Part shown: positions 1 to 64,000 of the stretch, piece by piece
Position numbering within the stretch: the stretch's first letter is position 1
How the letters are laid out: each line of letters starts with the position of its first letter
The notes under the pieces: generated by a model
Databases searched by the model: none
What the model saw: only the letters and a program-made list of their open reading frames with translations
Told to the model about the DNA's origin: nothing
Sequence record: PZ452584.1
Direction: 5' to 3' (one strand)
DNA from: a phage
DNA length: 64,000 nt
Made by a program: the position numbers and the translations under genes

Positions 1-1434
1 AATTCGTGCCTTTTCACCTTCACTAAATGAAGCATAACTAAAATCTTCACGACCACGGGATTTAATTGTCTCATTAAATTCTTCATCTAATGTAAACACA
101 TAATCCGCTTCCATTATTTTAAGATAATGGTTAATCTGCTTATTAAATAATGGAATGTACTTTTTAATAATAGCACCTTTAATACCAGAATCTTTGAGCA
201 TATCAGTCAAAATTCCTCGGTGGTATTTTTCCATTACTAAATTAGTTTTTGTCTTAACAATTTTATCAAGTTCTTCTTGAAGCAGTGCTATTTCATCAGC
301 ATGGTCAATAAACTCAGAAGATGCTTTTTCTATAGCTGCTTTAACTTTTTTAGCTTTATCTACCGTCGTGATTAGAGATTGCTTTTTATTGCGAATATCA
401 TTTGCCAACGACTGCTGGGTTTTAATATTATCTCGGTATTCATCAACAAGAACTTTTAAATTATCACGATGTGTTGAAAGCTGTTCAAACGAATGCGTAC
501 ATTCAGAAACTTTATCTTTAATTTTAGAAACAACTTTATCACCGGAACTTAATTGTGACAGACAGGTTGGACATAATCCGCCTTCGTGATACATATTAAT
601 GACTTTATTATACGAGTCAATTTTTGATTTAATTAAAACTGCTTCTTGACCGATTTTATTAAATGCATCAGTCGGGTCTTCATCCAAAACAATATTAACT
701 AATCTTTCATTAGCTTCTTCTATTTCCGATTTTAGCGTTCTAGCTTCTTTTGCCAAATCATCATACATATTTTGCAGACGAGTAAGATTGTCACCCGTTA
801 ATTTTTTCTGGCGTTCAACGTTATCATTATATATTTTAATTTGTTGGATAATACTATCTTTTTTAACATCAAGCACTTGGTTTTGTGAATTTAATTCACG
901 TATTAGTGCTTTATTAAGCTTATCCATTTCAGCTAATGTTCCTACCTCAAGCAGGTCTTCCACAAGCTTTCTTCGTGCAGGGGTCGACAAACCCATGAAA
1001 GGGGTATACCCTGCTGTACCAAGGACAACAATCTGCTTGAAACTGGCATATGACATTCCGATAAGCTGTTCAAATTCTGCTTGGAAATCTTTACTGCTGG
1101 CAGATTCATTAAGACGTGTACCGTTAACGGTGATTTCGAAAACGTTTGGTTTTTGTCCTCTTTTGATATAGTACTTTTTCTCATCATATTCCATCCACAG
1201 TTCAACTAAAAGTTCTTTCTTATTTGTGCTGTTTATTAATTGACCTTTCTTTACATCACGAAATGGCTTGCCAAAAAGCCCAAATGTGATGGCTTCTAAC
1301 ATAGTAGACTTACCACCGCCATTTCGTCCAGTAATAAGAGTTTTTTGAACCTTATCTAATTGAATGTCAACTCCATTTTGACCAACTGACATTATATTTT
1401 TATATTTTACTCTATTAAGTTTAAATGATTTCAT
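1..1434 (-). CDS. 46: Recombination nuclease subunit gp46 (Rad50/SbcC-like ATPase); 3' end cut by window edge
   Basis: Minus-strand ATG at 1432-1434 gives MKSFKLNRVKYKNIMSVGQNGVDIQLDKVQKTLITGRNGGGKST (Walker A); no complete ORF in this frame appears in the track, consistent with it running off the window; lies downstream of gene 47 as in T4. Confidence 0.85.
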   Translation of the reverse strand, partial: MKSFKLNRVKYKNIMSVGQNGVDIQLDKVQKTLITGRNGGGKSTMLEAITFGLFGKPFRDVKKGQLINSTNKKELLVELWMEYDEKKYYIKRGQKPNVFEITVNGTRLNESASSKDFQAEFEQLIGMSYASFKQIVVLGTAGYTPFMGLSTPARRKLVEDLLEVGTLAEMDKLNKALIRELNSQNQVLDVKKDSIIQQIKIYNDNVERQKKLTGDNLTRLQNMYDDLAKEARTLKSEIEEANERLVNIVLDEDPTDAFNKIGQEAVLIKSKIDSYNKVINMYHEGGLCPTCLSQLSSGDKVVSKIKDKVSECTHSFEQLSTHRDNLKVLVDEYRDNIKTQQSLANDIRNKKQSLITTVDKAKKVKAAIEKASSEFIDHADEIALLQEELDKIVKTKTNLVMEKYHRGILTDMLKDSGIKGAIIKKYIPLFNKQINHYLKIMEADYVFTLDEEFNETIKSRGREDFSYASFSEGEKARI

Positions 1435-1449
1435 TTTGTATCCAATTGT

Positions 1450-2304
1450 TCACAATGAAGAAAATTCTTTAACTAAAGCCTGTAATGAAGCCTCTATTGG
1501 ATATCCATTCTTAACTAACATTTTCCTAAACATCACATGTTTAGGACGATTATATGATATCCACAATTCATACAATTTATCTTTATTATCCCAATGATAG
1601 CCTTTTCGTCGAGATGCTATATGAGCTTTTCTAATCTCCGGATTTTTCCAACTAGCAGCTACTGAATTTGATATAGCTATTTTATATTCAGGTTTTGATA
1701 AAGCAGCACGAACAGCCTTTTGGTGTTTAATTTTATTTTCTTCGTTATTAAACCATTCCCTTGAAGCCATTGAAATTTTTTGTTTTGTTTTAAAATTATT
1801 TAATCTTTCTTTGTTATCTTTCCTATTTTTTGCTACTGAAAAATATTTTAATGCCCTTTCTCTAGCAGCATTTCTATTTTGCGGATTTGAATAATATTGT
1901 TGAAGCCTTTTTGATATTGTGTCACTTACATCTTGTTTTATAAAACTATATTCAGCAGCTATTAAATCAACTTCGGCTAAAGATAAATTTTTATATGTTT
2001 TTCCTGACATCATTCTATTTAAAGCATTTAGCATTTTTCCATTTTTACCTTTTGCTAATAAGAAATGTGCTTTAAAATGATTAAAATGACTTAAATTAAC
2101 TAAATTCCATGTAGATTTTAAATATTCAGGAAATATTGATTTAGGAAGCACGTGATGTGCTTCCGTTTTACCTGGAGTTTTAACAGTTGAATTCATAGAA
2201 ATAAAATTAATGTAAGACTTGGCGTCTTCTTCACTCAACGCTAATTTTTCAACTAATTCCTTTATTAAAAATTCATCATTAATGTCAAGTTTAAAATTCT
2301 TCAC
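1450..2304 (-). mobile_element. Free-standing HNH homing endonuclease gene (Mob-like), copy 1
   Basis: 284-aa ORF with GKTEAHHVLPKSIFPEY...NLVNLSHFNHFKAH (His-His...Asn...His pattern) and basic C-terminal repeats; paralog of ORF 9987-10826; first codon in the track frame is GTG overlapping the upstream stop. Confidence 0.6.
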
Positions 2305-2564
2305 AAAAGATTCCTTTTAATGTATCTTTTAGACCATTCTATCATATCATCATAATCTAAAAAGTATTCATCAAATTCAGCCATGCAAACAACGCCTTGT
2401 GCTGCTTTTGATGTGATATAAATTATTCCAACATATCTAGAATCTTCTTCGGTATAATCAATGTTTGCTATGAATTCATCATTGATGTCAAATGTCGAAA
2501 ACTTCACAGTATGCATCCTTAATACAAGATACAGCCATATCTCGTAATGATTTAGGTGTGTCAT
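2301..2564 (-). CDS. Hypothetical protein (46.x position); contains FDINDEF...EED segment resembling the N-terminus of the adjacent HNH ORF
   Basis: Track ORF; true start probably internal (MHTVKF...); 77-nt overlap with the next ORF. Confidence 0.35.
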   Translation of the reverse strand: MTHLNHYEIWLYLVLRMHTVKFSTFDINDEFIANIDYTEEDSRYVGIIYITSKAAQGVVCMAEFDEYFLDYDDMIEWSKRYIKRNLL

Positions 2565-2751
2565 TATCTAAAATGTTGAAGTTAAAAGATACAGCCCAGT
2601 CAGTGCAGACCGTAACCTTTTTAATACAATTATCTTCAACCTCTAGCGGTTCAAACCAATATTCAATAATTTCTTTATGCCCAATATCATCTTTTACTTC
2701 GCATTCAAAATGCTGACTCATCATAACATTTTTAAATTCATCAAAAGTCAT
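2488..2751 (-). CDS. Hypothetical protein (46.x position)
   Basis: Track ORF between gene 47 and the HNH ORF; possibly one gene with 2301-2564 split at a T-run. Confidence 0.35.
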   Translation of the reverse strand: MTFDEFKNVMMSQHFECEVKDDIGHKEIIEYWFEPLEVEDNCIKKVTVCTDWAVSFNFNILDNDTPKSLRDMAVSCIKDAYCEVFDI

Positions 2752-3767
2752 TGTGTTGCCTCTACATATAACTGATTTGCATATTGAATAAGTGCTTCAC
2801 GGTCAGAATCAGTGATGTCTGGAATTGCATTAATGTATTCTTCCATCAACGTCTGAAGAGATTGAACTTCAACTTCTTCACTGTCATCTGACTCGACAGA
2901 GTTATCAATCTTTGACACAACTCGTAATGAATGCACAACTTTTTCTAGTTCAGATTCGAACTTCGTCAGATTTTTGTCTACTTCAGTTACTATAACACGT
3001 ACTGATAGATTTGTAAAATCTTTATAGTCAATTTTTCCTTTAAATGGATAATGAATTCTACGATGCCAGGTAGTATTGTTTGGAATAAATTCCATTCGTT
3101 CTGTTTCTGTATCAAACATCCAGAACCCGCGAGGGTCATTCTCGTCACCTGCAGTTAGTGTCCATGGTGTCCCAATATATCTGACGTTAGCAGCCTCAGA
3201 GATAGTATGGAAGTGACCAGACCACACCTCTTTATAAGTCTTAAGGAAATCAGGTTCAAGACCATGAGATTTCATTCCTTTATAAAAATAAAATCCATTC
3301 AGTTCCCAGTGACCAACACAAAAAGAAGCAGAAGAAGTTTTTATGTGCTCGAGAATTTCACCAGTATTTTCTTCACACATCCAAGGAATTAAATCAATTA
3401 AACATCCGTCAAAATCTACTGTAGTAGGCTTATCATATACTTTAACATTAGGATATTTAGCCAAAAGCTCAGTAGAGGCATTTGGATGCATTACATTTTT
3501 GTAGTGGAGATCGTGATTTCCTACAATAGTATGTAATGTGATTCCAGCGTCATCAAGCATTTGAACTATTTCACGGGCAAACTCCATAGTTTTATGTGTG
3601 ATTGCTTTTCGCACATCAAAAATATCACCATATTGAATCCATACAGTAATTCCATTTTTCTTAGAATATTCTATCGCTTGCTTAATTCCATCAATTTGAA
3701 TACCGCGAATCCACTCATCATCAGCTTTAACGCCTAAATGCCAATCACCCGAGTTTAGTATTTTCAT
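2748..3767 (-). CDS. 47: Recombination nuclease subunit gp47 (Mre11/SbcD-like metallophosphoesterase)
   Basis: 339 aa; N-terminus MKILNSGDWHLG and GNHD motif typical of calcineurin-like nucleases; position between agt and 46. Confidence 0.9.
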   Translation of the reverse strand: MKILNSGDWHLGVKADDEWIRGIQIDGIKQAIEYSKKNGITVWIQYGDIFDVRKAITHKTMEFAREIVQMLDDAGITLHTIVGNHDLHYKNVMHPNASTELLAKYPNVKVYDKPTTVDFDGCLIDLIPWMCEENTGEILEHIKTSSASFCVGHWELNGFYFYKGMKSHGLEPDFLKTYKEVWSGHFHTISEAANVRYIGTPWTLTAGDENDPRGFWMFDTETERMEFIPNNTTWHRRIHYPFKGKIDYKDFTNLSVRVIVTEVDKNLTKFESELEKVVHSLRVVSKIDNSVESDDSEEVEVQSLQTLMEEYINAIPDITDSDREALIQYANQLYVEATQ

Positions 3768-4377
3768 GGTGTCTTTTCCATCCTAATTTAGCTGCTTTTG
3801 AAACTAGTTCTTTAATTTTTCCTTTTGTCCATTCAGGACCAGGAGGTTCATGACATAACATTTGCTTAACTCCGTTATTATACCATTTTTTACCTTTATT
3901 ATGTGATGAAGCTTTAAATTTATTTGACCTTCCTTTTACATAACCTTCTGGAATATAAGGCAAAAAGGCAGATTTTCCTGTTAATGGATCATGTGAATGT
4001 ATATTTCCTTTACAATTATGAGAACCATATAATGGATGATTTTGTCCTTTATTATCTCTTCCAAATGAACCTTTTGGAGCAGCATATGACATATTAAAGA
4101 ATAATGGATTTTTAACTGCATCATGCAATCGTTGATAATATAACTCGCATTTAATAGCTTCTTCACGCGTATCAAATTCAGCTAAAATGCATGAATCAAA
4201 TAAGTGAGGATTATCTGAAAGCTCTTTATTATAAATTTTCTTATACTTTTTAGATAAAACTGAACCATGATATCCAGCTAAATGCCTATCTAAAGACGTA
4301 GATCCAATATAAAAAGGAGGAAGTTTATCTCCACTATATATATTGTTAAATAAGTTATATATTTTTTCATATATCAA
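3745..4377 (-). mobile_element. GIY-YIG-type (Seg-like) homing endonuclease gene; start region ambiguous
   Basis: N-terminus (L)IYEKIYNLFNNIYSGDKLPPFYIGSTS...R...E...N fits GIY-YIG order; track frame begins at TTG, the nearby ATG is in another frame across an A6 run. Confidence 0.45.
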
Positions 4378-4546
4378 GAACCGTCATTGAAATGCAAAAT
4401 AAAATTATTGAAATAAACCCATCTGGTGTGCTAAAGAACCCAATCCAACATGCTTTAGTGAATAGATAAAATGCAAGAAAAAGTATCACATATCCAAGAA
4501 ATATCATTATATCAAACTCCGTATAAAGCTAAAGGGCCGAAGCCCT

Positions 4547-5749
4547 TTATTTTGTAATAATGTCAAACTGTTCTTTAAAGCAGAAGCTTGAATCTTGATG
4601 CTGATACAAAAATTCATAAGCTTTTTCACGTTCACGGTCATAAAGAGCTCGGTCAGATGACAGTTCTTTAATACGTTCAAATGTTGATTCCATGTCATTT
4701 TCATCAAACCAAACGATACCGCTATCATGTGAAATTAACGGAGTATTATCAACACGGAATTTTAAATTTTCGCCAGTAGATTTCCAAAATACCGGAATTG
4801 TTCCACATGCACCAAGCTCGAGATGAGTATATTCTAAAGAACGTTGTAGATATTTTTTATCCAACTTACTCAACTGATAACCAAAACCGGATTTACTCAT
4901 ACGTTCAAGCATTTCGCTATTTACATAACGGTCAAGAATTTGCGTTGGTAAATTAGGAGCAATTTTAATTTGGTCTACTTGATGAAGACGATAATACTCG
5001 TATGGAATTCCTTTTTCTTTAATAGGAATGAACGCTGGAGAACGTTCCAGACCTTCCATAATAGTACTTAGTCCTGCAGGTTTAAGATGTTTTTCGTGAA
5101 AATCAAACATCTGATAAAAACCTTTCCATGTAGTCGTACGACCAATCCAACGGTTGATATTCATGTTAATTTCAGAAACATCTTTCCAGTAGGTTGATCG
5201 AACCTTCGCAATATCCATAGGAGGCTGAAAGTTGTATACGGTCGGTGCTTCTTCAATGTCATCAAACAGAGAAACTGTTTCAGGATACCATTCTTTCATC
5301 AGAACTTTATTAAAATCGCCATTATCAGAATGACTAAAAATAACATCAGCTCGACGAACAGTTTCTTCTAATCCCAAATTTCGACGCAAAGAAAGAGAAG
5401 AATGGTCATGCTGATAAACTACAACACGAACCGAAGGTTTAATGTTATCAATAATTTTTTTATAGTTATTAATAGTGTCTTCTTCAACTGAAGTAGCAGG
5501 AACTGAATTGATAATTAGAATATCACAATCATTTACCAGCTTAAGTGTTTTATCGTATTCTTTTGCCAATAAAACCGGAATTGAAAATGATTTATAATCA
5601 TGTGCACAGTTACGAGTAAATGATTTATCTTTAGCATAAACCAAAGTTACTTCATGACCATTTTTAATAAACCAATCACGTTGCTCAAGAGAAAATTTAG
5701 TTACACCACAACCTTCAAGACCTCGAGCCATAAAAATACATACTTTCAT
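4547..5749 (-). CDS. agt: DNA alpha-glucosyltransferase
   Basis: 400 aa, MKVCIFMARGLEGCGVTKFSLEQRDWFIKNGHEVTLVYAKDK... recognised as T4 Agt with scattered substitutions. Confidence 0.9.
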   Translation of the reverse strand: MKVCIFMARGLEGCGVTKFSLEQRDWFIKNGHEVTLVYAKDKSFTRNCAHDYKSFSIPVLLAKEYDKTLKLVNDCDILIINSVPATSVEEDTINNYKKIIDNIKPSVRVVVYQHDHSSLSLRRNLGLEETVRRADVIFSHSDNGDFNKVLMKEWYPETVSLFDDIEEAPTVYNFQPPMDIAKVRSTYWKDVSEINMNINRWIGRTTTWKGFYQMFDFHEKHLKPAGLSTIMEGLERSPAFIPIKEKGIPYEYYRLHQVDQIKIAPNLPTQILDRYVNSEMLERMSKSGFGYQLSKLDKKYLQRSLEYTHLELGACGTIPVFWKSTGENLKFRVDNTPLISHDSGIVWFDENDMESTFERIKELSSDRALYDREREKAYEFLYQHQDSSFCFKEQFDIITK

Positions 5750-5815
5750 TTAATATCCTCTTTGTTTTGGTTTATTTTACCAAAAATTTATAAAGCAATA
5801 TAGGAGCCGAAGCTC

Positions 5816-6007
5816 CTATCCGCATAATACACCATACAAAGGCTCATTAGAGCTTCTAAATTTTATGCGCTTATATGTTATAGTTCCTTCTGCTTTAGCT
5901 TTATCATGAGACTCTTTAAAGCGTCTCATCATTTCCTCTTTAGAGGAACGAATTTTATTATAATCTATTTCAGAAGTCTGGTGTTCATCTTTCACAGTTG
6001 CCACCAT
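5816..6007 (-). CDS. Hypothetical small protein
   Basis: Track ORF, same strand and compact spacing as flanking early genes. Confidence 0.3.
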   Translation of the reverse strand: MVATVKDEHQTSEIDYNKIRSSKEEMMRRFKESHDKAKAEGTITYKRIKFRSSNEPLYGVLCG

Positions 6008-6198
6008 TTTTTGACTTGATAAGAATCAACCCACACTTTCATATTAGGGTCTGCTCTTACAATAGGAGGATTAACTTCTTTAATTGAACTATCATGGTAT
6101 TCTTTTTCAGAAATTTTCACACAAAGATGACCATTCAAAGATTCAGTAAATCCTGCATTAATTTTAAGACGCTTGAATTTTACGTGTGTAAGCATCAA
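5992..6198 (-). CDS. Hypothetical small protein
   Basis: Track ORF in agt-55 interval. Confidence 0.3.
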   Translation of the reverse strand: MMLTHVKFKRLKINAGFTESLNGHLCVKISEKEYHDSSIKEVNPPIVRADPNMKVWVDSYQVKKWWQL

Positions 6199-6481
6199 TC
6201 ATATCCTCAATTTGCGATCTAGTAGTCTTCCAAAGAATACTAATGAGTTCATCGTTATATGGCTGTTTTAGAATATCCCGACTTTTCTTGATAGCATATT
6301 CGTATTGAGCAAAATTATTATTTTCAGCTGCGATCTGAGCGTGCTTATAAAGACGATTCAGTTCGCGTTTGTTTTTAGACAATAACTTGTTTGCTTTTCT
6401 TTCTGCTTCAAGACGGTTCTTTTCTTCAATAGAAGAAATAAGCTTTTCCACTTCATCATTAATTTCGGGTTTATCAGTCAT
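6164..6481 (-). CDS. Hypothetical protein
   Basis: 105-aa ORF, charged helical composition. Confidence 0.4.
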   Translation of the reverse strand: MTDKPEINDEVEKLISSIEEKNRLEAERKANKLLSKNKRELNRLYKHAQIAAENNNFAQYEYAIKKSRDILKQPYNDELISILWKTTRSQIEDMIDAYTRKIQAS

Positions 6482-6482
6482 A

Positions 6483-6701
6483 TTATTTCTCTAATATAAA
6501 ATAAAAATCATCATCTGTTAAATGATACCGATAGTTTAATTCTACACCATTAGATTTAAAAGCGGTATCATACGGATTTTCTGGATCAATATCAATGTCA
6601 AGAGCTAAAACTTCCCTGAGATACATTTTAAGTAAATAGGGAATAGCTTCAACTTCAGGTATTTCTTCCAAGAATCCGGAGAGGTTAATCGTTAGCCTCA
6701 T
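6483..6701 (-). CDS. Hypothetical small protein
   Basis: Track ORF directly downstream of gene 55. Confidence 0.35.
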
Positions 6702-7242
6702 ATAAAAAATCCAAACTAGGAGAATCGTCTACAACACTTTTCTTTTCAGCCCCCGGTGTTCTATAGGTTGATTCTTCGTAATGCGTCATTTTATCGTAGA
6801 TGTCTTGAATAAAAGTTTCATCTACTAACGCAACCATATCGTCGTCACGGCTGTCATAGACATTGTGAACGAAGTAACTATATTTCTTTGCAACTTCCTT
6901 ACGTTCTTTTTTAATACGTTGGACGAATGCATTAAAACAAGCTTGAGTTATATACGCATGTGGGTTTTTATATTTCGTTTCATCAAAATTATGAAGCCCC
7001 TTAATAGAAGCTTCTATACCATCTGCAATCATTTCTTGTTTCCAAGACTGGGTGTATCCTGAAAAGTTGAAACGTTTAGATAAGCCTTCTGCAATAAGCA
7101 TAATGGCTAATCCAATAGTATCATTCTGACGAACTACTTTATTTGGGTCTTTATTATTTGCTAATTCTGTTTTCCAATCAATAATAGCTTGTAAAAGCTC
7201 TTTATTGTTTACGTAATTATATTTAGGCTTAGTTTCTGACAT
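6685..7242 (-). CDS. 55: Late-transcription sigma factor gp55
   Basis: [24 protein letters not shown]... recognised as T4 gp55; start set at the Met giving 185 aa (track ORF extends 2 codons upstream to 7248). Confidence 0.9.
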
Positions 7243-7324
7243 TTTCACCTCTTAGCTCAATTCATAGATCTATTATATCATAATATTTGAAGATCTATCT
7301 TAAAGCACAGAGGATGAATCAATT

Positions 7325-7540
7325 TCAAGCATTCATCAGCTTAGCTGCTCCAAGAGCTGCATCTAGTGAATCAAATTGGTCAACATATTCAATCAATTCG
7401 CCGTAATTAGCATATAACCACCATTGGCTAAATTCATACTCAAGGATGAATCCGTTTCCTTCAATTTGAGTTAAACCAATGCCATTTGTATTTACTTCAT
7501 ATCCAGCAAGACGCAAATCGTTAATAAGAGCTTCGTTCAT
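7325..7540 (-). CDS. Hypothetical small protein (55.x region)
   Basis: Track ORF. Confidence 0.35.
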   Translation of the reverse strand: MNEALINDLRLAGYEVNTNGIGLTQIEGNGFILEYEFSQWWLYANYGELIEYVDQFDSLDAALGAAKLMNA

Positions 7541-7542
7541 AA

Positions 7543-7869
7543 TTATACCTTAGTAATTTTCAGGTCTGCAAATTTTTTCTTGCGTTGATTTTTCATGCGA
7601 CGAATAGTTTTATCGGAAATTTCATGCTTTTGATAAGCTTTAGATTCTACACCAAAAGCTTTAACATCAAATTCTGACAAGATATATTGAACCAACAATT
7701 CACGGACAGTATTGCGTCCAATCTTCTGATCATTCTGTTTCATCGTCTGATGAAGCTCTTTTTCCCATTTATCCAAAATTTGAGGAGTTACAATATCGCC
7801 TTTTTCTAGCAAAGAAACTACTTTATCATATGCGTAAGAATTAATGACGTTTTTAATTTGAATAGTCAT
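7543..7869 (-). CDS. Hypothetical protein (55.x region)
   Basis: 108-aa ORF abutting neighbours. Confidence 0.4.
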   Translation of the reverse strand: MTIQIKNVINSYAYDKVVSLLEKGDIVTPQILDKWEKELHQTMKQNDQKIGRNTVRELLVQYILSEFDVKAFGVESKAYQKHEISDKTIRRMKNQRKKKFADLKITKV

Positions 7870-7920
7870 ACATTATCCTCAATTACGTTAAAATTTTATT
7901 ATCCAAAAGGGCCGAAGCCC

Positions 7921-8121
7921 TTAGCTAAACTTTTTGGCACCCTTCCAGCCTTCGTACATCATTGCGACTGACAATGACAAAGCTCCTTCGCATGCTGCAT
8001 ACTTATTATTCCAGAACCAATTTAGAAAAACTTCATCCTCAATACCATTGTGTTTCATGTTCTGGAAAAATTTGGCGCGTTCTTCAGCAATTCGCTGCGA
8101 TAATTTAGATTCAGGATTCAT
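7921..8121 (-). CDS. Hypothetical small protein
   Basis: Track ORF. Confidence 0.3.
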   Translation of the reverse strand: MNPESKLSQRIAEERAKFFQNMKHNGIEDEVFLNWFWNNKYAACEGALSLSVAMMYEGWKGAKKFS

Positions 8122-8337
8122 TTAAATTTTCCAGTTACCGTTTTCATCAATAAATTTAATCCAGTCATTTACTGACCACTTAGTTGTATCGCCTTTTGGG
8201 GCAGAATTTAAAGTGTAGAACCCTTGCTTAAAAAGCCAGCGTTTGATATTCATATTTTCCTCAGCTGTAACGATAACACTCGTTTGATTTACGTTTAGCA
8301 ACTCGTTGAGAAGTATTATAATCAAAATCATCATCAA
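8122..8337 (-). CDS. Hypothetical small protein
   Basis: Track ORF. Confidence 0.3.
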   Translation of the reverse strand: MMMILIIILLNELLNVNQTSVIVTAEENMNIKRWLFKQGFYTLNSAPKGDTTKWSVNDWIKFIDENGNWKI

Positions 8338-8599
8338 TGTAAACTGATTTTTTCAACTTTCTTACTTCACCGCGTAATTGACGATTTAACTCATCTTTAA
8401 CTTCTGAATCAATACCTTTCATTCTACGCCATTTATCTGAGCGAAAAATGTTTTTAACCATATCTTTATGACTTACACCATCAGGAGCTTTACGCTTTCC
8501 GAAATAGTCATAATCACGCACTTTTAAGTCTTTACGACGATACGTTTTACCCATGGAGTTTAATTTCCTTAGCAACTGAACTAAATACAGCACGGTCAC
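8261..8599 (-). CDS. Hypothetical basic protein (start probably internal)
   Basis: Track ORF; lysine/arginine-rich. Confidence 0.3.
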   Translation of the reverse strand: MTVLYLVQLLRKLNSMGKTYRRKDLKVRDYDYFGKRKAPDGVSHKDMVKNIFRSDKWRRMKGIDSEVKDELNRQLRGEVRKLKKSVYIDDDFDYNTSQRVAKRKSNECYRYS

Positions 8600-8729
8600 A
8601 AATCATCTGTTTATGTAACTTAAGTATAAGATAATAAACTTCAAAACCGTTTACATAAGTAACACGAACAACATTACCATTAATAAAATAATATTGTCCC
8701 TTTTTAATTTCTTTATCAACCACAACCAT
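8547..8729 (-). CDS. Hypothetical small protein
   Basis: Track ORF just downstream of an early promoter. Confidence 0.3.
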   Translation of the reverse strand: MVVVDKEIKKGQYYFINGNVVRVTYVNGFEVYYLILKLHKQMICDRAVFSSVAKEIKLHG

Positions 8730-8754
8730 ATCAAATCCTCAAAGGCAATTCATG

Positions 8755-8887
8755 TGTTAATAATACCACAGTTTGAACTTCTTGTAAACAACTTTGTGAA
8801 AATTATTTTAGGGAATGATAAGAAGGGAACGATAGCTTAGAATGGTAATATACAGAATGCGAGAAAGAAAGGCCCAGAGGGCCCGTC
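8755..8887 (-). promoter_or_regulatory. PeSL-like unit: terminator hairpin after nrdH followed by early promoter (-35 GTTTAC)
   Basis: Plus-strand gaaaggcccagagggcccgtc hairpin 8867-8887; gtaaacaactttgtgaaaattatttta at 8784-8810 (minus-strand GTTTAC); AT-rich -10 near 8757-8768. Confidence 0.5.
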
Positions 8888-9196
8888 TTAATCTTCTATG
8901 ATATCTCTATCATATCCAAGTGAAATGAGAGTTTCTTTGAAGTGTTTAATGTTCTTTTGTCTAGAATCATTAATGAAAATGACCGGATAACGAATGTTAA
9001 GAGATGTGAATCCAGCGCGTTTAGCAAGAGATACAATCAGCGGACGATCATACTCAATCTTACCGTTATTTGTAAGAACTTTATAGAAAGTAAAAGGAGC
9101 ATTGAGCTCCTTTAGAAGTTTTGTAACTGATTGACATCCAGGACAACGACCTACTTCATCTGGAATTCCATAGACTTCAATCTTATTTTGTTTCAC
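8888..9196 (-). CDS. nrdH: Glutaredoxin-like protein NrdH
   Basis: 102 aa with CPGC redox motif, located next to nrdG/nrdD. Confidence 0.7.
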   Translation of the reverse strand: MKQNKIEVYGIPDEVGRCPGCQSVTKLLKELNAPFTFYKVLTNNGKIEYDRPLIVSLAKRAGFTSLNIRYPVIFINDSRQKNIKHFKETLISLGYDRDIIED

Positions 9197-9198
9197 AA

Positions 9199-9411
9199 CT
9201 ATTCCTTACTAAGAGCAGCATTCAGCTTGTTAGTAATTTTATCCAGACGCTCATTGAACTCACTAGAAGATAAGCCCTTTTCTGGAGAAATCAAACTAAT
9301 TACGAAAAATATAACAATAAAAGGAATAAGGAAAATAGCTCCAACTGCCATGAACAAAAAGAATGTTACAGTTGTAAGAAAATCAGCTAAACCTTTACGA
9401 AATTTATACAT
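9199..9411 (-). CDS. Hypothetical small membrane protein
   Basis: 70 aa with one strongly hydrophobic segment. Confidence 0.4.
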   Translation of the reverse strand: MYKFRKGLADFLTTVTFFLFMAVGAIFLIPFIVIFFVISLISPEKGLSSSEFNERLDKITNKLNAALSKE

Positions 9412-9526
9412 ATTTTACCCTTAATTGATTAACCAAGCATTGATAAGCACTAAACTATATTGCGAATAAAATTCTGGACCAAAATGAAAAATCATATCAT
9501 TTATAGTATCCATAATGTAATTCAAT

Positions 9527-9997
9527 TTAATCATGTTTCCACACCCCATCGGTATTTGACCAAAGTCGCTGATTATCTGATCCTCGCCACAGCTTTTTGG
9601 TCGGAAGATTTTTCTCATACTTCCCATCAATAATAACATCAACATATTTAAGCATTTCTAGTTGTTTAATATCTTCAAACTTATATCCTGTCCACAACCA
9701 AATGCTTTTATTGGGATAAAGATTTTTTACTGTTTGAACAATGCAATGAATAACATCTCGATTGTCAGGATAAAGAGGGTCACCTCCGGTTATAGTTAAT
9801 CCTTCTATATAATCATTATTCAAACATTCAATTAATTGTTCTAGTGTTTCACCAGTGAATGGAATACCATTTCTAGCATTCCATGTTGATTTATTATAAC
9901 ACCCTTCGCATTTATGCAAACAACCTGTAACGAAAAGAACTGTCCTGCATCCAGGACCATTAACAAAGCAGCACGGGTATATTCTGTCATAATTCAT
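9527..9997 (-). CDS. nrdG: Anaerobic ribonucleotide reductase activating protein (radical SAM)
   Basis: MNYDRIYPCCFVNGPGCRTVLFVTGCLHKCEGCYN: CxxxCxxC cluster, 156 aa. Confidence 0.9.
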   Translation of the reverse strand: MNYDRIYPCCFVNGPGCRTVLFVTGCLHKCEGCYNKSTWNARNGIPFTGETLEQLIECLNNDYIEGLTITGGDPLYPDNRDVIHCIVQTVKNLYPNKSIWLWTGYKFEDIKQLEMLKYVDVIIDGKYEKNLPTKKLWRGSDNQRLWSNTDGVWKHD

Positions 9998-10826
9998 TTA
10001 TATATTTCCAATTATAGCCTTCAACACTTTTACGTTCGCCATTTAAACATTTTAAAATATTTCCTTTGCTAGAAATATTAAAATATTTTGCTGCGTCTGG
10101 TATATAATTAAATGTTTTTAAAAGAACACCATCTTTATATGCGCCAAATAAATTAAGAGTATATTTTTCTCGAAGACGCTGATGTTTCCTTTTCATAACC
10201 TCAGGATTTGCATACGCCAACTTCAATGAATTTCTGTGTTTTTCTTTTACTTCAGGTTTTTGCATTGCTAACTTAGTTAGCCTGGAAATTTTATTTCTAA
10301 CTTCGTCAGTTTTCATTGCATTTGACAAATTTAATAAAGTTTTATTTCTAACTTCAGGTTTTTGCATTGCTAACTTAGTTAGTTCTCTATGTCTTTTTCT
10401 AAAATCGTCATCCTTCCATATATTTTTCGATAATTTTGACATAGAGCGGTGAAATAATTCCTTTTCACTGGAATACAATTTAAAAATTTCATCCAATTCA
10501 TCCGCATTAAATCTATCGGTATTCGAGTTTATCATTCTATGAAAGGCATAACACATTTTACTATTGCTTGTTTTAGCTAAATAGTAATGAGCTAACGCAT
10601 GGTCATAATATGACAAATTAACAATATTCCATTTATCTGTTTTATATTCAGGAAATATAGATTTGGGAAGCACGTGATGTGCTTCCGTTTTTCCTTTTAT
10701 TTTAGGATTATTATAATTTTTTGTTATCAAATCAACATATGACAATAGTAAATCATTATTTTCTTCAAATATTAAAGCTAATTTATCATTCACAAAATCG
10801 CAAGGATAAAATCTATCATAATTCAT
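9987..10826 (-). mobile_element. Free-standing HNH homing endonuclease gene (Mob-like), copy 2, inserted between nrdD and nrdG
   Basis: 279 aa; GKTEAHHVLPKSIFPEY motif shared with ORF 1450-2304; first 13 codons (MNYDRFYPCDFVN) duplicate the nrdG N-terminus; perfect 32-bp tandem repeat inside. Confidence 0.65.
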
Positions 10827-12640
10827 TGGTGTTTAACCCTATGCATGATTTCTTTATTTTTACCGAGATTAAATCCGCGTTCGTTCGGGTTTCCAAGATA
10901 TCCGCATGTTCTTCTTATTGTATTCATCTTTTTAGGATCAGTTTCTCCACAAATAGAACAAACAAATCCGTTTTCAGTAGGAGTCATTTCATGGGTACTT
11001 CCACATGTAAAACATTTATCTACTGGCATATTAACACCAAAATAATCTAAATGTTGTGCAGCATAATCCCATACGGCCTCAAGGCCTTTTAGGTTATTTT
11101 TCATATCAGGAAGTTCAACATAAGAAATGTGACCACCTGTCGCAATGAAATGATATGGTGCTTCACGAGAAATTTTTTCAAACGGAGTAATATTTTCTTC
11201 TACTGAAACGTGGAAACTGTTAGTGTACCATCCTTTATCAGTAACATCCTTTACACTTCCATATTTTTCGGTATCGAGTTTACAGAAGCGATAACAAAGG
11301 TTTTCAGCAGGAGTAGAATACAAACTAAAAGCAAATCCGGTTCTTTCAGTCCACTGTTTAAGATGGGCATTCATTTTAGTTAAAATTTCTTGTCCAATAT
11401 CACGACCGGCAAGAATATTCAATTCGTGAATACCAATGTATCCTAGAGACACTGAACTTCTACCGTTTTTAAATAACTCAATTATGTCGTCATCAGGTTT
11501 AAGACGAACCCCGAATGCACCTTCTTGGTAAAGAATAGGAGCAACAGTAGCTTTAACTCCTTTTAAGGAACTAATTCTACACATCAAGGCTTCAAAACAT
11601 AAATCCATTCGTTCATTGAACAATTCGATAAATTTCTGTTCATTGAACTGTGTTCCAATATAAGAATCTAACGCAATACGAGGAAGATTCAGTGTTACAA
11701 CACCGAGATTATTACGTCCATCAAGAATTTCATTGCCAGTCGAATCTTTCCATACGCTCAAGAAACTACGACAACCCATTGGAGAAACAGGAATAGATGA
11801 GCCGGTGATAGCTTTATTGTTCTTAGCTGAAATAATATCAGGATACATTCTTTTGCTTGCGCACTCTAGAGCAAGCTGTTTAATATCATAGTTCGGATCG
11901 TCTTTATAAAGATTAACACCTTCTTCAACGAACATAACAAGCTTAGGGAAAATAGGAGTTATCCCATCACGACCGAGACCTTTAATACGATTTTTCAGAA
12001 TTGCTTTCTGAATCATTCGTTCAGTCCAGTCAGTTCCTGTACCAAATGTAATTGTTACAAAAGGTGTTTGTCCGTTTGAACTAAAGAGAGTATTTACTTC
12101 ATATTCATAAGCTTGGAATGCATCGTATACGTCTTTTTCTGTTTTAGATTGGGCATAATTCAGTGCATCGGCGATTTGCCATTTTTCTGCGTCCTCGATA
12201 TGTTTTGCATAGGTGCGTTTAACATAAGGAGAAAGTACTTTATCTACATTCGCAAAAGTCGTTCCGCCGTATTGGTGAGAAGCAACCTGTGCGGTAATTT
12301 GTGCCATAATTGCAGTAGCAACGCCAATTGATTTAGGAGTTTCAATCTGCGCATTACCAAGCTTAAATCCGTTCTCAAGCATTCCTTTTAAATCTACTAA
12401 ACAGCAATTAGTAAATGGAAGAGCAGGGGAATAATCAATATCATGAAAATGAATAATTCCGCTTTCATGCGCTTTCATAATAAAAGACGGGACCATATTT
12501 TTGGCAATGTGTTTAGACACAATACCAGCCATAAGGTCCCGTTGAGTTGGAAAAACACGAGAATCTTTGTTAGCATTCTCGTTTAAAAGGTCTTTATTAG
12601 TTTTATGAATCAATCCTTCAATTTCTTTTTCAATTGTCAT
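10823..12640 (-). CDS. nrdD: Anaerobic ribonucleoside-triphosphate reductase (glycyl-radical enzyme), uninterrupted
   Basis: 605-aa continuous ORF with C-terminal zinc ribbon and glycyl-radical region (...RRTCGYLGNP...). Confidence 0.95.
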   Translation of the reverse strand: MTIEKEIEGLIHKTNKDLLNENANKDSRVFPTQRDLMAGIVSKHIAKNMVPSFIMKAHESGIIHFHDIDYSPALPFTNCCLVDLKGMLENGFKLGNAQIETPKSIGVATAIMAQITAQVASHQYGGTTFANVDKVLSPYVKRTYAKHIEDAEKWQIADALNYAQSKTEKDVYDAFQAYEYEVNTLFSSNGQTPFVTITFGTGTDWTERMIQKAILKNRIKGLGRDGITPIFPKLVMFVEEGVNLYKDDPNYDIKQLALECASKRMYPDIISAKNNKAITGSSIPVSPMGCRSFLSVWKDSTGNEILDGRNNLGVVTLNLPRIALDSYIGTQFNEQKFIELFNERMDLCFEALMCRISSLKGVKATVAPILYQEGAFGVRLKPDDDIIELFKNGRSSVSLGYIGIHELNILAGRDIGQEILTKMNAHLKQWTERTGFAFSLYSTPAENLCYRFCKLDTEKYGSVKDVTDKGWYTNSFHVSVEENITPFEKISREAPYHFIATGGHISYVELPDMKNNLKGLEAVWDYAAQHLDYFGVNMPVDKCFTCGSTHEMTPTENGFVCSICGETDPKKMNTIRRTCGYLGNPNERGFNLGKNKEIMHRVKHQ

Positions 12641-13110
12641 TTTAAACTCTTTCTAAGCTGCTTCTTAAATGAAGCTATTAATTGTGTTTTGGTGTCAGAT
12701 TCATTATATTCAAATCCTCTTTGAAGCATCTCGGCCATCATTTCCTCTTTTCCTAAACGAGAAAATTCCTTTGATTTATCTCCAACAAAGTTAGGGTGAA
12801 TATTATTTTGGGTGTAATCGGATTTTAAATAAGTAAGTAAATTTTCTAACCATTCAAGATAATCAACACCTTGTCCCTTTAAGCCAGAACGATTAAATTT
12901 ATGCTTCATTTGACCTTCTGCGGCATTGCAGAGATTACAAAGCAATCCACGCACCTTTCCTGCTTTTGGTCCATTTAATTCATGGTCATGGTCGAGGTGA
13001 TTAGCTTGAACGTCAGGATTTAGTTCTCGTTGGCAAATTAAGCATTTACCGTTTTGTGCATCATAAAATTTCTGTTTTTCTTCTTTATATAATTTGCCAG
13101 TCAATAACAT
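12637..13110 (-). CDS. 49: Endonuclease VII (Holliday-junction resolvase)
   Basis: 157 aa, CLICQRELNP...HLDHDH...CNLCN motifs, recognised as T4 gp49. Confidence 0.9.
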   Translation of the reverse strand: MLLTGKLYKEEKQKFYDAQNGKCLICQRELNPDVQANHLDHDHELNGPKAGKVRGLLCNLCNAAEGQMKHKFNRSGLKGQGVDYLEWLENLLTYLKSDYTQNNIHPNFVGDKSKEFSRLGKEEMMAEMLQRGFEYNESDTKTQLIASFKKQLRKSLK

Positions 13111-13151
13111 AATAAACCCTTACCTTAAATAGATAAGGGTATTTATTATTT

Positions 13152-13655
13152 TCAAGTATTGTAAAACATTTGATTCAATCGCTTATATTGCCGAATCTTT
13201 TGGTCAGAAAAAGAAATTTGAGTTTCAAGCCATTCAATATATTCTGCCGCAGCTTGCATCAAATTTCCTTCATAACCATCGTTATTTTCTTGTGCAGCTA
13301 ATTTAGCTAATGCATATGAAATACGTTCACCTTGAAAATCGGCTTTAGGCTTCTGAACAACTTGATTAGTTCGCTCTACAACTTCTTCAATTTCGCCATT
13401 TTCGACTGATTCAGTATTCCACAAGCACCAATACGTAATTGGCTTATCGTAGATGTTAATAATCTTTCCATCAGAAAGTTCAATTTCAATAATTCCAGTA
13501 TCAGGCTCTATATCATCTTCACATTCTTTTGCAAGTTCACGAACTTTAAAGACAGTACCTGCACTAAGTTCCGGCCAGTAATTACATAGCCCTGTATCAG
13601 CACGATTAATTCTAAACCACTTATCTACTGTAATCATGTCCCATCTCCATATCAA
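13152..13655 (-). CDS. Hypothetical protein at the pin position
   Basis: 167-aa ORF (161 aa from internal Met) immediately downstream of gene 49; identity to T4 Pin not verifiable from sequence alone. Confidence 0.4.
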   Translation of the reverse strand: MIWRWDMITVDKWFRINRADTGLCNYWPELSAGTVFKVRELAKECEDDIEPDTGIIEIELSDGKIINIYDKPITYWCLWNTESVENGEIEEVVERTNQVVQKPKADFQGERISYALAKLAAQENNDGYEGNLMQAAAEYIEWLETQISFSDQKIRQYKRLNQMFYNT

Positions 13656-13759
13656 TTAAGTCATTTATCGTTGGTTCATTATATACTGTTTCTTCATCAG
13701 TGTAAACCGGTTCTTCCGGCTCTGGCTCTACAGTTTCCCATCTAACCGCCCACCAGGGT

Positions 13760-13954
13760 TTAACCCCGAAGCTTATTAAGTTCTTCATAATCAATCCAGG
13801 ATTCTAATCCTGATGGCAAATCAGATTCAATTTCCCAAAGAAGTTCTTCAATTTTCTGAAGACGATCTAATTCTTCAGCTGGAATAGTAACCATTGATGG
13901 AGTTCTTGATACACTAATATCGTAAATCATATTTACCCCAGCTTGACCATGCAA
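13760..13954 (-). CDS. Hypothetical small protein
   Basis: Track ORF. Confidence 0.3.
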   Translation of the reverse strand: MHGQAGVNMIYDISVSRTPSMVTIPAEELDRLQKIEELLWEIESDLPSGLESWIDYEELNKLRG

Positions 13955-14148
13955 TCACCGTATTTCCACTTAGAAATAGACTTTTCGCCATTAGAATAAT
14001 AAACTTCAAGTTTAGCACGGTTATTTTTAATTTGAATAACCTTGGCTGTCATCAAAGTTCCATACCCATAGTAAACTGCAACTTCATCACCTACATATAC
14101 CGCGCTTCCGCGGTAATCGTGAATATAGTCAGTTCCTTCGAGCATCAT
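13933..14148 (-). CDS. Hypothetical small protein
   Basis: Track ORF. Confidence 0.3.
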   Translation of the reverse strand: MMLEGTDYIHDYRGSAVYVGDEVAVYYGYGTLMTAKVIQIKNNRAKLEVYYSNGEKSISKWKYGDCMVKLG

Positions 14149-14408
14149 TTAAAATATTCCCGCAATTGGTCAAAGCCGCCAATATGACTTCCATCAGGAG
14201 CAAATACCTGAGGCATTGTCAAGCCGATTTGAGTATCACGACCTAGTTTAGTCAGAAGCTCAGCGATTTTCTCATCATCAAAAACACCTTTTTCCGGCAT
14301 AATGTTGATAAATTCAAACGGCTGTTTCTTCACGGTCAAAAGACGTTTTGCATTATCGCAATACACACATTTATGGATGTTGCTATCATAACCATATACT
14401 TTAAACAT
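14145..14408 (-). CDS. nrdC: Thioredoxin/glutaredoxin NrdC
   Basis: 87 aa, CVYC active site, recognised as T4 NrdC. Confidence 0.9.
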   Translation of the reverse strand: MFKVYGYDSNIHKCVYCDNAKRLLTVKKQPFEFINIMPEKGVFDDEKIAELLTKLGRDTQIGLTMPQVFAPDGSHIGGFDQLREYFK

Positions 14409-14409
14409 A

Positions 14410-14667
14410 TTATTCCTTAATTCCTAGTACTTGTTTAAAAGTCTCGTCGTAATCAAGACTTTGGCCCGTTTGTTCTTTATGTTTGTATATAATATCACTT
14501 ACTTCTGATAGCATATTTTTATATGAACGAGTTAAAGCAGATTTAAGCACGCTGTATCTATCAGGAAATTTACCGTGTTCATTATAATAAGCTATTGCTA
14601 ATTCACGGACTGCCTTTTCGGCAGTCTCCATATATTCTTTACGCTTTGTCATTTTCTTCTCGGTCAA
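14410..14667 (-). CDS. Hypothetical protein
   Basis: Track ORF. Confidence 0.4.
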
Positions 14668-14956
14668 ATCGGTGTTTACAATGGCGACATTTATAACGAA
14701 GATTATTAGTCTGCCAATGGACTAATTGCACCTGTTCAGTTCCACATTCAGGGCAATTAGGAACGTTTTTAGAAGCTCTTTCACGTCGCTCAACCATAAC
14801 CATAATAGCGTCCCAGGCTGGCGGTTTAAAATCTAAATCGTCACAACCATGAATCTTTCCACGCATTTCCAAATCGTCTTCTTCACCAGCCATAATAATT
14901 TTAATTAGACTAGAATTACTTGAAGCTGCAATATCTTCTAATAAACGCTTTTTCAT
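14639..14956 (-). CDS. Hypothetical zinc-ribbon protein
   Basis: C-terminal CPECG...(16 aa)...CRHCKH pair of Cys motifs. Confidence 0.4.
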
Positions 14957-15879
14957 TTCAATACCTCAATAGCATTACGTAAACCATTTGCTTTGGCGGT
15001 TAAAGTCTTAAGAACTTTAGTATGCTCTTCAATCTGTTTTTCAACTTCAATCAAACGGGCACTGAGATATTCGCGTTCTTCTTTCATATTATCATTCCCA
15101 TGATTGGGCTTTGGCGTAGGTTTAAATTTATTAGGGTCCTTTAACTTAATAACAACTTTAGTTTCAAACAGTGAAAGACCATAATTCGTATTATCATCAA
15201 AGGATTCAACTACGTCCATTTTAGACAATAACGTATGAAGATTATAAGTCAAAGAACGAATCGTTTTATTATGTTTATTAGCTTCACATGGTTTCATATA
15301 TGGAAGATTTTTATATATTTCATGCGGAGCACAAACAATAATTGACAATTCAAATGGTCCATTCTGTGATGATGGAATGAATTTAGCCGTAACCCAATCT
15401 TTTACATTTACATTAATAGTACGATCATCGCCATGACAAAACAGTCTACGAGAATGCTTAAAAAGCATATTCACATTATTATTAAATTCGTGTGAAAACT
15501 CACTGGCAAATTTTTCTTTACTATTTTTAGAAAACCATTCTTCTAAATAAGTTCTTTTCACGTCATTAATAATATTAAATGTAACAACATTATCATTTGA
15601 TACATTAGTCTCAATGTAGCTTGGATACATAAATTTTTTAACATTATTAACAGCTATCACAGAAGATAGTAATCGGGAACGTTTGAACCACTCGAGCAAA
15701 GAACCAAGAGAATGTGAATACGCATTTTGTGTATCTTTACAAATATGGTTTTCCCATCCAATATAGTCTAAAAAATCACGAAGAATATTATTGATTACTG
15801 CTCTGTGTCCTATCTGATAATTACGATGTTTAGTAATAAGACTGTCAAAATAATCAATATAATGTTTACGAGTTTTCAT
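14953..15879 (-). CDS. Hypothetical protein with C-terminal coiled coil
   Basis: 308 aa; last ~40 aa strongly helical/heptad-like (EEREYLSARLIEVEKQIEEHTKVLKTL...). Confidence 0.5.
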   Translation of the reverse strand: MKTRKHYIDYFDSLITKHRNYQIGHRAVINNILRDFLDYIGWENHICKDTQNAYSHSLGSLLEWFKRSRLLSSVIAVNNVKKFMYPSYIETNVSNDNVVTFNIINDVKRTYLEEWFSKNSKEKFASEFSHEFNNNVNMLFKHSRRLFCHGDDRTINVNVKDWVTAKFIPSSQNGPFELSIIVCAPHEIYKNLPYMKPCEANKHNKTIRSLTYNLHTLLSKMDVVESFDDNTNYGLSLFETKVVIKLKDPNKFKPTPKPNHGNDNMKEEREYLSARLIEVEKQIEEHTKVLKTLTAKANGLRNAIEVLK

Positions 15880-15931
15880 GTTCTTCTCACTTGGTTAATG
15901 ATTTATACTCCGAGCCATCCTTGGCTTTAAA

Positions 15932-16984
15932 TTACTTAATTAACTGTAAAGCTTGTTCCAAACTATCAAGACGATTAACAGATTCTTCCCAAATCCTTTT
16001 AGCCTGCTCATATTCTTTCTGCGCTTTATTAGAAATTTCTAGAGCTTCTTTATAAGCTTTTTCTAATGCAATAACTTCTGGACGAATTTCTACCGGTTCA
16101 GGTGAATCATCAAGATTATCCATTAGTTCCTCAAGGGTAGTTTCTTCTTTAGGAGTATTCACAATTTCATCACATTTTTGTTGGTAAATTTCTTTATCAG
16201 TAGGTGAGTACGCGCACTTTACTTCACGAAGACTAATTACAATTTTATATCCTTCCCAGCCGCATATATTCTTAAAAGGATATGTATGAATATTTTCTAC
16301 TGTTTCCATACAAAGTAATGCGGTCTCTAATTGACGAGTTATAGTGCTAGCAATTGAGAAAAATTTATTAATGTTCTTTTGGTTAGTTTCTGGTGTAAAA
16401 AATCCATAATTCACAAAAATAGATACTTTATTTTTATCAAGTTCATATTCTTTTATGATAATCATATCAGAAGCCAAAGGATGAATTTGACGATAATCGC
16501 CATAACATAATTTAGAAGCTGATTTTAGAATCTGTCCTTTGAAAAGTCTGAAATTACTAATCCAACGACGAGTAAAAATATTCTCAGGGTCTTCTTTATT
16601 ATTAAGATGATAAGAATTAACATCACCGAACCAATTATATCCTACTACATCTTTGGTTCGTTTAATTTCTTTCCCAAAATTACCAAGAATATCCCGATTA
16701 ACCAAATATGAAAGAAGACGAGACTCTTTAAAGGTTTTCTTGATAACATCTTTATCTACACGGCTAGAAATTTTACGAATTTCATGAATAAATTTAGTAG
16801 AAGAAACAATACTTGCATCAACACTATTGAGCCATTGATTGATAATAGAAAGAACGATATTTTGACCAAACATCGGTATAGCTTTATCATCAATAACGCT
16901 ATTGAATGATTTGATATATTCGTTACGAGTCATATTAATCTCCTCAGTAGAAAGTAAGAACATTATACCACATCCTTGTGGCAA
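15932..16984 (-). CDS. Hypothetical protein with C-terminal coiled coil (start probably at internal Met near 16933)
   Basis: Promoter-like sequence overlaps the first 17 codons of the track ORF; C-terminus LEKAYKEALEISNKAQKEYEQAKRIWEE... Confidence 0.5.
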   Translation of the reverse strand: MPQGCGIMFLLSTEEINMTRNEYIKSFNSVIDDKAIPMFGQNIVLSIINQWLNSVDASIVSSTKFIHEIRKISSRVDKDVIKKTFKESRLLSYLVNRDILGNFGKEIKRTKDVVGYNWFGDVNSYHLNNKEDPENIFTRRWISNFRLFKGQILKSASKLCYGDYRQIHPLASDMIIIKEYELDKNKVSIFVNYGFFTPETNQKNINKFFSIASTITRQLETALLCMETVENIHTYPFKNICGWEGYKIVISLREVKCAYSPTDKEIYQQKCDEIVNTPKEETTLEELMDNLDDSPEPVEIRPEVIALEKAYKEALEISNKAQKEYEQAKRIWEESVNRLDSLEQALQLIK

Positions 16985-16990
16985 AGTAAA

Positions 16991-18010
16991 CTAGTTCAGT
17001 GCATTTAGTGCATTGTTCAGTTTAGAACGTTGCTTTGTCAGATTTTGAACCCTTGACTGAGCTTGTTCTAACACCTTTTCAGCTTCTAGCACTTCATTGG
17101 TCGCTTTAACGAGTTCATCATCTACTGCCTTAAGAGACTTCTCAATCGCGTCAGCGTGCCATTTTTCTACAGGTTTAAAATTTGAATTTTCAGTAGGAAG
17201 AAAACTCACTTTATTAAGTTTACATGCATCTATATTGCTTGAGCTATACATCCAAAATTTAGGATCGTTTGATAAGTAATTGGATAAATTTAAGTTATCT
17301 TGCACTTCCTGCTTTTTCTCTTGCGGGACTTCGTCCTTTCTCAAAAAATCGTATTTAAATGAAACGATCATATCAAGTTCATATGATGTTGTATCTAACT
17401 TAAATCGTTCAAAACGAGGTAAAATCTTAGATTGAACAGCAGCAACAACATCCATATACTTAAATGCTTCTGTCAATTGTGATTTAAGGCATTCACAAAT
17501 TGAAAGAGAATTTTTTGTATTAGGTTTAAAGCTAATTCGTGCAGTTCTATTATTTTCTTTTAACGGTCTTACTTCCATCTGAAGAGTATAACCATCAAAT
17601 TTCAGGTTCTTTAAGTTAATATCAGAGCCTTTTAATCGACTAGCAGTAGACAAAATTTGCTTTAATTGTCTACGGAACAGAGCAATAAATCTCCATTCAA
17701 TACGATAATGATTTGGATTGAAAAATCCAGATGATAAATCGACCTTACTTTGACCAACGCCTTGAACAAATAGAGGATTTTTATAATCAATAGTTTTACA
17801 GAAATCGGTGAGCTGCTCACGAGCAGTTATTTGTGTAATATACCCCGCTTTACTAAAATGACGTAACCATTCACTGTTGTTCATATATTTAAAGTGAATA
17901 TCACGATTAACTTTATCAGGGTCTAAATTATTTTGGCACAAAAATGTCATAACATCACGAGTATAGCTGGCATTACGAACCATATCTTCAATTTGAGAAC
18001 GAGTTTTCAT
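16991..18010 (-). CDS. Hypothetical protein with C-terminal coiled coil
   Basis: 339 aa; C-terminus ...EVLEAEKVLEQAQSRVQNLTKQRSKLNNALNALN. Confidence 0.5.
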   Translation of the reverse strand: MKTRSQIEDMVRNASYTRDVMTFLCQNNLDPDKVNRDIHFKYMNNSEWLRHFSKAGYITQITAREQLTDFCKTIDYKNPLFVQGVGQSKVDLSSGFFNPNHYRIEWRFIALFRRQLKQILSTASRLKGSDINLKNLKFDGYTLQMEVRPLKENNRTARISFKPNTKNSLSICECLKSQLTEAFKYMDVVAAVQSKILPRFERFKLDTTSYELDMIVSFKYDFLRKDEVPQEKKQEVQDNLNLSNYLSNDPKFWMYSSSNIDACKLNKVSFLPTENSNFKPVEKWHADAIEKSLKAVDDELVKATNEVLEAEKVLEQAQSRVQNLTKQRSKLNNALNALN

Positions 18011-18018
18011 GGTGTTCC

Positions 18019-18933
18019 TTAAGATTTAAGTAAATCAACAATTTTAATTAACTTTTCACGCTCAGATTTAGCTTTACTACTCAATCCAGATAGTCTGAAA
18101 ATTTCATCATCATATTGTTGAATAGAAATATTCAGCTCTTCAATTTGCTTATTAAAATAATCAATTTGTTCAGAATGTTTTTCGTTACTACGAACTGGTA
18201 CAGGTTTTGTAGGCAATTTAGTTGAACTGAATTCATCCGGGTGATAAATTAAAATACAACTTGAACCAATAGGGCATTTTGCACCAGATGAATATTCTAA
18301 TGTTCCGGCTTCTTTTAAAACTTCAAAAGCTAAACAGAGATGATGCCCCATATTAACATAATCTGTAGAGTGAGCTCTGACGTAATAATCATCTCCACGA
18401 GTGCTAAATTTAAAGCATTTAAGGTCTTCTGTATTATTAGTTTTAAAAATCATTTGTTTATCTAGACCTTTAGCCAATCGAGCACCTAATGCTAATAATC
18501 GTCGTTGATTTTCCCACAAATCCGCAATCATTTGATCGAATGATAATTTTGGCATTAGTCGACCATAAAGGTCATATCCTTTATTATAATTACGAAGGAT
18601 TTCACTCGCGTTAATACGAGACAATGCTCCAATTTTATTAAGGGCTTTCATAATGCGATTAGATAAACTCATTCCAGATCCGTTTGTTCGCTGTAAATGT
18701 TTTTCTAATCCAAATCCAATATCAACTTTAAACTTATCTAAAATTTCGGCGTGAACATCTCTGTCAATAACATTCAAATCCAAAGTTGTGTTAAATCTAT
18801 GAAAAAATTTATCTGGCTCTCCACGACGAAATACAGTCCATTCATTCATCATTTTTTTATTAACTAAAGATTTAATTACTGCATTGACATTATTAATTAC
18901 TACTGACATATTTTCCTCACTCAATTTTACCAA
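18019..18933 (-). CDS. Hypothetical protein with C-terminal coiled coil
   Basis: 304 aa; C-terminus ...QIEELNISIQQYDDEIFRLSGLSSKAKSEREKLIKIVDLLKS. Confidence 0.5.
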   Translation of the reverse strand: MVKLSEENMSVVINNVNAVIKSLVNKKMMNEWTVFRRGEPDKFFHRFNTTLDLNVIDRDVHAEILDKFKVDIGFGLEKHLQRTNGSGMSLSNRIMKALNKIGALSRINASEILRNYNKGYDLYGRLMPKLSFDQMIADLWENQRRLLALGARLAKGLDKQMIFKTNNTEDLKCFKFSTRGDDYYVRAHSTDYVNMGHHLCLAFEVLKEAGTLEYSSGAKCPIGSSCILIYHPDEFSSTKLPTKPVPVRSNEKHSEQIDYFNKQIEELNISIQQYDDEIFRLSGLSSKAKSEREKLIKIVDLLKS

Positions 18934-19318
18934 TTACGCGGAATAAGATTGAACAGACTATATAAGTACCACATATAGATTGAACTAATGCCATTCCAAA
19001 GAACCAAACAATATTATCAAACCATGTCTGTTTTACGTCGAAAGGACGTAAACTTACAGTAATATTATCACCTTTTTCTATTGAAGAATACATCTCTGGG
19101 GAAATATATTCACTAAATCTATAACCGTCTTTGAGTTCATATACAGCAATAAACGATAAACTAGACCCCTTTCCTTGAGTTCCTGTAAGGGTATTAACTA
19201 CAGTAACATCATAATCTTTATAATGCATATAATCATTAATTGCGTAATAACCATATGCAATTACTATACATAAACAACATATCAATAAATTCAATCTTTT
19301 AATTATCAACTGTTTCAT
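18917..19318 (-). CDS. Hypothetical membrane protein
   Basis: 133 aa with N- and C-terminal hydrophobic segments. Confidence 0.4.
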   Translation of the reverse strand: MKQLIIKRLNLLICCLCIVIAYGYYAINDYMHYKDYDVTVVNTLTGTQGKGSSLSFIAVYELKDGYRFSEYISPEMYSSIEKGDNITVSLRPFDVKQTWFDNIVWFFGMALVQSICGTYIVCSILFRVIGKIE

Positions 19319-19373
19319 AATAATCTCAATTAAAAGGGCTTAGAACCATTATACCATCCTTGGTATAAAGCGG

Positions 19374-19901
19374 TTATGCGAGTACCGTCTTTAACCGTTC
19401 TTCAAACTTCCGAAGAGTGTTCTGGCGTTCAGCTCTTTGCTTTTTGTAAGTTTCAATACGCTCTGAAATGAGAGTGTATCGTTCATTTACTGATTCTTTC
19501 ATAAAATCAGGAATTTCACGAGAAGCTTTAATCTCGTCAAATTTATCAATAACAGCTTGCTCTTCAGCAATTAAGTTATCATACATCAAAATATCTTTCT
19601 TGATGAACTCAATATCTTCTTGAGTTACACGAGATAATTTAGATGCTTTATCCTTTTTGTACTGTTCGTTAGTATCACGAGACCAGTGTAATGTACGATT
19701 TTTATTCGTATTTTTGTAAATTTCTACAATACCAATCTCATCGATAATAACGATCCAATTCCAACGGGATTTATAAATTTGTCCTCCATCAACCGTGATT
19801 TCACCTCCGATTGAGATGTCATTAAAGAACTTGCTTTGTGCTTCAGATTTAAATTTACCATCGTTGTAATTTACCAGGTTGAAAATATCTTTAGCATTCA
19901 T
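19374..19901 (-). CDS. Hypothetical protein
   Basis: Track ORF 19374-19961 trimmed to the Met (MNAKDIF...) downstream of the promoter at 19925-19960. Confidence 0.45.
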   Translation of the reverse strand: MNAKDIFNLVNYNDGKFKSEAQSKFFNDISIGGEITVDGGQIYKSRWNWIVIIDEIGIVEIYKNTNKNRTLHWSRDTNEQYKKDKASKLSRVTQEDIEFIKKDILMYDNLIAEEQAVIDKFDEIKASREIPDFMKESVNERYTLISERIETYKKQRAERQNTLRKFEERLKTVLA

Positions 19902-19924
19902 TTTCTGTTCCTCCGTAGTTGATA

Positions 19925-19960
19925 GTTGTATAGTACCACAGAGGAACGGTCTTGTAAACA
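19925..19960 (-). promoter_or_regulatory. Early promoter-like element (-35 GTTTAC, -10 region within tatagtaccacag)
   Basis: Plus-strand gttgatagttgtatagtaccacag...cttgtaaaca; same motif recurs at 21365, 26000, 37440. Confidence 0.5.
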
Positions 19961-19961
19961 A

Positions 19962-20276
19962 CTAAAAGAAACTTCTTTCACAATTTTTTCCACTGAACCA
20001 AGCGCTCACTGCTTTCTTAGTCTCAGGAGCAGTATTATCCATAAACCATTCAAAGGCAGCCTTTTTATGATTCTGGAGGGCTTCTCGGGCTTTAATCTGC
20101 TCACGGTCTATTAACACTAACATATGAGCCTTTCTTGTCACCAGGGGCTTCTTATGATTTTTTGAATATTCCCAATCATTTGTCCATCGCATCGTTGTTG
20201 CGAATTGAAGTACAGCTTCTTTAATCTTAGTTTCGTAAATTTCACGAGCCTTTGAGTATAACATCATTACCTCCAT
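19962..20276 (-). CDS. Hypothetical protein
   Basis: Track ORF. Confidence 0.4.
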   Translation of the reverse strand: MEVMMLYSKAREIYETKIKEAVLQFATTMRWTNDWEYSKNHKKPLVTRKAHMLVLIDREQIKAREALQNHKKAAFEWFMDNTAPETKKAVSAWFSGKNCERSFF

Positions 20277-20366
20277 TTACCAGTTTAATTCTAGTCATCT
20301 TTTTAATGGCAGTCCATATAATCTATTTCTGAACTGCCTTTTTGTCTTAGAAGTCCTCTTATGAAT

Positions 20367-21347
20367 TTATTTCAGAAGAGTAACCTCAGCGATTTCTTCC
20401 CAGCCGTTTTTGTCGGTCATAATAAAGTCAGCAAGATAAAGAGCAGTACGCAGTGAAACATTGCGTAAACGATTAACATTGACTTTCATCCATGATAATG
20501 CTTTATAAGTTTCTTCATCAGAAAGACCACGCTTTTGCATCATGTCGGTTGAAAGAATAACATCTTCAACCCTGACCATAATTTCTTCATTAGTGTGAAC
20601 ACCCAAATCCAAATAAACTGAGCGGGACACTAATGCTTGTAAATGTGGAGCAAGTTTAGTACCACGGTCTAATTCGCGGTCAATGTCAACGTTTGTGATA
20701 AAAACAATCGTTCCTTTAAATTCAAACTCACGCTCAATGCCTTTTTCTTCTAAGTAAGAAGATGCAGTGCTCCAGCAGACTTTACGGGTCTCTCCAGTGT
20801 CCAGAGCGGCTTTTAGAAGATTAAGAATATCCATATCAGAGAAAACATCCACATCATCAATCAAAAGGACAGAATTCTCTTCACGATTATTCCAAAGCTG
20901 CTCATAAAGACCGATACCGGAGATTTTACCGTTAATGCTTTTATATTCAATGTATCCATTATCATTTGCTTTATTTAAAGCTTTATCTAAAGAATACGTT
21001 TTACCAATACCCGCCGCACCAGAGATAATTAATGAACGAATGTTTCCGTTAATAATACCATTCGTCATCATTCCCATAACATTAAATCTTTTATTAATGC
21101 GGGTTTTCATATCTTCATATGATTCTTTAACTTCTTCAACTTTTACACCATCATATGAAATGTCTGATTTGTAAACCCAAACACCGCGACGTTTACCGTC
21201 AATTTCAACAAAAACTTTACCATCTCCTTGTGCATCTACCGGAGCATTATCTGGGAACCATTCACCTAAGAGCTCAAAAGTTCCAGAGATTTCTTTACCA
21301 AAGTAGATACCCTTATTGATAGTTACAGTTTTCATTTTATTCTCCAA
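20367..21347 (-). CDS. P-loop ATPase (AAA-like)
   Basis: Walker A IISGAAGIGKTYS and Walker B VLLIDDVDVF. Confidence 0.6.
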   Translation of the reverse strand: MENKMKTVTINKGIYFGKEISGTFELLGEWFPDNAPVDAQGDGKVFVEIDGKRRGVWVYKSDISYDGVKVEEVKESYEDMKTRINKRFNVMGMMTNGIINGNIRSLIISGAAGIGKTYSLDKALNKANDNGYIEYKSINGKISGIGLYEQLWNNREENSVLLIDDVDVFSDMDILNLLKAALDTGETRKVCWSTASSYLEEKGIEREFEFKGTIVFITNVDIDRELDRGTKLAPHLQALVSRSVYLDLGVHTNEEIMVRVEDVILSTDMMQKRGLSDEETYKALSWMKVNVNRLRNVSLRTALYLADFIMTDKNGWEEIAEVTLLK

Positions 21348-21364
21348 ATCCGTATCAGTTGATA

Positions 21365-21452
21365 GTTGTATAGTACCATAAAGCTTTATGCTTGTAAACA
21401 GTTTTGTGAAAAAATTTTTGAAATAAAAAGGGGGACCTCTAGGGCCCCCTTT
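21365..21452 (-). promoter_or_regulatory. PeSL-like unit: terminator hairpin plus early promoter
   Basis: aaaagggggacctctagggccccc hairpin 21427-21452 preceded on plus strand by gtaaacagttttgtgaaaaaatttttgaaat and tatagtaccat. Confidence 0.55.
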
Positions 21453-21458
21453 ATGCTT

Positions 21459-21944
21459 TTATTCCATTTCTATTATATGCATGTTCTTTTTGCTATCAAA
21501 ATATATGTTTTTAACTGTTAACTCCGAATTAATTGGCAATAAAAACTCTCTTTCATAATCTACCATACAAAGGTTATCATAAAGCTTGTTAAGCTTATCA
21601 TCGTCAGTTTGGCCAGATTCTTCAATTGCGATTAAATTTTCTAAAATGTCAATCATAGCAGTCGAATAGTCAAAAACGTTTGCATTTTTTAACACTACTA
21701 AAACATTAGTCATATAGCGTTCTGCAGCAAACGTTTCAGCTATATGAGACTCACTGCTAAAGGAAGTTATTCTTTTAAATTTGATTCTCCTATTAACTTC
21801 AAACTTATAAGATAGTACTTCCTCTATTGTAAGTCCTCTAAAAAGCACGTCTTTAATCTCAAGTTTGTCTTTAATGTAATCATTAACACGCTTATGATTA
21901 AAATCATTAATTTTGTTGCCAAGGCATTTCATTAAAATATGCAT
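21459..21944 (-). CDS. Hypothetical protein in PeSL-flanked cassette; candidate ADP-ribosyltransferase-like fold (motif-level only)
   Basis: Track ORF 21459-21974 (TTG start) trimmed to first ATG; FRG ... ITSFSSES ... YEREFLLP motifs in R-S-ExE order. Confidence 0.45.
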   Translation of the reverse strand: MHILMKCLGNKINDFNHKRVNDYIKDKLEIKDVLFRGLTIEEVLSYKFEVNRRIKFKRITSFSSESHIAETFAAERYMTNVLVVLKNANVFDYSTAMIDILENLIAIEESGQTDDDKLNKLYDNLCMVDYEREFLLPINSELTVKNIYFDSKKNMHIIEME

Positions 21945-21989
21945 TGTGTTTCTCTTCAATTTTTTAAAGAACAATTAATTAACTACAAA

Positions 21990-22071
21990 TATATTATAAT
22001 ATGCTTTATGATAGAAGTAAACAACTTTGTGAAAAATTTTTGAAATAAAAAGGGAGCCCGAAGGCTCCCTA
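21990..22071 (-). promoter_or_regulatory. PeSL-like unit: terminator hairpin plus early promoter (-35 GTTTAC, -10 TATAAT)
   Basis: gtaaacaactttgtgaaaaatttttgaaataaaaagggagcccgaaggctccc; minus strand reads GTTTAC-18nt-TATAAT. Confidence 0.55.
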
Positions 22072-23085
22072 TCATTTATAATAACTTCGGTGGTTTTCAA
22101 GATACACCTTCTCAAGGAAGTCATCCCAGAAACCCATGTCTACTTTTTGCTGCATACCGTTCTTAGAAGCTTCAGTAGATGCTGCTTCTACTTGATCGAC
22201 CACATCTTCCAAAAACTCTTGAACTGTTTTAAATGGATGCTTACCCAACTTCACGTCGAGAATAAATGGAGCATCTTGGAGTGGATAAACCAAGTCACCA
22301 GTTTTGTAAATTTCCAATAGTTGGAGTCCACCACGACAAGCATGACTCAGAGCTTTCCAGTCAATACCTTCATTGGCTTCGGCCTTACGAGCACGTTCAC
22401 CGTATTCAGCATCAAGTTTATTCAAAGACTGCTTAAGCTCAATAAGAGAAAGCGTTGTCTGATATTTACGACCCAACACAGTGTAGAACGTTTGTGGGCC
22501 TGTTTTCTCATGATTATGGAACACCCATTCACAGAATTCGTTTTCTGGAAGACGATGCTTAATATCTTCAACTTTAGTACGACGCTGCTTAATGGAACCG
22601 TCTTCTTGGTAATCAACCCATTGCTCAGGGATTTGATTAACTACTTTCAATACATCGCGTAATGCAGCCAAACGAGAACCCTTGACACCGTATTTAGAAG
22701 CTTGCTTGCGAACATATCCTAAATAAGATTTCATGTTAGTCGTATAAAAACGAGAACGGTTGTCTTGAATAAACTTCCACACATCAGGCAAATCAGATTT
22801 AACCACTAATTCAGGTGGAGTGTGAAGCATATCCAATGCTACAGTTTCACCATCTGCTGCTAATTTAAAGAAATACTTAAGACTATACAATTCGTGGTCA
22901 ATATCATCTTTAGTGTTTTTAGATGATGTGTTGTTGGTGTTTTTACTCATGTGCTCTTTGACATTTCCGATAAGAATATCGCGAGCAGGAGGAACAAAAA
23001 TTTCTTTAAAATCTACATCAGATTCTGGGGTAGAAGTTCCATAAAGATGACTACCAAAATAGCTTTTCATTACTGTTTTCATCAT
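22072..23085 (-). CDS. Pol-beta-superfamily nucleotidyltransferase-like protein
   Basis: N-terminal YFGSHLYGTSTPESDVDFKEIF matches GS-x(9-13)-DxD nucleotidyltransferase signature; 337 aa. Confidence 0.5.
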   Translation of the reverse strand: MMKTVMKSYFGSHLYGTSTPESDVDFKEIFVPPARDILIGNVKEHMSKNTNNTSSKNTKDDIDHELYSLKYFFKLAADGETVALDMLHTPPELVVKSDLPDVWKFIQDNRSRFYTTNMKSYLGYVRKQASKYGVKGSRLAALRDVLKVVNQIPEQWVDYQEDGSIKQRRTKVEDIKHRLPENEFCEWVFHNHEKTGPQTFYTVLGRKYQTTLSLIELKQSLNKLDAEYGERARKAEANEGIDWKALSHACRGGLQLLEIYKTGDLVYPLQDAPFILDVKLGKHPFKTVQEFLEDVVDQVEAASTEASKNGMQQKVDMGFWDDFLEKVYLENHRSYYK

Positions 23086-23203
23086 TCAGCCTTATATTCA
23101 ATAACAGGACATACTTTAGCTTTACGGGCTTTTAAAAATTCGACGATAATAGATTTCTTGGGTTGAATAGGAGGTAAACCTTTATACGCCCTATCAATAT
23201 TTT

Positions 23204-23542
23204 CTACATGTAAAGCATAATCCTTTTCCATTTATAATCTTTATATTTTTCATGCAGTTGTGCAGGAATAACAAATGAACCGATAATAAGTAAAACAAGC
23301 AAAATGGCAAGTATAAATGCTGATGGAATAAGAGTCCATAAACTACCAAAAATAAGCCATTTCTGTATGATTTCTGCACAGATGATAGTTAGCCCTACGA
23401 GTATAGCACATCCGAAAAAAGAAACGAAAAATGTAGGAATAACAATAGACCAAAAATATGCACATAGTGTCTTAGGTCGTTGCCATTCATCGTTAAACAA
23501 TTTGAATAATTTATAGTGCCAAGAGTTTTCATTAATAATCAT
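23204..23542 (-). CDS. Hypothetical membrane protein
   Basis: 112 aa, several hydrophobic helices. Confidence 0.4.
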   Translation of the reverse strand: MIINENSWHYKLFKLFNDEWQRPKTLCAYFWSIVIPTFFVSFFGCAILVGLTIICAEIIQKWLIFGSLWTLIPSAFILAILLVLLIIGSFVIPAQLHEKYKDYKWKRIMLYM

Positions 23543-23544
23543 AA

Positions 23545-24066
23545 TTATCCTTTCATTGAAGGCGTAACGGTTGTTAAATATTTAATCATAGCTTCAGCTT
23601 CTGATTTTGATAATGAAATTTCTCCATTGTTTTGACGAATAGAAATAAAATCCGGATGACGGTCACCACCAGCTTTTAAAACACACATATAAGTATCAAC
23701 TTCGCCTTCAATATTTGAAATGATTGAAGCAGTTCCACATGAATGCGGTTTTTGATAAATCAACACAGCTTTTCTTCCGCCATTTGACTGCTCATAGGCT
23801 TTTAATACATCAAGCAAATCAGTTCTTTTATCAATAGCTAAAATGTTATTTTCATCTTCAATGTTAAATCCTTCGGATACTTCATAAAGCGTTACCCATA
23901 AATCACCAATGTCAATAACAGCATTTACTTTTCCACGGCTTTCAAGAGTATGACAAATTTTCTTGATTTCGTCATAACTCATTTTAATAATATCATCTCC
24001 TTGACTAAGAAAGATGTCATTTTTAAATTCAACACGAATTAAACCGCTTCCACTTGAAATAAACAT
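23545..24066 (-). CDS. Hypothetical protein (paralog-like with 24073-24627)
   Basis: C-terminus ...SEAEAMIKYLTTVTPSMKG resembles neighbour's ...DEAIALKTYLDSVIPTMISK. Confidence 0.45.
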   Translation of the reverse strand: MFISSGSGLIRVEFKNDIFLSQGDDIIKMSYDEIKKICHTLESRGKVNAVIDIGDLWVTLYEVSEGFNIEDENNILAIDKRTDLLDVLKAYEQSNGGRKAVLIYQKPHSCGTASIISNIEGEVDTYMCVLKAGGDRHPDFISIRQNNGEISLSKSEAEAMIKYLTTVTPSMKG

Positions 24067-24072
24067 ATTTCC

Positions 24073-24627
24073 TCACTTTGAAATCATAGTTGGAATAACA
24101 GAATCAAGATAAGTCTTTAGTGCAATAGCTTCGTCTTTGGTAAATGTGACAATATGTGCTCGAAAATCATCAATTTGACGAATAGTTAAGACATCTCCAT
24201 CTTCATAACATTTTGATACGTTTAAAACAGTTTCATCATTCTGATTGCAAGCGTTAGTAATAATAGCATTGCAATTTTTAAACCATTTTAAACTATGTTT
24301 TCTTTCATTAGAATAATAAAAATATTTAATCTTATCTATAAAACTGTCCCAATGGATAACTGATAAGCATATTGACTCGCTTTCAATATTAAATCCTGGG
24401 CATGAAGAATAAAAATGAATTTTATGCTCATCATTAATGCTTACAATTTTATCAGTATAAGGATATTCAATTTGGGTTAAATGAATAATTTCACTAGGTG
24501 TAAAATACAGCATATCGTCTTCTTGCGTCAAACGATACATATTATTTACTTTTTCTATAGCCAATTCGCCAAAAAGCGGACTAACTTCTAATACTAATCG
24601 TTTCATATTAATCCTTTTTAATGGCAT
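24073..24627 (-). CDS. Hypothetical protein (paralog-like with 23545-24066)
   Basis: See above. Confidence 0.45.
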   Translation of the reverse strand: MPLKRINMKRLVLEVSPLFGELAIEKVNNMYRLTQEDDMLYFTPSEIIHLTQIEYPYTDKIVSINDEHKIHFYSSCPGFNIESESICLSVIHWDSFIDKIKYFYYSNERKHSLKWFKNCNAIITNACNQNDETVLNVSKCYEDGDVLTIRQIDDFRAHIVTFTKDEAIALKTYLDSVIPTMISK

Positions 24628-24886
24628 GAATTTGTTCTAAAATTTTAGAGTATTCCTTTATATCAGATTTACGTACAATCGATACACTATAAGGCATACT
24701 ATCGGTGTCTTTTATAAAGCGTTCCAAATGACACTCTAACAAAATTTCTGGATTATAAATCGTGTACATCAAATTACCTGTTGCTCCACGATATTGACAG
24801 ATTTCTACTGATTGAGCATCATTCCACAATTTTGTTAAGACTAAATCACCTACTTCTAATTTAGGAAAGCCCATGTTATTCACCAA
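24608..24886 (-). CDS. Hypothetical protein
   Basis: Track ORF. Confidence 0.35.
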   Translation of the reverse strand: MVNNMGFPKLEVGDLVLTKLWNDAQSVEICQYRGATGNLMYTIYNPEILLECHLERFIKDTDSMPYSVSIVRKSDIKEYSKILEQIHAIKKD

Positions 24887-25061
24887 TTAAAGTTTCAATA
24901 TAAGAATCAAGATTTACTTTAGCTTCTTCCATAAGAGTTTTGTATTTAATCTTGTTAGCATGTCCGGAGAAAGCTGATTCATCAATAACTGTTGCTGTAT
25001 GAACAGCTTTGCTATATGTTTCAATTAATTCTCTTAATTTAAAAGCCTGCTCACTTGTCAT
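24876..25061 (-). CDS. Hypothetical small protein
   Basis: Track ORF. Confidence 0.3.
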   Translation of the reverse strand: MTSEQAFKLRELIETYSKAVHTATVIDESAFSGHANKIKYKTLMEEAKVNLDSYIETLIGE

Positions 25062-25388
25062 TACATACTCCTCTGAATCATATCAATAATATTGTTCACC
25101 AGATTATAAGTAAACATTGGGTAATTATATTGAATCATCACATACACAACAAACAAAACTTTCATTCTCTTCTCCTTGGCAGTTGACAAGATTACTATAC
25201 CATAACCTTGCCAACTTGTAAACCATTAAATGACGTTTTCAATAAAATTCTGGAGTTTTGTGTGAGCATCAACCATGATTTTCATTTCTTCCTTTGCGAA
25301 AGCTATGCCTCTTTCCCGAGAAGAACACTCATAGTCAGAAACTGCATTAGCATATTCTTCAATTAGCTTCATTAAAAACATCTGCTTT

Positions 25389-25583
25389 TCAGTTTTCATT
25401 ATTCCACCTAATCATTTCAAGATATTGAACTAACTTAGCTTTGGATTTATCCAAATCCTTTTTAGCTGCTTCTATACCGTCGTATGAATATCCTTCACAA
25501 TGCTCAACTGCTAATTGATATGAATCTATTTCAATATCACGTGCTAATTTAATGATTTTTTCAAACTGTTCGCGTGTTAGCAT
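25389..25583 (-). CDS. Hypothetical small protein
   Basis: Track ORF. Confidence 0.3.
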   Translation of the reverse strand: MLTREQFEKIIKLARDIEIDSYQLAVEHCEGYSYDGIEAAKKDLDKSKAKLVQYLEMIRWNNEN

Positions 25584-25585
25584 AC

Positions 25586-25825
25586 TTAAACTCTCGTATT
25601 ATGATCGATAATTTCATCAAGAAACATATCTAACGCTTCTAAAGCATTATCAACTTTAGCTTCAAATTCATCAATGCCTTTATTTGCAATGCCTGACGAA
25701 AACCAAGCAAAGTCACTAAGTTCCTCGTCTGCTTTACGAATTAAAGCTACTAATTCCTTAATTTTATCCGCTTGTTCGATACTAATCATTATTCCACCAC
25801 ATATGAAAGAGAGAATATTGCACAC
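25586..25825 (-). CDS. Hypothetical small protein
   Basis: Track ORF. Confidence 0.3.
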
Positions 25826-26022
25826 GCCATGTGAGTTGCAGCTTCATCACACATATTATAACGTTTCTTAAGAAGTTCTACAAGTTCTTCACTAGTAACT
25901 TCATCCATGTCGACGAAAAAATCACCATTAATGATGACGTAGATATTTCCTTCTTGATTGAGTGCTTCAATTTTCATGATGTTCTCCTCTTTATCCGATA
26001 GTTGTATAGTACCACAGCTCAA
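25789..26022 (-). CDS. Hypothetical small protein (start probably internal)
   Basis: Track ORF; first codons overlap the promoter at 26000-26035. Confidence 0.3.
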
Positions 26023-26068
26023 ACGGAAAGTAAACCGGTAAAATGAAAAAAGTCTCCCGAAGGAGACT
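26000..26068 (-). promoter_or_regulatory. PeSL-like unit: terminator hairpin plus early promoter
   Basis: gttgtatagtaccacag...gtaaaccggtaaaatgaaaaaagtctcccgaaggagact. Confidence 0.5.
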
Positions 26069-26072
26069 AATG

Positions 26073-26459
26073 TTATTCGAGGGAAAGAAGATACTTACTC
26101 TGGTAAAACATTCCAGTAATATCATCTATCGTGCTTTGAATGGCTGGAGGCATTTCTTTATAAATGCTGTTAGATTGGTCTAGTATGCGATCAATCATTT
26201 TAATTGTGTCGGTAGGAAGTTTACTGGCATCTGGAATTGAAGGTGTGTATTTTCTACCAGAATACCCCAAATATTGCTCACCAAATTTATCAATCAAATC
26301 TGGCAACTCGGAGAAAATAAAATCGTATGCTTTGTGTCTAGCATAACTTTTAGTTTCAAAATGCGCAGAATGAAAATAAGCTTGTGCAGCCATTAATAAA
26401 CCTAAGTATTCATCTGCCTTTGAAGGTTTTCCACTTTGTGAAAAGTCGCTGAATTTCAT
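26073..26459 (-). CDS. Hypothetical protein upstream of rI (rI.-1 position)
   Basis: 128-aa ORF abutting rI. Confidence 0.4.
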
Positions 26460-26749
26460 TCAGTCTCCAATTTAATGTTCATAATTCTAGCGTATGATTG
26501 TGCCATCTCCGCGCCTCGTTCTATACATTCAAAATCAGAAGAGCACGGGTCATTTTTATAGGTCGTTCTCATAAAACTATAGAATTGTTCAGACGATTCT
26601 ACGCTTTTATTTTCAAAAAGTGTATAAACGTGCCTAATACCAGATTCCATAAATTTATCAAAATGAGGATCGACATTCGCTTCAATCGATGGAGATAAAA
26701 CAAATGACAATCCTAGCATGGCAAAAAGTGCCGTTGCTTTTAAGGCCAT
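26456..26749 (-). CDS. rI: Lysis-inhibition regulator RI (periplasmic antiholin)
   Basis: 97 aa with N-terminal signal-anchor MALKATALFAMLGLSFVLSPSIEA, recognised as T4 RI. Confidence 0.85.
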   Translation of the reverse strand: MALKATALFAMLGLSFVLSPSIEANVDPHFDKFMESGIRHVYTLFENKSVESSEQFYSFMRTTYKNDPCSSDFECIERGAEMAQSYARIMNIKLETE

Positions 26750-26761
26750 AAAGGCCTCCTA

Positions 26762-26974
26762 TCATTTTTGTCCTGTATTTACTTTATGCCGGTGCACGGC
26801 CTTAACTTTATCAAGGTATTTTTCAAAATTTCGCAATCTAGTATAGTCTGCCGGAGATTGGTTGAGCGATACTTCTCGACGCAAAGCTGAAATGATATTT
26901 CCAACTTCCCTACGAATTTCATCTAATTGAAGCACAGTAAGATTGCGAAGTTGCTTTTCAGTTAATTGTAGCAT
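26762..26974 (-). CDS. Hypothetical small protein (rI.1 position)
   Basis: Track ORF. Confidence 0.4.
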
Positions 26975-27016
26975 ATATACCCCTTTAGTTAGATAAACCT
27001 ATTTATAACTTTTGCA

Positions 27017-27598
27017 CTAACCGAGTTTTTTAGTTAATTCATTCCAATGTTTTCTACACAAAGAAACATAAATTTCATCACCAATACAGATTTGATTACC
27101 TTCTTTAACTGGTGTTCCATCTTCCATTAATCGAGCTGTCATAATCGCTTTTTTACCGCAATGACAAACTGCCTTTAGTTCAATAAGTTTATCTGCAATC
27201 GCCAAAAGTTCTTTAGAACCTTCAAACAATTTTCCAGCGAAATCAGTCCTTAATCCATAAGCCATAACAGGAACATTATATGTATCAACAATTCGGCTCA
27301 ATTGATGCACTTGTTCAGTTTTTAAAAACTGAGCTTCATCTACAAATACGCAATGAATATCTTTTTGTGCTTCAGCCCATTTATAGAACTCGAAAATATC
27401 CATATCATCTGTAATAATATTCGCTTCCTGTTTAATTCCAATGCGAGAAACAACTTCACAGACAGAATCGCGAGTATCAATAGCAGGCTTAAGAACTAAT
27501 ACACTCATTCCACGTTCTTTATAATTATGTGCAGCAGTCAAAAGAGAAGCAGATTTTCCAGCATTCATTGCTGCATAAGTAAAAATTAAACTCGCCAT
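27017..27598 (-). CDS. tk: Thymidine kinase
   Basis: 193 aa; P-loop AMNAGKSASLL and C-terminal zinc-ribbon cysteines. Confidence 0.9.
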   Translation of the reverse strand: MASLIFTYAAMNAGKSASLLTAAHNYKERGMSVLVLKPAIDTRDSVCEVVSRIGIKQEANIITDDMDIFEFYKWAEAQKDIHCVFVDEAQFLKTEQVHQLSRIVDTYNVPVMAYGLRTDFAGKLFEGSKELLAIADKLIELKAVCHCGKKAIMTARLMEDGTPVKEGNQICIGDEIYVSLCRKHWNELTKKLG

Positions 27599-27607
27599 AT
27601 CACCTTC

Positions 27608-27814
27608 TTAAAGCGTATTCACATAAGCTATTAATTCATTTTCTTTCTTATCAAACCGATCAGCAAATTCTTCCTGCTGTTCGGGAGATAGCGGGCCGTA
27701 TTCATCATAAAAGGTGTTTGCTTCTGTATGCTCATCTAGAAGTTCATGGATAAGCTCAAACAATTTATCTTTTTGTTCTTTACTCAGACTCATAACCATG
27801 TCACCTTTAAGCAA
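27608..27814 (-). CDS. Hypothetical small protein
   Basis: Track ORF. Confidence 0.35.
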   Translation of the reverse strand: MLKGDMVMSLSKEQKDKLFELIHELLDEHTEANTFYDEYGPLSPEQQEEFADRFDKKENELIAYVNTL

Positions 27815-28002
27815 TATTCTTCTACATGTTGTTTACGACCTTTCTTATCAATAAAGGTATATTCAACGAATGTTCCAATGTAGTCTTTATCTACATCATG
27901 TGGACTATTAATTGGACATTTAGTACGGCAAATGCGTTCCCATTGACGAATAATTACTGCTTTGTTTTTAGGATCAAACGGATGTGGGTAATGTACTTTC
28001 AT
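27790..28002 (-). CDS. Hypothetical small protein
   Basis: Track ORF. Confidence 0.35.
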   Translation of the reverse strand: MKVHYPHPFDPKNKAVIIRQWERICRTKCPINSPHDVDKDYIGTFVEYTFIDKKGRKQHVEEYCLKVTWL

Positions 28003-28453
28003 AATCCACCACTATTAAATCAATATCAGGAGTAAACATGTCGATTAATTTAGAAACCTTATCCCAATCACCGCCAGCAATACCACAACCTATGCGTGGA
28101 ATGTAAATTACCGGTTTAAACAAAAGGGTTTCTGCCTGTAGATTTAATTCTATCATGCAGTTTACTAAAGCACCATAATCAAGATTAGGACCTGGTTCGT
28201 ATTGCGTATACAGGTTATAGCATATACCAAATCCCGTAGGACTATGTTTAAAAACAATAGACATATCACCTAATTTATCACGAGAACCGTACTCGGTAGT
28301 GGTTTTATCTATTTCTAAAATTTTGGGATAGGCTCTTGCTAATTGACCCGCTACACCTGAACCCATAGTATGAAAACAATTGCACCCATGCGCAATAATA
28401 TTACCTTGAAGAAATAGGGCGACAATATCGCCCTTGATATATTTTACAATCAT
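27974..28453 (-). CDS. Macro-domain-like protein (ADP-ribose binding/processing fold)
   Basis: KGDIV...IIAHGCNCFHTMGSGVAGQLARAYP and later PVIYIPRIGCGIAGGDW parallel the two conserved macro-domain glycine-rich motifs. Confidence 0.5.
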   Translation of the reverse strand: MIVKYIKGDIVALFLQGNIIAHGCNCFHTMGSGVAGQLARAYPKILEIDKTTTEYGSRDKLGDMSIVFKHSPTGFGICYNLYTQYEPGPNLDYGALVNCMIELNLQAETLLFKPVIYIPRIGCGIAGGDWDKVSKLIDMFTPDIDLIVVDYESTLPTSV

Positions 28454-28797
28454 CTAGTACTCAATCCTCGATTATAAGAATCTACCAAACGGTCAACCAT
28501 TGAATGACAAGCGGCTTTATCTTTCTCCTCCGCAACTGAACATTCTAAGGTATTCCACTTTTTAGCATATCGTTTTAACAATGTATCGTTTTTGTATCTG
28601 CTTGATTTATCTCTTTCTCCGTCTTTATATGCATATATTAATTTCTGTGCAAATTCAGCTTGGCATGCTTTATTTTTCCCGCAATAATCTGCCGCAGTGC
28701 GGTTTACATATTCTCTAATTTCAGTATATGATGTATCTGCTGACGCAGAAGCAGAAAATGAAATTAATCCTATACATAAAACCAAAATTTTAGTCAT
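28450..28797 (-). CDS. Hypothetical secreted protein
   Basis: N-terminal signal-peptide-like MTKILVLCIGLISFSASASA; 115 aa. Confidence 0.4.
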   Translation of the reverse strand: MTKILVLCIGLISFSASASADTSYTEIREYVNRTAADYCGKNKACQAEFAQKLIYAYKDGERDKSSRYKNDTLLKRYAKKWNTLECSVAEEKDKAACHSMVDRLVDSYNRGLSTR

Positions 28798-29335
28798 TTA
28801 CTATTTCCAAAAGTTTATTATTTTTAAGGTAATTAGCCTTTTCTAGGACTTCAGAAGCATATTTAGAACCAGCTTTAACATTCCATCCCGAATTATAAGA
28901 GGATATTGCTTTTCTTATATCGCCCTTATGTATATTTAACCAATAAGAAAGTTCAATGTACGCCCAGGAAGCTGAATTGGACCGTTTATTCAACATTCTT
29001 TTTATTTCAGCATCGGTCATATTATAACCAAGTTCCTTAACTCTTGCTCGCATAGTAGGCAAATAATTTTGGAACATTCCATAAGCGTGATGCTTTGGTT
29101 TAGATTTTAAATTAACTCCGCCAGAGCTTTCTTGCCATAAAATAGCAGCCATTATATGACCTAATCCGCTCTTGTGGATATTTTTGTGTGTTTTATATTT
29201 TCCATCCTTAGAAAACTGTTCCCCGAATTGATACGCGTAACGCATGTTATCGAGTTGGACATTACTGAAAGTATGCTCGGAGCTATGTGCCATCATTGAA
29301 ATGGCCAATAGACCAGCGAGTAGTGCTTTTCTCAT
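28790..29335 (-). CDS. Secreted lytic-transglycosylase-like protein (SLT-domain motifs)
   Basis: Signal peptide MRKALLAGLLAISMMAHS; AILWQESSGG ... YGMFQ ... SSYNSGW resemble the family-1 lytic transglycosylase motifs. Confidence 0.5.
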   Translation of the reverse strand: MRKALLAGLLAISMMAHSSEHTFSNVQLDNMRYAYQFGEQFSKDGKYKTHKNIHKSGLGHIMAAILWQESSGGVNLKSKPKHHAYGMFQNYLPTMRARVKELGYNMTDAEIKRMLNKRSNSASWAYIELSYWLNIHKGDIRKAISSYNSGWNVKAGSKYASEVLEKANYLKNNKLLEIVND

Positions 29336-29342
29336 GCTTACC

Positions 29343-29804
29343 TCATTGAGTTTTAATTACTGCTTTAGAAGCCTTTCCTGGTAAACGACGACTATTGATA
29401 ATTGCCATCCTGCACTGAAGTGACGGGTTTTTGAACTTCGCATTAGGTTTACAAACTGTAAATCCAAGCCAAAGATTTCCATCTGTGATTTCTAAACGTC
29501 CAGGACGATATTCAACCCCATCAATAAAATCCTCGTCAATGTCAGGACGCGGAGGCATACTCAGGAATTCATTAACTTCTAAAACATGGTCTTTTATTTT
29601 ATGGAATAATTCAAAAACATATGTCTCGTCAATCTCCCGTTGAATTGCACGATCAAGAAGATGCTGAGAATATTTTAGATGAAACGATGAGACCCCTGCT
29701 GCTTTTGATGCCTCACGAATCTCATTGTTAATTTGACGAAACTCCGACTCAAAGTGACGACGGAGCTTATTTCGACGGATAAAAACTTCTGTGTTGATAG
29801 TCAT
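29343..29804 (-). CDS. regB: Sequence-specific endoribonuclease RegB
   Basis: 153 aa beginning MTINTEVFIRRNKLRRHFESEFRQINNEIREASK, recognised as T4 RegB. Confidence 0.85.
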   Translation of the reverse strand: MTINTEVFIRRNKLRRHFESEFRQINNEIREASKAAGVSSFHLKYSQHLLDRAIQREIDETYVFELFHKIKDHVLEVNEFLSMPPRPDIDEDFIDGVEYRPGRLEITDGNLWLGFTVCKPNAKFKNPSLQCRMAIINSRRLPGKASKAVIKTQ

Positions 29805-29809
29805 GTTAT

Positions 29810-29860
29810 TCTCCTCTTAACTGATAGAAAAATTATACCACAGTCAAGAGGAAAAGTAAA
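29810..29860 (-). promoter_or_regulatory. Early promoter-like element upstream of regB
   Basis: ttataccacag...gaaaagtaaacag: minus-strand GTTTAC -35 with AT-rich -10. Confidence 0.4.
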
Positions 29861-29863
29861 CAG

Positions 29864-30184
29864 TTATTCTTTAAATCTGATCAATTTATTCATAGACTTT
29901 GAAACTTCTGCACGAACCTCATGTAGATTTTTGAGCTGTTCAAGACGCTGCGCATAGTAAGCAATTTCATCTTCTTCGAGACAGTCCTGCGAATCTTCTT
30001 TAAGATAGCGTGCATAATCCTGGAAAGCATTACGAATTACTTCTTGGAAGTCATCAAGACTTTGAATTTTCTTAGGAGCGGCAGATACACGACGAGGTGC
30101 AGTATAATACTCATAACCAAACCCTGCGCTTAATTGAGCCATTAGTATTTTTCCTCTGGTTGGAACACAGCACGGCAAGCCCAC
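29864..30184 (-). CDS. Hypothetical protein (vs.3 position)
   Basis: Track ORF. Confidence 0.35.
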
Positions 30185-30444
30185 ATACTTGCTTCTTTGA
30201 GTTTCGTTTTAGCAATAGTTAACTGATCGAGGCTTTCGGCGTAATTCTTCGCGAGTTCATCATCTTCACAGCTATCAAATGCTTCCCAAAATTCATTGTA
30301 TAAAGCATCAAAGATAAGTCCTAAACGAACTTCAGCGTCTTTAATAGCATTTACTTTACCGATTTTTTCGTCGGTATGTGGCTTATAACCTTTAATATCT
30401 TCAATCATATTTGACTTCCTCACCAGTACATAAATCGTATTCAA
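30142..30444 (-). CDS. Hypothetical small helical protein (vs.4 position)
   Basis: Track ORF; occupies the position of T4 vs.4 by gene order only. Confidence 0.35.
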
Positions 30445-30622
30445 CTAAACGAATAGGTTCATGAATGCCATATCCCTGAACAGAAATTTCTGTAGTAGGA
30501 TAAATTCCATTAATATCACCCATGTTCCATGCTTCGTTAAATTGCTGTTCGCCTGAATTACTAAACCATTCGGCAAAAGCATTTAGCACATCTTCAGAAC
30601 CTTCAATAATTATCTTTGCCAT
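30401..30622 (-). CDS. Hypothetical small protein
   Basis: Track ORF. Confidence 0.3.
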   Translation of the reverse strand: MAKIIIEGSEDVLNAFAEWFSNSGEQQFNEAWNMGDINGIYPTTEISVQGYGIHEPIRLVEYDLCTGEEVKYD

Positions 30623-30983
30623 TACAAACTTTCAGTAAAGGTACGAGCGATAACGTCGCGCTGCTGTTCCGGAGTCAGAGAGTTAAAGCGAACTGCATAA
30701 CCGGATACACGGATGGTCAGCTGCGGATATTTTTCCGGATGCTTAACTGCATCTTCCAGAGTTTCACGACGCAGAACGTTAACGTTCAGGTGTTGACCAC
30801 CTTCAATTTTAACTGTAGGCTGTGGCTCAATTTCAATTTCACGGGCATGCAAACCATAGAAAATTTCCGGGTCTACAAAAGAGTCCTCTTTAAAGGTTTA
30901 GAAACGATAATTCGTGCTTGAATACCATCTTCAAAATAAATAGTACCTTTATGTGTGCCTTCAAGAATTTGATATGCTTTCAT
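30622..30983 (-). pseudogene. GrcA/YfiD-like autonomous glycyl-radical cofactor gene, reading frame broken once
   Basis: C-terminal frame encodes ...[63 protein letters not shown]; a different frame from ATG at 30981-30983 encodes [30 protein letters not shown] then stops; one extra base at gtttctaaaccttta would join them. Confidence 0.5.
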
Positions 30984-30990
30984 ATAAACC

Positions 30991-31371
30991 TCAATTAGAA
31001 AATAAATTTATCCAAGATTGTTCTTTAATTAAAAATGGCTCAGAATCATATGCCATTAAACTTTGCGTAATTAATCCTTTAAAAGGTCCATCAATAAATT
31101 CCATGGTAAAATATGGAATTTTATTCATTAGCCGTGCATTAGGAGCAGTGCACAAAACTCTGCATCCTTTGAATACGCCTTTTTGTAATTTGTATTGCTT
31201 GGGATAAAATTCGCTTAAAATGTTGTTATTTGCCAAAATTTCAAAATGATTCACCAATTTATTTTTAATAGTTTTTGGCGAAAAATAAAGATATTCGAAA
31301 AGCTGAGTGTCTGTCATCATTGCATTCCGATTACGAAAAACTGTGGACGAGTAATACCACCAATGCAACAT
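30991..31371 (-). CDS. Hypothetical protein
   Basis: Track ORF. Confidence 0.35.
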
Positions 31372-31793
31372 TTAATATTACAGCAGCAGTGTACTGTGTC
31401 AATATGGACACTATAAATCTTATCCATATCAGGAGATTTGACAGGCTCATCAATTATATATAAAATTCGCGAAAGCGATAAACCTCTGAACTTGCTTCCT
31501 TTATTACCGATAAAACTGCGCACAGAATCAGTAAATAAACGAAAACGTATATCATCATTAGAATAACGCGAAAATTCCTTTTTGATGCTATTTGCAGAAA
31601 TTTTAGCGTAAGCTGAAGTATTAGAAAGAACAATAACTGTTCCACCATCTATACGAAGTGTGCAATACTGCTTAAGTAAGTCTTCAAATGGTGGGATATA
31701 ATCGTTTTTACAAATTTCTTCTACTCTAGCATCAGAATGGTGTGTAAAAGCATTCATCAGGGATAGATAAGGACCAGTTAAAAATGTTCTCAT
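31317..31793 (-). CDS. Hypothetical protein
   Basis: Track ORF. Confidence 0.35.
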   Translation of the reverse strand: MRTFLTGPYLSLMNAFTHHSDARVEEICKNDYIPPFEDLLKQYCTLRIDGGTVIVLSNTSAYAKISANSIKKEFSRYSNDDIRFRLFTDSVRSFIGNKGSKFRGLSLSRILYIIDEPVKSPDMDKIYSVHIDTVHCCCNIKCCIGGITRPQFFVIGMQ

Positions 31794-31937
31794 TTCTTCT
31801 CTCTAAATTTGGGCCATTCCGTGGCGCATGAATTGTCCATTTCTGTATTTACCCATTACCGCGCTTGGGCTCGACCTTATTACAGGTTGGCGGGAATCCC
31901 TCATATAATCATGAGGTCCAGGTTGTTCCCATGTTAT

Positions 31938-32354
31938 TTAAATGTAAATATTTTTGCCGTAATACTTATACCAGTGCGGCTTCATTAAAATTTTTTCATC
32001 GAGTCGTTGTTGACTCAACCTAATAGCTGATTTGCATGGATTATAATCATTTTTCCATTCTACTGGAATATCACTGATGTCAGGAACTTCAGTATCTTTT
32101 ATACTAAACCTGCGTTTTAAGCATTCCGTTATAATGTCTGATTGACGCTTTCGCAAAAATTCTAACTTATCGTAAAAGAACGTAACATGACCAGAACCTA
32201 AAATAAACTCGGAAGATATTTTAAAATCTTTAACCCGTTTACCATTTTCCACGTGTTTACGAATTATACCAAAAACACGTGGCAATTCACGGTATTCCGC
32301 GATTAAATGTTGATCAGCAAGTTCAGATACTAAAGTCAAATTAATACGAGTCAT
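31938..32354 (-). CDS. denV: Endonuclease V (pyrimidine-dimer DNA glycosylase)
   Basis: 138 aa, [28 protein letters not shown]..., recognised as T4 DenV. Confidence 0.9.
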
Positions 32355-32359
32355 TTTAC

Positions 32360-32410
32360 CCCTCCAAGTAATTATGAATATACTATCACAATTCTAGGAG
32401 AAAGTAAACT
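32360..32410 (-). promoter_or_regulatory. Early promoter-like element upstream of denV
   Basis: atgaatatactatcacaattctaggagaaagtaaactg; near-identical copy at 33390-33445. Confidence 0.4.
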
Positions 32411-32411
32411 G

Positions 32412-32714
32412 TTATTTACCTTTAATTACTTTAGCTGCTTCGATAGCCGCTTGCTGAAGGTCATCCATAGACATACCGAATTTAGAAGCAAAGTTATCAA
32501 TTTTCTTTTCGACAGCATTCAAAGGCTTGGCCTGTTTACCTTCATTAGCGCCAGGAAGAGCGAGAATACGCTCTTTGTCAATATAAAGGCTTACAAGTTT
32601 CTTACGGTCTTTATCGGACAAATCATGAAATGAATGGGCCTTTTTATTTATAGCGGCTTCTAATTTACCTGCACTCACTCGCGCTTCAGTAATAAATTCT
32701 TGATATGTTTTCAT
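32412..32714 (-). CDS. ipII: Internal head protein IPII
   Basis: 100 aa with capsid-targeting leader MKTYQEFITEA. Confidence 0.85.
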   Translation of the reverse strand: MKTYQEFITEARVSAGKLEAAINKKAHSFHDLSDKDRKKLVSLYIDKERILALPGANEGKQAKPLNAVEKKIDNFASKFGMSMDDLQQAAIEAAKVIKGK

Positions 32715-32755
32715 ATGTTTCCTTTAAATGTAAATAGGTCTGAGTATTAGCTTTA

Positions 32756-33352
32756 TTAGGAATTACGGGCTGCATTAGCAACGGCGTAAGCGTACTGAAC
32801 ATTAGCGTCTTTAAACTTACCTTTAGAGGTATCTATTTCTGCCTTAAAGCCACCTTTAGTCATAACATCGGCAAATTCTTTACGGAAAGCCATTGCATCA
32901 AGACCTTTCCATGATGATTTATGCTTGGCAAATTCAAGACCTGCGAAGTTGACAGCTTTAGCCAATTTATTATCAATGACCCATTTACCGGCTTTAGGCA
33001 CAAACTTCGGGCCTTTCTGTTTAGAGAACAGTTTTAAATTCCAGCGGCGAAGGTCACTGTCGGCTTTAACAAAAGCTGCGTCTAAGTTACTAGCAACAAC
33101 ATCTTCAATATGAGCAAATTTAAGTCCGTCAACTTCAATATTTAAATCGGTACGCCAGCGAAGTCCTTCCCAAGCGAAGGCTTTAAAGTCGGAAGCCTTT
33201 GTAGCTAAGTACCGTTCAATAGGAGCTGTTTTAGGGTCAAAGCCGTTTCCTGGGCGGTCAACACCATTTCCTCGGTAGGTCCACTCATCTTTGTTAATGC
33301 CTTTGGCCTTTACTACAGAAGCTTCGGCAATAAATTCTTGATATGTTTTCAT
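32756..33352 (-). CDS. ipIII: Internal head protein IPIII
   Basis: 198 aa with leader MKTYQEFIAEA. Confidence 0.85.
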   Translation of the reverse strand: MKTYQEFIAEASVVKAKGINKDEWTYRGNGVDRPGNGFDPKTAPIERYLATKASDFKAFAWEGLRWRTDLNIEVDGLKFAHIEDVVASNLDAAFVKADSDLRRWNLKLFSKQKGPKFVPKAGKWVIDNKLAKAVNFAGLEFAKHKSSWKGLDAMAFRKEFADVMTKGGFKAEIDTSKGKFKDANVQYAYAVANAARNS

Positions 33353-33389
33353 ATGTTTCCTTTAAATGTAAATATTTTAATTAGTAATT

Positions 33390-33445
33390 GTCTATTCAAG
33401 TAATTGTGAATATACTATCACAGTTCCAAGAGAAAGTAAACAACT
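33390..33445 (-). promoter_or_regulatory. Early promoter-like element upstream of e
   Basis: gtgaatatactatcacagttccaagagaaagtaaacaactttatag. Confidence 0.4.
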
Positions 33446-34414
<969 letters not shown>

Positions 34415-34433
<19 letters not shown>

Positions 34434-34903
34434 TCAGTGATAAAGTTATTTAAATTTTGAGCATATTTCTTTTCATCAAAAATCTTTTGCTGTCTGCGTA
34501 AACGCCATGGCATTTCAATGAACATACGCCATATTCCTGATAATACTGCTGCTGTAAAAATATTAACAAGTATAGTTAAAAGAATCCAATCGCCTATTCT
34601 GTCCATTGGATTTTTTATAAAAAAGTAAAATACGAATGATGATATAGGAAGACTAATGATATACCACAGAAGAACCTTCTTATCTGTGAACCAATCAGCA
34701 TTTGTTAACTTAGCGCGACCATTTTGAATACACACGAATTTATCATCTGTTACAGTAAATGGCTTAGCTGCTTGATATCCCATTCTAAACTCCCTAATTA
34801 ATCGTTTCTTTGTATCTTCGGAACAACCATTCCAGTCAACTCTATCAACTGAAATGCCATCATCCCCATCATCTAAATCATACCAGCGAGTTTTTAAAAT
34901 CAT
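34415..34903 (-). CDS. Hypothetical membrane protein (family of three tandem ORFs)
   Basis: Hydrophobic helices; ends ...FITECRKLK with stop overlapping the next start. Confidence 0.4.
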
Positions 34904-35262
34904 TTAATTTTCCTACAATCACTCACAAACTCTTTCATTGCTTCATTTTCAATATAAGACATGTAGCTATTATATTCTTTTAATTGTATTTTGTAATCTT
35001 TTTTTCTTTGCCAATTTATTTTAAAATTATCATAATGAAAATATAAAATGATACCAAAGAATGAAAATAATGAAATAATTTTAGTATAGTGAAGTTCACT
35101 CCAAACTTCTATTATATCTACTGTACCACTGATTTTTAAAATAAAACAGTCAATTAATAGTCCAATAAGACTACCCGTAAGAGCTGCAGCCAACGCCACA
35201 GCAAAAATCAAAAATGACTCAGGAAGCGAATATTTGACTTTATTTAGTTTTGGCTTTTGCAT
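34900..35262 (-). CDS. Hypothetical membrane protein (family of three tandem ORFs)
   Basis: Two hydrophobic helices; ends ...FVSDCRKIK. Confidence 0.4.
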   Translation of the reverse strand: MQKPKLNKVKYSLPESFLIFAVALAAALTGSLIGLLIDCFILKISGTVDIIEVWSELHYTKIISLFSFFGIILYFHYDNFKINWQRKKDYKIQLKEYNSYMSYIENEAMKEFVSDCRKIK

Positions 35263-35636
35263 CGTGATTCCTTAACAAATTTCATAATTTCATCAAATTC
35301 ATATGCAGCAAGTTTAAGCTGGTGTTCCTTTTTAATCTTTTTACACTGTGCTTTCCAATCACGTACGCGTTTACGATAATGCCTTCCTTGATACCAGTAT
35401 CCTACCCAATTTACAGGTACTAATAAAAATGGAACTATTAATGGAAGAATTAGCATTAATACAAGTATTTCGCCAGAATCAATATCAGTCATAACATCTA
35501 AAACACCTCCAATAATCAATAGAATTACAAATGATATGAGTATAACAGGACCTATTAATACATCAGTAGAAATTATCTGACGCTTTAATTCATACTTTAA
35601 GGGTTTACTTGGAAGATACATTGATGGCTTTGACAT
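35244..35636 (-). CDS. Hypothetical membrane protein (family of three tandem ORFs)
   Basis: Two hydrophobic helices; ends ...FVKESRCKSQN. Confidence 0.4.
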   Translation of the reverse strand: MSKPSMYLPSKPLKYELKRQIISTDVLIGPVILISFVILLIIGGVLDVMTDIDSGEILVLMLILPLIVPFLLVPVNWVGYWYQGRHYRKRVRDWKAQCKKIKKEHQLKLAAYEFDEIMKFVKESRCKSQN

Positions 35637-36213
35637 ATTCTCTGCATTCCTTCACAAATTTTTCTAGTAATAAATCGCTTTCAAAATTGGGATTTTCCAC
35701 GAATTTATCAAAAAGATCATCAACAATAGTTAAGATATTCTTTTTACTAAGAATACGTTTATTTTCATGCTTCGTTTCAGAATCAACTATAAGAGTAAAG
35801 AAATATTTCTTTCCCTGAAATTTTACCGTAGTATCAATATAAAATAAATTTGACTTTTGTAAATTACGTTTAAACCATGCGTCACTTAAACTATAAACGC
35901 CAAGATAATCATAATCGTCGTTTAAATAACAAACTGTCCATTCAGGAGAAATGAAATCAGTAAATTCAACATCAAAATCACATGTCAATGAATAAATTGA
36001 TTCAATACTGTTAATAAGTATTCCAGGACGTATTAAAGACTTTTTACCTCTGGAAAATCTTCCAGAAAGGCTTTCATCAGTTTCATATGAAGAACCCCAA
36101 TAATAATTACGTCCTTCTGCCATACGTTTAAGAGCATTTAGTAATTGGTCTGGAACATCAACCTGTCTTTGGAACTCTTCAAACATTGAATTGAAATCAC
36201 TTTGCATTTTCAC
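35605..36213 (-). CDS. Hypothetical protein
   Basis: 202-aa track ORF. Confidence 0.4.
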   Translation of the reverse strand: MKMQSDFNSMFEEFQRQVDVPDQLLNALKRMAEGRNYYWGSSYETDESLSGRFSRGKKSLIRPGILINSIESIYSLTCDFDVEFTDFISPEWTVCYLNDDYDYLGVYSLSDAWFKRNLQKSNLFYIDTTVKFQGKKYFFTLIVDSETKHENKRILSKKNILTIVDDLFDKFVENPNFESDLLLEKFVKECREYVKAINVSSK

Positions 36214-36254
36214 TCCTATTTACTCCAAGTAATAGGGGCCGAAGCCCCTTATCA

Positions 36255-36848
36255 TTATTTCAGAGAATTAATATATTCCTGAACATCGGCAGAGGTAGTT
36301 TCAACCCCAGAAATATTACCATTAAAGGTTTCAACTCGAGCAAGGGTATCTTCAATATCAACCTTAGTCAGTGCTGCAATTTCAACTACATCATCAGCAG
36401 TACTAATTCCAAGGGCATTTGCTGCACGAGTTTCACGGATATATTCCAATTTAACTGCAAGTTCTTGGCGAGCATCATCTAACTCAACTACTTTCTTGGC
36501 GATTTCAATTCGCATTTCAGCATAACCATCAGCTTTAGTAGTCAGCTGTTCAGCTGTTCGACGATATAGCAAACCGAGTTTAGCATGCATTGTTACATCT
36601 TGACCTTCGGAAAGAAGTTTACGAATTTCACGCTCTTTTGATTCGGCCTGTCGATTCTTTTCGGCAATAAGTTCACGAATACGTTTTTCTTCATTAATAG
36701 ATTTAACAGAAGCAGTTTTTAGGTCTTTAATTTTATCAAGTAGTTTTGCTGCTGCGGCAGTATACTGTTCTTCAACAGATAGATTTTTGGCCATAGCAGA
36801 ACCAAGTTTAGTGCGAATAAACTCAACAATTTTCTTCAGTGTGTTCAT
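36255..36848 (-). CDS. Coiled-coil protein, PspA/IM30-like composition
   Basis: 197 aa, almost entirely helical with E/K/R/A-rich heptads; resemblance to PspA is compositional only. Confidence 0.4.
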
Positions 36849-37137
36849 AGTATTTCCTTAGGTTAATTAAGATTTAAAATCCATGAGAGTATTATACTCC
36901 GGATAGTTTGTAAACTATTTCAACATCGTCTTTTGCTGCTTTATAACCTTCAGCCCAAGATACAACCGAGTTTTTATCTGAAGATTCAAATTCTGGCATT
37001 GGGCTTTCGCCAATGTTCACGCAGTGTGTTTCTTCATTTTCGTCAAACCAAATAATTAAAGTAGTCATTTATTTCTCCGTTTTCTGTATTTGTTTTGATA
37101 AGTCTATAATAACACCGTCCTTGGTGTTTGTACACAA

Positions 37138-37413
37138 TTATTTCATATTATTGAAATATTCTTCTGCGATTTCATCGTTATCATGGTAAACTTTAGAAGA
37201 CAGTTTAACATAACCTTCAGCAGTGAACATGTTAATCACAACCTTTACAGTATACCACTGACCGTCTTCATTACCCATTACTGCGTAAGTTTCAAACATC
37301 GGATGATCAGGACCGATAACTTTAATATCATTCACTGTACGACCAAAATCTTCTGAAACACATTTCATAAAGAAGTTGAACAGTTCGCCGTAATTATCCA
37401 TTTCATTCTCCAA
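37138..37413 (-). CDS. Hypothetical protein (e.8 position)
   Basis: Likely start MDNYGELF preceded by GGAG; downstream of the promoter at 37440-37475. Confidence 0.4.
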   Translation of the reverse strand: MENEMDNYGELFNFFMKCVSEDFGRTVNDIKVIGPDHPMFETYAVMGNEDGQWYTVKVVINMFTAEGYVKLSSKVYHDNDEIAEEYFNNMK

Positions 37414-37439
37414 GTTGTTTTCTGTATCAGTAGTTGATA

Positions 37440-37475
37440 GTTGTATAGTACCATGGAAGAACAGGGATGTAAACA
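37440..37475 (-). promoter_or_regulatory. Early promoter-like element (-35 GTTTAC)
   Basis: gttgatagttgtatagtaccatgg...gatgtaaacagttttgtgaaaaaaaaaaatttt. Confidence 0.5.
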
Positions 37476-37610
37476 GTTTTGTGAAAAAAAAAAATTTTTA
37501 AAGGTTTTGGGGAATTCTAGGGCAGGGAGGGGAAATCAAAGGATAGGATAATATATTATAAAGGATAGAAACTAAATGATGCCTAGAGAGGCCTGGAAAG
37601 GCCTAGATAC

Positions 37611-37640
37611 CAAAAAATCCCTATCATTTAGATAGGGATT
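37611..37640 (-). terminator. Rho-independent terminator after the IP-like gene
   Basis: Minus strand reads aaatccctatctaaatgatagggattttttgg: 8-bp stem followed by T6. Confidence 0.55.
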
Positions 37641-37645
37641 TAAAA

Positions 37646-38209
37646 TTATTTACCCAGTTTAGTTATTATAGCTTCGGCAGCAGCTTTTAGCTTAGATGCA
37701 GTGTTAATACGATTTTTAATTTCAGTATACGCATCGCCAAGAACATCAAGGCTGTCAGAATAAACACTTACACTATTGCGTTCGCTATTTGAAATAGAAC
37801 CTTTAGTTTTACGATCAAAATCGGTGTACACGTCTTGAAGATCGCGGGCTGCCTTCTTTGCATCATCCAATGCATCAAGAGCTTTATTCAAAGCATTGAC
37901 ATATTTTTTAGTGTCAAACATATTCTTAGAAATTTTAACAGGTGCACGTTCAGGAGTAGCTAAGGCAGATTTAGGAACCTGAGCGCCTGATGCTAATTTC
38001 TTAGAAATTTTGAAAAATGCTTTATTGAATTTATTTTCTTGACTCATCGTAAAAGAACTATTATCAATGTTATACATTTCAATAGCTTTAGCTTTCCACT
38101 TAAGAAAATCGCCCCGGTCTTTTGGGTCCAAGTGGAAGAATACTTTAGTAAGATCTGTTTCAGATGGTAATTTTGCTGCTTCGGTTAAAAATTCGGCATA
38201 GGTTTTCAT
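37646..38209 (-). CDS. Internal-protein-like capsid-targeted protein (novel IP family member)
   Basis: 187 aa beginning MKTYAEFLTEA, same leader pattern as IPII/IPIII with L-x-E cleavage context; rest unlike IPII/IPIII. Confidence 0.55.
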   Translation of the reverse strand: MKTYAEFLTEAAKLPSETDLTKVFFHLDPKDRGDFLKWKAKAIEMYNIDNSSFTMSQENKFNKAFFKISKKLASGAQVPKSALATPERAPVKISKNMFDTKKYVNALNKALDALDDAKKAARDLQDVYTDFDRKTKGSISNSERNSVSVYSDSLDVLGDAYTEIKNRINTASKLKAAAEAIITKLGK

Positions 38210-38295
38210 TTAAAATCCTTGAAATAATCTATCGGTTGGTTATTAATTATTTATTACTTTGTTATTATCCGTAACAGCATTCTCTGAGTGATTCA

Positions 38296-38322
38296 AACTA
38301 AAAAGCCCCAACCTTTCGGTCG
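38296..38322 (-). terminator. Rho-independent terminator ending the tRNA/stable-RNA transcription unit
   Basis: Minus strand reads agccccgaccgaaaggttggggctttttag. Confidence 0.55.
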
Positions 38323-38643
38323 GGGCTAAGCCTTGCGGCAACCTTGTCGGGGTTCCACCTGCTAAGGCAAGTGTTTGTACGAAACGCCGGGATTTGAACC
38401 CGGTTATTAAGTAGTTGACGCTACTCAATATTTTTAAAAGGCCATATCTCAACCATATCCGAACGTTCCGTCAAAAACGCTACTCGGCTTACGGCAAAGA
38501 TATTTCCTCGAATCGATAATTCGGTGCGCCGTTTCTGCTGTGATATAAGGGGGCATTAATAAAACATAAAGATTTATTAATGCCAGTCCTTAAACAGGGA
38601 GCATCAGTCCGACGACTTACCGGTAGCGACCCGGTTTCTTGTT
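38323..38643 (-). ncRNA. Stable small RNA region (position of T4 RNA C / RNA D); boundaries approximate
   Basis: About 320 nt non-coding between tRNA-Arg and terminator; contains a tRNA-like T-arm (ccgggttcaaatcccgg on minus strand). Confidence 0.35.
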
Positions 38644-38720
<77 letters not shown>

Positions 38721-38723
38721 TAA

Positions 38724-39389
38724 TTAAAATTTCATTTTTCGACCTTTAAACCATCCTTCTGGAATTGGGTCAGTTTTCTTAATACGTTTAGAAACTTTTT
38801 CATCTAATGAATGAATCCACATCATACCAAATTGGGAATTCTTTTCACCTTGTTGGTGTTTATTTCTGGCGTGAGATTCTTTCATTTTATTAATAGTTTC
38901 AGGAGTATGGGTCTTACCCAAGAAAGATTTAGTATTTAAAAATTTCTCTCTATACTTAGGATTATCCCAAAGCTGTTTAAACCTTTCTGAACCCATTTTA
39001 CGATATTTTTCTTTAAGGTCTAGGTCGTTCTCAAATCTGGTTTTAAAAGCAGCAGCCCCTTTTAAGGAAGCTTCTTTCTTTTTATCCAAATATTCTTTAG
39101 TGTTTAAATGGTCCCAACCACCTTCACCACCTAATTTCAAATTATAAACATCAGGGCGCTTTAAAAACTCTTCAGTCACAATATTCTTTTCTGACTCAAA
39201 CATAGAGGTTTTATCGTCAAAGAACTCTAATATTTCTTTAGAGAAATTTTCTATACCATACTTGTCTTGGGCTCTTTTTAATAATTTACCAGAACCCATA
39301 TATCCATCATCTAAATTTTCGGTAGAATGAGCGCCTATATAGATTTTATTATTAATTTTATTTGTTATTTTATAAGTGTAATGGAACAT
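38724..39389 (-). mobile_element. segB: GIY-YIG homing endonuclease SegB within the tRNA cluster
   Basis: MFHYTYKITNKINNKIYIGAHST... GIY-YIG motifs; placed between tRNA-Arg and the seven-tRNA block as in T4. Confidence 0.8.
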
Positions 39390-39430
39390 AAATATCTCCT
39401 ATTTCTAAGAGTATTTATGTTCCCAAAATA

Positions 39431-39502
39431 TGGCCCTGGGTGGAATTGAACCACCATCTGGCGATTATGAGTCGCTTGCTTGAACCTTCCAGCTACAGGG
39501 CC
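39431..39502 (-). tRNA. tRNA-Ile (anticodon CAU; Met cannot be excluded)
   Basis: Acceptor GGCCCUG/CAGGGCC, T-arm GGUGGUUCAAUUCCACC, anticodon loop CUCAUAA. Confidence 0.7.
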
Positions 39503-39508
39503 TTGATA

Positions 39509-39581
39509 TGCTGATTGACGGAATCGAACCGCCGACATCCTCATTACAAGTGAGGTGCTCTACCTACTGAGCTAAATCAGC
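39509..39581 (-). tRNA. tRNA-Thr (anticodon UGU)
   Basis: Acceptor GCUGAUU/AAUCAGC, T-arm GGCGGUUCGAUUCCGUC, anticodon loop CUUGUAA. Confidence 0.75.
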
Positions 39582-39588
39582 GAAATTA

Positions 39589-39675
39589 CGGAGGCGATAG
39601 GATTTGAACCTATGAGTCGCCGGAGCGACTGCCGGTTTTCAAGACCGGTGCATTAAACCACTCTGCCACGCCTCC
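39589..39675 (-). tRNA. tRNA-Ser (anticodon UGA), long variable arm
   Basis: Acceptor GGAGGCG/CGCCUCC, anticodon stem-loop CCGGUCUUGAAAACCGG, T-arm AUAGGUUCAAAUCCUAU. Confidence 0.75.
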
Positions 39676-39677
39676 AG

Positions 39678-39751
39678 TCTCCGCGGCAGGATTTGAACCT
39701 GCGACATTCTGCTCCCAAAGCAGACGCTCTACCAAACTGAGCTACACGGAG
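39678..39751 (-). tRNA. tRNA-Pro (anticodon UGG)
   Basis: Acceptor CUCCGUG/CGCGGAG, anticodon stem-loop UCUGCUUUGGGAGCAGA, T-arm GCAGGUUCAAAUCCUGC. Confidence 0.75.
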
Positions 39752-39763
39752 TAAATTAAATTT

Positions 39764-39835
<72 letters not shown>

Positions 39836-39841
39836 AAACTT

Positions 39842-39928
39842 TGGTACGAGAAGTGGGACTCGAACCCACAAGGAAATCATTCCGCAGCATTTTAAGTGCT
39901 GTGCCTTTACCAATTTGACCATTCTCGC
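39842..39928 (-). tRNA. tRNA-Leu (anticodon UAA), long variable arm, CCA encoded
   Basis: Acceptor GCGAGAA/UUCUCGU, anticodon stem-loop CAGCACUUAAAAUGCUG, T-arm GUGGGUUCGAGUCCCAC. Confidence 0.7.
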
Positions 39929-39929
39929 G

Positions 39930-40002
39930 CTGGGAATAAAGGACTCGAACCTTTGCATCTAGCAGTCAAAGTGCTATGCCTTACCAACTTGGCTAATTCC
40001 CA
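39930..40002 (-). tRNA. tRNA-Gln (anticodon UUG)
   Basis: Acceptor UGGGAAU/AUUCCCA (U1-A72), anticodon loop CUUUGAC, T-arm AAAGGUUCGAGUCCUUU. Confidence 0.75.
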
Positions 40003-40088
40003 ATTATTAACAAAGGCTCTCTAACAAGAACCCTTGATGATAGAGGGTATTAATCAGTGCGGTATGAGTTAATAATAACAAATAATTC

Positions 40089-40604
40089 TTAAAGCAAATT
40101 AAACATTTTAACTGCAGGTATTACAATTTCTTTTTCTATATAAGAGCATTTAACACTCTCAACTACACGCAAAAAATCATAATCATAATACTCAGAAGCA
40201 TTACCTAAAATATTAATAAGTCCTTCAAGCACTTTATTACCATTCACAAAGAATAAGTCAAATACACGTTCTTCGTCTTCTTCGGATTCATTACCAAAGT
40301 CAACTTCTATATCAAAGACCTTTTTAATGAATTCTGGATAAAGCTGGTCTGAGAACAGTCCTTCAACCAAGTATTCATAAATAAAAAGCGATTGCTCACT
40401 GAACAAGCCATTACCACAATAACGTTCAACTTTAGTATTAGAATGTCGGCTTTTAAACTTCTTTAAAAGATATTGGAACTGTAAGATTTCATGTTCTTTA
40501 ATTCCAAATATTGATTTAGTTTTATAATTATCACCATCATTTTCCCATGTAGTGACATCAATTACATAACCCTTAGGAATTGTACAGCCTAAACGAATAT
40601 TCAT
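40089..40604 (-). CDS. Hypothetical protein (variable region between tRNAs and ipI locus)
   Basis: 171-aa track ORF. Confidence 0.4.
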   Translation of the reverse strand: MNIRLGCTIPKGYVIDVTTWENDGDNYKTKSIFGIKEHEILQFQYLLKKFKSRHSNTKVERYCGNGLFSEQSLFIYEYLVEGLFSDQLYPEFIKKVFDIEVDFGNESEEDEERVFDLFFVNGNKVLEGLINILGNASEYYDYDFLRVVESVKCSYIEKEIVIPAVKMFNLL

Positions 40605-40894
40605 TTGCTCACCATATTAATGTAAGTATATTTAATACATTCAAGACCCAAAGGATTCTTGAAAATATCATATTCAAGAGGACCTTTTTCTGTTTCAATA
40701 AAGAAATCAAAATTTACTGTATTAAATTTACGGTCTTCCTTCAATAATTTAACCTGAGAAGATGAACGGTCAACATAAACCTTTTCAACTTCAAAACATG
40801 TTAAAACGCCATAATCATCAATCAAGGCTTTAGCCGCGTCTTGATCATATTTATATCCATTTTCAATGGACGATACTTTAGCATAAAGAATCAT
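40601..40894 (-). CDS. Hypothetical protein
   Basis: 97-aa track ORF, stop/start coupled to neighbours. Confidence 0.4.
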   Translation of the reverse strand: MILYAKVSSIENGYKYDQDAAKALIDDYGVLTCFEVEKVYVDRSSSQVKLLKEDRKFNTVNFDFFIETEKGPLEYDIFKNPLGLECIKYTYINMVSK

Positions 40895-40897
40895 TAT

Positions 40898-41317
40898 TTA
40901 CCCTTCATCAACAATAGTATGAGTGTGGGCATTTACAATTTGCCACCAATCAAAGCGATTAGAACCATACATTGGTTTGTTCTCATTTTCTTTGATAATG
41001 TTACGGAGTTCATCTTCGGTAGCGGCTTTCGCGATTAAATCAGCATATCCACCGCGAGGATAATAATTATCACCTGCAAAAAGTAAAAAGTTCGGTTTAA
41101 TATTATTGAACTCTTCAAGAGTAATAACTTTTCCTGTCGGTTGAACAATCTCTACATATTTATATCCTAATTTTTGAGCAGCATCTACTGCTTCAAGCAA
41201 AGTATCATGAGCCCATCCAATTTGACAACCTGGCTTTTCAGATGGATTAGCCTGATAATCCGCGTACACTTTATACATTCTATTCACCTTTAGAAATTTT
41301 ATCCATAACGATAGCAA
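40898..41317 (-). CDS. Hypothetical protein (start probably internal, MYKVYADYQ)
   Basis: Track ORF. Confidence 0.4.
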   Translation of the reverse strand: MLSLWIKFLKVNRMYKVYADYQANPSEKPGCQIGWAHDTLLEAVDAAQKLGYKYVEIVQPTGKVITLEEFNNIKPNFLLFAGDNYYPRGGYADLIAKAATEDELRNIIKENENKPMYGSNRFDWWQIVNAHTHTIVDEG

Positions 41318-41465
41318 TTAAACCAATTAAAAATGCTACTACAAGTGAAAACACATTTTCTGCTGTAGTCAATAATCCGCATATAAATCCAACAAACATT
41401 GAAAAACTAAAAGCAGAAGCAGAAATTGCAATAGCAACATTTCGAATTAATTCACAACGTTTCAT
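41280..41465 (-). CDS. Hypothetical small membrane protein
   Basis: 61 aa, two hydrophobic segments. Confidence 0.35.
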   Translation of the reverse strand: MKRCELIRNVAIAISASAFSFSMFVGFICGLLTTAENVFSLVVAFLIGLIAIVMDKISKGE

Positions 41466-41525
41466 TTTATTCTCCTCAGTAGTTGATAGGGTAATAGTAT
41501 CACTACTAAAACCCTATGTAAACAA
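41466..41525 (-). promoter_or_regulatory. PeSL-like early promoter with inverted repeat around the -10 region
   Basis: gatagggtaatagtatcactactaaaaccctatgtaaacaactttgtgaaattatttt: 7-bp stem atagggt/accctat flanking taatagtatcact; minus-strand GTTTAC -35. Confidence 0.55.
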
Positions 41526-41535
41526 CTTTGTGAAA

Positions 41536-41793
41536 TTATTTTAAATCTTCTAATCGTTTCTTCATCTTAGAACCATTTTTAGCGATTTCTCCTGCATCGG
41601 AGCATAATGCTAAAAGAGCTTTAACTTTAGTTTGGTCTCCTTTAAAAGATGAAGGATCGACTGCAGCAGCAAGTTCTTTAATACGAGAAAAAAGACGCTC
41701 AGCTTCAGCTAAAGCCATTCCAAGTTTTACTTCCATACCGTGGGAAGATTCAGTGATAGTAGTTTTTGTAGCAAACTCTTTGAAAGTTTTCAT
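41536..41793 (-). CDS. Internal-protein-like small protein at the ipI locus (sequence differs from T4 IPI as I recall it)
   Basis: 85 aa, leader-like MKTFKEFATKTTITE then helical body; bracketed by two near-identical promoter units. Confidence 0.5.
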   Translation of the reverse strand: MKTFKEFATKTTITESSHGMEVKLGMALAEAERLFSRIKELAAAVDPSSFKGDQTKVKALLALCSDAGEIAKNGSKMKKRLEDLK

Positions 41794-41799
41794 TTTATT

Positions 41800-41860
41800 T
41801 TCCTAATTAATTTTGATGAGGTAATAGTATCACTACCTCATCAGCATGTAAACAACTTTG
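41800..41860 (-). promoter_or_regulatory. PeSL-like early promoter with inverted repeat around the -10 region
   Basis: tgatgaggtaatagtatcactacctcatcagcatgtaaacaactttgtgaaattatttt: 9-bp stem tgatgaggt/acctcatca with same loop as the 41466 copy. Confidence 0.55.
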
Positions 41861-41865
41861 TGAAA

Positions 41866-42562
<697 letters not shown>

Positions 42563-42563
<1 letters not shown>

Positions 42564-43288
42564 TATAGTACCTTTAGTGTATTTTTAATTTTAGAAAAAA
42601 GTTCTTCAAGAGAACCATCGTTTGTAATTACTAAATCGCCATCACGAATTGGCAATCCAGCTTCTGTAATATGTATATCATTGGATTTTTGACCAGGACG
42701 AACTACATGAATTACTGTAGCACCCATCGCCCTAGCCGCATCCATTTCATGATCTTGACGGGTATCAGGAACGATATAATAATCATAACCTGAGTTAAAT
42801 TTATCAAGATAATCTAAAGCAAATAATTTTACCCAGTACATGCGGTCGAAGTTATTAACAATCAAATCCGTACCTAGGGCTTGCATCAGACGACGGACTG
42901 ACCATTGATCTTCAATATTATTTATAACGTCAGTAATCTTATTAAATGCTACGAAATTAACTGATTCTTTTCCTTCGTCATCAAAAACAAACACACCTTT
43001 GATTGGGCTTTTACCATTAAGATAGCAAAATGCTTGTTCCATAATCGTGATTACTTCTAATTTAGTCAGATTTAAATTAGTCTCACGATCATAGTCAATT
43101 CCTTCAAACTCTTTACGAGTTAAGCAAGGATAGTCAGTGTTTGCTGCAAATACTCCCCATGCATAAGCTAATGCATCCTTAATAGGACCAGCAAGTTGGT
43201 ATTTAACTGCAGAATAATTGCTCATGATAAAATCAGCAGTAGTATCTTTTCCACTACGCTTTACACCGCTTAAAAAGATTAGTTTCAT
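42563..43288 (-). CDS. 1: Deoxynucleoside monophosphate kinase
   Basis: MKLIFLSGVKRSGKDTTADFIM... P-loop; start set at the Met giving 241 aa (track ORF extends 13 codons upstream). Confidence 0.9.
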
Positions 43289-43337
43289 GTGTTTCTCCTC
43301 AAATTTAATTAAGATTATAACACACAAAACTGAAGCA

Positions 43338-43868
43338 TTAAACTTCTGCTATAATTTTTCCATCTTTTTCTACTTGAAAATAGGTGTAAGGAATCGTTGC
43401 TGTACATACTAAAGCCGGGTCTGAATCTTCCGTGTAGCTAAATTCTACTTCAGATAGGTCAGAAACCCAAGGCTTATAAAAATTTATTGACATCACGATT
43501 TCAGTTTTGCTATTATCTAAAATGTAAAGCGTAATGTACTCAGGACCTGTTTTTTGGGCAGTATTTTCACCTGTAAGATAGTTGCTAGTTCCTAGCATCC
43601 ATTCATACATTCCTATCCATGACTTAAGTTCTTCATCAACTATAAATCTCACAATGAGTGGGTCATACTCGAATGTAACACCAGGTCGTTGTGCTCGGCC
43701 CAGTCCAAACGGCCCAGTCACGGTATCAGTAACAGGTATTCTAATTCCTGGAATAGGAACTGACTGAGCATTTAAAGTAAAAGCAGATGTAGTATTACTA
43801 TGTGGTATTGATACTACAAAGTTAGTTGTATTTGCTTGGTTAAAAATTTGTTGCAGAGCTTGCGACAT
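43338..43868 (-). CDS. 3: Tail completion / sheath stabiliser protein gp3
   Basis: Start set at MSQALQQIFNQ giving 176 aa; track ORF extends to 43949. Confidence 0.75.
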   Translation of the reverse strand: MSQALQQIFNQANTTNFVVSIPHSNTTSAFTLNAQSVPIPGIRIPVTDTVTGPFGLGRAQRPGVTFEYDPLIVRFIVDEELKSWIGMYEWMLGTSNYLTGENTAQKTGPEYITLYILDNSKTEIVMSINFYKPWVSDLSEVEFSYTEDSDPALVCTATIPYTYFQVEKDGKIIAEV

Positions 43869-43974
43869 ATATTCCTCATAATGCTTTATAACTGTTGGTG
43901 GTATAATGGGTCTAAGTCCCTTCCATTCAATTCCATTTAGAACAAACAACAGAAAAGAATGGAAGATAATAGAA

Positions 43975-44799
43975 TTAGATATTTGACCAGACTTTGTTTG
44001 CAGAGAAACGTTTTCCTTTTGAAACGAACTGCTGAAGTGGCATCAACACAACGTTCGCCCAGTCTTTCGGGGCGATTTCAACAAGGCTACCCATAATATT
44101 ACCAGGTATATATGCCTTAATCATTTGGTCTGCACCCCTAAATCCTTTCACTTGACTCCAATCAATTTTTAATTTCGTTTTATTAGTAATAGTAGGTGTA
44201 TTTGCATATTGCTTTAAAAGCTCTTCTAGGAATTGCTGACGAGCTTTAGGTGGAATATAGTGCAAGTTTAATCCGTACATTAAATTATGCTTACCTAAAC
44301 CAAGGTAAATTATCAAAGGAAATTTATCCCAGTAAGGAAGAGTTTCCTTGTGTTTAGCATCATAAGCAAAAGCATATATTCGTCCCGGCTGCGGGCGAAC
44401 AACTTTATGTCCTTTTACTTGCTTAATAGTTTCAGCAAACCACTTTCTGGTTTTATTATTAATTGCTGCGCCTTCATTGCGAATTTTATCACGCAATGTT
44501 TGTCTGAATGAATTTATCATAAGCAGTTGTCTTTCTTGCTTATTGAGTTTATTCATTGGTTTTGATTCAAGCTTTTGAATCTTTTCGGCTGTTTTAATTC
44601 CTGAAGCATATTTTGACATTGCCGAAGTAAACGTAGAGTATTTGATTCCTCTTTCTTCAGCAAATTGCTTTCCTGTCATTCCTTTTGCTTTGGCCTTTTT
44701 GTATTCAAGACCTATTTGAATCCATTTCTTTTCGTTTAATGATTGCTTAACCTTTGGAACTTGGGGAGTGCTTTCATTAATTATTTGAAAAATAGCCAT
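43975..44799 (-). CDS. 2: DNA end-protector protein gp2
   Basis: 274 aa, basic, position between genes 3 and 4. Confidence 0.8.
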
Positions 44800-45251
44800 T
44801 ATGCCCCCTTAAAGCCAAGAGCTCGTAATCCATCTTCTGTTAAAATTCTAAATTTTATTCCACGCTTTTCAGCTAAAGATTGTGCTGCTTTCCATTTGTC
44901 AGTGTTCACAGACCAGGTATAAATTTCATTCATAAATCTTTTCTTCGCTGCGGTCGTTAGATGTGCTGGTTTAACTGGTGGTTGTGTTTCTTTTTTAGGT
45001 TTTATTTCAATAAAAAATTCTTGTCCAGAAGAATCTTTCATCCAAATATCCATGAAGTATCTACGTTTTTTCCCTTCTGCATTACAAAAATAAGGAATTA
45101 CTGCTGTTTCACTACCCCATGCAATAATTTCTGGATTTTTATCTAACCATTCAAAAAAGAATTTTTCCCAATTTGATCTATACGTAATTTTTTTAGGGTC
45201 ACCTCTATACTTTGATATATTTTTAGGAACCCATTTTCCAGAATATGCCAT
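44799..45251 (-). CDS. 4: Head completion protein gp4
   Basis: 150 aa [11 protein letters not shown]...; late promoter TATAAATA (minus) 27 nt upstream. Confidence 0.8.
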
Positions 45252-45262
45252 TGGATTCTCCT

Positions 45263-45270
45263 TATAAATA
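45263..45270 (+). promoter_or_regulatory. Late promoter TATAAATA for gene 53
   Basis: Exact tataaata about 29 nt upstream of the gene 53 ATG. Confidence 0.6.
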
Positions 45271-45277
45271 GATAATA

Positions 45278-45285
45278 TATTTATA
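45278..45285 (-). promoter_or_regulatory. Late promoter TATAAATA (minus strand) for gene 4
   Basis: Plus-strand tatttata is TATAAATA on the minus strand, 27 nt upstream of the gene 4 ATG; back-to-back with the gene 53 promoter. Confidence 0.6.
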
Positions 45286-45298
45286 AACAGGAGGGCCC

Positions 45299-45889
45299 AT
45301 GCTCTTTACATTTTTTGATCCGATTGAATATGCGGCCAAAACGGTGAATAAAAACGCGCCGACTATTCCTATGACAGATATTTTTAGAAACTATAAAGAC
45401 TATTTTAAACGCGCTCTTGCGGGATACCGCTTACGTACTTATTATATTAAAGGTTCACCACGCCCGGAAGAATTAGCAAATGCTATATATGGAAATCCAC
45501 AGTTGTATTGGGTTTTATTGATGTGTAATGATAATTACGATCCGTATTATGGATGGATTACTTCGCAGGAAGCTGCTTATCAAGCATCTATACAAAAATA
45601 CAAAAACGTAGGTGGAGACCAAATAGTATATCATGTGAATGAGAATGGTGAAAAATTTTATAATTTAATATCATACGATGATAATCCATATGTTTGGTAT
45701 GATAAAGGTGATAAAGCTAGAAAATATCCTCAATATGAAGGAGCACTTGCTGCGGTCGATACGTATGAAGCTGCTGTTCTTGAAAATGAAAAACTTCGTC
45801 AAATAAAAATAATAGCAAAATCAGACATCAATTCATTTATGAACGACCTTATACGTATAATGGAGAAATCTTATGGAAATGATAAGTAA
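45299..45889 (+). CDS. 53: Baseplate wedge protein gp53
   Basis: 196 aa; AGGAGG ribosome-binding site; first gene of plus-strand late module. Confidence 0.85.
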   Translation: MLFTFFDPIEYAAKTVNKNAPTIPMTDIFRNYKDYFKRALAGYRLRTYYIKGSPRPEELANAIYGNPQLYWVLLMCNDNYDPYYGWITSQEAAYQASIQKYKNVGGDQIVYHVNENGEKFYNLISYDDNPYVWYDKGDKARKYPQYEGALAAVDTYEAAVLENEKLRQIKIIAKSDINSFMNDLIRIMEKSYGNDK

Positions 45890-47600
45890 TAGCCTTAATT
45901 GGTTTGTTGGTGTTGTTGAAGATAGAATGGACCCATTAAAATTAGGTCGTGTTCGTGTTCGTGTGGTTGGTCTGCATCCACCCCAAAGAGCACAAGGCGA
46001 TGTAATGGGTATTCCAACTGATAAATTGCCATGGATGTCAGTTATTCAACCGATAACTTCTGCAGCAATGTCTGGAATTGGAGGTTCTGTTACAGGGCCA
46101 GTAGAAGGAACTAGAGTATATGGTCATTTTTTAGACAAATGGAAAACTAACGGAATTGTCCTTGGCACTTATGGCGGAATAGTTCGCGAAAAACCTAATA
46201 GACTTGAAGGATTTTCTGACCCAACTGGACAGTATCCTAGACGTCTAGGAAATGATACTAACGTATTAAACCAAGGCGGAGAAGTAGGATATGATTCGTC
46301 TTCTAATATTATCCAAGATAGCAATCTAGACACTGCGATAAATCCCGATGATAGACCGCTATCAGAGATTCCAACTGATGATAATCCAAATATGTCAATG
46401 GCTGAAATGCTTCGCCGTGATGAAGGATTAAGACTAAAAGTTTATTGGGATACCGAAGGATATCCGACAATTGGTATTGGTCATCTTATCATGAAGCAGC
46501 CAGTTCGTGATATGACCCAAATTAATAAAGTTTTATCAAAACAAGTTGGTCGTGAAATTACTGGAAACCCAGGTTCTATTACAATGGAAGAGGCGACAGC
46601 TTTATTTGAGCGTGATTTGGCTGATATGCAACGGGACATTAAATCACATTCTAAAGTAGGACCAGTCTGGCAAGCTGTCAACCGTTCTCGTCAAATGGCA
46701 TTAGAAAATATGGCATTTCAGATGGGTGTTGGTGGTGTTGCTAAATTTAACACAATGTTAACTGCTATGTTAGCCGGAGATTGGGAAAAAGCATATAAAG
46801 CCGGTCGTGATTCATTGTGGTATCAACAAACAAAAGGCCGTGCATCCCGTGTTACCATGATTATTCTTACGGGAAATTTAGAATCATATGGTGTTGAAGT
46901 GAAAACCCCAGCTAGGTCTCTATCAGCAATGGCTGCTACTGTAGCTAAATCTTCTGACCCTGCTGACCCTCCTATTCCAAATGACTCGAGAATTTTATTC
47001 AAAGAACCAGTTTCTTCATATAAAGGTGAATATCCTTATGTGCATACAATGGAAACTGAAAGCGGACATATTCAGGAATTTGATGATACCCCTGGGCAAG
47101 AACGATACAGATTAGTTCATCCAACTGGAACTTATGAAGAAGTATCACCGTCAGGAAGAAGAACAAGAAAAACTGTTGATAATTTGTATGATATAACCAA
47201 CGCTGATGGTAATTTTTTGGTAGCCGGTGATAAAAAGACTAACGTCGGTGGATCAGAAATTTATTACAACATGGATAATCGTCTTCACCAGATAGATGGA
47301 AGCAATACAATATTTGTACGTGGCGACGAAACGAAAACTGTTGAAGGTAATGGAACTATCCTAGTCAAAGGTAATGTTACTATTGTAGTTGAAGGTAATG
47401 CTGATATTACAGTTAAAGGAGATGCTACCACTTTAGTTGAAGGAAATCAAACTAATACAGTAAATGGAAATCTTTCTTGGAAAGTTGCTGGGACAGTTGA
47501 TTGGGACGTTGGTGGTGATTGGACAGAAAAAATGGCATCTATGAGTTCTATTTCATCTGGTCAATACACAATTGATGGATCGAGGATTGACATTGGCTAA
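45873..47600 (+). CDS. 5: Baseplate central spike / cell-puncturing protein gp5 with lysozyme domain
   Basis: 575 aa; OB-fold N-terminus, internal lysozyme block MSMAEMLRRDEGLRLKVYWDTEGYPTIGIGHL, C-terminal beta-helix repeats (VEGN.T..V.GN). Confidence 0.95.
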   Translation: MEMISNSLNWFVGVVEDRMDPLKLGRVRVRVVGLHPPQRAQGDVMGIPTDKLPWMSVIQPITSAAMSGIGGSVTGPVEGTRVYGHFLDKWKTNGIVLGTYGGIVREKPNRLEGFSDPTGQYPRRLGNDTNVLNQGGEVGYDSSSNIIQDSNLDTAINPDDRPLSEIPTDDNPNMSMAEMLRRDEGLRLKVYWDTEGYPTIGIGHLIMKQPVRDMTQINKVLSKQVGREITGNPGSITMEEATALFERDLADMQRDIKSHSKVGPVWQAVNRSRQMALENMAFQMGVGGVAKFNTMLTAMLAGDWEKAYKAGRDSLWYQQTKGRASRVTMIILTGNLESYGVEVKTPARSLSAMAATVAKSSDPADPPIPNDSRILFKEPVSSYKGEYPYVHTMETESGHIQEFDDTPGQERYRLVHPTGTYEEVSPSGRRTRKTVDNLYDITNADGNFLVAGDKKTNVGGSEIYYNMDNRLHQIDGSNTIFVRGDETKTVEGNGTILVKGNVTIVVEGNADITVKGDATTLVEGNQTNTVNGNLSWKVAGTVDWDVGGDWTEKMASMSSISSGQYTIDGSRIDIG

Positions 47601-48129
47601 TATACTTCCAATGAGCGCTGATTTAGGAGAATCCATGGAAGGTTCTTCTATCGACGTCACCTTTACCGCTCAATTAGAAACGGGTGAAACGTTAGTATCT
47701 ATAAATATAACTAGTTACGAAGAAACTCCTGGGGTTTTAGTAGAAGAAAATCGCTTATATGGAACATATGAATCTGTGTTTGGATTTGGAGATGACGCGT
47801 TGAAATATCGTTTAGGCAATGAATTTAAAACTGCTGCTTCATGGGAAGAACTTCCAACTGATTCTAATACTCAGTTGTATTTGTGGAAAGCTCCTCAAAA
47901 CCTCCAGAAGACATTCACTTACGAAGTAACATTAATATATGACTACCAAGAACAAAGTGAATCTGGAGGTTCTGGCAGTAATTCTAGGTCATCTTCTGAT
48001 ACTACTGAACCGACAGTTCCCCCTGCTCCAGTAAGAAAAACTCTCGTTAAAAATTATACTAAAACTATAGTTGGAAATTGGAGTCGTTGGGCTAATAAAC
48101 TGAGAAGCTATGTATATGAGAGGCCATAA
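47572..48129 (+). CDS. 5.1: Protein gp5.1 (start probably internal)
   Basis: ORF between 5 and 5.4; overlaps the end of gene 5. Confidence 0.6.
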
Positions 48130-48423
48130 ATGTCAGGATTAAGTTATGATAAGTGTGTTACTGCTGGCCATGAAGCGTGGCCTCCAACAGTTGTGAATGC
48201 TACACAAAGCAAAGTATTCACTGGAGGAATTGCTGTTCTCGTAGCAGGCGATCCAATTACAGAACATACAGAAATTAAAAAGCCGTATGAAACACATGGC
48301 GGAGTGACACAACCTAGAACTTCTAAGGTATATGTCACTGGAAAGAAAGCTGTTCAAATGGCTGATCCAATATCATGCGGTGATACCGTGGCTCAGGCAT
48401 CATCTAAAGTATTCATTAAATAG
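48130..48423 (+). CDS. 5.4: Spike tip PAAR-repeat protein gp5.4
   Basis: 97 aa, small cysteine/histidine-containing protein at the 5.4 position. Confidence 0.8.
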
Positions 48424-48431
48424 GATTTAAA

Positions 48432-50414
48432 ATGGCAAATACCCCTGTAAATTATCAATTAACAAGAACAGCAAATGCTATTCCCGAGATATTCGTCGGG
48501 GGTACGTTTGCTGAAATAAAACAAAACCTCATTGAATGGCTTAATGGCCAAAATGAATTTTTGGATTATGATTTTGAAGGCTCAAGATTAAACGTTCTGT
48601 GTGACCTTTTGGCTTATAATACGCTGTACATTCAGCAGTTTGGTAATGCTGCCGTGTATGAAAGCTTTATGCGTACTGCTAACTTACGAAGTTCAGTAGT
48701 TCAAGCGGCACAAGATAATGGATATTTACCTACTTCAAAATCAGCTGCTCAAACTGAAATTATGCTAACTTGTACAGACGCATTGAATAGAAATTACATT
48801 ACTATTCCTCGTGGTACTCGCTTTTTAGCATATGCAAAGGATACTTCTGTTAATCCTTATAACTTTGTCTCTACCGAAGATGTTATTGCTATTCGTGATA
48901 AAAATAACCAGTATTTTCCACGTTTAAAATTGGCCCAAGGACGTATAGTAAGAACTGAAATCATTTATGATAAATTAACACCTATTATCATTTATGACAA
49001 AAATATAGATAGAAACCAAGTTAAACTGTACGTTGATGGAGCAGAATGGATTAACTGGACAAGAAAGTCAATGGTTCATGCTGGTTCTACATCAACAATT
49101 TACTACATGCGTGAAACTATTGATGGAAATACTGAATTTTATTTTGGTGAAGGTGAGATTTCTGTTAACGCGGCAGAAGGAGCATTGACCGCTAATTATA
49201 TTGGAGGTCTTAAACCTACCCAGAACTCTACGATTGTTATTGAGTACATCAGTACTAATGGTGCAGATGCGAATGGTGCAGTCGGATTTTCATACGCTGA
49301 TACATTAACAAATATAACTGTCATCAATATTAATGAAAACCCAAACGATGACCCAGATTTTGTTGGTGCTGATGGTGGTGGTGATCCAGAAGATATTGAA
49401 CGTATTCGTGAATTGGGTACTATTAAACGTGAAACCCAACAACGCTGCGTAACTGCGACAGATTATGATACATTTGTCTCAGAAAGATTTGGTTCTATTA
49501 TTCAAGCCGTTCAGACTTTCACTGATTCTACTAAACCTGGTTATGCATTTATTGCTGCTAAACCTAAATCAGGATTGTATTTAACTACTGTGCAGCGTGA
49601 AGATATTAAAAATTATCTCAAAGATTATAATTTAGCACCTATTACACCATCAATTATTTCTCCTAATTATCTTTTCATTAAGACTAATTTAAAAGTCACA
49701 TATGCTTTAAATAAGCTGCAAGAATCTGAACAGTGGCTTGAAGGTCAAATAATTGATAAAATTGACCGCTATTATACTGAAGATGTAGAAATTTTTAACT
49801 CATCTTTCGCTAAGTCTAAGATGTTAACTTATGTAGATGATGCAGATCATTCTATCATTGGTTCATCAGCGACTATTCAAATGGTTCGTGAAGTACAAAA
49901 CTTCTATAAAACGCCTGAAGCTGGTATTAAATACAATAATCAAATAAAAGACCGTTCTATGGAATCTAATACGTTTTCATTTAATTCTGGACGAAAAGTT
50001 GTAAATCCTGATACTGGTTTAGAAGAAGATGTATTATATGACGTTCGTATAGTATCAACAGACCGAGATTCTAAAGGAATTGGTAAAGTTATTATCGGTC
50101 CATTTGCTTCTGGCGATGTTACAGAAAATGAAAATATTCAGCCATACACAGGAAATGATTTTAACAAATTAGCAAATTCTGATGGACGCGACAAATACTA
50201 TGTTATCGGTGAAATAAATTATCCAGCTGATGTGATTTATTGGAATATCGCTAAAATTAATTTAACATCTGAAAAATTTGAAGTTCAAACTATTGAATTA
50301 TATTCTGACCCAACCGATGATGTTATCTTTACTCGCGATGGTTCACTGATTGTATTTGAAAATGACTTACGTCCACAATACTTAACTATCGATTTGGAGC
50401 CTATATCACAATGA
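48432..50414 (+). CDS. 6: Baseplate wedge protein gp6
   Basis: 660 aa, order and size as T4. Confidence 0.9.
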   Translation: MANTPVNYQLTRTANAIPEIFVGGTFAEIKQNLIEWLNGQNEFLDYDFEGSRLNVLCDLLAYNTLYIQQFGNAAVYESFMRTANLRSSVVQAAQDNGYLPTSKSAAQTEIMLTCTDALNRNYITIPRGTRFLAYAKDTSVNPYNFVSTEDVIAIRDKNNQYFPRLKLAQGRIVRTEIIYDKLTPIIIYDKNIDRNQVKLYVDGAEWINWTRKSMVHAGSTSTIYYMRETIDGNTEFYFGEGEISVNAAEGALTANYIGGLKPTQNSTIVIEYISTNGADANGAVGFSYADTLTNITVININENPNDDPDFVGADGGGDPEDIERIRELGTIKRETQQRCVTATDYDTFVSERFGSIIQAVQTFTDSTKPGYAFIAAKPKSGLYLTTVQREDIKNYLKDYNLAPITPSIISPNYLFIKTNLKVTYALNKLQESEQWLEGQIIDKIDRYYTEDVEIFNSSFAKSKMLTYVDDADHSIIGSSATIQMVREVQNFYKTPEAGIKYNNQIKDRSMESNTFSFNSGRKVVNPDTGLEEDVLYDVRIVSTDRDSKGIGKVIIGPFASGDVTENENIQPYTGNDFNKLANSDGRDKYYVIGEINYPADVIYWNIAKINLTSEKFEVQTIELYSDPTDDVIFTRDGSLIVFENDLRPQYLTIDLEPISQ

Positions 50415-53400
50415 CAGTAAAAGCACCTTCAGTCACTAGTCTCAGAATTTCCAAGTTATCCGCAAATCAGGTGCAAGTACGCTGGGATGACGTTGGTGCT
50501 AATTTCTACTATTTTGTAGAAATCGCTGAGACAAAAACAGACTCGGGGGAAAATCTCCCGAGTGATCAATATCGTTGGATTAATTTAGGGTATACAGCAA
50601 ATAATAGTTTCTTTTTTGATGATGCTGATCCACTGACATCATATGTTATTAGAGTAGCTACGGCGGCTCAAGATTTTGAGCAGTCTGACTGGATTTATAC
50701 CGAAGAGTTTGAAACTTTTGCTACGAATGCTTACACATTTCAAAATATGATTGAAATGCAATTAGCTAATAAATTCATTCAGGAAAAGTTCACTCTTAAT
50801 AATTCTGATTATGTTAATTTTAATAATGACACCATAATGGCTGCATTGATGAATGAATCATTTCAATTCAGCCCATCGTATGTTGATGTTTCATCAATAA
50901 GTAATTTTATTATTGGTGAAAATGAGTATCATGAAATACAAGGTTCTATTCAACAAGTATGTAAGGATATTAACCGAGTTTATTTGATGGAATCAGAAGG
51001 GATTCTATATCTTTTTGAGCGTTATCAACCTGTAGTTAAAGTATCCAATGATAAAGGACAAACTTGGAAAGCTGTAAAGCTCTTCAATGACCGCGTAGGA
51101 TATCCTTTATCTAAGACTGTATATTACCAATCTGCAAACACAACATACGTTCTAGGATACGACAAGATTTTCTATGGCCGTAAATCGACTGACGTTAGAT
51201 GGTCAGCTGATGATGTCAGATTTAGTTCACAGGATATAACATTCGCTAAACTTGGTGACCAATTGCATCTAGGATTTGATGTAGAAATTTTTGCCACTTA
51301 TGCGACTTTACCAGCGAATGTATACCGCATTGCAGAAGCTATTACTTGCACCGATGATTACATTTACGTTGTCGCCAGAGACAAAGTTAGATACATAAAA
51401 ACTAGTAATGCACCTATAGATTCTGATCCATTATCTCCAACATATTCGGAAAGACTTTTTGAACCTGATACAATGACTATAACTGGAAATCCTAAAGCAG
51501 TATGCTATAAAATGGATTCTATCGGTGATAAAGTTTTTGCTCTTATTATTGGTGAAGTTGAAACATTAAATGCTAATCCTAGAACATCAAAAATAATTGA
51601 TTCCGCTGATAAAGGAATATATGTTTTAAATCATGACGAAAAAACATGGAAAAGAGTTTTTGGTAATACCGAAGAAGAAAGAAGACGTATTCAACCCGGA
51701 TATGCGAATATGTCAACTGATGGTAAATTAGTTTCTCTGTCTTCGAGTAATTTTAAATTTTTAAGTGATAACGTTGTTAATGACCCTGAAACTGCTGTAA
51801 AATACCAGTTAATCGGTGCTGTTAAATATGAATTTCCTCGTGAATGGTTAGCTGATAAACATTATCATATGATGGCGTTTATAGCGGATGAAAAATCTGA
51901 TTGGGAAACTTTTACACCTCAGCCAATGAAATACTACGCAGAACCGTTCTTTAACTGGTCTAAAAAATCTAACACACGTTGTTGGATAAACAACTCTGAC
52001 AGAGCTGTAGTAGTTTATGCTGATTTAAAATACACTAAAGTTATAGAAAATATTCCGGAAACATCACCAGATAGATTAGTTCATGAATACTGGGATGATG
52101 GTGATTGCACTATAGTAATGCCAAATGTCAAATTCACTGGATTTAAAAAATACGCATCAGGAATGCTTTTTTATAAGTCTTCTGGTGAAATAATTTCTTA
52201 CTATGATTTTAACTATCGAGTGAGAGACACGGTTGAAATAATTTGGAAGCCAACTGGAATATTTTTAAAAGCATTTTTACAAAACCAAGAGCGTGAAACT
52301 CCTTGGTCCCCGGAAGAAGAGCATGGATTAGCTGATCCTGATTTAAGACCATTGATTGGCACAATGATGCCTGATTCTTATTTGCTACAGGATTCTAATT
52401 TTGAGGCATTCTGCGAAGCATATATTCAGTATCTTTCCGATGGATATGGAACTCAGTATAACAATTTACGAAATTTAATTCGTAACCAATATCCGCGAGA
52501 AGAGCACGCGTGGGAATATTTGTGGTCAGAGATATATAAAAGAAACATTTATTTAAATGCTGATAAACGTGATGCTGTTGCAAGATTTTTTGAATCACGT
52601 AGCTATGATTTTTATTCTACTAAAGGAATTGAAGCATCATACAAATTTCTTTTTAAAGTTCTTTATAATGAAGAAGTTGAAATTGAAATTGAATCTGGGG
52701 CTGGTACTGAATATGATATAATCGTTCAATCTGATTCTTTGACCGAAGACTTAGTAGGACAAACGATTTATACAGCTACAGGAAGATGTAATGTTACTTA
52801 TATAGAAAGAAGCTATTCTAATGGTAAATTGCAATGGACCGTAACTATTCATAATCTTTTGGGAAGATTAATTGCTGGTCAAGAAGTTAAAGCAGAAAGA
52901 CTCCCTAGTTTCGAAGGCGAAATTATTCGCGGGGTTAAAGGAAAGGATTTGCTTCAAAATAATATAGACTATATTAATAGAAGTAGATCATATTATGTAA
53001 TGAAAATTAAATCCAATTTACCTTCTTCCCGCTGGAAATCTGACGTTATTCGTTTTGTTCATCCAGTAGGATTTGGATTTATAGCAATTACCCTTTTAAC
53101 AATGTTTATTAATGTTGGTTTAACTCTTAAACATACAGAGACTATAATTAATAAATACAAAAACTATAAATGGGATTCTGGATTACCTACTGAATATGCT
53201 GATAGAGTAGCTAAATTAACTCCAACCGGTGAAATTGAGCATGATTTAGTAACAGGCGAAGCAATTTATGAACCTGGCCCAATGGCTGGTGTAAAATATC
53301 CTCTTCCTGATGACTATAATGCTGAAAATAATAATTCAATATTTCAAGGTCAATTGCCATCTGAACGACGTAAATTAATGAGTCCTCTATTTGATGCATC

Positions 53401-53509
53401 TGGAACAACATTTGCACAATTTAGGGATTTAGTTAATAAACGTCTAAAAGATAATATAGGAAATCCAAGAGACCCTGAAAATCCAACACAGGTTAAAATA
53501 GATGAATGA
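50411..53509 (+). CDS. 7: Baseplate wedge protein gp7
   Basis: 1032 aa, order and size as T4. Confidence 0.9.
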   Translation: MTVKAPSVTSLRISKLSANQVQVRWDDVGANFYYFVEIAETKTDSGENLPSDQYRWINLGYTANNSFFFDDADPLTSYVIRVATAAQDFEQSDWIYTEEFETFATNAYTFQNMIEMQLANKFIQEKFTLNNSDYVNFNNDTIMAALMNESFQFSPSYVDVSSISNFIIGENEYHEIQGSIQQVCKDINRVYLMESEGILYLFERYQPVVKVSNDKGQTWKAVKLFNDRVGYPLSKTVYYQSANTTYVLGYDKIFYGRKSTDVRWSADDVRFSSQDITFAKLGDQLHLGFDVEIFATYATLPANVYRIAEAITCTDDYIYVVARDKVRYIKTSNAPIDSDPLSPTYSERLFEPDTMTITGNPKAVCYKMDSIGDKVFALIIGEVETLNANPRTSKIIDSADKGIYVLNHDEKTWKRVFGNTEEERRRIQPGYANMSTDGKLVSLSSSNFKFLSDNVVNDPETAVKYQLIGAVKYEFPREWLADKHYHMMAFIADEKSDWETFTPQPMKYYAEPFFNWSKKSNTRCWINNSDRAVVVYADLKYTKVIENIPETSPDRLVHEYWDDGDCTIVMPNVKFTGFKKYASGMLFYKSSGEIISYYDFNYRVRDTVEIIWKPTGIFLKAFLQNQERETPWSPEEEHGLADPDLRPLIGTMMPDSYLLQDSNFEAFCEAYIQYLSDGYGTQYNNLRNLIRNQYPREEHAWEYLWSEIYKRNIYLNADKRDAVARFFESRSYDFYSTKGIEASYKFLFKVLYNEEVEIEIESGAGTEYDIIVQSDSLTEDLVGQTIYTATGRCNVTYIERSYSNGKLQWTVTIHNLLGRLIAGQEVKAERLPSFEGEIIRGVKGKDLLQNNIDYINRSRSYYVMKIKSNLPSSRWKSDVIRFVHPVGFGFIAITLLTMFINVGLTLKHTETIINKYKNYKWDSGLPTEYADRVAKLTPTGEIEHDLVTGEAIYEPGPMAGVKYPLPDDYNAENNNSIFQGQLPSERRKLMSPLFDASGTTFAQFRDLVNKRLKDNIGNPRDPENPTQVKIDE

Positions 53510-54506
53510 TTCAAGTGTTATCTATCGTGCGATAGTTACTTCAAAATTTAGAACAGAAAAAATGTTGAATTTTTATAATTCAATTGGAAGTGGTCCGGAT
53601 AAAAACACTATCTTTATCACATTTGGAAGATCAGAACCGTGGTCATCAAATGAAAATGAGGTGGGCTTTGCCCCACCTTATCCAACCGATTCCGTATTAG
53701 GCGTAACTGACATGTGGACGCATATGATGGGAACAGTAAAAGTTCTTCCATCAATGCTTGATGCTGTTATTCCTCGCAGAGATTGGGGAGATACTAGATA
53801 TCCGGATCCATACACATTTAGAATTAATGATATTGTAGTGTGTAACTCAGCTCCTTACAACGCTACTGAATCAGGCGCAGGCTGGTTAGTATATCGTTGT
53901 TTAGATGTTCCTGATACCGGAATGTGCTCAATAGCATCTTTAACTGATAAGGATGAATGTCTTAAATTAGGCGGAAAATGGACACCTTCTGTTAGGTCAA
54001 TGACTCCTCCTGAAGGTCGAGGAGATGCTGAAGGAACAATTGAACCTGGGGATGGGTATGTATGGGAATATCTTTTTGAGATTCCGCCTGATGTATCTAT
54101 AAATAGATGCACGAATGAATATATCGTGGTTCCTTGGCCTGAGGAATTAAAAGAAGACCCGACTAGATGGGGATATGAAGATAATCTCACTTGGCAACAA
54201 GATGATTTTGGATTAATTTACCGTGTTAAGGCAAATACTATCCGTTTTAAAGCATATTTAGATTCAGTTTATTTTCCTGAAGCTGCATTGCCAGGAAATA
54301 AAGGATTTAGACAAATATCAATAATCACGAATCCTCTTGAAGCTAAAGTTCATCCAAATGACCCAAACGTTAAAGCTGAAAAGGATTATTATGACCCAGA
54401 AGATTTAATGAGGCATTCGGGCGAAATGATTTATATGGAAAATAGGCCACCTATTATTATGGCAATGGATCAAACAGAAGAAATCAATATTCTGTTTACA
54501 TTTTAA
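53502..54506 (+). CDS. 8: Baseplate wedge protein gp8
   Basis: 334 aa, order and size as T4. Confidence 0.9.
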   Translation: MNDSSVIYRAIVTSKFRTEKMLNFYNSIGSGPDKNTIFITFGRSEPWSSNENEVGFAPPYPTDSVLGVTDMWTHMMGTVKVLPSMLDAVIPRRDWGDTRYPDPYTFRINDIVVCNSAPYNATESGAGWLVYRCLDVPDTGMCSIASLTDKDECLKLGGKWTPSVRSMTPPEGRGDAEGTIEPGDGYVWEYLFEIPPDVSINRCTNEYIVVPWPEELKEDPTRWGYEDNLTWQQDDFGLIYRVKANTIRFKAYLDSVYFPEAALPGNKGFRQISIITNPLEAKVHPNDPNVKAEKDYYDPEDLMRHSGEMIYMENRPPIIMAMDQTEEINILFTF

Positions 54507-54510
54507 ATTA

Positions 54511-54537
54511 AGGGAGCCCATGGGCTCCCTTTTTTCT
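54511..54537 (+). terminator. Stem-loop terminator after gene 8
   Basis: agggagcccatgggctccct followed by tttttc. Confidence 0.6.
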
Positions 54538-54538
54538 T

Positions 54539-54546
54539 TATAAATA
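54539..54546 (+). promoter_or_regulatory. Late promoter TATAAATA for gene 9
   Basis: Exact tataaata 25 nt upstream of the gene 9 ATG. Confidence 0.6.
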
Positions 54547-54570
54547 TTATAAACTCATAAGGAAACCGCT

Positions 54571-55437
54571 ATGTTCATTCAAGAACCAAAGAAATTGATT
54601 GATACCGGCGAAATTGGTAACGCTTCTACTGGTGATATCTTATTCGACGGTGGTAATAAAATTAATAGTGATTTTAACGCAATTTATAATGCGTTTGGCG
54701 ATCAGCGTAAAATGGCAGTAGCAAATGGCACCGGAGCTGATGGTCAAATTATCCATGCTACTGGATATTATCAAAAACACTCTATTGCTGAGTATGCAAC
54801 TCCAGTAAAAGTTGGCACTAGACATGATATTGATACCTCTACTGTAGGTGTTAAAGTTATCATTGAAAGAGGAGAACTTGGCGATTGTGTTGAATTCATT
54901 AACTCTAATGGATCAATATCAGTTACTAATCCTTTAACGATTCAGGCTATTGATTCAATTAAAGGTGTTTCGGGTAATTTGGTAGTAACTAGCCCATATA
55001 GTAAAGTAACTTTGCGCTGTATTTCATCTGATAATTCTACGTCAGTTTGGAATTATTCTATTGAAAGTATGTTTGGCCAAAAGGAATCACCGGCCGAAGG
55101 TACATGGAATATTTCTACATCTGGATCAGTTGATATTCCACTATTTCATCGTACTGAATACAATATGGCTAAATTGCTAGTTACTTGTCAATCGGTAGAT
55201 GGAAGAAAAATTAAAACAGCAGAAATAAATATTCTTGTAGATACTGTTAATTCAACGGTCATTTCTTCTGAATATGCTGTCATGCGGGTTGGGAATGAAA
55301 CTGAAGAAGACGAAATCGCTAATATTGCATTTAGTATTAAAGAAAATTATGTAACGGCGACTATAAGTTCTTCAACTGTCGGTATGAGAGCAGCAGTTAA
55401 AGTTATCGCTACGCAGAAAATCGGGGTGGCTCAATAA
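54571..55437 (+). CDS. 9: Baseplate protein gp9 (long-tail-fibre socket)
   Basis: 288 aa, order and size as T4. Confidence 0.9.
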   Translation: MFIQEPKKLIDTGEIGNASTGDILFDGGNKINSDFNAIYNAFGDQRKMAVANGTGADGQIIHATGYYQKHSIAEYATPVKVGTRHDIDTSTVGVKVIIERGELGDCVEFINSNGSISVTNPLTIQAIDSIKGVSGNLVVTSPYSKVTLRCISSDNSTSVWNYSIESMFGQKESPAEGTWNISTSGSVDIPLFHRTEYNMAKLLVTCQSVDGRKIKTAEINILVDTVNSTVISSEYAVMRVGNETEEDEIANIAFSIKENYVTATISSSTVGMRAAVKVIATQKIGVAQ

Positions 55438-57242
55438 TGAAACAAAATATTAATATCGGTAATGTTGTTGATGATGGTACCGGTGACTACCTGCGTAAAG
55501 GTGGTATAAAAATAAATGAAAACTTTGATGAGCTTTATTACGAGCTTGGTGACGGTGATGTTCCATATTCAGCTGGTGCCTGGAAAACTTATAATGCTTC
55601 ATCAGGACAAACATTAACAGCAGAATGGGGAAAATCATATGCCATTAACACTTCATCTGGAAGAGTAACTCTACAACTTCCTAAAGGAACCGTTAATGAT
55701 TATAATAAAGTAATTAAAGCTAGGGATGTATTTGCAACATGGAATGTTAATCCAGTTACTCTAGTAGCCGCTTCTGGTGATACTATTAAAGGATCATCGT
55801 CATCAGTTGAAATTAATGTTCAATTTAGCGATTTAGAATTAGTTTATTGTGCTCCAGGACGTTGGGAATATGTCAAAAACAAACAAATTGACAAAATTAT
55901 TAGTTCAGATATTAGTAATGTAGCACGTAAAGAATTTTTAGTCGAAGTTCAAGGACAAACAGACTTTTTAGATGTTTTCCGTGGAACTAGCTATAATGTT
56001 AATAACATCCGAGTAAAACACCGCGGTAATGAATTATATTATGGCGATGTATTTAGTGAAAACAGTGACTTTGGCTCTCCTGGGGAAAATGAAGGAGAAT
56101 TGATTCCTCTTGATGGATTTAATATTAGGTTAAGACAGCCTTGTAATATTGGTGACACTGTTCAAATTGAAACATTTATGGATGGTGTATCACAATGGAG
56201 AAGTTCATATACAAGACGCCAAATAAAGGTATTAGATTCAAAATTAACGTCAAAAACTTCTTTAGAAGGAAGTATTTACGTTACTGATTTATCAACAATG
56301 AAATCAATTCCATTCTCTGCATTTGGATTAATTCCTGGAGAACCTATTAATCCTAATTCTCTTGAAGTTCGTTTTAATGGAATTTTACAACAACAAGCTG
56401 GAACAGCCGGATATCCTCTGTTTTTGTGTGAAGGTGCTAATTCAGATACGCAAGCAGGATGTATATCTCTTGGTGGTGAATGGAAAGAATCGAATACAGA
56501 TTATTCTATAGAATATGAAGATGGAAAACCTGTCAGTCTTTTATTTGATAGAAAATTTGAATCCGGCGATATAATCGTTATAACATGGTTCAATAATGAT
56601 TTAGGAACTCTTTTAGAAAAAGATGACATTATTGAATTAACTGATGACCGTTATGTTAGTAAAGGATCATCTACTGAAGTTACTGGTGATGTAGCCTTAA
56701 CAGATTTTGATAAAATCGGTTGGCCAAATGTTGAAAAAGTTGATTCTTATACTAGAACGTATAATTCAATATCATCTATTTTCGACAGCATTTATCCTGT
56801 TGGTTCAATTTATGAAAATGCTATAAACCCAAATAATCCGGTGACTTATATGGGATTTGGTTCATGGAAATTATTTGGTAAAGGACAAGTTTTAGTAGGA
56901 TGGAATGATGATGTTACAGATCCAAACTTTGCATTAAACAATAATGATTTAGATTCTAGCGGAAATCCTTCACATACCGCCGGTGGAACAGTTGGTACAA
57001 CATCAGTAACGCTTGAAAACGCAAATCTTCCTGCGACTAAAACTGATGAAAGAGTTTTAATTGAAGATGAAAATGGATCGGTTATTATTGGAGGTTGCCA
57101 ATATGACCCAGATGAAACTGGTCCTATATATACAAAATATCGTGAAGACTACGCAACAACAAACTCTTCACATACTCCTCCTGCTAATATTAGTAATATT
57201 CAACCGTCTATTACTGTATACCGTTGGATAAGGATTGCATAA
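55437..57242 (+). CDS. 10: Baseplate wedge / short-tail-fibre attachment protein gp10
   Basis: 601 aa, order and size as T4. Confidence 0.9.
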
Positions 57243-57901
57243 TGAGTTTACTTAATAATAAAGCGGGAGTTATTTCCCGCTTAGCAGATTTTCTTGGTTT
57301 TAGAACTAAGAAAAATGATATTTCGGTTATGAATAATCAGCCAGTAGGTGCTGTAACAATTTCACAAATAGCAAAAGGTTTTTATGACCCAAATGTAGAA
57401 TCTGCTATTAATGATGTTAGAAATATGGCAGAGCAACAGGTTGGAGCTGTATTAGTTAATATAAGCGGCGTATCTCCTACTGGAGTGCAACAAACAGACT
57501 ACTGGTCATTTGAAGGAACTGTCAATGATACTTCAGCCAAACCAGGTGACACAGTTATTGTTAACATGTTTGGTATTCCAGTTAAAGCTACTAATGGAAT
57601 GACTTCAATCGAATTTACCAGTGCCGTTAGAACAGCTCTGCAGGAAATGGTTGCAAAATTTATTGCAATTGATTCATTTGAAGACCATCCTACCATAGGA
57701 AATAAAATACAAGTTAAGTATTTAGATAACCAAGAACATATCTTAGAACAATACTCTGATAAAGGAATTACTTTCAAACAAGAAATAATTTCTCCTTCTA
57801 AACCCGGATACGGAACTTGGCAATTATTAGGTGCGCAAACTGTTACGCTAGATAGTCACACACAACCTACGGTATTTTATTATTTTGAGAGAATAGCATG
57901 A
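57242..57901 (+). CDS. 11: Baseplate wedge protein gp11
   Basis: [20 protein letters not shown]...; start set at the Met giving 219 aa. Confidence 0.9.
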
Positions 57902-59454
57902 GTAACAATACATATCAGCACGTATCAAATGAATCAAAATATGTTAAATTCGATCCTACTGGATCGAATTTTCCTGACACTGTCACGACAGTGCAGTCTG
58001 CATTATCAAAAATAAGTAATATCGGCGTAAATGGTATTCCTGATGCAACTATGGAAGTTAAAGGAATAGCAATGATTGCGTCAGAGCAAGAGGTTTTAGA
58101 TGGAACTAATAATTCTAAAATCGTTACACCAGCTACATTAGCAACAAGATTATTGTATCCAAATGCTACTGAAACTAAGTATGGTTTAACGCGCTATTCA
58201 ACAAATGAAGAAACATTAGAAGGCTCAGATAATAATTCATCAATAACGCCGCAAAAACTGAAATACCATACTGATGATGTGTTCCAAAATAGATATTCGT
58301 CTGAGTCATCAAACGGGGTTATTAAAATATCATCTACGCCTGCAGCTTTGGCTGGTGTCGATGATACTACGGCGATGACTCCGCTGAAAACCCAAAAACT
58401 TGCAATAAAATTAATTTCACAAATAGCTCCTTCAGAAGACACTGCAACAGAATCTGTGAGAGGAGTAGTTCAATTATCTACTGTTGCACAAACTCGTCAA
58501 GGAACTCTCCGTGAAGGATATGCAATTTCCCCGTATACCTTTATGAATTCTGTTGCAACACAAGAATATAAGGGTGTTATACGTCTAGGAACACAAGCAG
58601 AAATTAATAATAATTTGGGGGATGTTGCAGTAACAGGTGAAACACTAAATGGTCGAGGAGCTACCGGTTCTATGCGTGGGGTAGTAAAATTAACGACGCA
58701 AGCCGGTATTGCCCCTGAAGGTGATAGCTCTGGAGCATTAGCATGGAACGCAGATGTAATTAATACTCGCGGTGGACAAACTATTAATGGTTCTTTAAAT
58801 TTAGATCATTTAACAGCAAATGGAATTTGGTCACGCGGCGGAATGTGGAAAAATGGCGATCAACCTGTTGCCACTGAAAGATATGCGTCCGAAAGGGTTC
58901 CAGTTGGAACTATTATGATGTTTGCTGGAGATTCAGCTCCTCCTGGTTGGATTATGTGCCATGGTGGAACTGTGTCAGGAGATCAATATCCTGATTATAG
59001 AAACACAGTTGGAACGAGATTTGGTGGCGATTGGAATAATCCTGGCATTCCTGATATGCGAGGTCTTTTCGTCAGAGGAGCGGGCACCGGCGGTCATATT
59101 TTAAATCAACGAGGGCAAGATGGTTACGGGAAGGATAGACTTGGTGTAGGATGTGACGGAATGCATGTTGGCGGTGTTCAAGCACAACAAATATCATACC
59201 ATAAACATGCTGGTGCCTGGGGGGAAAATGGAAATAACAGAGGTTATGCACCGTTTGGCGCATCTAATGGCAATGGATATTTGGGCAATGGTAAAAGCGC
59301 CGACTGGGACAACCATTTGTTCTTTACTAACGACGGATTTGAAATGGGTGGTGCTCGTGACTCGTTCGGCACGTTAAATCGCGAAGGATTAATTGGTTAT
59401 GAAACTAGACCATGGAATATATCATTAAACTATATTATTAAAATTCATTACTAA
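57898..59454 (+). CDS. 12: Short tail fibre protein gp12
   Basis: 518 aa [21 protein letters not shown]...; C-terminal ...[15 protein letters not shown]. Confidence 0.9.
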
Positions 59455-59463
59455 GGATTACAA

Positions 59464-60921
59464 ATGATTGAATTAAAAGATTTACCTTTTGTTGATAGCG
59501 TTCCTGGCGAAGGTCAGGAACGTATTTCATGGATTAAAAATGGTGAAGAAATACTAGGAGCTAGTACTAAGTATGGAAACGATGGATCAATGAATAGACC
59601 AACTGTTTCCGTGTTTAAAAACGTCGAAGTTCTTGATGAAAATGTGGGAATTCTTAAAACTGCTGTTGAAACATCACAGGAAGATATTAAAACAATTCAA
59701 GGCATTTTAGATGTATCAGGAGATATAGAAGCACTATCGCAGATCAGCGTTAATAAAAATGATATATCAAATTTAAAGACACTCACAAATGAACATACTG
59801 ATATATTAAATGGTACAAATACCACAGTTGATAATATTCTTTCTGATATTGGTCCATTTAATTCGCAAGCAAATTCAGTTTATAGAACGATTAGAAATGA
59901 TTTGTTATGGATTAAAAGGGAATTAGGACAATATGCTGGGCAAGATATTAATGGTCTTCCTGTTGTAGGAAATAGCAGCACGGGGATGAAGCACCGTATC
60001 ATTAATAATACAGATGCTATAACTTCCCAAGGAATACGTCTAAGTGATTTGGAAGAAAAATTTATTGAATCTGATGTAGGTTCGCTTACAATCGAAGTAG
60101 GAAATCTTAGACAGGAATTAGGGCAAAGACCACCTTCATTTAGTGAAAGCATATATTCACGTGTGCATAATTTAGATCAATCTCAAATTAATCTTAGTTC
60201 CGAAATTAAATCTATCAAAACTTCTATTGGATATCCAGGAAATACTTCAATAATCACAGATGTTAACACTAATACCCAAGAAATTTCAGCTTTAAATGAT
60301 GAACTAAATAAAAGCGGAGGTATTAAACAGCGATTGACTGTCATTGAAACATCAATTGGCTCAGATGATATTCCTTCTAGTATTAAAGGTCGAATTAAAG
60401 ATAATACAACATCTATTGAGTTTTTAAATGGAATTGTTGGTGAAAACACTTCATCTGGACTACGAGCAAATGTTTCATGGCTAAACCAAATCGTTGGAAC
60501 TGATTCTAGCGGAGGTCAACCTTCTCCTCCGGGGTCTCTTTTAAATAGAGTTTCAACTGTTGAAACCTCTGTTAATAGACTTAACAATGATGTTCAAAAC
60601 TTACAAGTTGAAATTGGTAATAACAATTCTGGAATTAAAGGACAAGTTGTAGCATTAAATAAATTAGTAAATGGAACAAATCCAAATGGTTCAACTGTCG
60701 AAGAACGCGGATTGACTAATTCAATAAAAGCTAATGAGACTAACATTGCTTCAATTAATCAAGAGATTCGTAGCATTAAAAGCGATGTATCTTCATTACA
60801 AAGGGATGTCCAGACTTTACAGGAAGCCGGTTATATTCCTGAAGCACCAAGAGATGGGCAAGCTTACGTTCGTAAAGACGGCGAATGGGTATTGCTTTCT
60901 ACCTTTTTATCACCAGCATAA
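59464..60921 (+). CDS. wac: Fibritin (whisker antigen control protein)
   Basis: 485 aa, long coiled-coil body, C-terminal foldon [27 protein letters not shown]. Confidence 0.9.
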
Positions 60922-60924
60922 CAT

Positions 60925-60940
60925 GGGGCCGCAAGGCCCC
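60925..60940 (+). terminator. Stem-loop between wac and gene 13 (weak T-run; terminator or RNA-stabilising hairpin)
   Basis: ggggccgcaaggcccc. Confidence 0.4.
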
Positions 60941-60952
60941 AAAGGATTTTAA

Positions 60953-62654
<1,702 letters not shown>

Positions 62655-62695
62655 TAAATATTATAAACTAATTAAAGCCCAGATTAGGAGAAATC

Positions 62696-64000
<1,305 letters not shown>

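Follow-up and report, generated by a model that had tools for sequence, protein, structure and literature searches.

Genes and features of the nrdC.3-nrdC.6 locus

The window analysed here, a 64,000-nucleotide stretch of phage DNA (PZ452584.1), is assigned on its sequence to a T4-like phage (Tequatrovirus), being approximately 97% identical to T4. The first-pass annotation had recognised four consecutive open reading frames (ORFs) at 14953-15879, 15932-16984, 16991-18010 and 18019-18933, and these were recovered at exactly the same positions, all on the minus strand. The 3,981-base stretch that they occupy shares 96.9% nucleotide identity with T4, in the records of which the genes are named nrdC.3-nrdC.6. 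The neighbouring genes nrdC, nrdC.1, nrdC.2 and nrdC.7-nrdC.10 are all in order, with the array situated between nrdC.2 and nrdC.7. Both this identity and the conserved gene order indicate that the four ORFs are orthologues of the T4 set; they are pre-replicative accessory genes of a T4-like phage. Two of the annotated starts, at 16984 and 18933 (both TTG), are over-extended, the real starts being ATG 16933 (nrdC.4) and ATG 18909 (nrdC.6), so that the true lengths of the nrdC.3, nrdC.4, nrdC.5 and nrdC.6 products are 308, 333, 339 and 296 amino acids, respectively. The four genes and a candidate promoter are as follows:

14953..15879, minus strand: nrdC.3 coding sequence, paralogue 1; 308 amino acids; PHROG 1435 (e-value: 7e-102); named in T4 records
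15932..16933, minus strand: nrdC.4 coding sequence, paralogue 2; 333 amino acids; ATG 16933, with GAGGAG 6 nt upstream
16991..18010, minus strand: nrdC.5 coding sequence, paralogue 3; 339 amino acids; Pfam DUF7235
18019..18909, minus strand: nrdC.6 coding sequence, paralogue 4; 296 amino acids; ATG 18909 preceded by GAGGA; PHROG 2257
16962..16990, minus strand: sigma-70-like promoter candidate between nrdC.5 and nrdC.4; TTTACT, 17 nt spacer, TG-TATAAT

The putative promoter was identified in a consensus scan by 10/12 consensus matches with a TG extension, a result which describes its match to the consensus only. Matches to PHROGs 1435, 2351 and 2257 were obtained across the window proteins (e-values: 1e-102 to 1e-168), including that of the nrdC.4 product to PHROG 1435 (e-value: 3e-168), which begins at residue 18 of the long ORF, and that of the nrdC.6 product to PHROG 2257 (e-value: 3e-151). 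The nrdC.5 product matches Pfam DUF7235 (PF23882; gathering score: 30 bits) over its full length (residues 1-339; Bitscore: 386.7; e-value: 1.1e-115), and its nearest database proteins by BLASTP are 96% identical. Precomputed tags for PF26897 (Phage_T4_Y04OP) are found on nrdC.4 homologues of 90% or greater identity and on the nrdC.3-derived part of P0056, while PF26899 (Phage_T4_Y05B) tags are found on nrdC.6 homologues sharing 96-97% identity. Many GenBank records label these proteins as thioredoxin or glutaredoxin; no such Pfam or NCBIfam match was obtained for any of the four, and the label seems to trace to the gene names 'nrdC.x'.

Homology of the four protein bodies

The bodies of the four proteins had been described as dissimilar, which holds for pairwise BLAST only: the best pair, nrdC.3 and nrdC.4, shares 24% identity (e-value: 0.002), and the other five of the six pairs are insignificant. 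Profile methods reveal full-length homology of the bodies. The nrdC.3 and nrdC.4 profiles align with hhalign at 99.2% (e-value: 6e-19), and when the C-terminal 62 residues were cut off before profile-profile comparison, the same two families remained linked (e-value: 2.6e-14). A tail-less profile of nrdC.3, nrdC.4 and a Klebsiella-phage relative matches nrdC.5 (92.9%; e-value: 3.8e-7). Furthermore, an enlarged tail-less profile of the nrdC.6 clade matches the combined profile of nrdC.3, nrdC.4, nrdC.5 and the Klebsiella-phage relative (97.0%; e-value: 9.9e-11), as well as nrdC.4 alone (e-value: 8.6e-8) and nrdC.5 alone (e-value: 1.4e-6). The control families nrdC.8 and nrdC.10 gave e-values of 0.09-0.38 in the same run as the nrdC.6-clade profile, all controls for the body comparisons fell between 0.08 and 0.84, and reversed or column-shuffled control profiles scored 10-20, against 32-54 for the real profiles. 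Body-only HMMs matched family members only among the 216 ORFs of the locus.

It is very improbable that four unrelated small ORFs each came to end in a helix by chance. AT-rich phage genomes, in which Lys, Glu and Leu are abundant, often encode terminal helices, and both the insignificance of most BLAST pairs and the existence of three separate Pfam families for the four proteins would be consistent with such a resemblance, but the body-only profiles, with e-values of 1e-10 to 4e-7 against 0.08 or worse for the negative, reversed and shuffled controls, argue strongly against it, as does the order of three motifs and the tail, which is identical in all four proteins. As far as sequence statistics can do so, the body-only profiles and their controls refute a chance resemblance. 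We therefore regard the four genes as having arisen by whole-gene duplication, as the homology of the bodies indicates, rather than by the joining of different bodies to a common helix; nrdC.3-nrdC.6 are as such diverged copies of one gene, for which we propose a single superfamily. The diversified paralogue family proposed in the first-pass annotation is supported in that all four members are linked with their tails removed and share conserved motifs in the same order.

Shared architecture and core motif

The proteins share a common architecture which comprises, from N- to C-terminus, a helical region, a beta-beta-alpha-beta-beta core, a variable, proline-containing and disordered linker, and a long amphipathic helix. 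N-terminal to the core lies the conserved motif [AS]-x-[RK]-L-x-x-G-x-x-R, for which the superfamily alignment gives the family signature hydrophobic-x3-[AS][SGR][RK]-L-x2-G-x2-R. The four copies of this motif are located as follows:

15418..15468, minus strand: core motif of nrdC.3, MLFKHSRRLFCHGDDRT
16487..16534, minus strand: core motif of nrdC.4, QILKSASKLCYGDYRQ
17612..17659, minus strand: core motif of nrdC.5, QILSTASRLKGSDINL; A123, S124, R125 and L126 invariant in the family
18454..18501, minus strand: core motif of nrdC.6, RLLALGARLAKGLDKQ; G142, A143, R144, L145 and G148 invariant in the family

In the AlphaFold2 models of the nrdC.5 and nrdC.6 products, helices and strands follow one another in an identical order, which further argues against chance resemblance. 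The nrdC.6 model has a pLDDT of 77 and a pTM of 0.63, but that of nrdC.5 is poor (pLDDT: 50.7; body below 50), and the putative shared fold therefore rests on one good model, that of nrdC.6, and on the sequence profiles. Foldseek comparison of the nrdC.6 model identified uncharacterised 304-374 amino acid proteins of other T4-like genera (e-values: 2e-7 to 1e-3), some of which are encoded at the same genomic position by genes present in one copy. NrdC.3 and NrdC.4 are already grouped together in Pfam and PHROG, but the databases divide the four proteins among three families without assigned function; in the superfamily proposed here these three are joined, and the single-copy genes of other T4-like genera are added to them.

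The C-terminal helix

A long terminal helix is present in each of the four proteins. It had been estimated at approximately 40 residues in length, and extends over 44-58:

14956..15087, minus strand: C-terminal helix of nrdC.3, residues 265-308; heptad score 24.5 (rank 6/61), period peak 3.45
15935..16078, minus strand: C-terminal helix of nrdC.4, residues 286-333, ending in SLEQALQLIK; period peak 3.50, permutation p 0.0025
16997..17170, minus strand: C-terminal helix of nrdC.5 (AlphaFold2), residues 281-338, ending in KLNNALNALN; period 3.50, p 0.0065
18025..18174, minus strand: C-terminal helix-kink-helix of nrdC.6 (AlphaFold2), residues 246-295, ending in KLIKIVDLLKS

In the nrdC.5 model the tail forms a single helix from 281 to 338, with a block-mean pLDDT of 61 for residues 281-290 and 77-92 from residue 291, while that of nrdC.6 consists of helices at 246-273 and 278-295 (pLDDT: 81-89), between which the chain kinks at a conserved Gly, a feature also found in an Enterobacter-phage relative. 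By a heptad score of our own, in which the known coiled coil of fibritin ranks first as positive control, the four tails rank 2nd, 6th, 7th and 10th among the 61 ORFs of the window. Taking as the criterion for a coiled coil a hydrophobic periodicity of 3.5 residues over at least four heptads, the family-averaged hydrophobicity peaks at 3.45-3.50 residues in nrdC.3, nrdC.4, nrdC.5 and the Enterobacter-phage relative, and its power is greater at 3.5 than at 3.6 in all four families and in this relative. The heptad character previously ascribed to all four tails is significant in nrdC.4 and nrdC.5 (and in the Enterobacter-phage relative; permutation p: 0.0175), and is weaker and not significant in nrdC.3 (p: 0.12) and nrdC.6 (p: 0.10; peak at 2.95).

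What the tails have in common is where they lie, how long they are, their heptad pattern and the end motif K-L-x-x-A-x-x-x-L-K, but not their sequence, those of the paralogues in the window genome being only 8-22% identical. Leave-one-family-out tail models detect the tail of the omitted family weakly, a marginal similarity which would favour chance resemblance; against this, the tail model fails to match fibritin and nrdC.8 and matches gp57A weakly. Within each orthologue group the tail is more conserved than the body, with identities among orthologues of 0.65 versus 0.39 in nrdC.6, 0.53 versus 0.29 in nrdC.5 and 0.56 versus 0.37 in nrdC.4.

We conjecture that each tail may self-associate as a coiled coil, which would account for its conservation within each orthologue group and its divergence from one paralogue to another. 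A rather improbable alternative is that the helix contacts a target, for example by lodging in the groove of a sensor of the TPR/alpha-solenoid type, like that of Dsr1 (the defence system discussed below), or packs on the body of its own protein, with the body adding stability or a further point of contact. Helices and extended peptides are common ligands of TPR domains. Strongest conservation of the tail within each orthologue group is what a binding surface would show, the low identity between paralogue tails would be expected if each had a separate target, and Dsr1 does possess a TPR sensor; packing on the body is furthermore compatible with the high pLDDT of the nrdC.6 tail within its model. 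However, a period of 3.5 rather than 3.6 residues and the length of the helices are traits of coiled coils, and in nrdC.5 the helix is confidently predicted where the body is not, all of which speaks against this alternative.

Copy number, allelic variation and evolutionary rate

Tequatrovirus phages carry four copies, Mosigvirus and phage NC-G three, and other T4-like genera one or two. As the copies of these other genera are found at the same position, a tandem expansion has taken place in the T-even phages, the array descending from one gene, which in other T4-like phages (Straboviridae) is flanked by nrdC.10 and nrdC. Copies have been lost from the array by deletion, and both deletion and fusion variants occur; the nrdC.3-nrdC.6 genes are dispensable and have been lost in natural and evolved phages. 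In a tblastn search of GenBank phages, nrdC.3 falls into discrete allele classes: 137 records share 90-99% identity with it, 359 share 60-80% and 155 less than 60%. The sampled classes are those of RB5 (Tequatrovirus; about 62%) and phiC120 (Mosigvirus; about 57%). The dN/dS ratios of nrdC.3-nrdC.5 (0.19-0.44) exceed those of the flanking genes (0.00-0.12), and at non-synonymous sites these three genes change 2-10 times faster than their neighbours. With a dN/dS of 0.09-0.10, nrdC.6 is as slow as its neighbours, which is not what an arms race would lead one to expect. None of the four genes reaches a gene-wide dN/dS of 1.

Putative role in counter-defence

T4 nrdC.5, the product of which (Swiss-Prot Y05A; PF23882) is the orthologue of that encoded at 16991-18010, is needed to overcome the Dsr1 sirtuin defence of E. 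coli ECOR17 and enables a deletion phage to plate again on dsr1+ cells (Srikant, Guegler, Laub, eLife 2022, PMC9391042). In that study nrdC.5 is treated as a lone uncharacterised early gene, the flanking paralogues, the C-terminal helix and the mechanism all being absent from it; a mechanism for NrdC.5, whether by direct binding or an indirect effect, was likewise not found in the literature searched. Dsr1 combines a SIR2 effector with a TPR sensor for which the major capsid protein is the trigger, and approximately 9,000 defence proteins have the same sensor (PMC12803255). The host pressure suggested in the first-pass annotation as the setting of this diversification fits with the anti-Dsr1 role of nrdC.5, the nrdC.3 allele classes, the raised dN/dS of nrdC.3-nrdC.5 and the deletions.

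Among the four paralogues functional evidence exists for nrdC.5 only. Since its product is known to disarm Dsr1, nrdC.3, nrdC.4 and nrdC.6 are candidate counter-defence genes, a function which we infer for these three. The explanation that we favour, with moderate confidence, is that the tandem array encodes four full-length paralogues, each a variant with its own specificity within a common counter-defence function and each carrying a self-association helix. Each would be produced early in infection, would self-associate through its C-terminal coiled coil, and would bind and block a different host immune sensor before the trigger of that sensor appears; NrdC.5 would thus block Dsr1 before its TPR-repeat sensor detects the late major capsid protein.

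It is also conceivable, though we consider it unlikely, that the four paralogues are host-takeover or regulatory proteins binding host or phage machinery, and that the effect of nrdC.5 on Dsr1 is secondary or a recent specialisation. A defence-related phenotype in one of four genes would be in keeping with this, as would the conservation of nrdC.6 at the level of its housekeeping neighbours and the single-copy relatives which distant T4-like genera keep at the same position, which fit a conserved core role. Moreover, when the PDB was searched by sequence with each of the four proteins, and by Foldseek with the nrdC.6 model, there was no match at an e-value of 0.01 or better, and hence no similarity to a known anti-defence protein or solved structure. 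Against a host-takeover role stand the dispensability and natural loss of the genes, the accelerated non-synonymous change of nrdC.3-nrdC.5, the discrete allele classes of nrdC.3 and the differing copy number between genera, properties which are typical of accessory host-range genes.

For the favoured counter-defence role, a working model for NrdC.5 is provided by DSAD1 of an SPbeta-group phage, which inhibits DSR2 by occupying its sensor region and preventing recognition of a late structural protein (PMC10981675, PMC11087589). Both are phage proteins which neutralise a defence-associated sirtuin, although the target of DSAD1 is DSR2 whereas NrdC.5 counters Dsr1. No resemblance in sequence or fold to DSAD1, the structures of which are deposited in the PDB, emerged from the same PDB sequence (all four proteins) and Foldseek (nrdC.6 model) searches.

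A further comparison can be drawn with the T4 internal proteins IPI, IPII and IPIII, a dispensable T-even family with variable bodies and a short common terminal module, an N-terminal peptide which targets them to the capsid to be packaged and injected. At least some of these proteins counter host defences, and their genes differ between T-even phages. IPIII is a host-range factor (PMC9391042). Both families are thus small, dispensable T-even families with a terminal module in common and variation between phages, but NrdC.3-NrdC.6 have homologous bodies, and their module is a long helix at the C-terminus. Furthermore, NrdC.5 works from a plasmid in the host (PMC9391042), and therefore, unlike the internal proteins, need not be packaged.

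Identity and gene starts of the four-ORF segment

The window is AT-rich, with a G+C content of 32-39% and a negative GC skew across its first 45 kb, and the ORFs listed between 12 and 22 kb are located on the minus strand. Four adjacent ORFs described in the first-pass annotation, each read from the minus strand, occur at the coordinates given there. The 3,981 bases of this segment have matches in 507 GenBank phage records, the best being Shigella phage ESh18 (97.6% identity), and share 96.9% identity over their full length with phage T4, in whose records the corresponding genes are named nrdC.3, nrdC.4, nrdC.5 and nrdC.6. The segment lies between the expected T4 neighbors, nrdD, gene 49, pin, nrdC, nrdC.1 and nrdC.2 at one end and nrdC.7 to nrdC.10 at the other, and together with the T4 identity of the segment this identifies the window as Tequatrovirus DNA. 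The four-ORF array is real and more than a chance arrangement, and its members are already known, almost uncharacterized T4 genes:

14953-15879, minus strand: nrdC.3, 308 residues, united with nrdC.4 by PHROG and a newer Pfam family (Phage_T4_Y04OP)
15932-16933, minus strand: nrdC.4, 333 residues, same family as nrdC.3
16991-18010, minus strand: nrdC.5, 339 residues, DUF7235
18019-18909, minus strand: nrdC.6, 296 residues, Phage_T4_Y05B

For nrdC.4 and nrdC.6, the starts initially assigned were the TTG codons of the longest ORFs and have been corrected to ATG 16933, with GAGGAG six bases upstream, and ATG 18909, preceded by GAGGA; both are consistent with the T4 annotation and with the beginnings of the PHROG profiles. 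In many GenBank and UniProt records, nrdC.3-nrdC.6 and also nrdC.10 are annotated as thioredoxins. No thioredoxin or glutaredoxin signature is found in any of these five proteins; the GenBank label is wrong for nrdC.3-nrdC.6 and seems to derive from their locus names, "nrdC.x". A search of NCBIfam with the four proteins returned nothing meaningful.

Homology of the protein bodies

The N-terminal bodies, i.e. the parts upstream of the C-terminal helix (tail), had been described as dissimilar. BLASTP comparison among the four proteins yields a single match, between nrdC.3 and nrdC.4 (24% identity over 275 residues; e-value: 0.002), and neither pairwise BLAST nor profile-to-sequence HMMER searches provided links across the families (cross-family scores: 3-11 bits); linking them required profile-profile comparison that included out-group sequences. 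With family alignments assembled from protein searches as input, the full-length profiles relate nrdC.3 to nrdC.4 (99.2%; e-value: 6e-19) and give a suggestive match of nrdC.5 to nrdC.3/4, while nrdC.6 shows no significant match to the other copies.

The last 62 residues were removed before the comparison was repeated, to exclude the coiled coil as the cause of the similarity. The tail-less profiles still link nrdC.3 to nrdC.4 (e-value: 2.6e-14) and nrdC.4 to nrdC.5 (e-value: 8.4e-6; 143 columns at matching positions), and a pooled tail-less profile of nrdC.3, nrdC.4 and a Klebsiella-phage relative matches nrdC.5 (92.9%; e-value: 3.8e-7). The out-groups used for nrdC.6 comprised the single-copy gene of Enterobacter phage CIP9, the gene(s) of Yersinia phage fHe-Yen9-01 and four distant bridging relatives. 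The latter were taken from an exhaustive HMMER search with the nrdC.6 profile, which recovered 15 cluster representatives among 1.84 billion proteins, indicating that this family is narrow. The enlarged nrdC.6-clade profile, which contains no tails and no nrdC.3, nrdC.4 or nrdC.5 sequence, matches the pooled nrdC.3/4/5 bodies (97.0%; e-value: 9.9e-11), as well as nrdC.4 (e-value: 8.6e-8) and nrdC.5 (e-value: 1.4e-6) alone. In the same run the negative families nrdC.8 and nrdC.10 gave e-values of 0.38 and 0.09, respectively. Reversed and column-shuffled control profiles scored 10-20 against 32-54 for the real comparisons, and body-only HMMs detected no non-family ORF below an e-value of 0.05 among 216 ORFs from 22 loci. 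The bodies of all four proteins are thus homologous, contrary to the initial description.

The weakest match in the exhaustive search, the 732-amino acid database protein P0238 (e-value: 7e-4), aligns in eight matched stretches to part of the tail region only. It is composed of approximately eight near-identical repeats of about 90 residues, and its match is probably spurious, caused by repeats or a coiled coil.

Shared architecture and structural models

In a joint alignment, the four proteins have a common set of elements arranged in one order.

Elements of the joint alignment (residue positions in nrdC.3, nrdC.4, nrdC.5 and nrdC.6, respectively)
Motif 1, S-x-x-[LI]-S-x3-A-x3-L-x2-F-G: 65, 68, 52, 90
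Motif 2, [AS]-x-[RK]-L-x2-G-x2-R: 138, 134, 118, 137
Motif 3, L-x2-a-l-x2-m-x2-V: 208, 196, 173, 185
Variable proline-containing linker, then tail: after motif 3 in all four proteins

The AlphaFold2 models of nrdC.5 and nrdC.6 have the same order of elements, consisting of N-terminal helices, two strands, a helix, two further strands, a disordered linker and the tail. The nrdC.5 model is poor (pLDDT: 50.7) and its body unreliable, and Foldseek results obtained with it were disregarded, as not even its own family was recovered. The nrdC.6 model (pLDDT: 77; pTM: 0.63) retrieves its own family first from the BFVD database, followed by uncharacterized proteins of 304-374 residues (e-values: 1.9e-7 to 1.4e-3; 10-16% identity) from T4-like phages of Enterobacter, Pectobacterium, Acinetobacter, Erwinia, Yersinia and Klebsiella. 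Its Foldseek matches in the PDB, de novo designed proteins and H-NOX domains, were rejected (e-values of at least 0.027; TM of at most 0.27), leaving no solved structure in the PDB that matches its fold, and PDB sequence searches with all four proteins gave no match. P0122 of Shigella phage Sf25 (378 amino acids), which ranks first among the BFVD matches of this model, is an NrdC.6 homolog exceeding the usual length by about 82 residues, which may reflect read-through from, or fusion with, the upstream nrdC.7.

The C-terminal helix

Each of the four ORFs had been proposed to end in a coiled-coil helix of about 40 residues. Residues 281-338 of nrdC.5 are modelled by AlphaFold2 as a single helix, with block-mean pLDDT values of 77-92 from residue 291, while two helices (residues 246-273 and 278-295) are modelled in nrdC.6. 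In a simple heptad-scoring scheme devised for this analysis, the four tails rank 2nd, 6th, 7th and 10th among 61 window ORFs. First is fibritin (59464-60921, plus strand), an internal coiled-coil control assigned from length and position only. Family-averaged hydrophobicity has a Fourier peak at 3.45-3.50 residues in nrdC.3, nrdC.4, nrdC.5 and one out-group relative, and power at 3.5 exceeds that at 3.6 in every tail group examined. The heptad period is significant by permutation in nrdC.4 (p = 0.0025) and nrdC.5 (p = 0.0065), but not in nrdC.3 (p = 0.12) or in nrdC.6 (p = 0.10), where the helix is kinked. The models, ranks and Fourier period together indicate that the helix and its heptad character are real, and stronger in two of the four proteins. 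The tail may mediate self-association as a coiled coil; the chief competing view is that it would itself form the contact surface.

A terminal helix of similar length, following a proline-rich stretch (often [FY]-K-P) and ending in K-L-x-x-A-x-x-x-L-K, occurs in all nine groups compared. Among orthologs, conservation is higher in the tail than in the body (nrdC.6: 0.65 versus 0.39; nrdC.5: 0.53 versus 0.29; nrdC.4, most diverged members: 0.56 versus 0.37), while tails of paralogs in the same genome share just 8-22% identity. Tail models built with one family left out detect that family weakly for nrdC.3 (e-values: 0.003-0.005), nrdC.6 (0.05) and nrdC.5 (0.65), and do not detect the nrdC.4 tail. 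The helix is not shared between the paralogs at the sequence level. Given its conservation within orthologs, divergence between paralogs and weak cross-detection, the tail is an inherited module under constraint that has become different in each copy, rather than a single common docking peptide.

The all-group tail model has no match to fibritin or nrdC.8 and a weak match to the coiled-coil protein gp57A, a tail-fiber assembly helper forming an all-helical oligomer. The latter (42321-42563, minus strand; Pfam GP57; e-value: 5e-51) served as a second internal coiled-coil control. NrdC.8 (19374-19901, minus strand; 175 amino acids; Pfam Phage_T4_Y05D) also has a heptad-like C-terminal helix (score 25; rank 5/61). 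It was rejected as a family member (hhalign e-values: 0.06-0.35; tail-model e-value: 4.4), being unrelated to the four paralogs in both body and tail.

Copy number and expansion

The interval between nrdC.10 and nrdC was retrieved from several T4-like phages. Across the phages compared, the number of family members ranges from zero to four.

Copies of the family by phage
Aeromonas phage locus (one examined): zero
Acinetobacter phage fHyAci03: one, 335 amino acids, between nrdC.10 and nrdC (BFVD hit A0A345AUV5 agrees with it in length and phage)
Enterobacter phage CIP9: one, 338 amino acids, between nrdC.10 and nrdC
Klebsiella phage PMBT63: one, 324 amino acids, between nrdC.10 and nrdC
Yersinia phage fHe-Yen9-01: two
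Mosigvirus phiC120: three (nrdC.6-, nrdC.5- and nrdC.3-like)
Phage NC-G: three (nrdC.6-, nrdC.5- and nrdC.4-like)
Tequatroviruses: four

The simplest reading is a single ancestral gene which underwent tandem duplication in the T-even lineage. Pattern scans of IMG/VR, aimed at nrdC.3 relatives and at those of the single-copy genes, recovered near-identical loci only.

Diversification and loss

By tblastn against GenBank phages, nrdC.3 forms discrete bands of identity to the window copy, with 137 records at 90-99%, 359 at 60-80% and 155 below 60%; representatives include Tequatrovirus RB5 (~62%) and Mosigvirus phiC120 (~57%). Measured against three close relatives, dN/dS is 0.19-0.44 for nrdC.3, nrdC.4 and nrdC.5, just 0.09-0.10 for nrdC.6, and 0.00-0.12 for nrdD, 49, pin, nrdC, nrdC.1, nrdC.8, nrdC.9 and nrdC.10. 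At 6802-7213 of its locus (L003), phage ACG-C40 has lost everything from early nrdC.5 to late nrdC.3, and retains 71 codons from the start of nrdC.5 together with a piece of the nrdC.3 tail that is out of frame. The database protein P0056 is a fusion of nrdC.5 (residues 145 to ~265) to nrdC.3 (~138 to 308) that lacks nrdC.4, with a short N-[KN]-V microhomology at the junction. The identity bands, dN/dS values and deletions or fusions are characteristic of dispensable, fast-changing accessory genes. The original proposal of a paralog family diversified under host pressure is largely upheld, with the amendments that the bodies are homologous and that the helices are not shared in sequence.

Putative role in counter-defence

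T4 is the best-studied virulent phage, with about half of its genes lacking a known function, and nrdC.5 is among the few accessory genes tied to a specific bacterial defence. Functional data exist for this member of the array only (PMC9391042). An experimentally evolved T4 clone with compensatory deletions no longer plated on E. coli ECOR17; plating was regained upon deletion of the host sirtuin gene dsr1, plasmid-borne dsr1 protected K-12, and plasmid-expressed T4 nrdC.5 restored infection (PMC9391042). The authors termed nrdC.5 an uncharacterized early gene and proposed no mechanism (PMC9391042). Our literature searches found no later work on its mechanism, and nrdC.3, nrdC.4 and nrdC.6 turned up in genome notes only. 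A 2026 preprint (PMC12803255) describes Dsr1 as a SIR2 effector coupled to a TPR-repeat sensor, to which the sensor of Avs7 is homologous. It names a T1-like phage's major capsid protein as the trigger, and reports about 9,000 defence proteins with this sensor and various effectors.

In the most plausible mechanism, NrdC.5 would be produced early and bind the Dsr1 sensor, or otherwise lock Dsr1, ahead of the capsid protein, resembling the block of DSR2 by the SPbeta-group phage inhibitor DSAD1. NrdC.3, NrdC.4 and NrdC.6 may act likewise on other sensors. In its fullest form, this would make NrdC.3-NrdC.6 a T-even expansion of pattern-recognition-receptor inhibitors, each blocking a different branch of the large, capsid-sensing Dsr1/Avs7 TPR-sensor family through a fold unseen in solved structures, with the coiled-coil tail setting the oligomeric state; we consider this improbable as a whole. 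If true, the diversification of host immune receptors would have a viral counterpart in this array, which would also account for some of the variation in host range between T4-like phages.

The genes were already known as T4 ORFs, one with a published counter-defence role. Our comparisons unite three database families, all of unknown function, in a single superfamily and give a history of its expansion. They also supply a map of domains and motifs (body, linker and tail, plus the [AS]x[RK]LxxGxxR motif) and name nrdC.3, nrdC.4 and nrdC.6 as counter-defence candidates. If nrdC.5 is one of four tandem paralogs with single-copy relatives across T4-like phages, these three become further candidates for counter-defence or host range. 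This reveals no new kind of system and represents a useful lead rather than a surprise.

Neighboring genes

Additional observations concern four ORFs flanking the array:

14639-14956, minus strand: nrdC.2, zinc-ribbon protein
18917-19318, minus strand: nrdC.7, small predicted membrane protein
20367-21347, minus strand: nrdC.10, P-loop ATPase
21459-21944, minus strand: 161-amino acid ORF, between nrdC.10 and the RlaP-type nucleotidyltransferase nrdC.11 (22072-23085)

NrdC.2 is mosaic, with 71-93% identity to close relatives and dS up to 1.1, while NrdC.7 has the highest dN/dS of the region (0.31-0.53). The 161-amino acid product matches PHROG 832 "RNA polymerase ADP-ribosylase" (e-value: 1e-23), is near-identical to that of an ACG-C40 gene annotated as ModB and is absent from RB5 and two further comparison loci (L001 and L002); the gene seems to encode an additional Alt/Mod-like ADP-ribosyltransferase and to be an insertion in the accessory region. 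NrdC.10, with weak STAND/AAA Pfam matches, is far more widely conserved than its neighbors, occurring in 1,312 phage records that include Vibrio, Aeromonas and Acinetobacter phages and several jumbo phages (e.g. PA5oct, 121Q and Atu_ph07).

Follow-up and report, generated by a model that had tools for sequence, protein, structure and literature searches.

Organization of the locus

The window analysed here is the 64,000-nucleotide stretch of phage DNA in record PZ452584.1. The source phage is a T2-like Tequatrovirus and the locus is the nrdC hyperplastic region, where all genes at the locus are carried on the minus strand. A gene for a protein of 161 amino acids sits in the nrdC.11/nrdC.10 gap of Tequatrovirus (Table 1). 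Both neighbours are named according to the T2 and T4 annotations. The AAA and STAND matches of nrdC.10 in Pfam are weak and fall under the gathering score, and its length is counted from the ATG annotated in T2.

Table 1. Features of the nrdC.11/nrdC.10 interval in the order of transcription (window coordinates)
Feature	Coordinates	Strand	Evidence or detail
nrdC.11, nucleotidyltransferase, 337 aa	22072..23085	-	upstream flank; Pfam RlaP E 2.5e-11, PHROG 388 E 8.4e-137
Stem-loop of the upstream unit, AGGGAGCC-TTCG-GGCTCCCT then TTTTTATTT	22051..22070	-	terminator scan, 8 pairs, 6 GC
Repeat core, upstream copy, 38 nt	22017..22054	-	same two-copy family as the downstream copy
Cassette early promoter (predicted)	21993..22050	-	T-tract and A/T-rich UP 22023-22050; -35 GTTTAC 22017-22022; 17-nt spacer; -10 TATAAT 21993-21998
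Mod-family R-S-ExE mono-ADP-ribosyltransferase gene (predicted), 161 aa, orthologue of T2 gp097	21459..21944	-	homology, alignment, fold model
Stem-loop of the downstream unit, GGGGGCC-CTAGA-GGTCCCC then CTTTTTATTT	21431..21449	-	terminator scan, 7 pairs, 6 GC
Repeat core, downstream copy, 39 nt	21394..21432	-	two-copy family in repeat search (21394-21431 / 22017-22054); proposed recombination substrate
nrdC.10 early promoter (predicted)	21370..21430	-	T-tract/UP 21400-21430; -35 GTTTAC 21394-21399; -10 TACTAT 21370-21375, TG before it
nrdC.10, P-loop/AAA-like ATPase, 322 aa	20367..21335	-	downstream flank; PHROG 1250 E 5.8e-167

The open reading frame proposed in an earlier sequence-only reading of this DNA is intact on the minus strand, running from an ATG at 21944 to a stop at 21459-21461, and the start of the T2 orthologue (486 bp) in RefSeq is identical. 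Its GC content is 29.2%, compared with 34.7% for the window. An automatic listing prolongs the frame to a TTG at 21974 (171 aa). The ATG is probably the true start, because a leader of only some 12 nt would separate the predicted transcription start from the TTG, which is not preceded by a Shine-Dalgarno sequence. The 171-aa form was judged over-extended, its extension overlapping the promoter and not being conserved, as was a 181-aa call for the homologue P0002, which likewise reaches into the promoter without conservation. Plus-strand frames over the region (e.g., 21366-21521, 51 aa) cross the promoter and hairpin and were not taken as genes.

Architecture of the flanking units

Two units bracket the gene, each composed of a predicted intrinsic-terminator hairpin followed by a predicted T4-type early promoter. 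Along the direction of transcription the order is hairpin with T-tract, A/T-rich UP region, -35 GTTTAC and -10. The units have a core of 38-39 nt in common and differ in the stem and in the -10 region. The two cores lie 623 bp apart, a distance equal to the length of the insert in a comparison with T4, and are distinguished by a one-base difference in the length of an A-run and two further mismatches (G/A and T/C). The identical stretch in both is 23 nt (blastn-short within the window, E 7.7e-8), and the chance expectation for the 39-nt pattern is 0.00 occurrences. The near-identical repeats described in the sequence-only reading thus form a genuine two-copy family, although the "R" of its consensus covers only one of the two substitutions, a minor slip. 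Its description of GC hairpins with different stems also holds: both are present, their sequences differ and a minus-strand T-run follows each. The terminator-first, promoter-second order of each unit is absent from that reading.

The upstream hairpin folds as RNA at -18.4 kcal/mol (z -4.46, with 0 of 200 shuffles as stable) and its stem is identical in the T4 intergenic region. It resembles an intrinsic terminator and would end transcription of nrdC.11. The downstream hairpin folds at -15.3 kcal/mol with a z-score of only -1.4, a weak value that is attributed to the G/C bias of the 46-nt test piece. The same stem is found in phage ACG-C40 3′ of its copy of the gene, and the hairpin, whose stem is unlike the upstream one, is a candidate for the cassette's own terminator.

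The predicted cassette promoter agrees with 10 of 12 consensus positions in a promoter scan, and transcription would start near 21986. The predicted nrdC.10 promoter agrees with 9 of 12, with a TG ahead of its -10, and its region matches the promoter/leader region of T4 nrdC.10 at 59/59 positions. A wider family of early promoters shares the -35/UP part, with five matches in the window at no more than three mismatches versus 0.02 expected, and the pattern GTTTAC-N16-18-TAnnnT occurs 18 times on the minus strand of the window versus once on the plus strand. Among the six -35/UP core copies listed, a GC hairpin directly upstream is found only in the two units that bracket the gene. The likeness of the units could come in part from shared promoter function rather than recombination, the -35/UP core recurring at other early promoters. 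An Rfam scan of the repeats for structured RNA gave at best 31.8 bits against a gathering score of 55, and a structured-RNA reading of the repeats was dropped with all matches far under the gathering score.

Family membership and predicted active site

The protein matches PHROG 832 over residues 2-153 (E 1.2e-23), and the Pfam family PF26816 (Mod_ADP_RT) is on record for the homologues P0001-P0003, which are 95%, 62% and 54% identical to it. BLASTP aligns it with T2 ModA over 152 amino acids at 28% identity (E 3e-11), pairing LFRG with LWRG, TSFS with VSAS and YEREFLLP with DEQEVMIP. A profile search of 1.84 billion representatives returned 30 proteins at E <=1e-3. A family alignment of 30 sequences was assembled from 26 proteins of the profile search, the window protein and three closer homologues. 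Every one of the 30 matches PHROG 832, and the only invariant columns are R36, G37, S61, E131 and E133. R36 and G37 align with R73 and G74 of ModB, in which mutation of R73 abolishes activity (PMC10468400).

The three motifs that had been singled out earlier are present as VLFRG (33-37), ITSFSSES (59-66) and VDYEREFLLP (128-137), and each falls where an R-S-ExE enzyme of the arginine-specific ARTC class carries its active site. F35-R36-G37 ends the predicted strand 29-37, placing the arginine on beta1; T60-S61-F62-S63 lies in the predicted strand 60-63, placing the serine on beta2; and in E131-R132-E133 the second glutamate opens the predicted strand 133-136 (beta5). The predicted catalytic residues are R36, S61, E131 and E133.

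An AlphaFold2 model of the protein (pLDDT 94.1, pTM 0.87) has the ADP-ribosyltransferase fold with a complete core. Foldseek searches against BFVD with this model retrieved ModA and ModB of diverse T4-like phages (TMq 0.77-0.88) and one Alt protein at E 7.6e-4; fold neighbours also include SidE/SdeA and C3. Profile and structure searches, the kinds of check named in the sequence-only reading, thus both gave ADP-ribosyltransferase matches (PHROG 832; ModA/ModB in Foldseek). Together with PF26816 on the homologues, the invariant R/S/ExE residues and the predicted fold, they support its assignment of the protein to the R-S-E class. In sequence-based searches of the PDB the best hit of the sequence alone was the unrelated methyltransferase METTL21A (E 0.38, not significant), and that of the profile was Vis (E 0.013, suggestive, not significant). 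Local Pfam and NCBIfam scans matched neither the protein nor the T2 ModA and ModB controls. This silence was discounted as negative evidence, with these controls failing too and PF26816 recorded for homologues; the local Pfam copy apparently is without PF26816, which makes it uninformative.

Relation to known ADP-ribosyltransferases

ModA and ModB of T4 and T2 are the closest known counterparts, sharing with the cassette protein the family profile, the order and spacing of the R, S and ExE motifs and the predicted fold. ModA and ModB are early genes, in keeping with the early-type promoter of the cassette gene. The cassette protein nevertheless differs from them in several respects. It is only 28-29% identical to either, it forms a separate clade in a crude neighbour-joining (NJ) tree without bootstraps, its N-terminus lacks about 36 residues (the arginine is residue 36 versus 72/73) and its gene is found in the nrdC hyperplastic region, not in the srd-modA-modB locus. 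In its sister clade the N-terminus is short too, with the arginine at 47-50. The genomes of phages T2, ACG-C40 and Manna contain the cassette gene together with genes for a ModA of 200 aa and a ModB of 207 aa, both full-length; Alt is likewise encoded by T2, which has two Alt-like genes in all. The gene thus accompanies ModA and ModB rather than replacing them and is not an orthologue of either, and the earlier suggestion of an enzyme extra to Alt, ModA and ModB is borne out. Rather than having a fold distant from that of the T4 enzymes, the protein makes up a third lineage of the same Mod family. In the RefSeq record of T2 modB is split by a frameshift near codon 135. A role of the cassette enzyme as stand-in for a defective T2 ModB was rejected, as another T2 record, ACG-C40 and Manna have an intact ModB of 207 amino acids.

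T4 Alt (PHROG 802), a virion-packaged protein of about 680 amino acids, belongs to the same R-S-E superfamily. In contrast to Alt, the cassette protein has no match to PHROG 802, lacks the N-terminal part of about 400 residues that serves packaging and head targeting, and is four times smaller. Alt is injected, whereas the cassette protein would be made from its predicted early promoter. Similarity to the bacterial R-S-E toxins (C3-like, VIP2, iota, Vis, Tre1) is one of fold, at an identity of only 7-20% and with no significant sequence score. Unlike these toxins, the cassette protein is phage-encoded and intracellular, and has neither a domain for secretion or translocation nor an immunity partner.

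The gene is already known bioinformatically, through public annotation and through Pfam and PHROG families. T2 gp097 is annotated in RefSeq as "RNA polymerase ADP-ribosylase", and ACG-C40 gp180 and many further records carry an ADP-ribosylase annotation; no experimental characterization of the protein was found in the literature searched. Viral host takeover has a classic model in the three ADP-ribosyltransferases of T4, one of which, ModB, has recently been found to link RNA to proteins of the host. Further predicted family members occur in T2-type phages, namely the small enzyme of Mod type and another Alt-like gene. These are natural variants with which to study what sets the choice of target on a minimal ADP-ribosyltransferase scaffold.

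Probable cassette exchange and distribution

The definition of the PeSL (promoter-early stem-loop) unit and the model of cassette exchange come from studies of T4-type phages (Arbiol et al. 2010, PMC2839356; Comeau et al. 2014, PMC4122927), in which a stem-loop and a sigma-70-type early promoter flank single accessory genes of hyperplastic regions. Consensus scans and folding place both units at the present locus in this class, each being intergenic and combining a stable stem-loop with an adjacent sigma-70-like early promoter that has AT-rich sequence upstream. The -35 and -10 of the cassette promoter fit TTTACW-N17-TAYWAT, the T4-type PeSL consensus given for the PST/T4 pair (PMC4122927). 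At this site phage T4, which lacks the gene, has only one terminator/promoter unit, and this is a chimera: on the left it agrees with the upstream unit of the window at 43/45 positions and on the right with the downstream unit at 59/59. An accessory gene between two units in one phage and just one, chimeric unit at the empty site in another is the pattern of RB49 ORFan192 and phi1. The difference lies in the cargo, which is here a confidently assigned enzyme family, while those of phi1 and RB49 are mostly ORFans (PMC2839356). The nrdC locus does not appear in the available portions of PMC2839356 and PMC4122927, and the available text of the latter has 0 occurrences of "nrdC".

Further phages vary on the same theme. 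ACG-C40 carries an extra hyp49+DUF4031 cassette 3′ of the ADP-ribosyltransferase gene within the same gap. The unit between the gene and this extra cassette has the same hairpin/promoter architecture, and the junction ahead of nrdC.10 has only a promoter-like -35/-10, with no aligned hairpin. The 62%-identical homologue occupies another site, between regA and gene 43, and the 54%-identical homologue lies 3′ of an nrdC.11-like gene; both have promoter-like sequence before them and a GC hairpin after. The chimeric empty site of T4, the second cassette in the gap of ACG-C40 and the published PeSL mechanism (PMC2839356, PMC4122927) all favour the shuffled cassette proposed earlier. Probably, then, a one-gene PeSL cassette occupies this region as a 623-bp insert, with the gene set between two terminator/early-promoter pairs, and its cargo is a compact Mod-family R-S-ExE enzyme of a lineage apart from ModA and ModB. 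It offers a clean example of PeSL cassette exchange with a cargo of assignable function.

The flanks match 517 phage records, coverage of the 851-bp query reaches 80% or more in only 42 of them, and a protein at least 95% identical is encoded in 44 records. The gene is under purifying selection, with dN/dS at 0.10-0.20 in most comparisons; T2 and ACG-C40 differ by 7.5 non-synonymous versus 0.5 synonymous changes, counts too small to interpret. Among the matching records with at least 80% coverage the frame is intact in 236 of 247, and the BW-1 record has the gene in two pieces.

Proposed function and alternatives

We infer promoter and terminator activity, catalysis, arginine specificity and the target of the enzyme, and the following scheme would account for the locus. 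Host sigma-70 RNA polymerase would transcribe the gene from its own early promoter right after infection. The upstream hairpin would insulate it from nrdC.11 read-through and the cassette hairpin would insulate nrdC.10, which would keep its native promoter. The enzyme would bind NAD+ via R36 (beta1), S61 (beta2) and E133 (beta5) and attach ADP-ribose to host proteins at their arginine side chains. Arginine is the most likely acceptor because E131, two positions ahead of the catalytic E133, is also a glutamate, and ExE implies arginine (PMC3102197). Such an enzyme could add a host-takeover modification beyond those of Alt, ModA and ModB. Gain or loss of the cassette would proceed by homologous recombination inside the core of about 38 nt common to both units.

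It is very improbable that the gene is a decaying or dead Mod paralogue with a truncated N-terminus, and that the repeats beside it are no more than two common early promoters and terminators that take no part in mobility. The missing 36 or so residues, the low GC content and the split gene of BW-1 would fit decay, but the five signature residues are invariant across relatives of about 25% identity, dN/dS is low with the frame intact in nearly all records, and the confident, compact model holds a complete core. The short N-terminus is better seen as a trait of the lineage than as a truncation, since the sister clade is short as well. The recurrence of the promoter core elsewhere in the window would suit repeats without a role in mobility, but the empty site of T4 is the exact chimera expected from recombination between the units.

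Other alternatives accept an active cassette enzyme and concern what it does. The fold could be kept with a main reaction other than classical protein-arginine mono-ADP-ribosylation, such as RNAylation, modification of nucleic acids or small molecules, or NAD+ glycohydrolysis. T4 ModB, also a Mod-family enzyme, uses NAD-capped RNA to RNAylate S1 and L2 (PMC10468400), the fold neighbours SidE/SdeA and C3 have non-protein or non-arginine targets, and the HMM match is better to the ModB-like P0011 (1.1e-11) than to the ModA-like P0024 (1.3e-6). A different reaction is still quite unlikely: the full R-S-ExE arginine signature is invariant, ModB does plain ADP-ribosylation too, the sequence has no feature specific to the use of NAD-RNA and the NJ tree puts the protein outside the ModB clade. 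Alternatively, the protein could serve counter-defence or host range by ADP-ribosylating and inactivating a strain-specific immunity or toxin protein of the host instead of the transcription or translation machinery. This would explain the patchy, cassette-borne spread, the gene being present in about 44 records out of some 517 from related phages, and it agrees with carriage on a mobile PeSL cassette within a hyperplastic region tied to adaptive accessory genes (PMC2839356, PMC4122927), with the differing genomic sites among T4-like phages and with a variable content of ADP-ribosyltransferase genes (two Alt-like genes in T2). No anti-defence family was matched, however, and PADLOC profiles run against the ADP-ribosyltransferase and both neighbours gave no family at E <=0.01. 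A counter-defence role is rather doubtful as a separate explanation; it concerns the target and is compatible with, not exclusive of, a Mod-family enzyme carried as a PeSL cassette.

A broader proposal may be put forward tentatively, namely that the enzyme represents a third, horizontally mobile "ModC-like" lineage of the Mod family with a target or substrate unlike that of ModA and ModB (e.g., NAD-capped RNA or a host defence protein). It might move among genomes and sites (the nrdC region, regA|43, the mod locus) as PeSL mini-circle cargo, forming a strain-specific module for host takeover or counter-defence. The short N-terminus of the cassette protein might affect its stability or substrate recognition.

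Locus and flanking units

The window is a segment of a mosaic Tequatrovirus (T-even) genome. A 24-kb piece of it aligns with T4-like phages over 91-94% of its length at 95-96.5% identity; none of the matching records is identical. The small ADP-ribosyltransferase ORF sits in the nrdC hyperplastic region, where all genes lie on the minus strand. It is uninterrupted, starts at the same ATG (21944) as in the T2 RefSeq annotation and has a GC content of 29.2%, below the window average of 34.7%.

Features of the locus, all on the minus strand, in order of transcription
Order	Feature	Position	Strand	Details
1	nrdC.11, nucleotidyltransferase	22072-23085	-	Pfam RlaP, E 2.5e-11; PHROG 388
2	Intergenic unit 1	between nrdC.11 and ORF	-	
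	Hairpin of upstream unit, GC-rich	22051-22070	-	-18.4 kcal/mol, z -4.5
	Shared core, upstream copy	22017-22054	-	38 nt
3	ADP-ribosyltransferase ORF	21944-21459	-	161 aa
4	Intergenic unit 2	between ORF and nrdC.10	-	
	Hairpin of downstream unit, GC-rich	21431-21449	-	-15.3 kcal/mol; stem unlike upstream one
	Shared core, downstream copy	21394-21432	-	39 nt
5	nrdC.10, P-loop ATPase	21335-20367	-	PHROG 1250

The sequence-only reading had placed this ORF between two near-identical repeats followed by GC hairpins with different stems. ORF, quoted peptide motifs, repeats and hairpins are all present; only the strand, which is minus, and one further mismatch in the repeat consensus had to be corrected. 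The two cores differ by two substitutions and a one-base difference in A-run length, and they share a 23-nt identical stretch (E 7.7e-8 in a search within the window); the full core pattern has 0.00 expected chance occurrences. Each core adjoins its hairpin. Along the direction of transcription both units read hairpin, T-tract, A/T-rich UP region, -35 GTTTAC, 17-18 nt and a -10 hexamer (TATAAT or TACTAT), and each therefore combines a T4-type early promoter with an intrinsic terminator ahead of it. The -35/UP part is shared with a window-wide family of early promoters, which has 5 matches with up to 3 mismatches where 0.02 are expected. Among six listed copies of this core, only these two units carry a GC hairpin directly upstream.

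Early-promoter motifs show a strong strand asymmetry in the window: GTTTAC-N16-18-TAnnnT occurs 18 times on the minus strand (e.g., at 8789, 16991, 19959, 26035, 29861, 37474, 41523 and 41853) and once on the plus strand. Several of these motifs carry the extended 'TTTCACAAA(A/G)NTGTTTAC' UP/-35 core of the cassette repeats. The nrdC hyperplastic region also differs in gene content upstream of nrdC.11, where the immediate neighbor in T4 is the mobD homing endonuclease gene and the window (23082-24627, minus) has small ORFs of 49, 112 (a predicted membrane protein), 173 and 184 aa in its place.

A cassette of promoter-early stem-loop architecture

In T4, nrdC.11 and nrdC.10 are neighbors with just one intergenic unit, of 114 bp, between them. 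Its left part (nrdC.11 3′ end and stem-loop) matches the upstream unit at 43/45 positions and the downstream unit at 23/50, whereas its right part (spacer, -10, leader and nrdC.10 start) matches the downstream unit at 59/59 and the upstream unit at 27/62. The T4 unit is thus a chimera of the two window units, with an intervening core common to all three. The difference between the window and T4 is therefore a 623-bp segment that has the shared core at its borders. Such a segment would be excised by recombination between the units, or inserted by integration of a circle. Promoter-early stem-loop (PeSL) cassettes were reported for phi1/RB49 and extended to PST/T4, with the T4-type promoter consensus TTTACW-N17-TAYWAT and the same contrast between a flanking pair of PeSLs and a single chimeric one (PMC2839356, PMC4122927). 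The window locus has this architecture, which bears out the shuffled cassette suggested earlier.

The cassette flanks match 517 phage records; in 42 of them the match spans 80% or more of the 851-bp query. The protein is encoded at 95% identity or more in 44 records. Carriers include T2, ACG-C40, Salmonella phage Manna (99.4%) and Citrobacter phage Moon. In ACG-C40 the matching hairpin/promoter unit comes after the gene, and the nrdC.11/nrdC.10 gap holds a second inserted block (L005 1606-2015, record 51321-51730) with a 49-aa ORF and a DUF4031-domain gene. This block also occupies the site in G29, VEc20 and others; the site is a multi-cassette hotspot.

In other T4-like genomes, relatives of the gene are found at various sites. 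A 62%-identical homolog separates regA from DNA polymerase gene 43, a 54%-identical one is located downstream of an nrdC.11-like gene, and one sister-clade member is in the canonical soc...dda 'mod' locus. In the first two, whose flanks were read, promoter-like sequence precedes the gene and a GC hairpin follows it. Together, the varied sites, these flanking elements of the homologs, the low GC content of the ORF and its co-occurrence with ModA and ModB indicate a mobile single-gene unit. The 62%-identical homolog (metagenomic T4-like contigs L007, 3983-4546, and L008) is inserted inside the conserved replication module, and its 181-aa gene call seems to run 24 codons too far upstream, into the promoter.

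Family, fold and selection

Profile and structural comparisons, on which the sequence-only reading had staked its ADP-ribosyltransferase proposal, came out in its favor. The protein matches phrog_832 'RNA polymerase ADP-ribosylase' (E 1.2e-23), and Pfam PF26816 (Mod_ADP_RT) is precomputed for homologs of 95%, 62% and 54% identity. It had no match in the Pfam and NCBIfam copies scanned, a silence that is uninformative because T2 ModA, used as control, had none either. BLASTP aligns 152 residues with T2 ModA (28% identity, E 3e-11), pairing LFRG with LWRG, TSFS with VSAS and YEREFLLP with DEQEVMIP.

When 1.84 billion cluster representatives were searched with a profile, 30 proteins reached E <=1e-3, which makes the family a small one. 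In an alignment of 30 sequences (26 of these 30 matches, the window protein and three closer homologs), mean column identity is 25% and only R36, G37, S61, E131 and E133 are invariant, residues that by sequence form the R-S-ExE signature. R36 aligns with R73 of ModB; mutating that residue abolishes activity (PMC10468400). The AlphaFold2 model built from this alignment is confident (pLDDT 94.1, pTM 0.87), with R36 at the end of strand 29-37, S61 within strand 60-63 and E133 opening strand 133-136. These modeled positions fit the beta1/beta2/beta5 placement of R-S-E enzymes (PMC3102197), of which the Mod family is a recognized clade branch (PMC9503650).

The gene is already annotated, as 'RNA polymerase ADP-ribosylase' in RefSeq T2 (gp097), 'ADP-ribosylase/ModB' in ACG-C40 and 'modA_1/modA_2' in ECO07 phages. 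No paper characterizing the protein or its locus was found in the literature searched, the coverage of which is incomplete and does not prove absence. Pfam and PHROG families cover the gene as well. The finding is therefore real; its interpretation was correct, and at the bioinformatic level it was already known. The remaining interest is an uncharacterized third Mod lineage carried on a textbook PeSL cassette.

Proposed function

Gene layout, homology, fold, conservation and the pattern of presence and absence are shown directly by the comparisons, whereas the steps that follow are inferred as the most likely ones. Host sigma-70 RNA polymerase would start transcription at the gene's own early promoter as soon as the cell is infected. 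The upstream hairpin would stop read-through from nrdC.11 and the gene's own hairpin would terminate its transcript, leaving nrdC.10 with its native promoter. The predicted enzyme would then bind NAD+ and ADP-ribosylate host proteins, with arginine as the likely acceptor because of the ExE motif. Alternatively, the reaction could be a ModB-like RNAylation, or the target a strain-specific counter-defense one. That the gene is a dead remnant is unlikely, as its catalytic residues are invariant and it is under purifying selection (dN/dS 0.10-0.20 in most informative comparisons). The T2 (L001) and ACG-C40 copies differ by ~7.5 non-synonymous and ~0.5 synonymous changes, a nominal dN/dS of 3.4 against 0.1-0.2 in all other pairs, with counts too small to interpret.

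Relation to Alt, ModA and ModB

In a crude neighbor-joining tree without support values, the window protein clusters, as do its close relatives, with short-N-terminus metagenomic proteins, separate from the ModA and ModB clades. Its predicted catalytic Arg is at position 36, compared with 72 in ModA and 73 in ModB, reflecting a shorter N-terminus. In the sister clade this Arg is found at 47-50, which makes the short N-terminus a feature of the lineage instead of the result of a recent truncation.

The gene is indeed additional to the known enzymes, as had been proposed: T2 (MH751506), ACG-C40 and Manna also carry ModA and ModB, both full-length, at their usual place in the srd-modA-modB locus. 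T2 has, in addition, alt and the 685-aa Alt-like alt.-1, giving five ADP-ribosyltransferase-family genes (alt, alt.-1, ModA, ModB and the small Mod-type gene). The alt.-1 gene (L014 5744-7801; MH751506.1 117743-119800) directly follows alt and encodes a full-length Alt-like ADP-ribosyltransferase (PHROG 802, E 7e-255), and T2 thus has two Alt paralogs. In T2 RefSeq NC_054931.1, modB (L002 2152-2773; record 11151-11772) is broken in two by a frameshift near codon 135: the R and S motifs are in a 142-aa ORF, from which the ExE motif is separated, and the second ORF has 42 aa. The gene is uninterrupted (207 aa) in MH751506, another T2 record, and the frameshift therefore either arose by mutation in one particular stock or reflects faulty sequencing in the RefSeq record.

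Follow-up and report, generated by a model that had tools for sequence, protein, structure and literature searches.

A small protein resembling a macro domain, encoded in the tk–regB block of a phage genome, raises the question of whether it is such a domain, whether phage T4 has it as well, and whether it removes ADP-ribose marks that a host places on its invader. The gene lies in a stretch of 64,000 nucleotides of phage DNA (sequence record PZ452584.1), here called the window. The open reading frame proposed in the initial annotation was recovered at 27974..28453 with 159 amino acids, on the minus strand, which had been left out. Both glycine-rich motifs quoted for it are present in the translation (KGDIV...IIAHGCNCFHTMGSGVAGQLARAYP, residues 7-43, and PVIYIPRIGCGIAGGDW, residues 114-130), and comparison of codons with the raw DNA confirmed that the reverse complement of 28064-28099 encodes PRIGCGIAGGDW. 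Its placement in the tk–regB block was likewise right: tk, tk.2, tk.3, tk.4, vs, vs.1 and regB follow each other in T4 order, all on the minus strand, as listed here with their nucleotide identity to T4 where compared.

27017-27598, minus strand: tk, thymidine kinase (Pfam); 97.9% identical to T4
27608-27814, minus strand: tk.2-like ORF, DUF7438 protein (Pfam)
27790-28002, minus strand: tk.3, DUF7202 (Pfam); 93.4% identical to T4
27974..28453, minus strand: macrodomain CDS, ortholog of tk.4/adfM, ATG start, 159 aa, single domain; 65.8% identical to T4
28450-28797, minus strand: vs, from the gene order shared with T4; 99.4% identical to T4
28790-29335, minus strand: vs.1, SLT-domain protein (Pfam); 98.9% identical to T4
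29343-29804, minus strand: regB, RegB (Pfam); 97.2% identical to T4
28450..28453, minus strand: ATGA overlap between the tk.4 start codon and the TGA stop of vs (ORF coordinates and sequence)

The ATGA overlap suggests that translation of vs and tk.4 may be coupled. At its 3′ end the macrodomain gene shares 29 nt with tk.3, whereas this overlap measures 4 nt in T4. From 24 nt ahead of the start codon through nucleotide 60 of the gene, the DNA is exactly the T4 sequence, and the 5-kb surroundings are 98% identical to many Tequatrovirus genomes, e.g. JK1, PhiZZ23 and slur02; judged from its sequence, the window is a Tequatrovirus.

The claim that the protein is a macrodomain was borne out, as the Pfam profile, sequence and profile searches of the PDB, and an AlphaFold2 model compared by Foldseek all agree. 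Pfam Macro (PF01661) matched with 32 bits (E=1.3e-7), above its gathering score of 22, over model positions 2-117 of 118, and PHROG 335 matched with E=1e-71. Homologs are numerous, with 794 found in the database and tblastn matches in 2789 phage records spread across many genera and phage families. The sequence search of the PDB retrieved BT1257 (4e-10), yeast Poa1p (1.6e-9), SCO6735 (8.5e-8), the DarG macrodomain of Mycobacterium tuberculosis (Mtb DarG; 5e-5) and human TARG1 (0.01), and a profile built from 68 homologs, the most distant about 40% identical, retrieved BT1257 (1.4e-19), TARG1 (9e-17), SCO6735 (4.5e-15), Poa1p (8.6e-15) and Mtb DarG (2.3e-11). The AlphaFold2 model based on the alignment of these 68 homologs (pLDDT 93.8, pTM 0.89) contains six strands and five helices in the alternating strand/helix pattern of the macro fold, in agreement with its three layers (alpha/beta/alpha) and mixed six-stranded sheet. 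Its best Foldseek matches in the PDB were TARG1 (E=1.4e-9), BT1257, Poa1p, Thermus aquaticus DarG (TaqDarG) and Mtb DarG, all with a probability of 1.00; there were 160 PDB matches at E<=0.001, and all 50 of the 50 matches listed are macrodomains or engineered proteins built on a macro scaffold. Moreover, hhalign aligned the family with Mtb DarG at 97.8% probability, and the best NCBIfam and PADLOC match of the window protein was DarG. Since every test returned the macro fold, the non-macro fold that had been named as grounds for refuting the assignment was not seen in profile, PDB or structure searches.

The kind of macrodomain differs from the one first suggested. The original motif comparison, which was of the MacroD type, pointed to the correct domain and to the wrong class within it. 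The nearest neighbours are TARG1, DarG, SCO6735 and BT1257 and not MacroD, PARG or viral Mac1, and the matches to MacroD-type proteins and coronavirus Mac1 were weak (E of about 1e-3 with the sequence profile and about 1e-6 with Foldseek). On both sequence and predicted structure, we assign the window protein to the ALC1/TARG1-like class. Within this class, its active site could be placed on three stretches of the gene.

28343..28390, minus strand: first ADP-ribose-binding loop, residues 22-37, HGCNCFHTMGSGVAGQ, from conservation in 68 family members and the TaqDarG contact map
28202..28204, minus strand: Gln84 codon CAA, aligned with the catalytic lysine K80 of DarG and K84 of TARG1, from alignments and the raw DNA
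28064..28099, minus strand: second (diphosphate-binding) glycine-rich loop, residues 119-130, PRIGCGIAGGDW, with P119, G122, G124 and W130 invariant

Fourteen residues are invariant in the 68 homologs (H22, G23, N25, C26, G33, A35, D49, N80, Y82, Q84, P119, G122, G124 and W130), and the window allele retains all of them together with 13 nearly invariant family residues. Both glycine-rich loops and the preceding Asn are present (N25, M30-G31-S32-G33 and G122-C-G124-I-A-G-G) and are invariant or nearly so in these homologs. N25 pairs with TaqDarG N22 and Q37 with TaqDarG Q34. When the 11 ADP-ribose contact residues listed for TaqDarG (PMC5179494) were compared together with its K29, K80 and W83, 7 of the 14 positions were identical (N25, V34, Q37, T83, G122, G124 and, in T4, G126), and K80, W83 and K29 corresponded to Q84, P87 and S32 in the window protein. 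Mutation of K80 inactivates DarG (PMC5179494). For W83, thymine stacking has been proposed, and the W83A mutation had little or no effect.

The replacement of the catalytic lysine was consistent across alignments, as T83-Q84 was paired with T-K by hmmsearch to TARG1, by MAFFT with both DarGs and TARG1, and by hhalign to Mtb DarG. The alignment to TARG1 and the MAFFT alignment to DarG are free of gaps near Q84, and the gaps introduced by hhalign fall only downstream of T-Q/T-K; the Mtb DarG query was 100% identical to PDB 5M3I, and the T. aquaticus DarG sequence came from the same PDB search. The signature of Lys-type hydrolases, i.e. K84 of TARG1 or K80 of DarG plus the catalytic D125 of TARG1, is absent from the window protein, which has Q84 and A126 at these places. 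What we found is the signature of the Gln-type subclass represented by SCO6735 and BT1257, with Gln in place of the Lys and a diphosphate loop of the form GCG[IL]AGG, and the second loop is nearly equal to PRIGCGLAGGKW of BT1257 and PRIGCGLAGGTW of SCO6735. The family profile pairs N80...Q84 with N...Q of BT1257; single-sequence phmmer sets the loop gap of BT1257 elsewhere, and we gave preference to the profile, since it brings the two invariant residues into register with N and Q of BT1257. Two fragment queries against the PDB, run for a direct alignment to Gln85 of SCO6735, covered only the C-terminal PRIGCG loop, so that the equivalence of Q84 and Gln85 rests on the TARG1/DarG alignments and on the published structural alignment (PMC9411070). 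As T4 Tk.4 also carries Q84, both phage proteins appear, like SCO6735, to be Gln-type members of the ALC1/TARG1-like class.

SCO6735 has been characterized in detail: Gln85 occupies the Lys position and the Asp is lacking, the protein is fully inactivated by Q85A or Q85E, and the wild type efficiently cleaves thymidine-linked ADP-ribose and rescues cells from DarT (PMC9411070). A water-initiated mechanism was proposed for it, and its long mobile loop was linked to high activity on DNA (PMC9411070). The extended, Lys-rich mobile loop with which the Gln-type subclass clamps ssDNA was not found in the window protein, in which the loop after Q84 reads YEPGPN, contains no lysines and is about 6 residues shorter than in BT1257, leaving the mobile loop with Lys89 and Lys93 of SCO6735 without an obvious counterpart.

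Among proteins of known structure, SCO6735 (PDB 5E3B) and BT1257 (2AFC/2FG1) thus share with the window protein the Gln for the catalytic Lys, the Ala for TARG1 D125 and a PRIGCG[IL]AGGxW loop, and they are its best PDB sequence matches, though just about 25% identical. They are also orphans, as is the family member from Pelagimonas; in this one bacterial context, no DarT partner was found beside the homolog, only unrelated housekeeping-type genes. TARG1/OARD1 (4J5R/4J5S) is the best structural match, with a TM score of 0.82 on the target, and differs in its K84/D125 dyad. The DarG macrodomains (T. aquaticus 5M31, M. tuberculosis 5M3I) share fold, class and the N, MG-G, Q, T and G-G contacts, but differ in the exchange of K80 for Gln, W83 for Pro and K29 for Ser at an identity of about 20-23%. 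Furthermore, the window protein has neither the C-terminal DarT-binding domain of DarG nor an adjacent darT. The DarG equivalog model (NCBIfam NF048014) was considered as a label for the protein and rejected, as the match stayed, at 27.7 bits, far below the cut-off of 250 and spanned model positions 2-142 of 338, with no C-terminal domain and with vs and tk.3 as neighbours. DarG, which removes thymidine-linked ADP-ribose made by DarT2, is presumably a functional analogue. Poa1p (6LFQ-6LFU), an ADP-ribose-1''-phosphate phosphatase, is close in sequence and fold and shares an HxCNC...G-G motif; it is longer, with an insertion, and its alignment falls into two parts. Residues H22 and T29 would correspond to H23 and S30 of Poa1p, known from the crystallised mutants H23A and S30A, a mapping that assumes an offset of 3 residues for a tag.

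The initial annotation had left open whether T4 has an ortholog. It does: T4 tk.4 (NP_049723.1, 155 aa) occupies the same slot between vs and tk.3, which makes the window gene its positional ortholog, and the two proteins are 58% identical over 155 aa without gaps (E=1e-70). They agree in slot, length class (159 versus 155 aa) and invariant residues including Q84, and differ in 42% of residues, mostly in codons 37-155, and in four extra C-terminal residues of the window protein. As early as 2006, orthologs of tk.4 were reported to match A1pp (macro) (PMC1524935). RefSeq describes T4 tk.4 as 'phosphatase; contains A1pp phosphatase motif', and in several GenBank records of close relatives the gene appears as 'phosphatase', 'Macro domain protein' or 'Poa1p-like family protein'. 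Poa1p is the origin of the first and the last of these names, 'phosphatase' having been taken over from the name of the A1pp domain and not from a measurement. The T2 Tk.4 protein, to which the window protein is likewise 58% identical, has been detected by proteomics.

A function has recently been assigned to the T4 gene in a preprint that is not peer reviewed. In a transposon sequencing screen (HIDEN-SEQ), tk.4 was the sole gene of T4 depleted on a host carrying DarTG2, and a clean knockout of tk.4 sensitised T4 to DarTG2, upon which the gene was renamed adfM (bioRxiv 10.1101/2025.11.20.689424). The suggestion that the macrodomain might erase ADP-ribosylation-based defence marks of the host was thus later reported for the T4 ortholog, and the deletion mutant on DarTG hosts that had been proposed as a check has been published for T4 with a positive outcome. 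This phenotype pertains to the T4 allele only, and hydrolysis of ADP-ribosylated DNA was deduced in the preprint from a structural match to DarG (bioRxiv 10.1101/2025.11.20.689424). Previously, T2 and T4 lacking adfN, as well as T4 lacking both adfA and adfN, were found to be still resistant to DarTG2 (PMC11825919), so that another factor was to be expected, and tk.4 fills this gap. The feature is already known, being annotated in hundreds of genomes and with its function assigned in T4; the assignment in the window is therefore correct but not new.

How far the window gene can be equated with the T4 gene depends on a stretch in which the two differ strongly.

27990..28345, no strand assigned: divergent allelic cassette relative to T4 (about codons 37-155), delimited by near-identical flanks

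In 50-nt windows, identity to T4 is 44-72% over 28000-28349 and 96-100% at 27800-27949 and 28450-28899. For codons 37-155, pS is 0.72, i.e. synonymous sites are saturated, and dN is 0.50, while the flanking tk, tk.3, vs and regB have dN <=0.018 and dS of 0.03-0.35. We considered rapid positive selection as the source of this divergence, and the saturated synonymous sites together with a dN/dS of about 0.2 for the window allele against T4 speak against it; they fit an old allele that entered through recombination. From these comparisons, the window tk.4 is best described as an old, intact allele brought in by recombination and kept under purifying selection, not as a fast-evolving gene. Alleles of the window type (>=90% protein identity) occur in 319 phage records, e.g. 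PP01 and PhiZZ23, 224 records have the T4/T2 type, and 159 have another class, which is 80-90% identical to T4. With megablast, the match of the window gene to T4-type phages is limited to the first 135-150 nt, and Dhakavirus-like phages (Bp7, JS10, IME08) match it better, at 79-86%. The diphosphate loop of the window allele, IAGGD, follows the consensus of the family, and that of T4 reads IGKGN.

Taken together, we think it likely that the window protein hydrolyses the ADP-ribosyl-thymidine that DarT2 makes on single-stranded phage DNA, using a Gln-type mechanism. DarT2 targets thymidine in ssDNA (PMC11825919, PMC13309987), and reversal of thymidine ADP-ribosylation has been shown for DarG, TARG1, SCO6735 and PhiKZ gp104 (PMC13309987, PMC9411070, PMC5179494). 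In the proposed course of events, AdfM/Tk.4 would probably be made early in infection from a transcription unit reaching from regB through vs to tk.4. In a DarTG2 host, DarT2 would be released and would place ADP-ribose on thymidines of single-stranded phage DNA, blocking replication. The two glycine-rich loops of the phage macrodomain would then bind the ADP-ribose, and the protein would cut the bond between ribose and thymine, yielding normal DNA and free ADP-ribose. Since an invariant Gln replaces the catalytic Lys, the reaction should not go through the lysine that serves DarG and TARG1 as nucleophile, and the chemistry should instead resemble that of SCO6735, with the Gln positioning the substrate and a water molecule starting the reaction. 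We infer that T4-type AdfM works enzymatically and that the window allele, at 58% identity, would have the same substrate and phenotype as T4 Tk.4. Replacement of the equivalents of the catalytic Lys, W83 and K29 of DarG and the missing long mobile loop of the SCO6735 type count against hydrolysis. Counting against equivalence with T4 are the 42% of residues that differ and the IAGGD versus IGKGN loop.

Other readings have to be weighed against hydrolysis of modified DNA. The macrodomain could counter DarT2 by a largely non-catalytic route, through binding of the toxin or of its ADP-ribosylated DNA product (sequestration or steric inhibition), which we consider improbable. The missing nucleophilic Lys of DarG and TARG1 would be compatible with such a role, the dead SCO6735 mutant Q85A remains an inhibitor of DarT in vitro, and a stronger one than dead DarG or dead TARG1 (PMC9411070), and the phage anti-DarT factors AdfA and AdfB are thought to work through direct interaction. 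However, SCO6735 in its wild-type form hydrolyses very actively (PMC9411070), and all 68 homologs, which reach down to about 40% identity, keep the complete pattern for ADP-ribose binding and a Gln-type active site, as expected of an enzyme; moreover, the C-terminal DarT-binding domain of DarG has no counterpart here, because the protein comprises just 159 aa. We give similarly little credence to the idea that a small-molecule derivative of ADP-ribose is processed, be it as an Appr-1''-p phosphatase, as an O-acetyl-ADP-ribose deacetylase or by destruction of an immune signal, with the DarTG2 phenotype being secondary or specific to the T4 allele. In a comparative survey, low-molecular-weight derivatives of ADP-ribose were argued to be what most Macro domains of phages act on (PMC9503650). 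In addition, Poa1p is among the closest solved relatives (sequence E=1.6e-9, and by Foldseek) and has the HxCNC motif in common with the window protein, in which H22 matches the His of HSCNC and T29 the Ser of GSWGGG; RefSeq and PHROG both label the family 'phosphatase'. This label, however, derives from the domain name, and we know of no source of Appr-1''-p during T4 infection. The sole functional data for the orthologous group are a DarTG2-specific phenotype (bioRxiv 10.1101/2025.11.20.689424). The other suggestion of the initial annotation, degradation of ADP-ribose-derived signals such as those of Thoeris, thus has no support so far.

It is very improbable, more so than either of these, that the targets are proteins or RNA, i.e. 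the phage's own Alt, ModA and ModB marks or those of host ADP-ribosyltransferases such as CmdT. SCO6735 and TARG1 also de-ADP-ribosylate Glu/Asp-linked proteins, and T4-like phages encode three ADP-ribosyltransferases. But Alt and Mod modify arginine, and to our knowledge the arginine–ADP-ribose linkage is not cleaved by macrodomains. The mRNA ADP-ribosyltransferase system CmdTAC is robust against T-even phages despite their tk.4 (PMC11618068), which argues against a broad role as an eraser of RNA ADP-ribosylation, and the phenotype in the T4 screen was DarTG2-specific (bioRxiv 10.1101/2025.11.20.689424). Hydrolysis of thymidine-linked ADP-ribose is therefore the reading that we favour.

The name AdfM was independently given to gp104 of phage PhiKZ (Cell Rep 2026; PMC13309987), another free-standing phage macrodomain directed against DarTG2 with a conserved Asn, which is imported into the phage nucleus (PMC13309987). 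Translation of the published gp104 construct revealed an FPTK motif of the DarG type and 35% identity to Mtb DarG (E=2e-31), whereas the match to the window protein was confined to a local stretch of 23 residues (E=0.001). With Q84 instead of the catalytic Lys, T4-type AdfM belongs to a macrodomain lineage other than that of the Lys-type PhiKZ protein, and, as far as sequence comparison tells, the name AdfM and the target are shared by two lineages, one Lys-type and one Gln-type. N25 likely matches the conserved Asn of PhiKZ AdfM, for which a construct with N23A had lowered activity, as judged by motif comparison and not by alignment. SCO6735 does not appear in the main text of either the T4 preprint or the PhiKZ paper, and the catalytic lysine does not appear in the main text of the T4 preprint.

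These observations extend a theme of phages that carry orphan 'antitoxin-like' erasers of ADP-ribose, AdfN against DarTG1 and AdfM against DarTG2. For the window, macrodomain AdfM/Tk.4 can replace 'phosphatase' or 'hypothetical protein' as annotation. Beyond the T4 and PhiKZ papers, our analysis contributes the Gln-for-Lys active site and the allelic cassette, both of them incremental and testable. As Gln stands in for the catalytic Lys of DarG, T4-type AdfM offers a natural test of the Lys-independent mechanism of SCO6735, and since Tequatroviruses swap at least two ancient tk.4 alleles as a cassette, differences in DarT2 specificity can be tested directly. A bolder reading, which is rather unlikely, would be that the two or three strongly diverged tk.4/adfM alleles at this one locus of otherwise closely similar Tequatrovirus genomes are not interchangeable, each being tuned to different host ADP-ribosyltransferases, and that T4-type AdfM removes ADP-ribose from DNA without the Lys and was recruited separately from PhiKZ AdfM, which derives from DarG. 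If so, the alleles would be directed at different DarT2 variants, or else at another modified base or, via direct binding, another toxin surface, and cassette exchange at the tk.4 locus would be a device in an arms race.

Transcription of the block was considered from motif scans of 27000-30500, in which one promoter-like site stands out by its position.

29832..29860, minus strand: candidate sigma-70-type (T4 early-like) promoter upstream of regB, TTTACT-17-TATAAT with extended TG, 10/12 matches

This site could drive regB-vs.1-vs-tk.4, for which the evidence is weak: the region holds 11 promoter-like sites against 13.9±3.7 in shuffles, i.e. no excess, so that the site is a candidate by position. 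Terminator-like hairpins in the same region number 5, against 1.8±1.3 expected; three of the five lie inside the macrodomain CDS, two of them being one palindrome read on both strands.

The name AdfM (anti-DarT factor Macrodomain) covers two different macrodomain lineages, T4 Tk.4, of which the window's macrodomain protein is the ortholog, and PhiKZ gp104. Tk.4 is Gln-type at the position of the catalytic lysine of DarG (K80) and TARG1 (K84), whereas gp104 is Lys-type and DarG-like. A 2026 preprint on phage T2, in which the Tk.4 protein was detected by proteomics, mis-annotates tk.4 as a 'putative thymidine kinase'.

Within the macrodomain gene, a terminator scan identified the following element:

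28416-28434, both strands: near-perfect palindrome AGGGCGATATTGTCGCCCT, codons 7-13 of the macrodomain gene

It comprises 8 pairs and a 3-nt loop and lies 20 nt downstream of the start codon. As the gene's first 60 nt do not vary, the palindrome is unchanged in T4 and in the close relative PhiZZ23, and its conservation therefore cannot separate RNA structure from coding constraint.

The start of the macrodomain gene overlaps the stop codon of its upstream neighbour as ATGA (28450-28453):

28450-28797: vs, upstream of the macrodomain gene

This vs gene had no Pfam match. According to the T4 transposon-sequencing preprint that renamed tk.4 as adfM (HIDEN-SEQ; bioRxiv 10.1101/2025.11.20.689424), T4 vs was the most strongly depleted gene in minimal medium.

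On the other side of the macrodomain gene, the interval from tk to tk.3 is variable. It contains both tk.1 and tk.2 in T4, while tk.1 is absent from this interval in the window (27599-27814), which holds a single ORF:

27608-27814, minus strand: tk.2-like ORF (Pfam DUF7438)

The ORF shares 54% identity with T4 Tk.2, and an internal ATG (product MSLSKEQ...) is likely its true start. In PhiZZ23, which is elsewhere 98% identical to the window, the interval is ~370 bp longer and carries two unrelated ORFs.

Located 5.5 kb from the macrodomain gene, we also found a Nudix hydrolase gene:

33978-34433, minus strand: Nudix hydrolase, 151 aa (Pfam NUDIX, 51 bits)

It occupies the same position as the PhiZZ23 'nudix hydrolase' gene and presumably that of T4 nudE/e.1. 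Hydrolysis of ADP-ribose, which AdfM would release as its product, has been reported for T4 NudE.

The window also carries a tRNA cluster:

38644-40002, minus strand: eight tRNA genes (Arg, Met-CAT, Thr, Ser, Pro, Gly, Leu, Gln)

In PhiZZ23, a close relative, there are 11 tRNA genes, with His, Asn and Tyr in addition to those of the window. We take the tRNA with the CAT anticodon to be probably the lysidine-modified tRNA-Ile of T4.

Follow-up and report, generated by a model that had tools for sequence, protein, structure and literature searches.

Why does a T4-like phage genome carry a glycyl-radical cofactor gene in two pieces, and does the break belong to the phage or to its assembly? The gene lies in the window, the whole 64,000-nt stretch of sequence record PZ452584.1 that was analyzed, which is DNA of a T4-like phage (Tequatrovirus); a 1-kb region of it has matches in 797 phage records, with 95 to 99% identity in 459. 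Positions 30622 to 30983 on the minus strand are gene vs.6, a homologue of T4 Y06I and of E. coli GrcA (YfiD). A sequence-only reading had recognized a GrcA/YfiD-like gene there, with its frame broken by a single base at a short homopolymer, and had left the choice between genuine inactivation and homopolymer error to further analysis; the slippery register of TTTAAAG and the host identity of the 3′ half did not figure in it. The features of the locus are as follows.

30983..30873, minus strand: truncated N-terminal vs.6 ORF of 36 aa (MKAYQ...SKPLKRTLL*), ending in TAG at 30875-30873.
30897..30899, minus strand: A3 run, site of the 1-nt deletion at codons 29/30 (A4 in relatives).
30894-30888, minus strand: heptamer T_TTA_AAG, in an X_XXY_YYZ register created by the deletion.
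30622..30897, minus strand: rest of vs.6, lying in the -1 frame (91 codons and a TAA stop), with the glycyl-radical domain and its RVSGY radical site.
30852..30622, minus strand: 76-aa ORF starting with TTG within that remainder, carrying the glycyl-radical module.
30622..30806, minus strand: host-identical module of 185 nt, with 98.9% DNA identity to E. coli grcA.
30401..30622, minus strand: vs.5, 73 aa, its ATG overlapping the vs.6 TAA (TAATG).

Both ORFs were found on the minus strand as they had been described. The N-terminal part is indeed in another frame and stops after ...KRTLL; its 36-aa product has residues 1 to 29 of the normal 120-aa protein followed by out-of-frame PLKRTLL. The C-terminal 76 codons do encode the glycyl-radical module, as the 76-aa ORF matches Pfam PF01228 Gly_radical with an E value of 8.5e-19 (68.5 bits; cut-off, 22.2). 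When the frame is repaired, residues 22 to 120 align with E. coli GrcA (PDB 6OWR; E = 8.6e-42) and the last ∼61 residues are identical. These two E values put the homology of the split gene to Gly_radical and GrcA far above chance. The repaired protein also matches TIGR04365 over profile positions 25 to 126 of 126 (153.3 bits, E = 3.7e-45), and it stays below the 170-bit equivalog cut-off because the phage N terminus is divergent. Many Tequatrovirus phages have a 120-aa protein that is 98 to 99% identical to it, and annotated relatives often name the gene “autonomous glycyl radical cofactor.” The GrcA/YfiD-like identity is thus upheld by the Gly_radical match, the 6OWR match, and the annotated vs.6 relatives. 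The locus sits in the denV-regB early cluster, flanked by vs.7 (Y06J family) and vs.5, in synteny with RB32, VEc74, and SfPhi01.

T4 Y06I and E. coli YfiD/GrcA are reported to be activated by the pyruvate formate-lyase (PFL)-activating enzyme and to restore the activity of O2-cleaved PFL (Wagner et al. 2001, as cited in PMC8683613). The window gene occupies the same place as the T4 gene, with vs.7 and vs.5 as neighbors in the denV-regB early region, but its ORF is broken after codon 29 by a 1-nt deletion, and only a 36-aa peptide is predicted. The repaired product and E. coli GrcA are of like size, both consist of a disordered N-terminal half and a glycyl-radical module, and the C-terminal ∼61 residues are identical, whereas divergence is strong over the N-terminal ∼58 residues and the window protein is 7 residues shorter, phage-borne, and frameshifted. 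The single uninterrupted ORF of ∼120 to 127 aa that defines GrcA/YfiD proteins is not present in the window and appears once one A is restored.

The nature of the lesion is clear from comparison with T4-type orthologues, the check that the earlier reading had proposed. In VEc74, RB32, a Mosigvirus, and a Klebsiella phage, vs.6 is one 363-nt ORF of 120 codons, compared to 362 nt in the window, and an alignment with four relatives shows this as the sole length difference. On the coding strand, tctAAAAcc in the relatives becomes tctAAAcc in the window, i.e., one A is lost from an A4 run. Because of this missing base, translation ends after 36 aa and the glycyl-radical module falls in the -1 frame. 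The break had been ascribed to either an A run or a T run; the alignment bears out a single base in a short homopolymer and assigns it to the A run, so that the T run drops out. Putting one A back gives a protein of 120 aa, not the ∼124 aa that had been estimated.

How widespread is the A3 allele? A 91-nt megablast query returned 476 matching phage records, with a best identity of 98.9%, which corresponds to the single gap; in their inspected best alignments, all 476 carry A4. A 43-nt query, with 20-nt flanks around the run that force every 28-nt seed to cross A3, did not find the A3 junction in 50,697 curated phage records. Exact and degenerate, haplotype-tolerant patterns of the allele gave no match in IMG/VR, JGI metagenome contigs, or GTDB genomes. 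Among the matches listed, vs.6 was intact (120 aa) in 8 of the 8 contigs whose vs.5 protein is identical to that of the window. The exact 36-aa product was found on two Logan contigs, from three samples: ERR7569065_30708 (6,184 nt), with an identical contig in two samples, and SRR28171614_74 (5,602 nt). The DNA of both contigs shares TCTAAACCTTTAAAGAGG with the window, which means that they carry the same deletion. The A3 allele is therefore rare, yet not private to the window.

The window and the two Logan contigs represent three haplotypes, distinguished by synonymous single-nucleotide polymorphisms upstream of the run (ATC-GTT, ATT-GTC, and ATT-GTT) and by further differences downstream. 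The upstream genes also differ, being denV-DUF7412-201aa-vs.7 in one Logan contig, IpIII-168aa-vs.7 in the other, and denV-vs.8-vs.7 in the window. The window vs.8 (31317-31793, minus strand) is itself unusual, encoding 158 aa compared to 179 to 189 aa in relatives owing to an in-frame deletion of ∼63 nt, and this exact 158-aa protein is on record nowhere else. The other genes on both A3 Logan contigs have normal lengths, and their remaining indels that are not multiples of 3 nt are intergenic or at known variable positions. Both contigs, as well as a third Logan contig, SRR15275263_254235, end exactly where their 31-mers become common with host grcA, as is expected of de Bruijn assembly when phage and host are in the same sample. 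Another Logan contig with the exact 76-aa ORF was considered as a further A3 case and rejected: it has the wild-type A4 run and starts inside the gene with a Nextera adapter.

The presence of A3 in independent read sets and on different haplotypes favors a real allele. We consider it probable that A3 is a true loss-of-function allele of vs.6, a T4-type accessory gene, and the lesion is most likely a recurrent one in a dispensable gene. We infer that it is real in the window genome, that the allele yields hardly any functional protein or none, and that the phage can bear the loss because vs.6 is dispensable. The proposed course of events is as follows. Replication slippage would drop one A from the A4 run at codons 29 to 30, ribosomes would terminate after 36 residues, and the downstream glycyl-radical module would be essentially untranslated. 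An intact module would be activated by the host PFL-activating enzyme and replace the oxygen-cleaved C terminus of pyruvate formate-lyase; in the A3 allele, the sole way back to the module frame would be spontaneous -1 slippage at U_UUA_AAG, at an estimated ∼0.2 to 0.4% of normal output. The phage would then fall back on the host's own GrcA.

The alternative that survives best is a homopolymer under-call, in which vs.6 is whole in the phage, with all 120 codons, and an A was lost in assembly or base calling. The lesion is, after all, a -1 change in a short A run, more than 470 relatives carry A4, and A3 is absent from the curated phages, IMG/VR, JGI metagenomes, and GTDB. In addition, the module, although untranslated, shows no decay, with 60 of 60 residues as in host GrcA; a very recent lesion would fit this equally well. 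This reading is best judged against the quality of the window assembly as a whole, and for that every indel that is not a multiple of 3 nt was listed for the window versus RB32, SfPhi01, and VEc74. Most of these indels are intergenic A/T-run changes, lie in tRNA spacers, or are compensated within divergent stretches, and all 8 window tRNAs are intact. Only two break conserved ORFs, the one in vs.6 and one in the homologue of RB32ORF096c at ∼23228. Beyond 23228 and 30897, no frame is broken in ∼60 kb of window coding sequence, of which ∼20 kb belongs to essential baseplate and tail genes, and the other private 1-nt indels of the window are intergenic or move a start codon with the ORF still open. 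By these comparisons, the window assembly is not riddled with errors.

The second frame break merits description of its own. The RB32ORF096c homologue (23082-23542, minus strand) is split into ORFs of 112 aa and 49 aa by a coding-strand change from A5 to A4 at ∼23224-23228. RB32ORF096c is a 153-aa predicted membrane or signal-peptide protein that adjoins nrdC.11. The A5-to-A4 change is absent from the best-matching relatives, which keep the extra base, and no public assembly has the 112-aa product. A second -1 change that is private to the window, on the same strand of the same 64 kb, thus breaks another conserved ORF, and two same-strand homopolymer contractions are the pattern of an under-calling platform. 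It is because of this second break that an error at vs.6 still deserves weight, and the question left undecided by the earlier reading has moved toward a real allele: A3 on other haplotypes speaks for the allele, and the break at ∼23228 keeps the error alive. Against an error stand the independent assembly of A3 from other read sets and other haplotypes, on contigs without other broken genes, and the fact that an A4 run is short for a consensus-level error. On balance, we regard an under-call as possible but rather unlikely.

Two other window genes show length changes at homopolymers. In a-gt.2 (ORF 5816-6007, minus strand), a private GGG-to-GG change at codon 3-4 (∼5980) puts the usual ATG out of frame, and an upstream ATG keeps a 63-aa ORF open compared to 57 aa in relatives. 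In e.3 (ORF 34900-35262, minus strand), the C terminus is set by the length of a poly-A tract at ∼35000-35010; the coding strand has A7 in the window (120 aa) and A11 in RB32 (98 aa), and the protein is 101 aa in one Logan contig. This tract may be hypermutable.

The intact state of the module can be read in another light when the module is compared with host DNA. In the E. coli genomes listed, chromosomal grcA matches the last 185 nt of the window vs.6 at 98.9% identity. The best match to the module was at 95 to 99% in all 5,426 E. coli genomes, and the 5′ half of vs.6 had no DNA match in E. coli genomes. The same was seen in phages of different hosts, with K. pneumoniae ATCC 13883 and E. coli SK1144 as host comparators. 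The last 183 nt are 96 to 99% identical to E. coli grcA in E. coli phages, at 46 to 48% GC, and 93% identical to K. pneumoniae grcA (96% over 173 nt) in Klebsiella phage Roth04, at 57% GC; the E. coli-phage and Klebsiella-phage modules are only 83 to 84% identical to each other. The 5′ ∼180 nt of vs.6, by comparison, are phage-like, with 34 to 36% GC, and homologous among phages. In the window, the module has 48% GC compared to 34.7% for the whole window. These patterns of identity and composition suggest repeated replacement or conversion of the vs.6 module of phages by host grcA, through ongoing gene conversion or re-acquisition. Since the module tracks the host in this way, its pristine state in a frameshifted allele says little about selection on the module. 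Nothing relevant to phage grcA decay or to exchange with the host was found in the searchable literature.

If the deletion is real, could the allele still make the full-length protein? The deletion leaves an upstream frame of aaa cct tta aag agg act ctt ttg tag, where the heptamer T_TTA_AAG lies in the 0 frame within the ORF overlap, in perfect X_XXY_YYZ register and with the 0-frame stop 4 codons on. A -1 slip at this site would yield a 120-aa product reading ...SKPLKEDS... in place of the normal ...SKTFKEDS..., with only T30P and F31L as changes. Sharma et al. (2014, PMC4066793) count U_UUA_AAG among the top 15 -1 motifs of E. coli. The measured efficiency of U_UUA_AAG was 0.177% without a stimulator and 0.354% with the IS911 stimulators, against a background of ∼0.055%, and it reached 15.8% with the IS3 pseudoknot (PMC4066793). 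The usual stimulators are a stable hairpin or pseudoknot 5 to 9 nt downstream or a Shine-Dalgarno (SD)-like element upstream, of which the hairpin folds were computed. Folds of 48 and 88 nt downstream of the heptamer were not above shuffled controls: the best downstream hairpin (-9.8 kcal/mol) lies 10 nt past the heptamer with a z score of -0.7, and the 88-nt fold has a z score of 0.0. No SD-like element is visible upstream of the heptamer. The two-ORF arrangement is also not conserved, with no A3 in phage records and a single ORF annotated in the sampled relatives.

A meaningful coincidence was considered for the slippery heptamer and rejected. With the shifted frame open from the start codon as far as nt 108, the loss of any one base within the first ∼90 nt exposes TTTAAAG; this holds for 59 of the 253 distinct 1-nt deletions in vs.6 (23%). 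Given the lack of a stimulator, the low published efficiency, and the exposure of the heptamer by many deletions, slippage is treated here as a trivial leak of about 0.2 to 0.4%, not as programmed recoding. The site resembles the -1 frameshift sites of dnaX (A_AAA_AAG), IS3/IS911, and the phage tail chaperone G/GT in having an X_XXA_AAG-type heptamer near a 0-frame stop, where a -1 shift fuses overlapping ORFs. It differs from them in having no evident stimulatory hairpin, pseudoknot, or SD-like element, in its unconserved two-ORF layout, and in its origin by a deletion in a normally uninterrupted gene.

Three functional interpretations of A3 remain to be weighed against simple loss of function. 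First, A3 might be a selected recurrent variant, either a recoded low-expression vs.6 or a reversible A-run on/off switch; we consider this very improbable. If a switch were true, T4-like phages would tune or shed GrcA, perhaps together with coupled vs.5/vs.4 (acb2), according to oxygen or host defenses. Second, the allele might be recoded, with a -1 slip on U_UUA_AAG making a full-length 120-aa GrcA-like protein and thus a low-expression or switchable vs.6. The register and nearby stop of the heptamer, its place among the top 15 motifs with 15.8% under a strong pseudoknot (PMC4066793), a phage tRNA-Leu(UAA) that reads the P-site codon, and the recurrence of A3 on three haplotypes are all in keeping with this. 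The window site is nevertheless without a stimulator, the unstimulated efficiency is 0.18%, ∼3-fold over background (PMC4066793), the heptamer is not specific to this lesion (59/253 deletions), and nearly all relatives have a plain single ORF, which together make functional recoding very improbable. Third, the C-terminal module might be made alone as a truncated spare part, by re-initiation at TTG 30852, ∼20 nt past the premature stop; the 76-aa ORF does span the region equivalent to YfiD 61-127, which still restores cleaved PFL, albeit with ∼4-fold-lower radical installation and weaker binding (PMC8683613), but its frame is devoid of ATG and GTG, no Shine-Dalgarno sequence precedes the TTG, and related genomes give no sign of a separate start, so that this is the least probable of the three. 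Even taken jointly, functional recoding and separate expression of the module have little probability.

With a genuine loss-of-function allele as the preferred reading, an effect on neighboring genes also comes into view. vs.5 may be translationally coupled to vs.6 through the TAATG overlap, and vs.4, an Acb2/Tad1-like gene, is the other gene concerned. Since the vs.6 stop overlaps the vs.5 start, the premature stop in vs.6 might lower the expression of vs.5 and vs.4.

Other kinds of damage to vs.6 were found in public data. SRR15275263_254235 (1501-1704) has a different vs.6 frameshift, a CCC-to-CC change plus an extra GAAATT repeat. In OM632671.1, a 193-kb phage, the tail end of an unrelated 685-aa gene stands in place of the first 29 vs.6 codons (1380-1560); it joins vs.6 exactly at TTAAAGAGGAC, where the window frame is broken, and the 91-aa ORF that is left starts with GTG. 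In three vs.6 proteins from ENA, in-frame deletions take out part or all of the glycyl-radical loop. vs.6 is evidently lost from time to time, and a dispensable vs.6 fits such varied, independent lesions. A rearrangement of another type is seen in Salmonella phage Lv5cm (902-1427), where a partial tandem duplication of the vs.6 5′ region has given a 61-aa “GrcA” ORF followed by the full 120-aa gene.

The window vs.6 is a frameshifted copy of an already characterized phage accessory gene, and nothing about it is outside known biology. Taken alone, the finding matters little and serves mainly as an annotation flag (pseudogene). Two aspects reach further. First, the module is near-identical in DNA to the grcA of the phage's own host genus, a relationship that was not found described in the searchable literature. 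Second, because the same 1-nt lesion recurs in independent phage samples, T4-like phages appear to lose vs.6 repeatedly, and such repeated loss is relevant to the value of the PFL spare part for phage fitness.

Follow-up and report, generated by a model that had tools for sequence, protein, structure and literature searches.

An unannotated gene between e.8 and rnaC of a T4-like phage encodes a predicted capsid-targeted internal protein

The gene cassette between rnaC and e.8

The stretch of DNA analysed here (64,000 nucleotides, hereafter the window) is a segment of a Tequatrovirus (T4-like) genome, with 95-97% nucleotide identity to complete Tequatrovirus genomes. Between rnaC and e.8, it carries an open reading frame for a 187-aa protein that begins with MKTYAEFLTE|A, a start that resembles the leaders of the T4 internal proteins (IPs). 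In a blastn comparison, the e.8-rnaC interval of T4 splits into two blocks of the window (37402-37616 and 38297-38377), and the sequence between these blocks has no T4 counterpart; in T4 itself, the terminator downstream of rnaC directly joins the upstream sequence of e.8. The segment that T4 lacks is a compact cassette that comprises a late-promoter box, a Shine-Dalgarno sequence, the ORF, and a terminator (Table 1). A first-pass annotation of the window had reported the ORF with its IP-like leader as well as a terminator of its own, and both are borne out by our analysis.

Table 1. Features of the e.8/rnaC locus and related ORFs, in window positions
Feature	Position	Strand	Remarks
IPII ORF	32412-32714	-	match to MK[TS][YFW]x[EDQ]F
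IPIII ORF	32756-33352	-	match to MK[TS][YFW]x[EDQ]F
58-aa ORF in the place of e.7	36892-37068
Sigma-70-type early promoter of e.8	37445..37473	-	TTTACA, 17 nt, TACTAT, with TG; kept as far as Dhakavirus
Intergenic segment (the "G-rich spacer")	37474..37614	-	pyrimidine-rich on the transcribed strand; from composition and T4 comparison
Intrinsic terminator of the 187-aa gene	37615..37641	-	11-bp stem, 5-nt loop, T-run
Cassette absent from T4	37617..38296	-	680 bp
CDS of the 187-aa protein	37646..38209	-	complete, including stop codon; equivalent to RB14ORF136, Shfl2p135, and RB69ORF149c/148c; phrog_2280
Predicted mature protein	37649..38179	-	177 aa, 19.7 kDa, pI 9.5, Cys-free
Leader MKTYAEFLTE	38180..38209	-	predicted capsid targeting sequence; gp21 motif L-T-E, then Ala
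Shine-Dalgarno sequence AAGGA	38216..38220	-	6 nt 5' of the ATG; read from the sequence
AATAAATA, variant late-promoter box	38248..38255	-	A(-13) variant of the T4 box TATAAATA; 38 nt 5' of the ATG
Terminator hairpin 3' of rnaC	38304..38327	-	10-bp stem with 7 GC pairs, T-run; ends the tRNA/stable-RNA transcript; upstream boundary of the cassette
Ip5-type ORF at the ipI position	41536-41793	-	85 aa; match to MK[TS][YFW]x[EDQ]F

A late-promoter-like sequence had also been remarked upstream of the gene, and the box AATAAATA is indeed present there. Among the T4 late promoters that have been listed, 32 of 50 are exactly TATAAATA, while A for T at position -13, as seen here, is the commonest natural variant (9/50) (PMC2988020). 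Within the 64-kb window, the 8-mer is not enriched (6 occurrences versus 15 expected), and as it is not notable in this context, its weight stems from comparison with other phages and from the known variants of T4 late promoters. In the family to which the 187-aa gene belongs (phrog_2280, described below), all 13 genes at the e.8/rnaC locus have [T/A]ATAAATA at 28-40 nt 5' of the ATG, directly after the terminator hairpin. Two of three further gene copies also have the box, namely the gene of Klebsiella phage KP01 and the first gene of a pair in Yersinia phage fHe-Yen9-01; the second gene of this pair starts 9 nt after the first and has no box of its own. In total, 15 of the 16 gene copies that we compared across the family have a terminator hairpin and then a box ahead of them. 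The first letter of the box can be T in one orthologue and A in another even where their surroundings are otherwise alike.

We find no sigma-70-type promoter in the stretch that runs from the upstream terminator to the ATG of the 187-aa gene. This differs from ipIII and the Ip5-type gene, which have sigma-70-like early promoters upstream, whereas the 187-aa gene, sitting behind a terminator, appears from its sequence to be late-only. The order of elements (terminator, late promoter, Shine-Dalgarno sequence, leader-bearing ORF, terminator) fits a protein that would be made only during head building.

Downstream of the gene is a non-coding spacer that had been singled out as odd and G-rich. The skew is real (27% G and 9% C on the plus strand versus 16% and 18% in the whole window), but the spacer is ordinary T4 sequence (91% identical) and not part of the cassette; by sequence, it belongs to the upstream region of e.8, whose early promoter lies next to the skewed part. 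The skewed part of about 110 nt is found in Tequatrovirus and RB69 only and is absent in Dhakavirus. The spacer shows no significant RNA fold (z = -0.96), and the Rfam matches near the 187-aa gene are tRNAs only. The first-pass annotation had further taken the interval e.1-e.8 to be otherwise complete, which does not hold: a tblastn search finds no homologue of T4 e.7 in the window, and the place of e.7 is taken by an unrelated ORF.

The leader and the mature protein

When the six-frame translation of the window is scanned for MK[TS][YFW]x[EDQ]F, the pattern occurs four times, each time opening a genuine minus-strand ORF (IPII, IPIII, the Ip5-type ORF, and the 187-aa ORF). Since it is seen solely at these four real ORF starts, the leader match of the 187-aa ORF is not a chance resemblance. 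The closest known leaders are those of T4 IPII and IPIII and of Ip4, which read MKTYQEFI(T/A)E|A. [quoted passage not shown] By these criteria, MKTYAEFLTE has both targeting positions (Y4 and F7), followed by L8-T9-E10 and Ala11, and its position 10 is Glu, not Asp. The claim of an extra capsid-targeted, IP-like protein therefore stands in kind, in that all four critical leader positions are conserved and predict such a protein; what does not stand is the picture of a one-off insert, as discussed below.

The L-T-E motif of the leader is the sole L/I-x-E site in the whole 187-aa protein. This bears on the alternative that the protein is an accessory of the prohead core or scaffold, like gp67 or gp68, which would be targeted to the core, then degraded and expelled at maturation, and never injected. 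Core proteins do have the same targeting leader and late expression, but those that do not stay in the head are cleaved into several pieces (PMC9026906), and T4, T2, and T6 do without the gene. We regard a core accessory of this kind as highly improbable.

Beyond the leader, the 187-aa protein stands apart. Past residue 11, tblastn detects no similarity to the other IPs of the window, and a Pfam comparison gives no family match, not even to IpII or IpIII, in agreement with the earlier observation that its body is unlike those of IPII and IPIII. A cytochrome b562-like Pfam match was rejected as sub-threshold noise (17.7 bits versus a cut-off of 30). The general character of the predicted mature protein is nonetheless that of T4 IPII, IPIII, and Ip4, which are likewise small, basic, and Cys-free. 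It is Lys-rich (32 Lys+Arg in 177 aa), and its size and pI are similar to those of the IPIII of the window (20.9 kDa, pI 9.7) and, for pI, of its IPII (9.7).

In an AlphaFold2 model computed from a 14-sequence family alignment (mean pLDDT of 79), residues 17-73 are predicted to form a helical domain at the N-terminus and residues 74-100 a Pro/Lys-rich linker that is disordered, while residues 101-185 are modelled with confidence as a C-terminal three-helix bundle. Fold searches of BFVD and the PDB with this model return only members of its own family and generic helical bundles, so that the structure gives no functional lead, and we find no likeness in sequence or fold to IPI*, IPII, IPIII, or any known anti-defence protein. 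A HMMER search of the mature part against 1.84 billion representative proteins yields five matches, all from the same small phage family, with no remote homologues of known function among them. In the literature searched for the family, nothing relevant turned up, nor any paper that names the protein. The gene is real and constrained: in pairwise comparisons of five alleles, dN/dS is 0.03-0.09 wherever dS is informative, which indicates strong purifying selection on the protein.

The phrog_2280 family and the states of the locus

The 187-aa protein matches the PHROG family phrog_2280 ("unknown function") with an E-value of 1.2e-53, residues 1-181 aligning to positions 1-178 of the 178-position profile. 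By tblastn, the gene is found in 165 phage records, with 96-99% amino-acid identity in all but one, and it is annotated as "hypothetical protein" in every record that we inspected. A megablast search with the 909-bp region around the gene gives matches in 533 phage records, with query coverage of at least 80% in 165 and a best match of 97% identity.

Within phrog_2280, we distinguish three types. Type A (153-157 aa, 512 records) includes fD1 g140, which begins MKSYTQFLNEA, as well as AR1 ar1_137 and e112_137; type B (187 aa, 165 records) is that of the window; and type C (205 aa) includes JS98 orf135. In a direct BLASTP comparison, types A and B are similar only over the 11-residue leader, giving the impression of unrelated bodies behind a shared start. 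This impression is ruled out by the profile matches, as types A, B, and C each give an end-to-end match to phrog_2280 (E-values of about 1e-54 to 1e-60), and by type C, which acts as an intermediate in pairwise comparisons (A-C, 3e-9; B-C, 4e-4). By sequence, types A, B, and C are diverged paralogues that share one domain plan, and the predicted arrangement of a helical N-domain, a Pro/Lys linker, and a helical C-domain is common to the type B protein and its paralogues (type A, type C, and fHe-Yen9-01 gp153 with its neighbour). These paralogues also share the locus and the architecture of terminator, late promoter, and leader.

While the bodies of the family are only 14-31% identical, the leader is kept. 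It takes the form MKTY/MKSY/MLQY/MLEY/MKF-x-(E/Q)-F-L-x-E, and the aromatic-x-x-F-L-x-E core is present in all 16 family sequences that we read. The tandem B-like and A-like genes of fHe-Yen9-01 have the leaders MLQYNEFLKE and MLEYSEFLKE, respectively, while that of KP01 is MKFKEFLAE. The aromatic residue at position 4, Phe7, Leu8, and Glu10 are kept across the family; positions 2, 3, and 5 vary. Types A and C differ from type B in having a second site, L-N-E, at residues 13-15, which suggests two-step trimming in these types.

This pattern of conservation is informative about a further alternative, in which the protein is a late cytoplasmic product that is not packaged and the leader is a relic of recombination between ip genes or serves another purpose. 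The known ip leaders are short, and the resemblance spans only about 10 residues. However, the leader is the best-kept part of the family across several genera in which the bodies have diverged, and conservation within it falls precisely on the four positions known to be functionally critical. Moreover, LC-MS/MS detected the type A paralogue fD1 g140 in each of two preparations of purified fD1 virions (PMC8309999, Table S3), in a dataset of low specificity, where 113 of 277 phage products and 672 host proteins are particle-associated, including DenV, lysozyme e, and NudE. An unpackaged protein with a relic leader is thus quite unlikely.

The e.8/rnaC site is empty of family members in T4, T2, and T6, whereas the other Tevenvirinae examined have one or two ORFs with an IP-like leader upstream of e.8. 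The position is syntenic: Tequatrovirus, RB69, JS98, fHe-Yen9-01, and KP01 all have the family upstream of the e.8/e.6 block. Residence of phrog_2280 at this site extends over Tequatrovirus, Mosigvirus, and Dhakavirus as well as the Yersinia phage fHe-Yen9-01 and a T4-type phage of Klebsiella. Its presence at the same site in several genera suggests that the family is probably ancestral there and was lost in T4, T2, and T6. The description of an "inserted cargo gene" in the first-pass annotation is accordingly right in that the gene is extra relative to T4, but probably takes the event the wrong way round. The known ip loci of T4 lie elsewhere, at denV-e and 57B-trna.4, and the emptiness of the e.8/rnaC site in T4, T2, and T6 is probably why the literature counts just two; a 2025 study of Ip1-3 refers to "two Ip loci" (PMC12373910).

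Four states of the locus can be recognised: empty, as in T4; A only, as in fD1; B only, as in this window, RB14, Shfl2, and RB69; and A followed by B, as in ime09. The window is without the usual upstream paralogue of type A, which it has lost, and the RB69 copy (ORF149c/148c) appears to be frameshifted. A terminator of about 30 nt, TTAGCCCCGACC(G/A)AAAGGTTGGGGCTTTTT, follows rnaC and recurs downstream of gene A in ime09 and fD1, and the next terminator at the locus likewise ends in a T-run that is followed by GGTATCTAGG. Judging from these junction sequences, recombination between the terminator repeats would yield all four states. Gene-sized modules flanked by repeated regulatory stem-loops, termed PeSLs, have reportedly been described as mobile regulatory cassettes of T4-type phages by Arbiol et al. 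in 2010. These cassettes resemble the present locus in the apparent gain and loss of modules by recombination between repeats, but their repeats reportedly combine an early promoter with a stem-loop, whereas at the e.8/rnaC locus a terminator hairpin is followed by a late promoter.

To count these states, we rely on junction-specific searches. Because megablast merges pieces that are separated by as much as about 620 bp, two of the four junction queries are not discriminating, and only the A|B and A|spacer counts are used. The A-B junction of the tandem state is found in 125 records and the A-spacer junction of the A-only state in 278, while the B-only state accounts for approximately 40 (165 minus 125). 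About 720 records have the flanking sequences. By our estimate, a family member is present in over half of the sequenced phage records with this locus, type A being far commoner than type B. The 187-aa gene is thus polymorphic among close relatives, being present in 165 records, missing from T4, T2, and T6, apparently frameshifted in RB69, and combined differently with gene A in the four states. It is dispensable and polymorphic, as are the known ip genes, which are non-essential accessory genes of the T-even phages.

Predicted packaging and candidate role

From the close identity of the window to Tequatrovirus genomes and from the presence of IPII and IPIII within it, we infer that the phage has a T4-type prohead core and gp21 (genes 21 and 22 lie beyond the 64-kb window). 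In such a phage, the 187-aa gene would be transcribed late from the A(-13) variant promoter that sits between two terminators, and the 10-residue capsid targeting sequence at the N-terminus of the precursor would direct it into the prohead core during assembly. Cleavage by gp21 after Glu10 (L-T-E|A) would then release the basic mature protein, which would stay in the DNA-filled head and enter the host with the genome. We consider this course, from late expression through targeting and cleavage to retention and injection, to be probable, given the observed anatomy of the cassette and the conservation of both the leader and the late-promoter box in an otherwise diverged family. For packaging, the detection of the type A paralogue in fD1 virions, with the low specificity noted above, is indirect evidence.

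The predicted course follows the logic of T4 IPI*/Ip5, the product of the ipI locus and founding GmrSD inhibitor, in which an N-terminal propeptide is removed by gp21, the protein is injected with DNA, and the locus is hypervariable. The two systems differ in their details. The leader of IPI is longer, with about 19 residues (MKTFKEF...TE|A) compared to 10 in the 187-aa protein, and the 76 residues of IPI* fold compactly into an alpha/beta structure (PMC3012670), whereas the 187-aa protein is modelled as all-alpha with two domains.

Once in the new host, the protein may act like Ip1, Ip2, and Ip3 in disarming a first-response defence, for which a GmrSD-like variant of the Type IV restriction enzymes would be the most plausible candidate. 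Ip1, Ip2, and Ip3 have only the leader in common, and yet each inhibits its own, distinct GmrSD Type IV enzyme (PMC12373910). It is by analogy with these proteins that an anti-defence role is our leading guess for the 187-aa protein, the nature of any host target being speculative.

A different function for a packaged protein would be structural, in which a basic, Lys-rich protein neutralises the charge of DNA or aids the assembly of the head core and has no specific host target. The pI and Lys+Arg content given above are in keeping with such a function, as is the contact of internal-protein lysines with DNA phosphates (PMC3012670), and IPIII mutants show aberrations in head assembly (PMC9026906). 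The very strong purifying selection within type B is also unlike that of a fast-moving arms-race protein. Set against this, the heads of T4, T2, and T6 assemble without any member of the family, and IPIII, which was formerly deemed structural, proved to be a GmrSD inhibitor (PMC12373910). The combination of presence/absence polymorphism and diverged paralogues is, furthermore, typical of accessory anti-defence genes. On balance, a purely structural role seems unlikely.

The anti-defence reading can be extended to the family as a whole. We tentatively suggest that the e.8/rnaC site could be a third IP locus of the T-even phages, at which phrog_2280 proteins of types A, B, and C might all be injected, each neutralising a distinct first-response defence, either a further subtype of GmrSD or some other modification-dependent system. 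Such a locus would then have been overlooked because T2, T4, and T6 are all empty there.

What is new here is that the capsid-targeted internal proteins, a class already well known, probably have a further member that had gone unannotated. Recent work from 2025 has shown that each of the three T4 internal proteins blocks a different GmrSD-type enzyme (PMC12373910), and the 187-aa gene points to a third locus and a further family with the same delivery tag, making the phrog_2280 family candidates for new injected anti-defence proteins. The leader itself, MKTYAEFLTE, is a natural variant of the capsid targeting sequence that loads cargo into engineered T4 heads. A modest but concrete use of these results is the better annotation of therapeutic T4-like phages, and if the reading of the site as a third anti-defence locus is true, it would help explain differences in host range among therapeutic Tequatrovirus isolates.

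Gene content and intergenic sequence around the locus

When compared to T4, the window differs in gene content at several positions (coordinates in the table). No homologue of T4 e.7 was found in the window by tblastn, and the interval from e.6 to e.8 is occupied instead by an RB14 orf134-type ORF of 58 aa. Between the tRNA cluster and trna.2, where T4 has no gene, we observe an RB69ORF151c-type ORF of 171 aa. At the position of T4 ipI, we observe an 85-aa Ip5-type internal protein (start MKTFKEFATKTTITE...) that belongs to phrog_3499, "internal head protein", and whose T6 counterpart is annotated as "Ip5, replaces ipI".

We also observe an intergenic segment of ~110 nt with strong strand skew, in which the transcribed strand is pyrimidine-rich. 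This segment is kept in Tequatrovirus and RB69 and absent from Dhakavirus, and it matched nothing in Rfam and showed no RNA fold of significance. Separately, two further places in the window match, at 77-80% identity, the portion of the T4 sequence upstream of e.8 that lies nearest the promoter. The extended early-promoter module of T4 is probably present again at both places.

Features of the window and of the locus in other phages
Feature	Sequence	Position (strand)
Promoter-like match	window	19900-19960
Promoter-like match	window	21336-21423
58-aa ORF	window	36892-37068 (-)
Skewed segment	window	37500-37612
Terminator hairpin	window	38304-38327 (-)
Mosaic identity to T4	window	38378-39389 (-)
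tRNA (CAT)	window	39431-39502 (-)
171-aa ORF	window	40089-40604 (-)
85-aa ORF	window	41536-41793 (-)
Terminator hairpin	ime09 locus	~1380-1415
Terminator hairpin	fD1 locus	downstream of g140
187-aa gene copy	RB69 locus	3001-3563
52-aa ORF	fHe-Yen9-01 locus	6700-6858
Tandem pair	fHe-Yen9-01 locus	7422-8537

Copies in RB69 and a Yersinia phage

RB69, which belongs to Mosigvirus rather than Tequatrovirus, carries a copy of the 187-aa gene whose protein, where it aligns, is ~97% identical to the alleles of Tequatrovirus. This value is above what one might expect for a phage of another genus and may point to recent lateral transfer. A frameshift breaks the RB69 copy into ORF149c and ORF148c, which may mark a pseudogene or come from an error in sequencing.

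In Yersinia phage fHe-Yen9-01, a B-like gene (189 aa) and an A-like gene (178 aa) form a tandem pair with the variant leaders MLQYNEFLKE and MLEYSEFLKE, preceded by one terminator and TATAAATA. A short way upstream of the pair is another ORF, of 52 aa, with the leader MKTYIEFINE.

Mosaic identity and terminator repeats

Identity to T4 is uneven across the region, at 99% for rnaC, 88% for rnaD and 84% for segB, with e.6, e.8 and ipII at 96-98%. This mosaic pattern suggests that a segment around segB, a GIY-YIG homing endonuclease gene, has been exchanged. The nearby tRNA was called tRNA-Met (CAT) by ARAGORN, while T4 annotates tRNA-Ile at the matching position, adjoining tRNA-Thr; we take this mismatch to be the usual ambiguity of the CAU anticodon, which lysidine modification can turn to Ile decoding.

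The same ~30-nt terminator hairpin is found both 3' of rnaC and again 3' of the type A gene, and these terminator repeats flank gene-sized modules on both sides. The empty, A, B and A+B states of the locus appear to have arisen by recombination at the repeats.
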